In this document: positions 1-16,559 of the stretch, piece by piece | Layout of the letters: each line of letters starts with the position of its first letter | How positions within the stretch are numbered: the first letter of the stretch is position 1 | Assembly (NCBI GenBank): GCA_004524535.1 | Contig: SDNY01000079.1 | Coordinates: 1 to 16,559, forward strand | Source: Promethearchaeota archaeon | GTDB lineage: Archaea > Asgardarchaeota > Lokiarchaeia > Sigyniarchaeales > SOKP01 | DNA: 16,559 bases | Direction of reading: 5' to 3' | The notes under the pieces: generated by a model | What the model was told of the DNA's origin: nothing | The model's database searches: none | What the model saw: only the letters and a program-made list of their open reading frames with translations | Program-made: the position numbers and the translations under genes

Positions 1-101
1 ACTTTTTTAGCTATTTGAGTATGAGTAAGACTAGGTTGGTCTTGAATTAAATTAATAATTTGCTTATCAATCTCATCTATCTTTAATACTTCGGACATCA
101 T
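1..101 (-). CDS. Lrp/AsnC-type winged-helix transcriptional regulator, N-terminal part (runs off the window start)
   Basis: Manual translation from ATG at 101 (or 98): MMSEVLKIDEIDKQIINLIQDQPSLTHTQIAKK, matching the 'lDeiDk.Il..Lq.d......eIAk' AsnC HTH start. Not in the ORF track. Confidence 0.8.
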   Translation of the reverse strand, partial: MMSEVLKIDEIDKQIINLIQDQPSLTHTQIAKK

Positions 102-144
102 TCTTTTAAATCACTTTTCATTTGATATTATTTTATATATAGAT

Positions 145-180
145 ATATCGTCATATCGGCAGATGACTATATGCCGATAT
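145..180. promoter_or_regulatory. Imperfect 36-bp palindrome, candidate transcription factor operator
   Basis: ATATCGTCATATCGGCAG/ATGACTATATGCCGATAT: the halves match 14/18 as an inverted repeat, with a perfect ATATCGGCA (153-161) / TGCCGATAT (172-180) pair. Lies about 45 bp upstream of the AsnC-type gene. Confidence 0.5.
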
Positions 181-524
181 AATAATATTAACCACTTTCA
201 TATTTAAACTTTTTTGTTCGTGATTTAATTTAAAAAAATGAATAAAGCAAGGGCATAATAATTATTTGTCTTCAAATTAATGACAATTCTTTTTGGAAGA
301 TCTTAAATGTTCTTGAGGATAAATTCAGAGGTTAAAAATCATCTGAATTATTCTTACGGAAAAATCAGAGAAAAAAAAGAATCCAAAAGACAAAAATCCA
401 GATCTCTCTCTTAAAAAATCTCACTTAATAATTATTTTAAATTAAAGTTTTTAAAGTAAGACAAATTGGCTTCTTCTGTGTCTTCTTTAACAAGAATGTG
501 TATCGGAATCAGATCTAAGTTTGA

Positions 525-794
525 CTCTTCAAGGGTTTTAATGTTAAAAAATTTCAAGACTTTCTGGAGTCACTTAAAAATTATGTGGTATCCCCTAAGG
601 CTAGTTTAGAAAATATTGGATGTCAAAATAGATTTATTATACAAAAAGATGCAGAAAAAGTCTTAGAAAATTTTATAAAATACTGGGATAGAAGTGGATT
701 TCATAGGACTCTTATTCAAGGAGATCATAAAAGAAAGTTAAAAAATCTGGCTAAATTAATAGGAATGGATTATGTTGAAGAAGATAAAGACTAA
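525..794 (+). pseudogene. Orphan C-terminal fragment resembling L-fucose/L-arabinose isomerase-like proteins
   Basis: Frame open from 525. The ending GCQNRF...FHRTLIQGDHKRKLKNLAKLIGMD resembles the 'C..........H..l..GD....l..la.llg' tail of that family. No N-terminal part or convincing start. Confidence 0.35.
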
Positions 795-822
795 TATTAT
801 GTTGAAGAAGATAAAGCTTAAT
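769..822 (+). repeat. 27-bp tandem duplication
   Basis: ATTATGTTGAAGAAGATAAAG(AC/CT)TAAT at 769-795 and 796-822, 25/27 identical, spanning the stop codon of the fragment. Confidence 0.9.
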
Positions 823-1107
823 ATCCCATCCACGCAACAAATCCACATGACTTTATAAATATAAATTAAATAAAAATATATTTTGCTTACACTTATTCCA
901 AATAAGATAAAACATCTTTCTACTATAAATTTGAATATATTATCTTTATTTTTTGCTATGTTTTTTTGGGAATTTCAAATTAATGAAGAAGTTAGATAAC
1001 TTTTGTGAACTCAAAAGACTAATAATTTATTAGTAAAATCTTTAAAAACTTTTATCCCTTTCAAAAGAACAAATAAAGATTTTTTAACGGTTTTAGGCGA
1101 TTAAAAA

Positions 1108-1443
1108 ATTTCTGAGCTAACTGAAAAAATAGCAGACTTTTTGAAAGTATTAGGAGACCAAACGCGTCTTGAAGTATTAGAATTATTAAAAAATGGAGAA
1201 AAGACTTCAAAAGAAATTGAAGATACATTGGATAAAAGTCAATCTACAATTTCCCAACATTTAAAAATACTTATTGATATGGAACTCATTGATTTTGAGA
1301 AGAAAGGAAATAAGAACTATTATAACATAAAATACGATTATGTTTTCAAAATTCTTACATTTGTACAATCGTTTGTTATTACTTTACATAAAGAGAAGTT
1401 GAAGAAAGCAGCAGATTTGGATATATATGACACTCTATTTTAA
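1108..1443 (+). CDS. ArsR/SmtB family transcriptional regulator
   Basis: FLKVLGDQTRLEVLELL...SQSTISQHLKIL...YY is the ArsR HTH signature. The ORF track starts at TTG 1141, but the frame is open from 1105. ATT at 1108 follows SD-like AGGCGAT and restores helix 1 (SELTEKIADFLKVLGD). Start uncertain. Confidence 0.88.
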   Translation: MSELTEKIADFLKVLGDQTRLEVLELLKNGEKTSKEIEDTLDKSQSTISQHLKILIDMELIDFEKKGNKNYYNIKYDYVFKILTFVQSFVITLHKEKLKKAADLDIYDTLF

Positions 1444-1471
1444 TTATTAAAAAAAACACGAGATTAAAAGA

Positions 1472-2008
1472 ATGACAAAATCTAACCCTAAAAAAATTAT
1501 ATTTATTGGGCTCGATAATGCGGGAAAAACATCGATAGTTAAATGTTTATCAGGAACAAAAAAGTTAGATAGTTTTTGTGAAATTAAACCTACAAAAGGA
1601 AATGAGATAATATCAATCAAGATATCGGATTCCGAGTTCAATATATGGGATTTAGGAGGCCAAGAATCCTTTAGAAAGGAATATTTAAGTGATTTTGATA
1701 GATATATATTTGGGTGTAATAAATTAATTTTTGTTTTTGATATTCAAGATTCAAAAAGATACGAGTTAGCTTTGCAGTATTTTGAAAAGATAATTAACTT
1801 ACTTGAAGATAATATTAAAAATAATAATATCAAAATATCTATTTTTTTACACAAATTTGACTCTGATTTAATTAAAACTGATGCTTTTAATAAGAAAATA
1901 ACTAGTTTGAAAGATAAAATTAAAGAGAAATTAGATAGTACTGATTTTTTTTATCAGATTTTCAACACAACAATTTATGCAATTTTCGAAAAGAGGGTAA
2001 CAGAGTAA
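1472..2008 (+). CDS. Small GTPase, Arf-like/Rag(Gtr)-like Asgard type
   Basis: G1 GLDNAGKTS, G2 PT, G3 WDLGGQ, G4 HKFD, G5-like TTIY; 178 aa. Confidence 0.92.
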   Translation: MTKSNPKKIIFIGLDNAGKTSIVKCLSGTKKLDSFCEIKPTKGNEIISIKISDSEFNIWDLGGQESFRKEYLSDFDRYIFGCNKLIFVFDIQDSKRYELALQYFEKIINLLEDNIKNNNIKISIFLHKFDSDLIKTDAFNKKITSLKDKIKEKLDSTDFFYQIFNTTIYAIFEKRVTE

Positions 2009-2035
2009 ACTACTACTTTTACTATATCAATGGTA

Positions 2036-2908
2036 TTATAATAAATTTAAAATTTTTTCTCTATAAACTGCTAAATCAAGCGGATTTCTTTCTTTTATTT
2101 GTTTTGAGGCTTCTTTGAGTATTTCCTTTATTTTCAAAGAATTAAAATAGCTGATTTTCGGAGCAATCACTCCTAACATATATTCTCTTTTATTTGACCT
2201 AGTAGAAGGCTCTGGATATGAATCGAACAGAATGTAACCATTTTTTTTAATATTGTCAATATGAAGTAGCATACCTTCGGCCTTTGTTATTAATTCATGC
2301 CCATAAATACTCACTGTTGCCTGAAATAATTGTTGACCAACTTGGTTGATTGAAAACGGGAAGCTTCCCTCTCTAGGAAAACAATCCCGGACCGTAGGGC
2401 CCAGGTGATCGTCCCAAAAAACCGATACCAAGATCACCTGATCTTTATCCTCTTCTGAAATAGATTGCATTTCATCCTTACTAAGTGATGACACCATTTC
2501 TTCAATTTCCTTATTTATAGAATAAATTTTTTTTTTACGAGCAAGTTTTCCAGATATTACTGCGAGTAAATCCTGTTCTTTAAAGGGTTTAGTGATATAA
2601 TCGTCTACCCCTAGCATTTTTCCAAATCGGATATCATTTGGGGAAGCCTTAGCTGTTAGAAACAAAAAAGGAATGGTTCCCCATCTTGGATCCTCAGAAA
2701 TCGTTTTAAAAAAGTCGTAACCATCCAATTCCGGCATCATAATGTCACTTAAAATGATTTCTGGATTTTTCTTTAGTGTTGAGAGAACATCAATGGCATC
2801 TTTTCCATTTTTTGCAGTAATCACTTGGTAATTATTGGATTCTAATAATAGTTTTATATTGAACAAAATATCTTCATTGTCTTCCACAACTAGTATTAGC
2901 GGGTTCAA
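2036..2908 (-). CDS. Response regulator: receiver domain plus C-terminal longin/uDENN-like domain
   Basis: Receiver motifs VVEDN, LSDIMMPELDG, FLTAK, YITKPF. The C-terminal domain begins VILVSVFWDDHLGPTVRDCFP, resembling the 'FD...GP.....P' longin/uDENN start (domain call is inference). Confidence 0.88.
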   Translation of the reverse strand: MNPLILVVEDNEDILFNIKLLLESNNYQVITAKNGKDAIDVLSTLKKNPEIILSDIMMPELDGYDFFKTISEDPRWGTIPFLFLTAKASPNDIRFGKMLGVDDYITKPFKEQDLLAVISGKLARKKKIYSINKEIEEMVSSLSKDEMQSISEEDKDQVILVSVFWDDHLGPTVRDCFPREGSFPFSINQVGQQLFQATVSIYGHELITKAEGMLLHIDNIKKNGYILFDSYPEPSTRSNKREYMLGVIAPKISYFNSLKIKEILKEASKQIKERNPLDLAVYREKILNLL

Positions 2909-2965
2909 ATTTAAGTCACTCTTTTTTAATATTAAATATTTTTGCCGATAATTATTTTATTTTTT

Positions 2966-4909
2966 TCATCCTTTATTTTTATTACTATGAAAAAATACTG
3001 AAAAAGTAGAGCCTTTTCCGTACTCACTCTCAACAAATATTTTTCCATCATGAAATTGTGTTAGCTCCTTTGCAATAGCTAACCCCAGCCCCGTACCACT
3101 AATGTCCCTCACATCTTCTGACCTAAAAAACCGTTCAAATAATTTTGGTATTTCTTCCTTACGAATACCTCTTCCATAATCTTTGAATTGAAACAGAAGT
3201 CCCATAAATTCTTTAGAATCAGTAATATATTTGTAGTTTTCTATTGCTTTAATCTCAATCTTTGTATTCTCATGAGAATATTTTATCGCATTATCAATTA
3301 ATATCCGAAAGATCTCCTCAATAATACTTGAATCCCCAAATAATTGAATCCCTTTATGCACTTCAACTTCAATATTTATATTTTTCTCTTTTAGACGAGG
3401 TTCCATCAGATCTATAATTTCATGAATGACTTCCAATGGATAGAAATCTTTCCATTCAATTTTTAATTTTTCTTCATCAATTTTTGAAAGTGTGAGAATA
3501 TCCTCAACCAATTCATTAAGTGCTGTGATATTTCTAGAAAGTCCTTCTAATAATTTTTCCTCTACCTCTGGTGTGAGCTTCTGCTTTTGATTTTTTAAAT
3601 ATTCTATTGACATAATCAACACCGTTATAGGCGTCCGCAATTCATGGGAAACAGTTGAAACAAACTCCTCTAATTTTTGTTCTGCCTTTTTACGTTCAGT
3701 GATATCTCTCCCTACAACAACAATATATTTAAGATTACCTTCTTCATCATTTATATTTGTTCCAATATATTCAAAAGGGATCGATTTTCCATCTTTAGTG
3801 ATTAGGTTCATTTCAACTAAAGTTTTTCCTTCTTTTTTTACATCTTCAATTGCTACTGCTGCTTTTTTTAAATCTTCTTCGTTATAATATGAAATTGGTG
3901 CTGGCATTGAAGAAATTTCTTCATCACTATAACCGCTGACTTCTCTGAATGCTTTATTCCATATTAAAGCCTTTCCAGTAGATGGATCAAATATGAAGAA
4001 GGAGTCTCTCTGTGAGTTTAATGCAGTTTCGGTGAATCTTTTTTCTTCCCGTAGCGAAATTTCACTACGCTTTAATTTTCTAAATAAAAGATTAAAAGGA
4101 TTTTCTAGTCCAATTTCGATAATTGCTCTGTATAAGAGAAAGAATGCGACAATCTTAAAAAGGTGTCCGATTAAATTAGAGAGATCATAAGTGCTTACAT
4201 AAAAAGTGAAGGCCAACTCGGCAATCATTGTTGAAATGATTGAACCCACGATAAAAATAAATATTTTTTTGTTAAATTCTTTCCGAACTTTATACATTAT
4301 AAATACAGTCAAAAAAAGAATGGAAATGATTATATACTCACTGATAATCTTAAAGGGTGTCAATCCTGAACCTTCAATATAACAGTTAGGAAAAAGCCTA
4401 TTGAAAATTAGGAATATCAATAGAGAAGTAATAATTGTATATATAAGAATTAAATCATTTGTATTTACTTTTTTATTAACAACTAAAGCTGCATATAAAA
4501 AAGAAAAGGCTTGAAGATATCTCGCAGCAATCCACAGCTGTGTAGGAAGATTTGAACCGTATCCTGTAAATATTCCCATTCCAGTATAAGCTAGTGTGTG
4601 GAGTAAATCCATAAAGCCAATAAAAATAAATGATATGCCAACAACCAAAAAGAAAGAATTATCTATATTTTTTCGGCTATTCCATGCGATTACAAATATT
4701 CCGCCAGCAATAATAATACTAAATAGTTCAGCTATAGTATGGAAAAGAAGATAACTATAAAGAGAGGTTAAAGCTGTAGCTAATAAGATTAAAGAAAGAA
4801 TACCAAGCTCTATATAATCTTTTCTTATTCTAGATTGAACTCCTATGCTGTTGTTATTTACAATTTTATCTTCACTAACAAATTCAGAATTATCTCGTAG
4901 ATTTAACAT
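2966..4909 (-). CDS. Membrane sensor histidine kinase (MASE3-PAS-HisKA-HATPase)
   Basis: MASE3-type motifs FHTIAELFS, DLLHTLAY.GM, TQLWIAAR; PAS/PAC ending GRDITERK; H-box SHELRTP; N-box NAIKYS; G-boxes DYGRGI, GTGLGL. Confidence 0.93.
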   Translation of the reverse strand: MLNLRDNSEFVSEDKIVNNNSIGVQSRIRKDYIELGILSLILLATALTSLYSYLLFHTIAELFSIIIAGGIFVIAWNSRKNIDNSFFLVVGISFIFIGFMDLLHTLAYTGMGIFTGYGSNLPTQLWIAARYLQAFSFLYAALVVNKKVNTNDLILIYTIITSLLIFLIFNRLFPNCYIEGSGLTPFKIISEYIIISILFLTVFIMYKVRKEFNKKIFIFIVGSIISTMIAELAFTFYVSTYDLSNLIGHLFKIVAFFLLYRAIIEIGLENPFNLLFRKLKRSEISLREEKRFTETALNSQRDSFFIFDPSTGKALIWNKAFREVSGYSDEEISSMPAPISYYNEEDLKKAAVAIEDVKKEGKTLVEMNLITKDGKSIPFEYIGTNINDEEGNLKYIVVVGRDITERKKAEQKLEEFVSTVSHELRTPITVLIMSIEYLKNQKQKLTPEVEEKLLEGLSRNITALNELVEDILTLSKIDEEKLKIEWKDFYPLEVIHEIIDLMEPRLKEKNINIEVEVHKGIQLFGDSSIIEEIFRILIDNAIKYSHENTKIEIKAIENYKYITDSKEFMGLLFQFKDYGRGIRKEEIPKLFERFFRSEDVRDISGTGLGLAIAKELTQFHDGKIFVESEYGKGSTFSVFFHSNKNKG

Positions 4910-5092
4910 TAAATCTCGTTTTAGAACTTATTAAAATATAAATTGATAAGGATTTTATTTCTGTTTTTTTATTTTTTTGTTAAATATATTCAATATTAAA
5001 AAAAAATCCTAAATCTTTATAGTTAATTATCTAGTTTTTTCCAAGATATTAATATTAACTTAATATAAAATATACTTCAACTTAAAATACTC

Positions 5093-5106
5093 AAAAAAAA
5101 AAAAAA
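5093..5106 (-). terminator. U-tract, archaeal-type intrinsic terminator candidate
   Basis: 14 consecutive T on the minus strand, about 15 nt after the stop codon of 5121..5528. Confidence 0.45.
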
Positions 5107-5120
5107 GTAATATAAATTGA

Positions 5121-5528
5121 TTAAAACACCCACAGGGTGAATCCGATAAGGAGCCCAATAGCTAAGATTATAAGAATTATTATTATAACTGCCGCAATCA
5201 CCGCTATAATTGTTACAAAGATCGCAGTGCCAAATCCAATTTCATGACGTTTTGCGATTATTATCCAACATATAATTAAACCAATTATTATTGCAACAAT
5301 CAACCAAATAAATGCGTTTGAAAACCAATTAAACAGAACAATCAATAACCACATGACTATCGTACAGATAAGAGCTGTGGCGAATACGCTACCGAATTCC
5401 GTCTTCTCTGAATCAACGAAAGCTAAACCAATTTTAAGAAATATCGTTAAGAAAATTAAAAAGAAGACGAAAATTAGGATATATATTATAATAAGCCATA
5501 TCAGAGTTCCTGTTACTTGTAATATCAT
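5121..5528 (-). CDS. Hypothetical integral membrane protein (about 4 TM helices)
   Basis: 135 aa with four long hydrophobic segments and an internal repeat (EFGSVFATALI / GFGTAIFVTII). Confidence 0.75.
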   Translation of the reverse strand: MILQVTGTLIWLIIIYILIFVFFLIFLTIFLKIGLAFVDSEKTEFGSVFATALICTIVMWLLIVLFNWFSNAFIWLIVAIIIGLIICWIIIAKRHEIGFGTAIFVTIIAVIAAVIIIILIILAIGLLIGFTLWVF

Positions 5529-5820
5529 TTTTACTAATCCCTATCAAAAATTAATTTATTCTTTATTTTTATTAAAATTAGAATTGTAATACTTTATTCT
5601 TAAGTATTTATAAATCTATTCTCTATAATATATTGGTTTTTATAGAGAACTCCTACAAATTGGTCAATTTTAAAACATTTATAAGTTCTTATTAATCTGA
5701 AATTTTTGAGCATCAATCAATGATTTTTGTCGACGTAATGATTTAATAGAAATATATTATGCATTTTGTTTTACTTTCATTTTCCTCTCTCTATCTCCAA
5801 GAAAAAAGCTTTATCTTATT

Positions 5821-6786
5821 TTATATAAGAAATTTGCCCTCTTTTTGAATTAATTTTCCGTCAATTTCTATGGTGGTCTTATCCATAACTCCATCGTGAT
5901 GGATATTACTATATGTGTTCCCACCTATGTTTATATTCTTCCCGATAGCCAAGTGAGAAGTAGACTTCAAACATTTATCTCCTACAGTTCCAGTTGTATG
6001 CTTAACGGTGTGATTAGTCCCTATTCCCAACTCTGCAATGTTATTTCCATTCTCATCTGCTGCTTCGATAATCGCTCGTATCTTATCCGCTTCTTCAGCC
6101 CCTTCAATTTTCACTGCTCGTCCATTTTCAATTAATATATTTACGGGAGTTTTAATAGCACCAACTTTTTCGAAAAACACATCTATTATCCATATGCCTT
6201 GAGCAGTCCCCTCAACAGGAGCTATCGCCGCTTCTGAGTATTCAGGCACGGCCCCCCATGCTCCGGGAACAACATGTCTAACACTTAACGGAGCAGAAAT
6301 CCTATCCTTTATAGATAATACAACATCAGTACCTAAGTGAGTAGAAATTCTCGCTTCTTCCCCATTTGTTAATATTTCTGATAATTTTTCCGTTAATTCA
6401 GTAATTTCATACACATCTTCGCTCGTAATATTAGGGTTAATGTAAGGGACACCTCCTACTCTTGCCCCTGCATCTGTAGCTGCTCGCCTTGCATTCATAT
6501 GAAGAAATAGTTGTATCGTACTATAGGGTAGAACCCCTAAAATTACATTTGATTTAAGCATTTTCTGACTTACTTCTTCAGGGGGTTCTATTAGCATCTC
6601 TTTATTTGCATCTACATTAACTGTAGTTACTTCTGCACCTAAAGCCTCTGCTTCTTCAGCTAAAAGAACTGCATTTTTTTTAAAACCTCTTGAGGTGATA
6701 ATTAATACCTTTTCATTCGGTTTTATTCCCATGCATGTTTCCACAATAACCCGTGCTCCTTTTCTGTAATCTAATTTCTTACTCAT
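5821..6786 (-). CDS. Aminopeptidase T-like (peptidase M29-related) metallo-hydrolase
   Basis: IKPNEKVLIIT at the N-terminus; P..EAAIAPVEGTAQG, NIAELGIGTN, HLAIGKN...GG...SNIHHD; SD GGAGGT upstream. Confidence 0.85.
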   Translation of the reverse strand: MSKKLDYRKGARVIVETCMGIKPNEKVLIITSRGFKKNAVLLAEEAEALGAEVTTVNVDANKEMLIEPPEEVSQKMLKSNVILGVLPYSTIQLFLHMNARRAATDAGARVGGVPYINPNITSEDVYEITELTEKLSEILTNGEEARISTHLGTDVVLSIKDRISAPLSVRHVVPGAWGAVPEYSEAAIAPVEGTAQGIWIIDVFFEKVGAIKTPVNILIENGRAVKIEGAEEADKIRAIIEAADENGNNIAELGIGTNHTVKHTTGTVGDKCLKSTSHLAIGKNINIGGNTYSNIHHDGVMDKTTIEIDGKLIQKEGKFLI

Positions 6787-6950
6787 TTTGCATGTACCTC
6801 CTTTGTTAAAAAATTTATTTTGATAACATTAAATCTTAATTAGTTCAAATTTTATGAGAAATAATAATTTTTATATAGATTTTATAAGGGGATATTTTTT
6901 CAAATTAGAACTAAACCTTATATCGCGTTCTAAAATAGCGTAAAGTTATT

Positions 6951-9230
6951 TTATATCGCTTTTGGAATTAAAACACTAAAATTAGAACCCTTCGTATAAT
7001 CCCCTTTTACTTTATTTTCGATCCAGATTTTTCCATTATAAATATCTATTAATTGTTTAACAAGCGATAATCCTATTCCCAATCCCCTTACCTTACCATT
7101 TCTTTTAGTTACTCTCTGGAATAATATATCTTTTCTTTCGTCTGGGATCCCAATTCCATTGTCTATGAATTCAAATTTTAAGTAATTTATATGATTTTTT
7201 TGCTCTTCAGAAATTTTAACTAGAATTTCAATTTCAGGATTTATGTTATGCTTTACGCCATTGATTAATATATTTTCAAAGAGATCCAATATGAGATCAT
7301 TTGCTTTAACAAAATATTTTTTACTTTGAGTATCAACTTCGATTTTAACTTTTCTACCTTGAAAACTCTTGTAGACAAATTTAATTGCATCCTCTAAAAT
7401 ACTGATAACTTCAATAGGTTCTGTCAATATTTCAGTTTCTTCAAGTTCAGATAATTTTATAATATTTGAAACAATGGATGCTCCTCTAAACACTTGTTTT
7501 GTAATTAAATTTAATAAATTTCTCCTATCTTTAAGATATTCGGGTTTATTTTGAAACATTGCATATAATTCTACAGATGATTGGATTGTTTGAAGTAAGT
7601 TATTCATATCATGAGCAATTAATTCTTTATAAAAGTTAGCCCGATCGTAAGCATTGCGATATTTATCTTCTGATTCTCGGAGATCCCTCTCGATTTTTTT
7701 TCTCTTAGTTATATCTCTCCCTACGGATACGATTAGAGGATCACCGTCTACACTTTTAAAAGTTCTTGCTGTATATTCAAATGGAATGCTACGACCATCT
7801 TTAGTAATAAGCGACATTTCAACAGTCGTTTTTTCCTCACTTAATACTTTTTCTATAGCTTTTGCTGCACATTTTAAATCTTCTTCACTATAATAAGAAT
7901 CAGGAGCTTTCAATGATGCAATCTCATCATCAGTATAACCAGTAATATCGCTAAAAGCTTTATTCCACTTTATGGCTCTCCCTGTTTGGGGTTCAAATAC
8001 GAAAATCGTATCAATTGAGGTATTTAATACATTATCAGTAAACTCTTTTATAGCTTTTAAAGCCTCATATGCGTTCTTTCTTTGTGTTATATCCTGAGCA
8101 ATAGCTATAACAAATATATTATCATCTTTCTTGATTATCGAACTTTGATAATTTATCCATGCTAAACTTCCATCCTTTTTTTTTATTTGGATTTCTATAG
8201 GCTTTAATTTTTTTCCTTCAAGAACATCCTTATATCTCTTTTTAAATAAGGAGATTTGTTCATTAGTGTAAATTCCAAGTTCCCTATATTTTTTGCCAAT
8301 AACTTCATCTCTATTATAACCATAAATTTTTTCAGTAGCAGGATTAACATCTAATATTGTCCCTTTTCTATTAACTAAAGTAATGGAATTAGGCGATTCC
8401 TCATATAAATGTCGGTATTTAGTTTCAGATTCTTTAAGTGCTTTTTCTATTTTTTTTCTATTAGAAATATCCCTAGAGACTCCCAATATTCCAATTGCGT
8501 TTCCATTTTCATTACGCATAAAGGTAATTGTCATCTCCACATCGATAATAGACCCATTTTTATGTATCTGCTCTGTTTCAAAGGTGCGAGAACGTATTAA
8601 ATCTTTATCTTTCTTTCTTTCCAATCTCATTTCTTCTTTAAAGATATTAACAATTTTTTTTAGGGAAGATGGGGCTACAGTCTTATTAATTGGTAGATTT
8701 TTGGCTTCCTTTATAGTATATCCGAGTATTTTTGGACATGAAGGGCTTATATATGTCAATTTTAAATTCATATCAGTTGTCCAAACAACATCATCTGCGT
8801 TTTCCGTAATTAATCGATATCTCTCTTCACTTTTTTTTAATTTTTGGTCAGCACGTTTTTGCTCAGTAATGTCTATGACAATTGCTCTTAAGCCTATAGG
8901 TTTATTTTCACGAATAATGAGACCTGTATAGACAAGAATAGGGAATGTAGTTCCATCTTTTCTCAAACCAGTATATTCGACACCATTTAACTTTTCTCTG
9001 TTTAATATTCTTAATATATTTTTCATCGCTCTATCATGATCTTCAGCAACAAGCACATCAAATACCTTCATACCTCTATTCAAATCTTCGGGGGTATAAC
9101 CAAATTTTTCGAACCCGATTTTATTAACATATGTGAATATGCCTTTATTATCAAGTTCGCAAATAATTTGAGGTAATAAATTAAGAATTTCGTCAAAATT
9201 ATTATCTTTTTCTTGTGTTTTTACTCCCAA
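6951..9230 (-). CDS. Cytoplasmic multi-PAS (4x) sensor histidine kinase
   Basis: Four PAS/PAC repeats ending DITEQK, DISNRK, DITQRK, DITKRK; H-box AHDMNN; N-box NGVKHN; DNGIGI and GLGIGL. Confidence 0.93.
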   Translation of the reverse strand: MGVKTQEKDNNFDEILNLLPQIICELDNKGIFTYVNKIGFEKFGYTPEDLNRGMKVFDVLVAEDHDRAMKNILRILNREKLNGVEYTGLRKDGTTFPILVYTGLIIRENKPIGLRAIVIDITEQKRADQKLKKSEERYRLITENADDVVWTTDMNLKLTYISPSCPKILGYTIKEAKNLPINKTVAPSSLKKIVNIFKEEMRLERKKDKDLIRSRTFETEQIHKNGSIIDVEMTITFMRNENGNAIGILGVSRDISNRKKIEKALKESETKYRHLYEESPNSITLVNRKGTILDVNPATEKIYGYNRDEVIGKKYRELGIYTNEQISLFKKRYKDVLEGKKLKPIEIQIKKKDGSLAWINYQSSIIKKDDNIFVIAIAQDITQRKNAYEALKAIKEFTDNVLNTSIDTIFVFEPQTGRAIKWNKAFSDITGYTDDEIASLKAPDSYYSEEDLKCAAKAIEKVLSEEKTTVEMSLITKDGRSIPFEYTARTFKSVDGDPLIVSVGRDITKRKKIERDLRESEDKYRNAYDRANFYKELIAHDMNNLLQTIQSSVELYAMFQNKPEYLKDRRNLLNLITKQVFRGASIVSNIIKLSELEETEILTEPIEVISILEDAIKFVYKSFQGRKVKIEVDTQSKKYFVKANDLILDLFENILINGVKHNINPEIEILVKISEEQKNHINYLKFEFIDNGIGIPDERKDILFQRVTKRNGKVRGLGIGLSLVKQLIDIYNGKIWIENKVKGDYTKGSNFSVLIPKAI

Positions 9231-9422
9231 TATATAGCACCTAATTTTCTTTGTATATTTATTAGATTATTAAATAAGAAATATTTAAAATTATCCTCAT
9301 GAAATTATAAGATTTCTATGGAAAAATGGAATTAGTTTTTAAAATAATTAGATAGAAAAATTTAAGGAAATTAAAAGAAGATATTTTTCCAGAGACAAGA
9401 ATTAATTAATATTTAGGGATCA

Positions 9423-10190
9423 TTAATGTAGAACGACTCCGCCACATATACTTATACATTGTCCGGTCATATAATTTGAATCGTCTGAAACTAAGTAAGA
9501 AATGATTCCGTTAATATCCTCAGCCGTTCCCACTCTTTCTAAGAGAGGACTCATGTTTATCGATTTCCACATGGATTGACATAAATTAGGATCATTTTTA
9601 TATATTGGTGTAATATGATAACCAGGGCATATTGCGTTCGCAGTTATTACAGGTGCTAATTCTTTTGCGAATGATTTTGTAAGTGAATTTATTGCCGCTT
9701 TGCTACAACTATAGATCCCTAAACTAGGCATTGGTTCTAATCCAGCAAAGGAAGAAACGTTGATAATTTTTCCCCTAAGAGGCGTTAATTTTCTTTGTTT
9801 TTTCATTGCTAATGCAGAATATTTCGATACTAACCAGGTTCCTTTAAAATTTATATCCATTATTTCTTGTGCCTCTGCTTCAGCCATTCTAAGAATTGAG
9901 CGGGGTTTCCCACTAATTCCTGCATTATTGATAACAGCATGAAGCAATTCTGCGTCGTTAATTATTTCCGAAATCATAGACTCTACAAATTTAGAATCTG
10001 AGACATCTCCAGTCTTAATATAAGTCTTCACATTATATTCTTTTAATAGTTCCTGCGTTTCAATCAATTTACTTTCAGTTCTTCCGTTTAAAATGATATT
10101 ATGCCCTTCAGACGCTAATCTTATAGCCATTGCTCTGCCAAGACCAGAGCCAGAACCAGTAATTAAAATATTTTTTGAGTTCAATTTCAA
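9423..10190 (-). CDS. Short-chain dehydrogenase/reductase (FabG-like)
   Basis: TGSGSGLG, NNAG, YSCSK catalytic motif, NAICPG, YMTGQ. Confidence 0.93.
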   Translation of the reverse strand: MKLNSKNILITGSGSGLGRAMAIRLASEGHNIILNGRTESKLIETQELLKEYNVKTYIKTGDVSDSKFVESMISEIINDAELLHAVINNAGISGKPRSILRMAEAEAQEIMDINFKGTWLVSKYSALAMKKQRKLTPLRGKIINVSSFAGLEPMPSLGIYSCSKAAINSLTKSFAKELAPVITANAICPGYHITPIYKNDPNLCQSMWKSINMSPLLERVGTAEDINGIISYLVSDDSNYMTGQCISICGGVVLH

Positions 10191-10260
10191 TTCACCCTTA
10201 TTTTACTATGTTGGATATATACCTTGTGATAATTTTTTTCTCATATTTCATTCTCAATCT

Positions 10261-11046
10261 TCAAAGTTTATAAAGTTCTTGTCTTCGATCTTTAAATAAA
10301 TTATTAAATTCATTTAGAGATTTATTGCGAGCTGCTTTAATATCAATATCAATGATGTCAACAAAAACTTCACTAACAGGAGCAGACGATAAAACCTCAC
10401 CATCAAATGCGGTTATCTGACTAGCTCCAGTAAATATAAACTTATCTTTACCCCTTTCTTCTGTTCCAATACGATTTGCAGTAATTGCAAAAACATGGTT
10501 TTCAAGACAGCGAGTTTTCATTGCATTCTGGCAATATGGAAGAACCAGATTTGCAGAATGTGCAATAATATCTGCACCAAGGAGAGCAAGCGACCTTGCT
10601 GATTCGGGAAAAATCCAATCAAAACATATCATTATTCCAATTTTAACATTATTAACTTCATATATCATAAATTGTTTATTTCCTGGAGAAAACCACATTT
10701 TTTCCTTATTATATAGATGAATTTTTCTATATGTGCCAATTATCTTTTCTTTAAAAATCATCATTGAAGAATTATAGATTTTAGATCCTTCTTTTTCAAC
10801 AAATCCGCCAACAATAATAGCCCCTGTTTTCTGAGAGATCTGCTGTAGAAAAATTGATGTGTCTCCATTTATTTTTTCAGCCAAATTAAGTGCTTCTTCC
10901 TTTGAAATAAAAGTATAACCCGTTGCAAAAAGTTCAGGAAGAACTATTAAATCCGCTTGAATATTATCTATTAACTTTTCGATTTGAGCAAAATTTTTTT
11001 CTTTTTCTCCAAAAAGTGGAGAATTTTGTACATATCCAACTTTCAT
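10261..11046 (-). CDS. Nitrilase-related carbon-nitrogen hydrolase
   Basis: Glu-Lys-Cys triad motifs LPELF, YRKIHL, ICFDW; ANRIG.E. Confidence 0.93.
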   Translation of the reverse strand: MKVGYVQNSPLFGEKEKNFAQIEKLIDNIQADLIVLPELFATGYTFISKEEALNLAEKINGDTSIFLQQISQKTGAIIVGGFVEKEGSKIYNSSMMIFKEKIIGTYRKIHLYNKEKMWFSPGNKQFMIYEVNNVKIGIMICFDWIFPESARSLALLGADIIAHSANLVLPYCQNAMKTRCLENHVFAITANRIGTEERGKDKFIFTGASQITAFDGEVLSSAPVSEVFVDIIDIDIKAARNKSLNEFNNLFKDRRQELYKL

Positions 11047-11229
11047 TTTATTATTTTATTTAAATAAGATAAATTAAAAAAAATCTACTGAAAATCGTAA
11101 TAATAATTAACGAAATTCATCTAATTATTAGAATAATTATTGTCATAAAGCATTTTAAAAACGATTAAATAAAAAGCTATAAGTGAATAAAAATAAAATA
11201 AGAAAAAAAATACTTTGAGAATTAATAAT

Positions 11230-11607
11230 TTAAATTTCTGCTATAGCATCTATTTCAATCAACATTCCTGCTGCGGGTAAATTTGCTATTTCAACTGTTG
11301 TTCTGGCTGGAAATCTCTCATTAACTCCATTATTTTCGAAAAATGTTCTATATATTCTATTCATCTTACCAAAATCTTTAATATTTTTCAAGAAAACAGA
11401 CACTTTTACTATTTTCGAGACTTTTGATCCTGCTACTTCCAGAATTTTTTTAACATTCTCAAGTGCACTTAAAGTTTGTTCTTTTATATCTGTTGTTCCG
11501 GCTGCAGGGCCTTGACCTGAGACAAAAATCAAGTTTCCAACTTTAACACCAGGAGTATAAGGTCCAGCGACAGGAGTTCCGGGATTAAAATATTCAATAT
11601 TTGCCAT
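11230..11607 (-). CDS. ridA: RidA/YjgF family enamine/imine deaminase
   Basis: GPYTPG, FVSGQ, MN.IY..FF, PARTTV (catalytic Arg), IEIDAIA. Confidence 0.9.
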   Translation of the reverse strand: MANIEYFNPGTPVAGPYTPGVKVGNLIFVSGQGPAAGTTDIKEQTLSALENVKKILEVAGSKVSKIVKVSVFLKNIKDFGKMNRIYRTFFENNGVNERFPARTTVEIANLPAAGMLIEIDAIAEI

Positions 11608-11629
11608 ATTCTATATTATGCCTTAAATA

Positions 11630-12709
11630 CTAATAATTTTTTCCCCTTGCTAATATATCCCATTTTGCGATAATTTTACCATCTTTCACAACAGTAAAAA
11701 AATCATATAAATTTACTGTAGTACAAATATGGGATGGATATAATTCAAGCTTTTGTCCAATTTCAAATTTATCTTTAGGACTTGCTCTAAAAATAGAGTG
11801 CTCTTCTGTCATTACTCTAATTTTGCATTTAGGATAATTCTTGAAAATAGGATTACCATTATCATTAGTAGCTGCTTTTAATCCAGCATCAATGGTATAA
11901 TATCTATTTCCAGGAATATTTGTAACTGTACCTAAAACCGTCACAGCTATATTAAATTCTGGAGATACTCTATAGTAATGTTCATCATTGAAGATATAAG
12001 TGCCTGTTTGGAGTTCAGTGATTCCATCATATTTCGCTGAAAATTTATAGGTAACAGTATTACTTGCAGTTAAATAGTCCATATTGAATCCATTATTATT
12101 AAGAATATTTCTTGTATTTACTAATCGCTTCATGCATTCATTTGTTTGTTTTTCCCTTAATTCAGGATCAAGTACTGAAGTTAAATGTCCCTCATACCCC
12201 TGCAATCCTACTAATTTCAAATTAGGCTGTTTTTTGATAAAATTAGCAAGATGAAGTGCGGGTTCTCCGGGTTTTACACCATTTCTTCCCAATCCCACAT
12301 CTACTTCAATTAAAACCTCTAGCTTAACATCTTTTTTAGAAGCAGCTTGATTTAGGTCTAAAATATTTTTTTCAGAATCAACACATACTCTAATTAACGA
12401 TTTTTTATTTAATTCAACCAAGCGTTTAATTTGACTTAGATCAATGACCTGATTAGCAATTAAAATATCGTTGAATCCATTTTGAGCAAAAATTTCAGCT
12501 TCCCCAACTCTTGCTACACAAATACCATTAGCTCCAGCTTCAAGCTGTTTTTTACCAATTATAGGACATTTATGGGTTTTTACGTGAGGTCTTAAACTGA
12601 CATTATTCTCTTTCGCAAATTTAGCCATTGTTTCGATATTTTTCTGCATTAGATCATAATGTAATACCAAAGCAGGTGTAGATATCTCATCCTTCCAATT
12701 TTTCCCCAA
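11630..12709 (-). CDS. Fold-type III PLP enzyme, DSD1/D-threonine aldolase family
   Basis: TPALVL, RPHVKTHK (PLP lysine), EVDVGLGRNG, GYEGH, DAGLKA, EEH, PSHICTTVN. Confidence 0.9.
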   Translation of the reverse strand: MGKNWKDEISTPALVLHYDLMQKNIETMAKFAKENNVSLRPHVKTHKCPIIGKKQLEAGANGICVARVGEAEIFAQNGFNDILIANQVIDLSQIKRLVELNKKSLIRVCVDSEKNILDLNQAASKKDVKLEVLIEVDVGLGRNGVKPGEPALHLANFIKKQPNLKLVGLQGYEGHLTSVLDPELREKQTNECMKRLVNTRNILNNNGFNMDYLTASNTVTYKFSAKYDGITELQTGTYIFNDEHYYRVSPEFNIAVTVLGTVTNIPGNRYYTIDAGLKAATNDNGNPIFKNYPKCKIRVMTEEHSIFRASPKDKFEIGQKLELYPSHICTTVNLYDFFTVVKDGKIIAKWDILARGKNY

Positions 12710-12755
12710 GGTTGATAACTCCTTTTATTTTTTCTAAGAAATTAAAATAAAGAAA

Positions 12756-14573
12756 TTATTTAATATAAGCTCCAAATTGCGGGAATTTTTTCAACTGTTC
12801 AGAATTAAATATTGGTCCCTCTTTACAAACAGAGATGTCATTATTTTCTCCAACACAACATGAACCGCATAAACCAACACCACATTTCATCTTTCGTTCG
12901 AGAGAAGCTTGAACTATGATATTTTTAGATTCAGCAATGTCAAGCACTTTTTTCATCATTATTTCTGGACCACAAGTTATTATTAGATCAATTTTTTCTT
13001 TTTCTATAATTTCCTCAATTTCATCAGTAACAAAACATTTTTTTCCAACCGAACCATCATCAGTGGTACAGAACGTGTTAGGGATGAGTTCTATTAATCT
13101 TTCAGAGAAAATTAATGAAGATTCATCCTTTGCTCCAATTGCAACAAATACATTTTTTTTATTTCTCTTTAAAGGTTCAATTAACGATGTAAGGGCTGCA
13201 ATACCCATACCACCACCAACTATAAGGATATTTTGAGCATCTTCGTAGTTCCATGAATTTCCAAAAGGTCCTCTTATTCCGATATTATCTCCTTCTTTTA
13301 GCTCAAATAATTTAGCAGTGCCCTCGCCAATTTTTTGAACAGTAATTTCAATTAAATTTCCGGCAACTTTAGAAATTGACATAGGTAAGAAATCAATATC
13401 TGGAAGCCATAAAATAACAAATTCTCCAGGACGATAAGCTTGTGCTATTCTTGAACTTCTAATAACAAAACTTTTTATCTCGGGAGAGTGTTCCACGATG
13501 GCTTCTATTTTTGCAATCTCAGTTTTATTTCTTGTTATGTCTAAAATTAGTTCTTCATTATCTTTATCAAGATTTTTTACTTCAAGAATTCCTTTATTTA
13601 CAGATAAATCGAAAACTTCTTGTCCTCTTGGTGTTCTAATTATTATAGTTCTCCAGCCCTCTTCGCTACCGACATTTCCTACAGAGATATCTGCAAATGA
13701 GGCAGTATAATCAGAACACGAAAAACAAGCATGCCTGACTGAATTATCATATAAATAATTTAGAGGAATCTTTTTCTCTCCAGATTCTGTTTTAATTTTC
13801 ATTTTAAAATCGTTTTTAATTGAATTAATAGATTTAATTTCCCTCGAATTTATATCATATTCCTTGAAACATTTTGCTAATTGTTGATTATAAAAGGTAC
13901 CAAAACAAAATGTTCCAATTGCTAATGAAATCAAATCATATGCCTCAAAATCGAAGCCTGGGTGATTTTGTAATTTTCTTAAACCTTGAATTTGACATGG
14001 AGTTCCTACAATTGCTATGTCAGTAAATTCTTTGTTAATAGCATCTCCCACTAAAGAAAGTGAAGGACTTTGGCTAGGTTTATATCCTATACCTTTGAAT
14101 AAATCATTTTGGTTTTCAGCAATCATCGAAAAAGGTCTAAAATTTTCGTCTTTATCAGTTATTATTGAGGCATCAATTAAACCAGCTTCCATTGCTATAT
14201 TTAATAGAACAGTTAAGGGTCCAGCGTGTATCGGAATTTTAGCTGCTGCTTCATCAGTGAGCTTTACTGAAACAATTTTTATATAATGCCCCAAAATTTT
14301 ATCATGTTCTTTACCAAATACCCATTTATCCAAAAGATTTAATGGTATTTGATCTGTTCCGGTTTTTGGACAGACATTATAACATAAACCAAAGCCATCT
14401 CGACAAGTGTTAATATCTTTACATGATCCATCTTCTATAGGAATTTCTTTCTCAGGGTCAAATTTAATATTTGCACAAAACGCTCCACATGCCCCACAGT
14501 AGACGCATTTACCAGTTTTGATGATTTCAGAATCGAGCTCTTGCCATCCTTTTTTTACTTTTTCAATCTGCAT
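12756..14573 (-). CDS. Fusion of FrhB/FdhB-like F420-binding beta subunit and PyrK-like FAD/NAD/[2Fe-2S] electron transfer subunit
   Basis: N-part: CVYCGACGAFC, C..CP, VGTPCQI, GTFCFG, CFSCSD....ADISVG. C-part: RGPFGN, VGGGMGIA, TDDGS.G, CGPE.MM, SLERKMKCGVGLCGSC...CKEGP. ATG at 14573, 1 nt after the upstream stop, is preferred over the ORF-track start at 14594. Confidence 0.9.
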   Translation of the reverse strand: MQIEKVKKGWQELDSEIIKTGKCVYCGACGAFCANIKFDPEKEIPIEDGSCKDINTCRDGFGLCYNVCPKTGTDQIPLNLLDKWVFGKEHDKILGHYIKIVSVKLTDEAAAKIPIHAGPLTVLLNIAMEAGLIDASIITDKDENFRPFSMIAENQNDLFKGIGYKPSQSPSLSLVGDAINKEFTDIAIVGTPCQIQGLRKLQNHPGFDFEAYDLISLAIGTFCFGTFYNQQLAKCFKEYDINSREIKSINSIKNDFKMKIKTESGEKKIPLNYLYDNSVRHACFSCSDYTASFADISVGNVGSEEGWRTIIIRTPRGQEVFDLSVNKGILEVKNLDKDNEELILDITRNKTEIAKIEAIVEHSPEIKSFVIRSSRIAQAYRPGEFVILWLPDIDFLPMSISKVAGNLIEITVQKIGEGTAKLFELKEGDNIGIRGPFGNSWNYEDAQNILIVGGGMGIAALTSLIEPLKRNKKNVFVAIGAKDESSLIFSERLIELIPNTFCTTDDGSVGKKCFVTDEIEEIIEKEKIDLIITCGPEIMMKKVLDIAESKNIIVQASLERKMKCGVGLCGSCCVGENNDISVCKEGPIFNSEQLKKFPQFGAYIK

Positions 14574-14574
14574 C

Positions 14575-15231
14575 TTACTTTTTTTCACCCTCAAGTTCTT
14601 TTAAAAAATATTCTGCTTCGACTTTTCCAAGTTCAAACGCTTCTAAATTTTTTTCTAAAGTGGCTTTTGGTACAAAATTTTTGATAGTCTCAATTGCCGC
14701 TTCCTCGGAGAAAATTTTTGAAAGAGCTGTAAACGCTCCAAATAGAATTGAATTCCCATACACTGTATCTTCAAATTTTTCTAATGCCATTCGCTGAACT
14801 GGTATGCGTAAAGATTTAAATTTTTTTGCTAGCCTGAATTTATTAATTGTGGAAGGATCCCATATTAAATAGCCGGTATTATCTCCTTCTTTCAAAGAAT
14901 CTCGTTTGATATCTTTAGCAGATTCCTCAGAAAGAACAATTAAAAAATCATAAGGCATTAAAGCTTTAGGATAATCTATTTGTTTTGTGTCTCTATCCAA
15001 ATCAACCACAACTTCAGCCCAACACCTTCCACCTTTTGCTAAATCATTCGTTTATAATGATTTTCTAGCAGCGGCACTGTAAGCTTCCGTTTGAGTCGCA
15101 GCTAAATTTTCATATATCGCACTTGCCATTGTTATCATTTTGCTGAGGGTAATAACGCATACCACTTCTAACTGAAGTAATTAGAAGACTTGGCCCCCAT
15201 ATCCAGCGATTCTAATTTCGTATCTTCTCAT
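14575..15231 (-). CDS. 2-oxoacid:ferredoxin oxidoreductase gamma subunit (KorC/PorG family), split into 3 predicted exons: 15231-15189, 15158-15065, 15034-14575
   Basis: Joined exons total 597 nt and give 198 aa: MRRYEIRIAGYGGQGVITLSKMI...TQTEAYSAAARGGRCWAEVVV...N.ILFGA...NLEAFELG. The ORF track only captured the third exon. Confidence 0.92.
15035..15064 (-). other. Predicted 30-nt BHB intron 2 in the gamma-subunit gene
   Basis: TGCT AG^A AAATCATT ATAAACG AATGATTT AGCA AA^A GG: 4-bp helix TGCT/AGCA, two 3-nt bulges, 8-bp inner stem, in-frame TAA at 15054-15052. Confidence 0.88.
15159..15188 (-). other. Predicted 30-nt BHB intron 1 in the gamma-subunit gene
   Basis: GCCA AG^T CTTCTAATT ACTTC AGTTAGAAG TGGT AT^G CG: 4-bp helix GCCA/TGGT, two 3-nt bulges, 9-bp inner stem, in-frame TAA at 15183-15181. 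Confidence 0.88.
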
Positions 15232-15367
15232 TTTTAATCAAAACATATTTAATCTTAATATTTATTATAATATGATAATCTTCAAAAATTTTTAAATTAA
15301 TTAATTCTTGCTAAATCTAAAATAATGAATTATTAACAAGAAAAAGGAAAAAAAATATAAAATATAA

Positions 15368-15544
15368 TTATATTAAGCCGAATTGCCTTAAAGGGTTCTT
15401 CCAACCACAAGAACATTCTTCCGCGTCGGGTTCTATTAGGTTAAAACATTTGGGGCAAGTAATTGTTCCTTCATAGTATGCTTCTTCTATAAAAGGCTGT
15501 AAGTCTTTCACTTTTGCTTTAGTCTTGGATTCCATTTGCTTCAT
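15368..15544 (-). CDS. Small zinc-ribbon protein (58 aa)
   Basis: MKQMESKTKAKVKDLQPFIEEAYYEGTITCPKCFNLIEPDAEECSCGWKNPLRQFGLI; CxxC...CxCG; SD-like GGAGAGTGA upstream. Below the ORF-track length cut-off. Confidence 0.75.
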   Translation of the reverse strand: MKQMESKTKAKVKDLQPFIEEAYYEGTITCPKCFNLIEPDAEECSCGWKNPLRQFGLI

Positions 15545-15694
15545 TCACTCTCCTTTTTTCATTGAATTTAATAAACCATTTGTGAAATAAGTCAAAAATC
15601 TCTCGGCTTTAAATTCCATTGATATTAACTCTTGTTTAATTGTTTTTTGCTGAGGAAGGTCTAAATTTTTATATATATCAATTATTACTTCCAT
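15545..15694 (-). CDS. Short hypothetical ORF (49 aa), possibly the 3' part of a frameshifted gene
   Basis: MEVIIDIYKNLDLPQQKTIKQELISMEFKAERFLTYFTNGLLNSMKKGE; its TGA directly abuts the next ATG; the frame is open upstream to 15814. Confidence 0.35.
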   Translation of the reverse strand: MEVIIDIYKNLDLPQQKTIKQELISMEFKAERFLTYFTNGLLNSMKKGE

Positions 15695-16137
15695 TGTAAT
15701 AAGTTGATTATCGCTTTGTAAAATTAAGATTAAAATCTTTTCTGAGAAATGCTCTGAATTCTCTGAATTGGAAGAGTCAGAGTGAGAATAAATGAAAAAT
15801 CGAACAGAAATGTATCAAATTTTCTTTTCTTCGAAAAAATTTTTTTAAAGTAATATCTTTGCCTATTGTGTATCTTATAATACGAAATTTTTGCCTTTAA
15901 AAAGTATGTGAGAAAATTAATTAAATCTATGTTTAAACTTCCTTAAGATTATTGAAATTTCTAATTTTTTTTAATTTAATTCTGAATTTTTTCATTAGTC
16001 TTTAAATTAAATATCTCTCTAAATATCTAAAAGAGGAAAATTAATGAGATACAAAAATCCTTAAGGGAGATTAAATTTAAATTTCTGAATTCTGATATTA
16101 TCATAGAATAATTAAAAATATTTTTTTTTTTTTAAAA

Positions 16138-16410
16138 ATGGAAGAATTTAAAGTTAATGAGTATATTACGCTGAAATTAGAGGATGGAATAACCAATATC
16201 TATATAAAGGGAGATGACTATCCATATTTGCAATGTAAATATCTCTTAATGAGAAAAACTATCAATGAAATAAAAAATCTTACTGAAAATATAAAATCTA
16301 TCGATGAATTTGCTGAACATTTAGATCATTCATTAGATCCTTCATTAGAAACAGACGAACCTGATTTGATCGATATCCCTCATGAAACCGAATTCTGGGC
16401 ACATTGCTCT
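16138..16410 (+). CDS. 5' exon of a Lokiarchaeia multicopy-family protein (N-terminal domain often preceding leucine-rich repeats)
   Basis: 91 codons: MEEFKVNEYITLKLEDGITNIYIKG...QCKYLL...IKSIDEFAEHLD...ETEFWAHCS. From recall, the family continues NLQxW; here similarity stops at 16410. Confidence 0.75.
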
Positions 16411-16559
16411 GTGCGACATGAAAGCTGTATGGTTGAATGCGGAAACTTGAGAAATAACAATATGGTAAGTCTATCTTTGAATAGACACTCAAGAAGCCGA
16501 CCTCGAGATGGACGAGTGTGGCTACCCAAGCATGCGCCATTAGTAATGATGGTGTATGA
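16411..16559 (+). mobile_element. 5' end (domain I) of a probable group II intron, truncated by the window end
   Basis: Starts with the GUGYG consensus (GTGCGACATGAAAG) exactly where protein similarity breaks. GC content visibly rises. Stems GTCTAT/ATAGAC, AGCC..CTCG/CGAG..GGCT, and a 12-bp G-U-rich stem capped by a GNRA loop (GTAA) at 16531-16558. Confidence 0.78.

Follow-up and report, generated by a model that had tools for sequence, protein, structure and literature searches.

The 30-nt segment at positions 15035-15064, read on the minus strand, is best explained as a bulge-helix-bulge (BHB) mini-intron that would be removed from the pre-mRNA of a POR-gamma-type gene in an Asgard-type archaeon. 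The segment belongs to a group of short inserts with a common architecture in this genome (G000), and from the DNA of G000 and its relatives we infer, with a probability of roughly 0.8, that these inserts are mRNA mini-introns spliced by the endonuclease EndA and the ligase RtcB. All positions given without a contig refer to the window, that is, the whole stretch of 16,559 nucleotides that was analysed.

The host gene lies at 14575..15231 on the minus strand and was recognized by a match to PF01558 (E 1e-16) of its read-through translation, in which the stops were rendered as X. The POR-gamma type is the gamma family of pyruvate/2-oxoacid:ferredoxin oxidoreductase. Two inserts divide the gene into three exons, all on the minus strand. 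Exon 1 (15189..15231) comprises 14 codons plus one nucleotide and ends within the Gly codon of the G-G-Q-G motif; exon 2 (15065..15158) is 94 nt long and terminates with the AG of an Arg codon; and exon 3 (14575..15034) runs from the last base of this Arg codon to the stop, its last 20 nt being shared with the beginning of the next gene (12756-14594). Removal of both inserts (15159-15188 and 15035-15064) leaves an open frame of 198 codons, and beyond the inserts no further lesion was found in the gene. The product is 94% identical to the ortholog in G008, the closest relative of G000, when the read-through translation serves as the query, and the two genes were also compared codon by codon. 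Against G008, pN/pS amounts to 0.09; the G000 branch has accumulated 24 synonymous and 5 non-synonymous codon changes, and the G008 branch 16 and 2, respectively. These substitutions show that purifying selection acts on the gene. A small GTPase of the Gtr1/RagA-Arf type is encoded in the window as well.

The fold predicted for the second insert (15035..15064, minus) is central to our interpretation. The first-pass annotation had quoted a 30-mer at this place, which agrees exactly with the minus strand of 15035-15064, and had described within it a perfect 8-bp stem, a Watson-Crick central helix UGCU/AGCA and the bulges AG^A and AA^A; all of these elements are present. The hairpin, which forms the inner BHB helix, spans 15041..15063 and is composed of an 8-bp stem (15056-15063 with 15041-15048) closed by a 7-nt loop. 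The exon strand of the central helix, UGCU (15067..15070), is followed by the bulge nucleotides 15066, 15065 and 15064, and the 5′ cut is predicted at 15065/15064; the intron strand, AGCA (15037..15040), is followed by the bulge nucleotides 15036, 15035 and 15034, and the 3′ cut is predicted at 15035/15034. The 3′ end of the intron is complementary to the upstream exon, as had been noted before, since AGCA pairs with the UGCU at the end of exon 2. According to the definition given in PMC7714728, a BHB consists of a 4-bp central helix between two 3-nt bulges on opposite strands, and the second insert contains such a helix (UGCU/AGCA) and two such bulges (AGA and AAA). The outer helix is weaker. 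Its 5′ strand, CCGC (15071..15074), pairs with GUGG (15029-15032) only when 15033 is left unpaired, and it is solely with this 1-nt offset that 4 bp are obtained, giving a 4-nt 3′ bulge; the pairing was built in part by synonymous changes specific to G000. The fold is a relaxed BHB motif with an offset outer helix, which bears out the earlier suspicion that the weak outer stem pointed to a relaxed form.

Folding of the 61-nt context of this insert with RNAfold yielded the BHB shape in a register shifted by one base (-13.5 kcal/mol, z -1.96), and 8 of 200 shuffled sequences folded as well. The hairpin alone (z -4.75) was more stable than 200 of 200 shuffles. An in-frame TAA is located four codons past the junction. 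The insert was originally said to interrupt the ARGG motif and to split its Arg codon in phase 2. The insert is missing from the orthologs aligned, and its excision restores the conserved A-R-G-G codons. The phase is less direct: the boundary slides by 1 nt, such that excising 15034-15063 gives an identical product, and the alignment alone leaves this 1-nt ambiguity. The assignment to phase 2 stands by virtue of the BHB register and not of the alignment by itself.

The first insert (15159..15188, minus) is also 30 nt long, contains an in-frame TAA and coincides with an exact 30-nt gap in three orthologs. Its hairpin has 9 bp, its UGGU pairs with GCCA of the exon (15191-15194), and its bulges are AG^U and AU^G. 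This build is the same as that of the second insert, and the first intron would be expected to work likewise.

The closest orthologs are found in G008, G002 and G005, three genomes of the same genus in which the POR-gamma gene is intron-less, and DNA alignment against them leaves exact 30-nt gaps at both inserts. Among the 39 relatives searched, 21 matched the protein, and all 21 matches lack an internal stop, that of G004 covering the C-terminal part only. In a wider search, 66 of 119 other genomes matched. G042 and G127, which represent two other genera, have an insert at site 1; these inserts are alike mutually and unlike intron 1 of G000. A 31-nt insert is present in G061 and G120, 11 nt upstream of site 2; we did not count it as a BHB, as no clean 4-bp helix was seen by eye in either allowed register. 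Among the genomes searched, site 2 itself is occupied in G000 only, and it is also occupied in one contig of the same study; this narrow distribution means that no covariation is available for intron 2 itself. The contig in question comes from a second sample and includes intron 2; over 14665-15142 it aligns without a gap and with 4 mismatches, which shows that the insert did not arise as an error of one particular assembly. Contigs of another study stop at 15034 and then carry the intron-less sequence of the relatives. The locus was found in sediment metagenomes, and none of the 24 sequencing runs listed for it is catalogued as RNA. From this setting and the Gtr1/RagA-Arf-type GTPase, the host would be an Asgard-type and probably Lokiarchaeia-like organism.

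In G000, 11 inserts of 29-32 nt, located in at least 10 genes and all in the sense orientation, follow a common plan: one base, a hairpin, four nucleotides that pair 4/4 with exon positions -6 to -3, and two nucleotides. In addition to the two 30-nt inserts of the POR-gamma gene on the minus strand, there are inserts of 30 nt in CdhD and CdhA (both identified by a Pfam scan of the read-through or exon translation or by orthologs), in argininosuccinate synthase (ArgG) and in ribosomal protein uL11, of 32 nt in a DeoC-type aldolase and in the B12-binding domain of a mutase, of 31 nt in an ELP3-like radical-SAM protein and of 29 nt in a histone, with Pfam matches or orthologs identifying each host. 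The eleventh is situated in an unnamed ORF on contig C101 that has no Pfam match and no ortholog support. Seven of the 11 are exactly 30 nt long, and the length of four is not a multiple of 3. The central helix pairs 4/4 in every case (11/11), the stems range from 4 to 10 bp, and the outer helix is strict in two (uL11 and the mutase, which have complete helix-BHB-helix motifs), offset in six and of at most 1 bp in three. A codon is split by 8 of the 10 inserts in identified genes, and exact excision restores the conserved residues at the junctions. The splicing endonuclease cuts a BHB after the second bulge base, a rule that is backed here solely by its fit to junctions defined by orthologs: applied to the two bulges of each POR-gamma insert, it returns the ortholog sequence, and it also fits CdhA, CdhD, the histone, uL11, ArgG and the mutase. 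The downstream exon starts with A in 9 of the 11 cases, producing an A-rich 3′ bulge. The uL11 gene of G000 is present in a single copy, which is interrupted.

None of the 11 inserts has a second copy in the genome, where all other matches are at most 24 nt long with E values of at least 0.013 and no source copy or repeat family was found. A repeated mobile element of the MITE/REP-like kind was rejected as an explanation given the lack of similar copies and of any visible target-site duplication. A group I or group II intron, whose ribozyme core runs to hundreds of nucleotides, was also rejected, as the insert has only 30 nt and the window contains no Rfam match at the gathering score; nothing was found by Rfam at that score in positions 1-3000 of contig C188, and ARAGORN detected no tRNA in the window.

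The G+C content of G000 is 29.8%, and hairpins are abundant. When the motif was defined by a stem of at least 7 bp, a 4-bp helix, the BHB geometry and a hairpin of 23 nt, it occurred 129 times in approximately 7.3 million strand positions, or ~2e-5 per position. Genome-wide, there was no excess over the mirror geometry, which is the motif as seen on the antisense strand (5379 vs 5345, and 129 vs 108 with the 23-nt hairpin), and the matches that merge ORFs also showed no excess over the mirror/reversed control (56 vs 52). An excess was confined to matches of 30 nt that interrupt an open frame, which numbered 7 with the BHB geometry vs 1 with the mirror geometry; the 18 other lengths summed gave 96 vs 106. 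Five of these seven 30-nt matches were judged credible and two, on C114 and C161, doubtful. A check that makes no use of the motif was based on 527,506 bases of G008, which gave 380,904 aligned columns. All three of the G000-specific 30-nt gaps in these columns are hairpins with BHB geometry on the coding strand (POR-gamma intron 2, CdhA and CdhD), and a 29-nt gap in the histone gene shares the same plan. POR-gamma intron 1 is missing from this list of gaps and is visible in the ortholog alignment. Taking the 5 lineage-specific inserts in the 381 kb compared for this one genome pair, G000 would by extrapolation contain tens of inserts, or ~48 per 3.66 Mb.

A screen for in-frame stops returned the motif in 252 of 3976 candidates, mostly as AT-only hairpins at gene ends. 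Several candidates were dropped: the clean-looking 30-nt matches on C161, C173 and C180 lie upstream of start codons, the match on C114 is AT-only, and for those on C17, C61, C110 and C90:8476 the Pfam support is absent or below threshold. Further candidates outside the 11 are located on C84, C116, C194, C138, C4, C181, C158, C165, C39 and C188 (two), and a 32-nt gap specific to G000 at C121 is likewise outside the 11.

The exons adjacent to the introns also appear to have been shaped by the fold. On the G000 branch, 9 of the 29 changes in the POR-gamma gene are no more than six codons away from one or the other intron, and the G000-specific exon changes, which are mostly synonymous, cluster at both intron sites. 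Both introns were also placed in silico between the exons of G008, G002 and G005. The pair probability of the central helix of intron 1 was 0.81-0.85 with the G000 exons vs ~0 with those of the relatives, and that of intron 2 was 0.49-0.97 vs 0-0.69. In the mutase gene, the strict 5-bp outer helix of the intron depends on synonymous changes specific to G000. These comparisons support a co-adaptation of the flanking exons with the introns, in which the exon changes would build the helices. The first-pass annotation had suggested that the intron was either adapted to its site or generated from it, and the first of these ideas is borne out insofar as exons and introns are co-adapted, as indicated by the clustered exon changes and the weakening of the helix upon exon swap.

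Evidence from several species is available for other introns of the class. The ArgG intron is common to G000 and G008 and is absent in G002, G005 and G004. The uL11 intron at the site occupied in G000 is kept in 5 genomes of the same genus, where it displays wobble changes and one G:C to A:U change in the central helix, and G092 probably has it as well. In other genomes, uL11 inserts are found at three more sites within the same 25 codons, with up to three per gene. For one such site, we aligned the 28-29-nt introns of 19 genomes, which were picked since their match began just past the site, intron-less genomes being left out. In this alignment, 90.4% of the cells are paired, compared with 26-49% when the partners are slid. 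Four pairs have changed on both sides, and the observed number of cells with two-sided changes was reached by 2 of 500 shuffles, a figure that overstates independence because the 19 genomes are related. The central helix pairs in every sequence, and RNAalifold recovers the same helix independently.

The machinery that such splicing would require is encoded in G000. Two EndA paralogs with the PF01974 domain, each of 201 aa, are located on contigs C100 and C84. The C100 protein keeps the context of the catalytic His, and in the C84 protein the alignment places a Ser where the M. jannaschii enzyme (chain 1a79) has its catalytic His. RtcB is encoded by one gene, on contig C101. An (alpha-beta)2 EndA with an L1 loop has been reported for Asgard archaea (PMC5829648), and (alpha-beta)2 enzymes have been reported to accept varied bulge lengths (PMC7714728). 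The subunit architecture of EndA, on which acceptance of a relaxed motif had been said to hinge, agrees with this picture: two paralogs, one of them without the catalytic His, correspond to the heteromeric type that has been linked to relaxed motifs (PMC5829648, PMC7714728). Only 12 (ARAGORN) or 15 (RF00005) tRNA genes are detectable in G000, and the genome is estimated to be 99% complete. The low detection suggests that the tRNAs of G000 appear heavily interrupted, which fits some Asgard families (bioRxiv 10.64898/2026.10.13.758758).

We propose that splicing of intron 2 would proceed as follows. The UGCU at the end of exon 2 would pair with AGCA in the 3′ part of the intron, the 8-bp hairpin would stack on one side of this central helix and the weak exon-exon helix on the other, and the stacked helices would expose the two bulges, AG^A and AA^A. 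A heteromeric endonuclease, formed by the catalytic C100 subunit and the His-less C84 subunit, would cut each bulge after its second base, and RtcB would ligate the exons, rebuilding the AGA Arg codon of A-R-G-G and removing the TAA. Intron 1 would be handled by the same steps. One point against splicing is that ribosomes could meet the TAA ahead of splicing under coupled transcription-translation.

Several other explanations of the inserts must be weighed against splicing by EndA and RtcB. An assembly or sequencing artefact might be suspected because G000 is a metagenome assembly of 198 contigs with an estimated contamination of 4.4%, and yet the second-sample contig reproduces intron 2 without a gap and similar inserts occur in separately assembled genomes of other species, so that we regard this explanation as extremely unlikely. 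According to another view, two small palindromic insertions inactivated a POR paralog that the cell can do without, and the resemblance to a BHB is accidental. G000 has 7 POR-family paralogs, and the copy at 14575..15231 could therefore be dispensable; moreover, both inserts contain stops, intron 2 is limited to one lineage, and chance hairpins are common in AT-rich genomes. A dead gene would not be expected, however, to open into 198 codons upon removal of the inserts or to retain a pN/pS of 0.09 and an excess of synonymous over non-synonymous changes. The full motif is found in the sense orientation in both inserts at ~2e-5 per position each, synonymous flanking changes build the helices, and the same elements occur in the single-copy gene for uL11 as well as in those for ArgG, CdhA/CdhD and the histone and are conserved between species. 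Loss of the gene is improbable in view of this evidence.

Two alternatives remain. In translational bypassing, as in phage T4 gene 60 or the yeast mitochondrial 'byp' elements, the insert would be kept in the mRNA and ribosomes would hop over it. A hairpin is part of known bypass signals, and the inserts are short, contain hairpins and stops, are located inside conserved genes and in 7 of 11 cases measure exactly 30 nt. Against this, there are no matching take-off and landing triplets at either POR-gamma insert, neither of which has a direct repeat of more than 1 nt at its borders, and in intron 2 the TAA is found four codons downstream and is not adjacent to a take-off codon. Where inserts split a codon (8 of the 10 in identified genes), the conserved residue is recovered only by exact removal at the RNA level, and bypassing would leave unexplained the 4-bp helix between exon and intron in 11/11 inserts, the two symmetric bulges and the covariation of the helix. 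We consider bypassing very unlikely. Excision might also be real but carried out by an agent other than EndA, either a different hairpin-recognising endonuclease or removal at the DNA level. The outer helix, offset in 6/11 inserts and of at most 1 bp in 3/11, would be consistent with such an agent, as would the narrow range of lengths (29-32 nt) and the A-rich 3′ bulge, neither of which EndA is known to require. The parts shared by all inserts are nevertheless exactly the helix and bulges that define a BHB, with the right handedness; the uL11 and mutase inserts are strict helix-BHB-helix motifs; and (alpha-beta)2 enzymes are reported to tolerate differences in bulge length (PMC7714728). An agent of this kind has, in our judgement, a small chance of being correct, and splicing by EndA and RtcB is the reading that we retain.

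With respect to the origin of the inserts, the data probably reflect an Asgard-type family in which BHB mini-introns of ~30 nt are proliferating in coding genes. G/C-rich codons within conserved motifs would have acquired introns again and again, up to 3 in one gene and in some cases with introns of unrelated sequence at a shared site, and the exons would then have stabilised the motif through synonymous changes. The mini-introns could also gate the translation of central metabolic and ribosomal genes. Should the inserts be spliced, obligatory mRNA splicing would be a step in the expression of many genes of an Asgard-type archaeon, including those for uL11, the histone, ArgG, subunits of CO-dehydrogenase/acetyl-CoA synthase and POR-gamma, and split protein genes would be a frequent feature of one of the close prokaryotic relatives of eukaryotes. 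This would bear on the origin and persistence of split genes under coupled transcription-translation and on intron gain, for which the lack of a copied source presents the same puzzle as the Asgard tRNA introns. There are also practical consequences: Asgard gene calling would report intron-bearing genes as truncated or as pseudogenes, and metabolic reconstructions would count such interrupted genes as broken. Furthermore, the inserts constitute a directly testable set of substrates for the (alpha-beta)2 endonuclease.

Resemblances to systems outside the Archaea are partial. T4 gene 60 and the mitochondrial byps likewise involve short hairpin inserts with stops in conserved genes, but the matched take-off and landing codons that define these elements were not found here, and junctions that split codons require removal at the RNA level. 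In HAC1/XBP1 mRNA, a very short intron is removed independently of the spliceosome by a protein endonuclease and, in animals, an RtcB-type ligase. HAC1/XBP1 splicing differs from the present case in its nuclease, its RNA signal, its regulation by stress and its single target gene. The unconventional splicing of this eukaryotic mRNA by IRE1/RtcB is named in PMC13149111.

Among archaeal systems, one close parallel is the pre-mRNA intron of cbf5, described in Crenarchaeota of the Desulfurococcales/Sulfolobales (PMC2738675, PMC10485636). As in G000, the host of the cbf5 intron has a heteromeric (alpha-beta)2 EndA, and gain and loss are observed among related species. The cbf5 case is confined to a single gene of a single lineage, and its splicing has been demonstrated by experiment, whereas here at least 10 genes of one genome are concerned, one of them with two inserts, and splicing is predicted from DNA; unlike cbf5, the present introns have an Asgard-type host, a uniform build of 29-32 nt and several sites per gene across relatives. 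The HVO_1309 mRNA of Haloferax volcanii is cut at a BHB by the tRNA splicing endonuclease, as predicted here, but its intron lies in the 5′ UTR and involves a homodimeric enzyme and a canonical motif, whereas the inserts in coding sequences need exact removal (PMC7714728). The BHB introns of Asgard tRNAs presumably share the enzyme, the motif and a similar size (median 22-23 nt) with the mini-introns, and they too show repeated lineage-specific gains with no identified arrival route; they sit in tRNA genes, and the term 'mRNA' is absent from the main text of the preprint (bioRxiv 10.64898/2026.10.13.758758). Our full-text searches, which covered literature other than subscription journals and preprint supplements, returned no report of BHB introns in Asgard protein-coding genes. 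The archaeal mRNAs named as endonuclease-spliced in the consulted parts of PMC10485636, PMC7714728 and PMC2738675 are cbf5 and HVO_1309 only, and a 2023 review considered it 'likely' that more archaeal mRNA introns would be found (PMC10485636). The kind of intron is a known one; the novelty lies in the lineage of the host, in how many and which types of genes are affected, in the uniform build of the mini-introns and in the co-adaptation of the exons.

The POR-gamma gene that carries intron 2 contains a second insert of the same predicted architecture, a hairpin combined with a 4-bp exon-intron helix. This insert of 30 nt (window 15159-15188, minus strand) falls inside the G-G-Q-G motif, where it splits the Gly codon, and it has a hairpin of 9 bp and the helix GCCA/UGGU. 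In two related genomes from other genera, G042 and G127, an insert is also present at this site, and its sequence is unlike that of the source genome, G000.

Beyond POR-gamma, nine more inserts of 29-32 nt with this architecture were identified in G000, and they interrupt the genes for uL11 (contig C188:175-204), a histone (C90:712-740), CdhD (C8:3057-3086), ArgG (C8:15418-15447), CdhA (C100:12004-12033), a DeoC-type aldolase (C16:3517-3548), an ELP3-like protein (C98:11116-11146) and a B12-binding mutase domain (C113:6524-6555), as well as an unnamed ORF (C101:21656-21685). The interrupted histone (locus L068, 488-733, on C90) has an N-terminal tail of approximately 20 residues that is rich in Lys, Ala and Pro. 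Its frame, if unspliced, stops seven codons inside the putative intron; an unspliced mRNA would yield a variant with an altered C-terminus.

Across the whole G000 genome, only 12 tRNA genes were detected by ARAGORN, eight of them bearing introns, and only 15 were detected with RF00005, at an estimated genome completeness of 99%. The majority of the tRNA genes probably escape detection through heavy interruption.

Within the window, no gene for a POR alpha or beta subunit lies next to POR-gamma. The 3′ end of POR-gamma is overlapped by 20 nt by a gene on the same strand (12756-14594, minus strand), in which FrhB/FdhB-like domains are fused to a PyrK-like NAD-binding and Fe-S domain. Near the window end, an ORF from 16138 (plus strand) enters a G+C-richer stretch that opens with GTGCG (approximately 16411-16559). 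This stretch has a weak plus-strand match (17 bits, E 0.13) to RF02012, a family of group II introns, and the match is cut by the contig end. The assembly may have broken at such an intron, of which this stretch would be the 5′ end.

In the uL11 genes of relatives (loci L079-L084 and L117-L136), the family shows four distinct sites with short inserts, all within the first ~25 codons of the conserved N-terminal domain, and a single gene carries up to three (for example, in G067, G095 and G082). For related-strain contigs from runs X1 and X2, agreement with the window stops precisely at the borders of the introns (positions 15060 and 15142), and at site 2, where intron 2 lies, one of them goes on with another sequence. 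This divergence hints that intron content or sequence varies between alleles in the population. The closest genome, G008, has its own hairpin insert (locus L034, near 12040, opposite strand, ~30 nt, 8-bp stem), and the facing position in G000, C100:21306, is without an insert. Because G008 has its own insert where G000 has none, insert gains are ongoing in both lineages.

Follow-up and report, generated by a model that had tools for sequence, protein, structure and literature searches.

Does a 30-nt insert that carries an in-frame stop inside a conserved protein motif mark a broken archaeal gene, or an intron that is removed from the messenger RNA? The question is raised by a POR-gamma-family gene of a Promethearchaeota archaeon (GenBank assembly GCA_004524535.1), located on the minus strand of contig SDNY01000079.1. 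Positions 1 to 16,559 of this contig (16,559 nt) were analyzed and are referred to as the window; coordinates given without a contig name refer to it. The genome consists of 3.66 Mb in 198 contigs, is rated 99% complete and has a G+C content of 29.8%. The POR-gamma-family gene is single-copy in this near-complete genome.

The interrupted gene and its genomic setting

The gene begins with an ATG at 15231 and is read on the minus strand as three exons separated by two inserts, the putative introns 1 and 2. Exon 1 (15189..15231) is 43 nt long, i.e., 14 codons plus one nucleotide, and its 3' end (15189) is the first base of the last Gly codon in the GxGGQG motif. Intron 1 (15159..15188, 30 nt) lies inside G|GC in phase 1. 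It is followed by exon 2 (15065..15158, 94 nt), intron 2 (15035..15064, 30 nt, phase 2, in an AG|A Arg codon) and exon 3 (14575..15034, 460 nt including the stop). The N-terminal GxGGQG of the protein is encoded across exons 1 and 2. Exon 3 alone matches positions 47-171 of the 173-position Pfam POR profile (PF01558), scoring 55 bits where the cut-off is 27.4 (E = 1.5e-14), and the large frame that carries this match spans 14575-15009 (-). An in-frame TAA is found two codons into intron 1, where the unspliced frame stops. Excision of introns 1 and 2 gives a stop-free frame of 597 nt (198 codons), the same length as in L025 and L077, the two nearest uninterrupted orthologues. The exons contain no further stops or frameshifts.

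The downstream gene (12756..14594, minus strand) overlaps the 3' end of the POR-gamma-family gene by 20 nt. It encodes a 612-aa fusion of FrhB/FdhB-like and PyrK-like (DHODB Fe-S, NAD-binding) domains and is a probable operon partner. Upstream of the POR-gamma-family gene, about 900 nt of AT-rich DNA (15232-16137) contain only two small frames, one of 58 aa (zinc-ribbon-like, CxxC...CxC) and one of 49 aa; in the nearest relatives (L077-L079) a different gene ends a few bases before the POR-gamma start codon. The window also encodes a RagA/Arf-type GTPase. No tRNA was found in the window by ARAGORN and no Rfam family reached its gathering score there.

Predicted intron 1: borders and fold

The initial annotation, made from the sequence without database searches, had placed a 30-nt insert at 15159-15188 (-), in phase 1 inside G|GC, and its sequence, coordinates and phase were all reproduced here. 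It had also stated that the borders do not slide and are set independently by protein conservation. Both points were borne out. The border bases are G|T and T|G, and since they differ, no alternative 30-nt deletion gives Q-G-V; a single 30-nt deletion restores it. In a DNA alignment with three same-genus orthologues the insert appears as a clean 30-column gap. This alignment shows two such gaps (15159-15188 and about 15035-15064) and no other indel.

BHB motifs were searched for with a scanner of canonical geometry (5' helix strand, 3-nt bulge and inner stem, then inner stem, 3' helix strand and 3-nt bulge), which places the cuts after the second base of each bulge. The cuts that it predicts, 15188/15189 and 15158/15159, are the borders of the insert, as the initial annotation had claimed. 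The central helix of 4 bp is formed by the exonic 5' strand GCCA (15191..15194) and the intronic 3' strand UGGU (15161-15164). The 5' bulge AG^U occupies 15188..15190, with the predicted cut between 15189 and 15188, and the 3' bulge AU^G occupies 15158..15160, with the predicted cut between 15159 and 15158. The intron hairpin (15165-15187) has a 9-bp stem and a 5-nt loop, ACUUC (15174-15178). Intron 1 has, in short, a 4-bp helix and two 3-nt bulges on opposite strands, and its excision yields a frame collinear with the orthologues; the two lines of evidence, protein-conserved borders and BHB cut sites, agree. Folding of minus-strand 15205-15145, which had been proposed as a check, gave an MFE structure with GCCA/UGGU, the 3-nt AGU bulge, the 9-bp inner stem and the 5-nt loop.

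An outer exon-exon stem, AUGGGG/CGUUAU, had also been given weight. It does pair at five of six positions (G-C, a G.G mismatch, G-U, G-U, U-A and A-U), but its addition changes the energy from -11.1 to -10.4 kcal/mol. With this cost of +0.7 kcal/mol and a pair probability of 0.02 it is no real helix. With a negligible outer helix h, the motif of intron 1 is probably not a strict hBHBh'; the inner helix h' has 9 bp. The motif fits a relaxed BHB form, in which the core and the inner helix are good and the outer helix is almost absent.

The BHB core has an energy of -11.1 kcal/mol compared with -12.4 for the local MFE, and its pair probabilities within a 110-nt context are 0.34-0.45. The 61-nt fold is no more stable than shuffled sequences (z = -0.52; 56 of 200 shuffles fold equally well). 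Genome-wide, the combination of length 30, a 4/4 central helix and at least nine inner pairs was found at 69 sites in 2 x 3,664,620 positions. From 69 sites in 7.3 million positions, the chance that a BHB of this shape falls on the borders of a given insertion is about 1e-5.

Predicted intron 2 and putative intron sites in the orthologues

Introns 1 and 2 share one build, made of one bulge base, a 23-nt hairpin, four helix bases and two bulge bases. Intron 2 has a UGCU/AGCA helix, bulges AG^A and AA^A, an 8-bp inner stem and a 7-nt loop, and in this register the scanner cuts coincide with its borders too. Its MFE fold favours another, shifted register, in which one bulge has 4 nt and 28 nt would be cut out; it is the UGCU/AGCA register that restores the frame and is kept in L080. 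This metagenome locus encodes a 71% identical protein and carries a 30-nt insert exactly at the intron 2 site. Relative to intron 2, compensatory changes on both sides affect two pairs of L080, one in the central helix (U-A to A-U) and one in the inner stem (C-G to U-A); a third pair has changed on one side (U-A to U-G), and none is disrupted.

No insert was found at the exact intron 1 site in the 19 relatives' loci with a visible N-terminus, all of them uninterrupted (L024 and the contig-end fragment L020 are left out of this count), nor in 12 species-collection loci, whose genomes partly overlap the 19. The same was true of 14 metagenome contigs, 13 of which are uninterrupted (L091, without the N-terminus, is left out), and of the 79 other genomes in an order-wide screen. 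In this screen a POR-gamma gene was detected in 80 of 153 genomes; the orthologues other than the one studied here comprise 72 open frames of at least 197 aa, three cut by contig ends and four interrupted. Judged from these sequences, intron 1 at its exact site is apparently confined to this genome. The initial annotation had named, as evidence against splicing, orthologues that encode a 10-aa insertion at this place. None of the 72 full-length open frames encodes extra residues at the intron 1 site.

Inserts at neighbouring sites were found in other genera. In G104 and G105, which belong to a different genus, 29 nt are inserted 1 nt upstream of the intron 1 site, where they separate the Gln codon from the Gly codon. 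This insert has a canonical BHB in both (GGUC/GAUC and GGUC/GAUU, bulges AA^A and AA^G), and the two copies differ by a G-C to A-U exchange in the lowest pair of the inner stem. G104 has a second 29-nt insert with a canonical BHB, after a Ser codon four codons upstream of the intron 2 site. After the same Ser codon, about 200 nt into the POR-gamma gene, G134 (L095) and G136 (L096) carry a 31-nt insert. Splicing at the sole canonical BHB found in it would remove 27 nt but not eliminate a stop; G134 and G136 either use a relaxed motif or have broken copies of the gene. Across genera of the family, at least four intron sites fall within 100 nt of the POR-gamma gene.

Similar inserts elsewhere in the genome

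A search for BHB hits that join two interrupted open frames (30-32 nt, 7-9-bp stems) was carried out on the whole genome. At least eight further inserts of 30-32 nt were identified in seven other genes. They interrupt the argininosuccinate synthase gene argG inside its SGGxDT motif (C8 15418-15447), cdhD (C8 3057-3086), cdhA (C100 12004-12033), the RNA polymerase A' gene rpoA1 after GHFGH (C17 309-338), a DeoC-type aldolase gene (C16 3517-3548), the Elp3-like gene elp3 (C98 11116-11146) and a gene for a 241-aa protein (C101 21656-21685). All but one have a canonical BHB. The exception is an extra 31-nt insert in rpoA1 (C17:449-479, minus strand) after D-E-D-G codons, which lacks a canonical BHB at its protein-defined borders; a 7-bp hairpin is present, and the insert was not found in any of 23 aligned relatives.

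For most of these inserts, the split frames correspond to parts of a single protein, to judge from Pfam profile coordinates or orthologue frames that run on across the insert. The exons of rpoA1, scanned separately, match adjoining positions of the Rpb1_1 profile (34-73 and 74-153), those of cdhD match CdhD profile positions 7-135 and 138-227, and the ArgG profile match resumes at position 12 after the argG insert. The cdhA frame is 786-819 aa long in relatives compared with 82 aa here, and the C101 gene encodes 241-255 aa in relatives compared with 59 aa here. The cdhA frames of G010:C46 and G007:C220 stop after 89 aa, and these two probably share the cdhA intron. RNA polymerase A' domain 1 is encoded at a single locus of the genome, with a TAG inside. 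The interruption of this essential single-locus gene in a near-complete genome argues strongly against gene decay.

The rpoA1 intron (C17 309-338) was compared among relatives. Of 23 relatives, 18 have an empty site and five an occupied one; the insert has 30 nt in three of these five, and lengths of 40 and 50 nt are found in the remaining two. In the four 30-nt copies, including that of this genome, 96.2% of cells pair, against 36-50% when the partners are slid by one to three columns, and eight of 13 pairs change on both sides. The covariation score was matched by none of 500 shuffles, which with four related sequences is indicative and not a probability. Homologous introns that covary are this rpoA1 intron, intron 2 (with L080) and the neighbouring-site inserts of G104 and G105.

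Genome-wide controls were run with mirror-image decoys. At loose thresholds there was no excess of frame-fusing BHB sites over decoys (1616 vs 1582), and the numbers remained level after a best-coding-frame filter (820 vs 819) and similar after a codon-usage filter. The genome contains 47,791 loose BHB hits, as many as mirror decoys. Only the class with L = 30 and a 9-bp stem exceeds its decoys (8 vs 2), and GC-containing stems of 29-35 nt show a weak excess. This AT-rich genome is full of hairpins, and intergenic ones between co-directional genes pass the frame-fusion filter. Since BHB sites show no genome-wide excess, the case stands on the individually validated genes.

The hairpin loops of the validated introns were compared by eye. 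Nine of 12 are 5 nt long and end in UC (ACUUC, AGAUC, GCAUC, AAUUC, AGUUC and, four times, AUUUC); some of these are homologous copies and are not independent. The stems share no common sequence, and UC-ending loops are not enriched among all BHB-like hits.

Splicing enzymes and tRNA genes

The genome encodes two EndA paralogues, in ORFs L001 1168-1773 and L002 1219-1824, detected as PF01974 loci with 107.9 and 70.7 bits, both above the Pfam cut-off. One ORF is alpha-like and keeps the Tyr, His and Lys that we take to be the catalytic triad; its closest PDB entries are 3p1z_B (E = 7.6e-37) and 3ajv chain B (1.9e-35). The other ORF is beta-like and does not have that His. RtcB is also encoded (561 bits), and its gene (C101:22508-23815) lies directly 3' of the gene for the 241-aa protein. 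The EndA pair and RtcB supply the splicing endonuclease and the RNA ligase that a BHB intron requires of its host.

The accessible part of one study (PMC5829648) attributes an (alpha-beta)2 EndA to Asgard archaea, links an L1 loop insert to broad specificity and assigns relaxed BHB forms to (alpha-beta)2 and epsilon2 enzymes. Two EndA paralogues are given for 44 of 60 Asgard genomes in the available portion of a preprint (bioRxiv 10.64898/2026.10.13.758758). In this genome, ARAGORN reported only 22 tRNA genes and called introns in 13 of these; heavy interruption probably keeps many tRNA genes from being detected. Two 29-nt hits of the BHB scan lie inside ARAGORN tRNA genes and show the same compact hairpin build.

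Local sequence history and assembly support

The first 60 nt of the spliced coding sequence are 70% identical to the nearest orthologues. In 30-nt bins, the rest of the coding sequence is 77-100% identical, mostly 28-30 of 30, and the bin around intron 2 stands at 77%. Beside intron 2, an AGT Ser codon and an AGA Arg codon match the distant L080 and not the close intron-less relatives. Beside intron 1, three synonymous differences create or improve pairing (GGC, and GC GTT ATT vs GT/GA GTA ATA). The changes in the flanks fit either adaptation of the exons to the motif or acquisition of the introns with short flanks.

No contig that bridges 15140-15213 at a likeness of at least 85% was found in four DNA runs, including the probable source run, which gave only fragments of this region. 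A contig of another sample (X2) matches the window at 99% identity over 14665-15142, beyond which nearly all synonymous sites differ. Upstream of exon 2, 30 letters of X2 are visible and are not the expected GGN CAA; these 30 letters would fit an intron that ends 1 nt upstream of intron 1. Given the diverged first 60 nt and the divergence of X2 at 15142, the 5' end of the POR-gamma gene may be mosaic or chimeric. Among loose contig ends there are relatives without intron 2, and one contig may carry an intron 2 variant.

Splicing model and alternative explanations

We consider it likely that the insert at 15159-15188 (-) is a BHB intron of the POR-gamma-family pre-mRNA that is spliced by EndA and RtcB; cleavage and ligation of this RNA are what we infer from sequence and predicted structure. 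After transcription, exonic GCCA would pair with intronic UGGU, and the 9-bp intron hairpin would stack on this helix, so that AG^U and AU^G would bulge out, 3 nt each, from opposite strands. A two-subunit EndA made of the alpha-like and beta-like proteins would then cut after the second base of each bulge, and RtcB would join the exons and restore the GGC Gly codon. Removal of intron 2 (15035-15064) in the same way would give the 198-codon frame collinear with the uninterrupted orthologues. Most likely, intron 1 serves no function itself; it appears to be a tolerated recent gain, belonging to a class that this archaeal family is acquiring again and again.

The POR-gamma gene could instead be a pseudogene, inactivated by two unrelated hairpin insertions (e.g., footprints of mobile elements) whose BHB shape is fortuitous. 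The restriction of intron 1 to this genome is what such an event would leave, the gene shows unusual divergence at its 5' end, and BHB-like hairpins are common in this AT-rich genome, where loose hits stay at the level of the mirror decoys. Yet the cut sites of both inserts restore the frame to the base, an agreement of about 1e-5 each at a fixed position, and the exons are free of other lesions. An insert of the same build splits single-locus rpoA1 as well as cdhA, cdhD and argG in a 99%-complete genome, and the homologous introns covary; gene inactivation is thus an unlikely explanation. We regard as very unlikely an artefact of assembly or binning, in which a strain mis-join in the metagenome assembly would have supplied the 30 nt or even all of the gene's 5' end. 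It would account for the mosaic pattern of divergence, for X2, which is nearly identical up to 15142 and divergent upstream of it, and for the missing bridging contig even in the probable source run. However, a mis-join would not be expected to make a perfect BHB with cuts that restore a conserved motif, independent assemblies contain intron 2 and the other introns of the class (L080, G104, G105, G134, G136, G021, G006 and G010), and even a strain chimera would leave a real intron-bearing allele.

There is next to no probability, in our view, that the insert stays in the mRNA and that the ribosome copes with it by bypassing, read-through of the stop or a tolerated 10-aa insertion. In favour of such a reading, the insert length is divisible by three and the interruption is followed by a stable hairpin. 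This recalls the bypassing of phage T4 gene 60, in which the untranslated gap also has matching take-off and landing codons on its two sides. In the POR-gamma gene, by contrast, the insert lies in phase 1 within a codon, so that there are no matching take-off and landing codons; its TAA is reached after two codons, it sits within GxGGQG, and no orthologue encodes extra residues here. Sister inserts of 29, 31 and 32 nt would moreover shift the frame. Size, phase and the in-frame stop led us to reject an intein, translational bypass and read-through. Group I and group II introns were also rejected, as the insert has 30 nt compared with a catalytic core of hundreds of bases, and no Rfam match was obtained.

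Relation to known systems and biological meaning

Mechanistically, the predicted intron would fall into a known category, that of EndA-type BHB introns of pre-mRNAs; what appears to be new is the lineage, the gene and the occurrence of a whole class in one genome and family. A BHB intron in cbf5 pre-mRNA of Crenarchaeota was reportedly described by Watanabe and colleagues in 2002. The crenarchaeal cbf5 intron is also the subject of Yokobori et al., 2009 (PMC2738675), and the accessible part of a later paper (PMC7714728) names cbf5 as the only other BHB mRNA intron reported as of 2020, besides its own 5'-UTR case. As far as the available text of these sources goes, the POR-gamma introns resemble cbf5 in being short, bounded by a BHB and located in the coding frame, in having a hetero-oligomeric endonuclease and in their lineage-specific gain or loss. 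They differ from cbf5 in phylum (Promethearchaeota) and gene, in the presence of two introns in one gene and of at least eight interrupted genes in one genome, and in their uniform build, with a 9-bp stem and a 5-nt loop in about 30 nt; splicing is predicted here from sequence. The 5'-UTR case is the HVO_1309 mRNA of Haloferax volcanii, whose BHB intron is, according to the accessible part of the same paper (PMC7714728), a substrate of the tRNA-splicing endonuclease confirmed in vitro. An mRNA is the putative substrate of this endonuclease in both systems, but on the available text the Haloferax intron lies in the UTR and not in the coding frame, in a euryarchaeal host with a different EndA type.

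In the portion of the preprint that is available, which deals with tRNA genes only, those of Asgard archaea are described as heavily interrupted, with repeated independent intron gains (bioRxiv 10.64898/2026.10.13.758758). The predicted introns share the motif, and presumably the enzymes, with archaeal tRNA introns, but the host RNA is an mRNA. An mRNA has no tRNA stem to supply the outer helix, and this helix is almost absent here. In eukaryotes, a small intron of HAC1/XBP1 mRNA is removed under stress regulation by a protein endonuclease that acts on stem-loops and by an RtcB-type ligase, independently of the spliceosome. This IRE1/RtcB splicing is covered in the accessible part of PMC13149111. 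The splicing proposed here likewise relies on a protein endonuclease and an RtcB-type ligase with no spliceosome; it differs in its endonuclease and its motif, and stress regulation belongs to the eukaryotic case. A literature search for BHB introns in Asgard protein genes returned work on tRNA and rRNA only; supplements and most subscription journals lay outside this search, and earlier reports are possible.

With somewhat less confidence than we place in the splicing of intron 1, we suggest that this family of Promethearchaeota probably harbors actively spreading BHB mini-introns of about 30 nt in protein genes (essential rpoA1, cdhA, cdhD, argG and POR-gamma), sometimes two per gene and with repeated gains at hot spots. 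The mini-introns may move at the DNA level together with short tracts of flanking exon, since the exons beside both introns are locally diverged and the flank of intron 2 resembles a distant intron-bearing allele. Recurrent gains of this sort would provide material on how introns enter coding genes.

In the accessible parts of the sources, the known BHB introns in archaeal coding frames rest on cbf5, to which the Haloferax 5'-UTR case is added (PMC2738675, PMC7714728). In the Asgard genome studied here, at least eight genes seem to depend on this mechanism, at sites that are common to several genera or were gained again in them. Gene prediction, completeness estimates and pseudogene calls for Asgard archaea would need an intron-aware step; if the reading is true, gene callers systematically mis-annotate such genes as split genes or pseudogenes. 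The introns would offer a concrete, testable system of spliceosome-free mRNA splicing in the lineage nearest to eukaryotes. It would follow that the closest prokaryotic relatives of eukaryotes routinely need the tRNA-splicing machinery for the expression of protein genes.

Follow-up and report, generated by a model that had tools for sequence, protein, structure and literature searches.

A putative mobile group IIB intron at a conserved codon boundary of a multicopy leucine-rich-repeat gene family in a lokiarchaeal genome

The last 149 nucleotides of the window, the whole 16,559-nucleotide stretch of Promethearchaeota archaeon DNA analyzed here, very probably represent the 5′ end of a mobile IIB group II intron inserted in a gene of a multicopy leucine-rich-repeat family. 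In the motif EFW(G/A)HCS|N(L/M)Q of the N-terminal domain, the intron would have entered after the Ser and before the Asn codon, in phase 0 and in sense orientation. A sequence-only reading of the same DNA had proposed a probable group II intron in the HCS|NLQ motif of a multicopy family, and this proposal is supported, with the junctions, the sister introns, and the domain V/VI matches all in agreement with it. The window corresponds to the entire contig C189 of the genome (G000), position 16559 being the contig end, and the contig appears to have been broken by the assembler inside the intron because the intron is repeated. The features of the window are collected in Table 1.

Table 1. Features at the 3′ end of the window (coordinates of the whole stretch)
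Feature	Coordinates	Strand	Remarks
Exon 1, 91 codons, ATG to ...EFWAHCS	16138..16410	+	Member of the multicopy family: N-terminal domain and leucine-rich repeats
Predicted IBS2, CTGGGC (Phe third base, Trp, first two bases of Ala)	16395..16400	+	Predicted from sister-copy EBS2
Predicted IBS1, TGCTCT (Cys and Ser codons)	16405..16410	+	Predicted from sister-copy EBS1 UGAGCA
5′ splice-site consensus GUGCG (GUGYG)	16411..16415	+	Direct reading
First 149 nt of group II intron (very probable), 5′ part of domain I	16411..16559	+	Cut by contig end
Hairpin with GUAA cap, domain I	16537..16552	+	CCATTA-GTAA-TGATGG; RF02012 match and compensatory changes

Exon 1, its 5′ junction and the intron fragment

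Direct reading of the + strand gives ...TTC TGG GCA CAT TGC TCT at 16393-16410 and then GTGCG at 16411-16415, confirming the coding end TGG GCA CAT TGC TCT followed by GTGCG in phase 0 that had been noticed earlier. The ORF starting at ATG 16138 is in phase 0 with this pentanucleotide, which recurs in 17 of 19 aligned relatives (GTGTG in the other two), and runs off the contig. At 16411-16559 the G+C content is 43.6%, compared with 30.0% for exon 1 and 29.8% for the window as a whole, in keeping with the GC-richer downstream sequence mentioned previously.

Over about 90 residues, exon 1 displays 52-61% identity to the N-termini of nine intact paralogues and 35-51% to those of seven others. In all 16 uninterrupted paralogues of the same genome, [HNY]-[CS]-S is followed by [NDT]-[LMI]-Q-x-[WF], whereas the window reads GTGCGACATG... 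after HCS, unlike the intact paralogues. By chance, the read-through frame (VRHESCMVEC...) meets no stop before the contig end; in none of the 16 intact paralogues does VRHESC follow, a continuation of homologues that the sequence-only reading had singled out as speaking against an intron. The insertion point separates a conserved N-terminal domain on one side from a variable leucine-rich-repeat part on the other. This N-terminal domain, for which Pfam yields zero matches, occurs in 62/68 sampled genomes of the same family, in 2/7 of a sister family, and in 1/21 of one other family, with several genomes carrying at least 12 matches, and was not found in the other 204 genomes sampled from the phylum. 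The same genome also contains short N-terminal pieces of family members, 27-52 codons long, at C105:1596-1727 (-), C19:2040-2153 (-), and C134:450-530 (+), one of them 95% identical to the paralogue C136; recombination or decay within the family may have left them behind.

The 149 nucleotides are 80% identical to the 5′ end of a complete intron from genome G013 (DXJM01000227), which belongs to the same GTDB family, and 82-90% identical to 13 metagenome copies. The GNRA-capped stem reported before is real (CCATTA-GTAA-TGATGG at 16537-16552), with double changes in five of its six pairs (alignment columns 129-144; one to seven sequences each), and the consensus fold of a 19-sequence alignment of relatives comprises 41 predicted pairs, of which 16 show a double change in one or more sequences. 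When the last 180 nt alone were compared with the Rfam model RF02012 (group-II-D1D4-7), the outcome was a 3′-truncated match at 16522-16559 with 17 bits and an E value of 0.093, the gathering score being 34. A full-window Rfam search at gathering thresholds gave zero matches, because a match to the D1-D4 model would pass the contig end and is truncated there; in the sister copies, which score 42.9-47.0 against this same gathering score (49.8 for the G013 intron), the match begins about 87 nt into the intron and spans about 89-135 nt. Domain V, an intron ORF, and EBS sequences are likewise absent within the window, where only 149 nt of the intron are present.

Sequence past the contig end is provided by run X1, possibly the source sample, in which 96% of the query words occur. 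One of its unitigs, 716 nt long, begins exactly at 16411, displays 0 differences over the shared 149 nt, and extends at least 567 nt past the contig end. Its depth is 149, compared with 39-60 for the exon unitigs; the threefold difference is only a hint of about three copies in X1, since Logan contigs and depths report neither copy number nor absence, and the uncovered X1 bins at 16247-16360 carry no meaning. Run X1 also contains a second 5′ junction, with a different exon.

A separate observation concerns the second, mechanistically different intron type that had been suspected within about 1.3 kb, for which two 30-nt in-frame insertions at about 15.0-15.2 kb are plausible. A 2-oxoacid:ferredoxin oxidoreductase gamma-like gene at 15232..14575 (-) is in one frame with two in-frame TAA stops and, compared with four genomes of the same genus, contains two exact 30-nt insertions, at 15159-15188 (-) and 15035-15064 (-), the removal of which restores GQ|GVITLS and AAR|GG. 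Each insertion can be folded into an outer helix, a 3′-strand bulge, a helix of 3-4 bp, a 3-nt 5′-strand bulge, and an inner helix, a relaxed bulge-helix-bulge shape, and neither has a second copy in the genome. Both are candidates for mini-introns that an endonuclease would splice from an mRNA.

3′ ends in the same genome, complete relatives and the intron protein

When the portions of the paralogues beyond HCS were used as queries against the genome, two orphan second exons came to light, both at contig ends (C95:249-458 and C94:9176-8964), facing one assembled 5′ junction. Each directly adjoins a domain V/VI: of the four RF00029 matches in the genome, two lie at C95:172-248 and C94:9253-9177 and the other two on contig C114. 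The C95 and C94 matches cover the full model with 59.9 bits (cut-off 40), and each ends in ...CTACTCGAC (...CUACUCGAC, ...CTACCTACTCGAC; final bases CTCGAC) immediately before the exon 2 codons, AAT ATG CAA GTA TGG on C95 and AAT CTT CAA GCG TGG on C94. Exon 2 is in frame from C95:249 (NMQVW..., 360 codons, containing leucine-rich repeats by LRR_14, 7e-42) and comprises 77 codons on C94 (NLQAW...). Upstream, C95:3-50 encodes VWERKGYEEIQHATI-stop, the last 15 codons of the intron protein C-terminus, and C95:106-254 is 78% identical to the 3′ end of the G013 intron.

All the checks suggested by the sequence-only reading that could be carried out gave favourable results, including (i) domain V/VI followed by NLQxW-type codons, present on both contigs as N-[ML]-Q-x-W; (ii) a 3′ AY, here ...GAC; (iii) an RT/maturase ORF, found in the sister copies and, for its last 15 codons, on C95; and (iv) the same insertion in paralogues, namely on C95, on C94, and in ten metagenome genes. 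The domain V AGC triad, the bulged A of domain VI in CUAC, and the GUGCG...AC ends are intact across C95, C94, and eight complete sister copies. Neither the interior of the intron nor the protein of this lineage is present on any contig of the genome: blastn with the 149 nt gives only two diverged C114 introns (68-78% identity), and tblastn with a sister intron protein only the two C114 proteins (59% and 40%).

Judging by sequence likeness, the domain V/VI and exon 2 on C95 probably belong to the window's copy or to a near-identical one. Window exon 1 and C95 exon 2 find their best matches in the two exons of a single metagenome gene, L028. The paralogue C54_27533 is 87% identical at its start to the query's first 145 bases (beginning 38 nt upstream of the ATG) and 62% identical to C95 exon 2, the remaining paralogues reaching at most 41%. 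As judged from its 3′ end, C94 is a second group II-interrupted paralogue in the same genome, with the same intron.

Complete relatives comprise the G013 element (L018, G013:C88 1235-3531, -), 2,297 nt long with RF02012 and RF00029 matches and a 487-aa RT ORF, and the copies retrieved by an exact-pattern scan of JGI metagenome contigs, which gave 13 contigs. Ten of the 13 introns directly follow ...[EI]FW[GA]H[CS]S, with 92-639 open codons upstream; two (L025 and L030) lie in target-like DNA with stops 7-8 codons upstream, and one, L031, occupies an unrelated site and is itself a twintron. Both intron ends are present on eight contigs, including six introns of 2,312-2,324 nt, one ORF-less intron of 845 nt, and the nested L031. 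A complete copy lies at L028:2896-5219. Beyond the 3′ end, N-[LMI]-Q resumes in six of the eight; another contig stops after AATTT, the first 5 nt of exon 2, and the last is L031. All eight pass the gathering scores of RF00029 and RF02012. The ORF-less derivative (L029:6792-7636) sits at the same HCS|NMQ site, where it still matches both Rfam models and retains part of the intron ORF, its host being a very long family member with a second exon open for 2,202 codons.

The sister intron proteins (504-505 aa) comprise RVT_N, RVT_1, and GIIM above Pfam cut-offs with YADD intact, and Pfam finds no HNH/En domain in them; YADD and full length are kept in seven of the nine introns examined. Their scores against TIGR04416, 285 and 271 bits, lie below the cut-off of 300. 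The best PDB relative is 6me0_C (1e-77), which we take to be the Thermosynechococcus TeI4h IIB particle, compared with 2e-28 for IIC, 1e-26 for LtrA (IIA), and 2e-26 for GsI-IIC. By PDB likeness, by the EBS3-IBS3 covariation described below, and by the lack of HNH/En, the protein appears most like the chloroplast-like (CL) class.

A scan for the intron protein in 185,579 representative genomes gave six loci with 58-61% identity, none of them an insertion in the leucine-rich-repeat family; these loci served as out-lineages in the EBS covariation test. Among species representatives, the 5′ junction pattern occurs in 1/160 genomes of the class and the 3′ pattern in 1/134 genomes of the family, in both cases the genome under study only, and therefore the association may be rare or lost in binning. 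Nesting within the wider group is seen at G000:C114:4154-8724 (-) (L009), a twintron in which a second group II intron lies about 560 nt into another. The inner intron has its 5′ end at 8162, domain V/VI at 5857-5933, and a 486-aa ORF, and the outer one has its 5′ end near 8724, domain V/VI at 4154-4230, and a 485-aa ORF. The nesting recurs in the relatives L031 and G023:C36 (G023, CAZGJX010000036, also belongs to the GTDB family of the window's genome).

Target recognition and spread between paralogues

The EBS region of the window's copy lies beyond 16559, and its pairings were placed in relatives, using an alignment of 20 nt of exon and 380 nt of intron from 12 introns, comprising seven copies in the leucine-rich-repeat family and five inserted elsewhere (G013, L034, L038, L036, and the inner C114 intron). 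EBS1, a terminal-loop hexamer located some 310 nt inside the intron, is the partner of exon positions -6..-1. Of the 72 cells, 88.9% pair, a level reached in 0/500 shuffles; the shuffled value is 53.4%, and sliding by one to three columns gives 33-47%. Double changes are found in all six pairs. EBS3 is the variable column in GGGGGA-N-AG and forms a Watson-Crick pair with the first 3′-exon base in 12/12 introns, as U-A, A-U, or G-C. Reading the 3′ exon by means of EBS3 is typical of IIB and IIC introns (PMC4424553). EBS2, about 250 nt into the intron, pairs around -16..-11, with the intron's own exon on top, outright or tied, in five of seven lineages, and is, as far as the alignment goes, the weakest-supported of the three predicted pairings. 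In the sister copies, EBS2 GCCCAA or GCCCAG pairs with -16..-11 (-17..-11 in four copies), and the column changes with the target elsewhere. EBS1, EBS2, and EBS3 have thus been placed by covariation in relatives, in line with the suggestion that EBS1/EBS2 be complementary to the exon end.

Translated into codons, the target consists of (i) (Y)TGGGC, read by EBS2 GCCCA(A/G) of the leucine-rich-repeat lineage and covering the end of a Phe codon, a Trp codon, and the start of a Gly or Ala codon; (ii) TG(C/U)UC(N), the Cys and Ser codons, read by sister-copy EBS1 UGAGCA at -6..-2 and also at -1 if this base is A or G; and (iii) the A of the Asn codon, read by the EBS3 U of the same lineage. The exon end in the window pairs at 6/6 positions with EBS2 GCCCAG and at 5/6 with EBS1, the T at -1, a synonymous base, being unpaired with sister-copy EBS1.

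An initial guess for EBS1, GGGGGAUAG, in which GGAAAG pairs perfectly with the G013 exon, was rejected: it is the 3′ strand of a conserved stem and contains EBS3. The G013 intron itself lies in non-coding DNA, where EBS2 and EBS3 fit and the EBS1 loop, GGUCAG, pairs with the 5′ exon at 4/6 positions; GGUCAG also occurs in its own exon at -12..-7. The G013 copy may be an ectopic insertion.

Empty paralogues offer an abundant target. A is found at +1 in 15 of 16, and 13/16 pair at no fewer than five of six positions with both EBS1 and one EBS2 variant, G-U counted; the conserved motif thus provides many homing sites, most of them pairing like the occupied one, as the sequence-only reading had expected. 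Only 2-3 of about 19 family members in the genome are occupied, and spread seems to be limited by something beyond target availability.

Evidence of spread comes from paralogues that share an intron and little else. The 3′ ends of the C95 and C94 introns are identical at 145/146 positions, compared with 127/231 nt and 33/77 aa in their exons. Pairwise comparison of the window and 12 metagenome copies (L031 left aside), after dropping 12 pairs with L025, which has too little upstream sequence, leaves 66 pairs, nine of which display at least 97% identity in the first 120 intron bases and only 61-67% in the 120 exon bases upstream of the target. Near-identical introns in paralogues with flanks only about 62% identical therefore indicate recent homing, not gene duplication.

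The proposed mechanism starts with a host gene transcribed together with the intron, the ribozyme presumably being aided in splicing by the intron-encoded protein. The rest of the window's copy, or a near-identical one, would end at C95 bases 1-248, where the gene resumes with NMQVW..., and joining of the exons at ...CATTGCTCT|AATATGCAA... would give back a protein about 451 aa long. After excision, the RNP would reverse-splice into empty paralogues recognized by base pairing, (Y)TGGGC being bound by EBS2, TGYTC(N) by EBS1, and the A of AAY by the U of EBS3. The intron protein carries no En domain, and priming is therefore probably from replication forks. The interior of the window's copy, the linkage of C189 with C95, splicing, and present-day mobility are what we infer from these comparisons. 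One further step, that the lineage is a resident, splicing-dependent intron of a single expanded family, retrohoming to the same phase-0 boundary in successive paralogues, can be offered tentatively and is on balance doubtful.

Alternative readings, known systems and significance

The main competitor, itself rather unlikely, accepts a complete intron in the gene and holds that it splices inefficiently, so that one redundant paralogue would recently have been knocked out and the intron would not be a tolerated one. The near-identity of the copies makes them young, and intact flanking ORFs consequently tell little about selection; RmInt1 splices poorly in its natural host according to part of PMC5894124, and the low occupancy of the family, with most empty sites pairing about equally, points the same way. 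The sole RNA contig, 196 nt from the metatranscriptome run X9 over 16361-16522, crosses the unspliced junction of a relative, with 13 differences, three of them in the last 11 exon bases, and may stem from precursor RNA or DNA carry-over; no spliced RNA turned up. Set against this are the intact catalytic domains and GUGCG...AC ends on C95, C94, and all eight complete sister copies, the full-length intron proteins with YADD in seven of nine, and ten metagenome insertions in open frames. It is also unlikely, and a little more so, that exon 1 pairs with another second exon, either that of C94 or an unassembled one, with C95 as a third interrupted paralogue. The excess of orphan second exons over assembled 5′ junctions would fit, as would the second 5′ junction in X1 and an intron unitig about three times deeper than the exon unitigs; however, the C94 exon is of the short 77-aa type nearest to C186 and C187, the N-termini of which are only 35-41% identical to exon 1, whereas exon 1 and C95 exon 2 share their best match, L028, and the paralogue whose start resembles the query is the closest relative of C95 exon 2.

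That the 149 nt are a truncated, dead 5′ fragment in a pseudogene that never resumes is very improbable. Most bacterial group II copies are truncated or inactivated, according to part of PMC4424553, and the window itself holds nothing of the intron beyond this fragment, but the X1 unitig continues without differences well past the contig end, the same genome contains matching 3′ ends after which exons resume, and exon 1 is intact from its ATG. An assembly chimera would be suggested by the position at a contig end of a metagenome-assembled genome with 4.4% estimated contamination; it has next to no probability, given that the same junction at the same codon recurs in 10 independent metagenome contigs with different exons and that the X1 unitig breaks precisely where exon meets intron, the pattern that a repeat with several different left flanks should give. 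The preferred reading thus remains the 5′ end of a mobile IIB intron in a gene of the leucine-rich-repeat family.

Three known systems resemble the one proposed here. In TeI3/TeI4 of Thermosynechococcus elongatus (CL class, IIB), as described in parts of PMC2882425, near-identical copies have spread within the genome, ORF-less deletion derivatives (here the 845-nt L029) and twintrons (here C114 and L031) occur, targets are recognized mainly through EBS/IBS pairing, and few introns lie within genes; in contrast, a single lineage here occupies a single target, a conserved coding motif of a host family, in an Asgard host. RmInt1 of Sinorhizobium meliloti (class D, IIB) likewise retrohomes to a multicopy target, ISRm2011-2, with 4-13 copies, and has an intron protein without an endonuclease domain (PMC5894124, in part), but its target is an insertion sequence and not a host protein family, its intron protein is of another class, and its host is bacterial. 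Methanosarcina group II introns share an archaeal host and nesting in related introns (here C114, L031, and G023); as Dai and Zimmerly reportedly described in 2003, they home into the ORFs of other introns or into non-coding DNA, whereas 10/13 relatives here interrupt an open host frame at one codon position.

Group II introns in Asgard archaea are already known; the unusual feature is the fixed niche in a coding motif of a multicopy family. Vosseberg and Snel (2017, PMC5709842) document them for Loki- and Heimdallarchaeal genomes, and excerpts of Mattick et al. 2024 (10.1101/2024.12.10.627823) give generally one or two copies per Asgard genome and argue that an in-gene intron is costly under coupled transcription-translation; most bacterial group II introns are located outside housekeeping genes (PMC4424553, in part). 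The terms 'insertion site', 'leucine-rich', and 'paralog' are absent from the main text of 10.1101/2024.12.10.627823 in the form available, and its supplements may list loci. The papers searched on Asgard/Lokiarchaeota group II introns contain no report of the HCS|N site niche; Asgard intron loci may be listed in the supplements to Mattick 2024 and Miura 2022.

The lineage occupies one codon boundary in at least two paralogues of one genome and in ten genes of other samples. In metagenome-assembled genomes, genes of this kind fall apart onto separate contigs, and annotation will present them as truncated. The family offers a natural system for asking whether an Asgard cell splices a group II intron from mRNA and what an insertion costs.

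Spliceosomal introns are presumed to descend from group II introns, and among prokaryotes the Asgard archaea are the nearest relatives of eukaryotes known. If the proposed cycle of repeated retrohoming is true, identical 2.3-kb introns could act as recombination sites, reshuffling N-terminal and leucine-rich-repeat modules, and the family would be a living prokaryotic case of parallel intron gain at homologous positions of paralogues in the closest archaeal relatives of eukaryotes. It raises the question whether intron positions shared between paralogues reflect repeated homing to a 'proto-splice' motif or an intron-bearing ancestor, a choice between repeated homing and common descent that bears on reconstructions of early eukaryotic introns.
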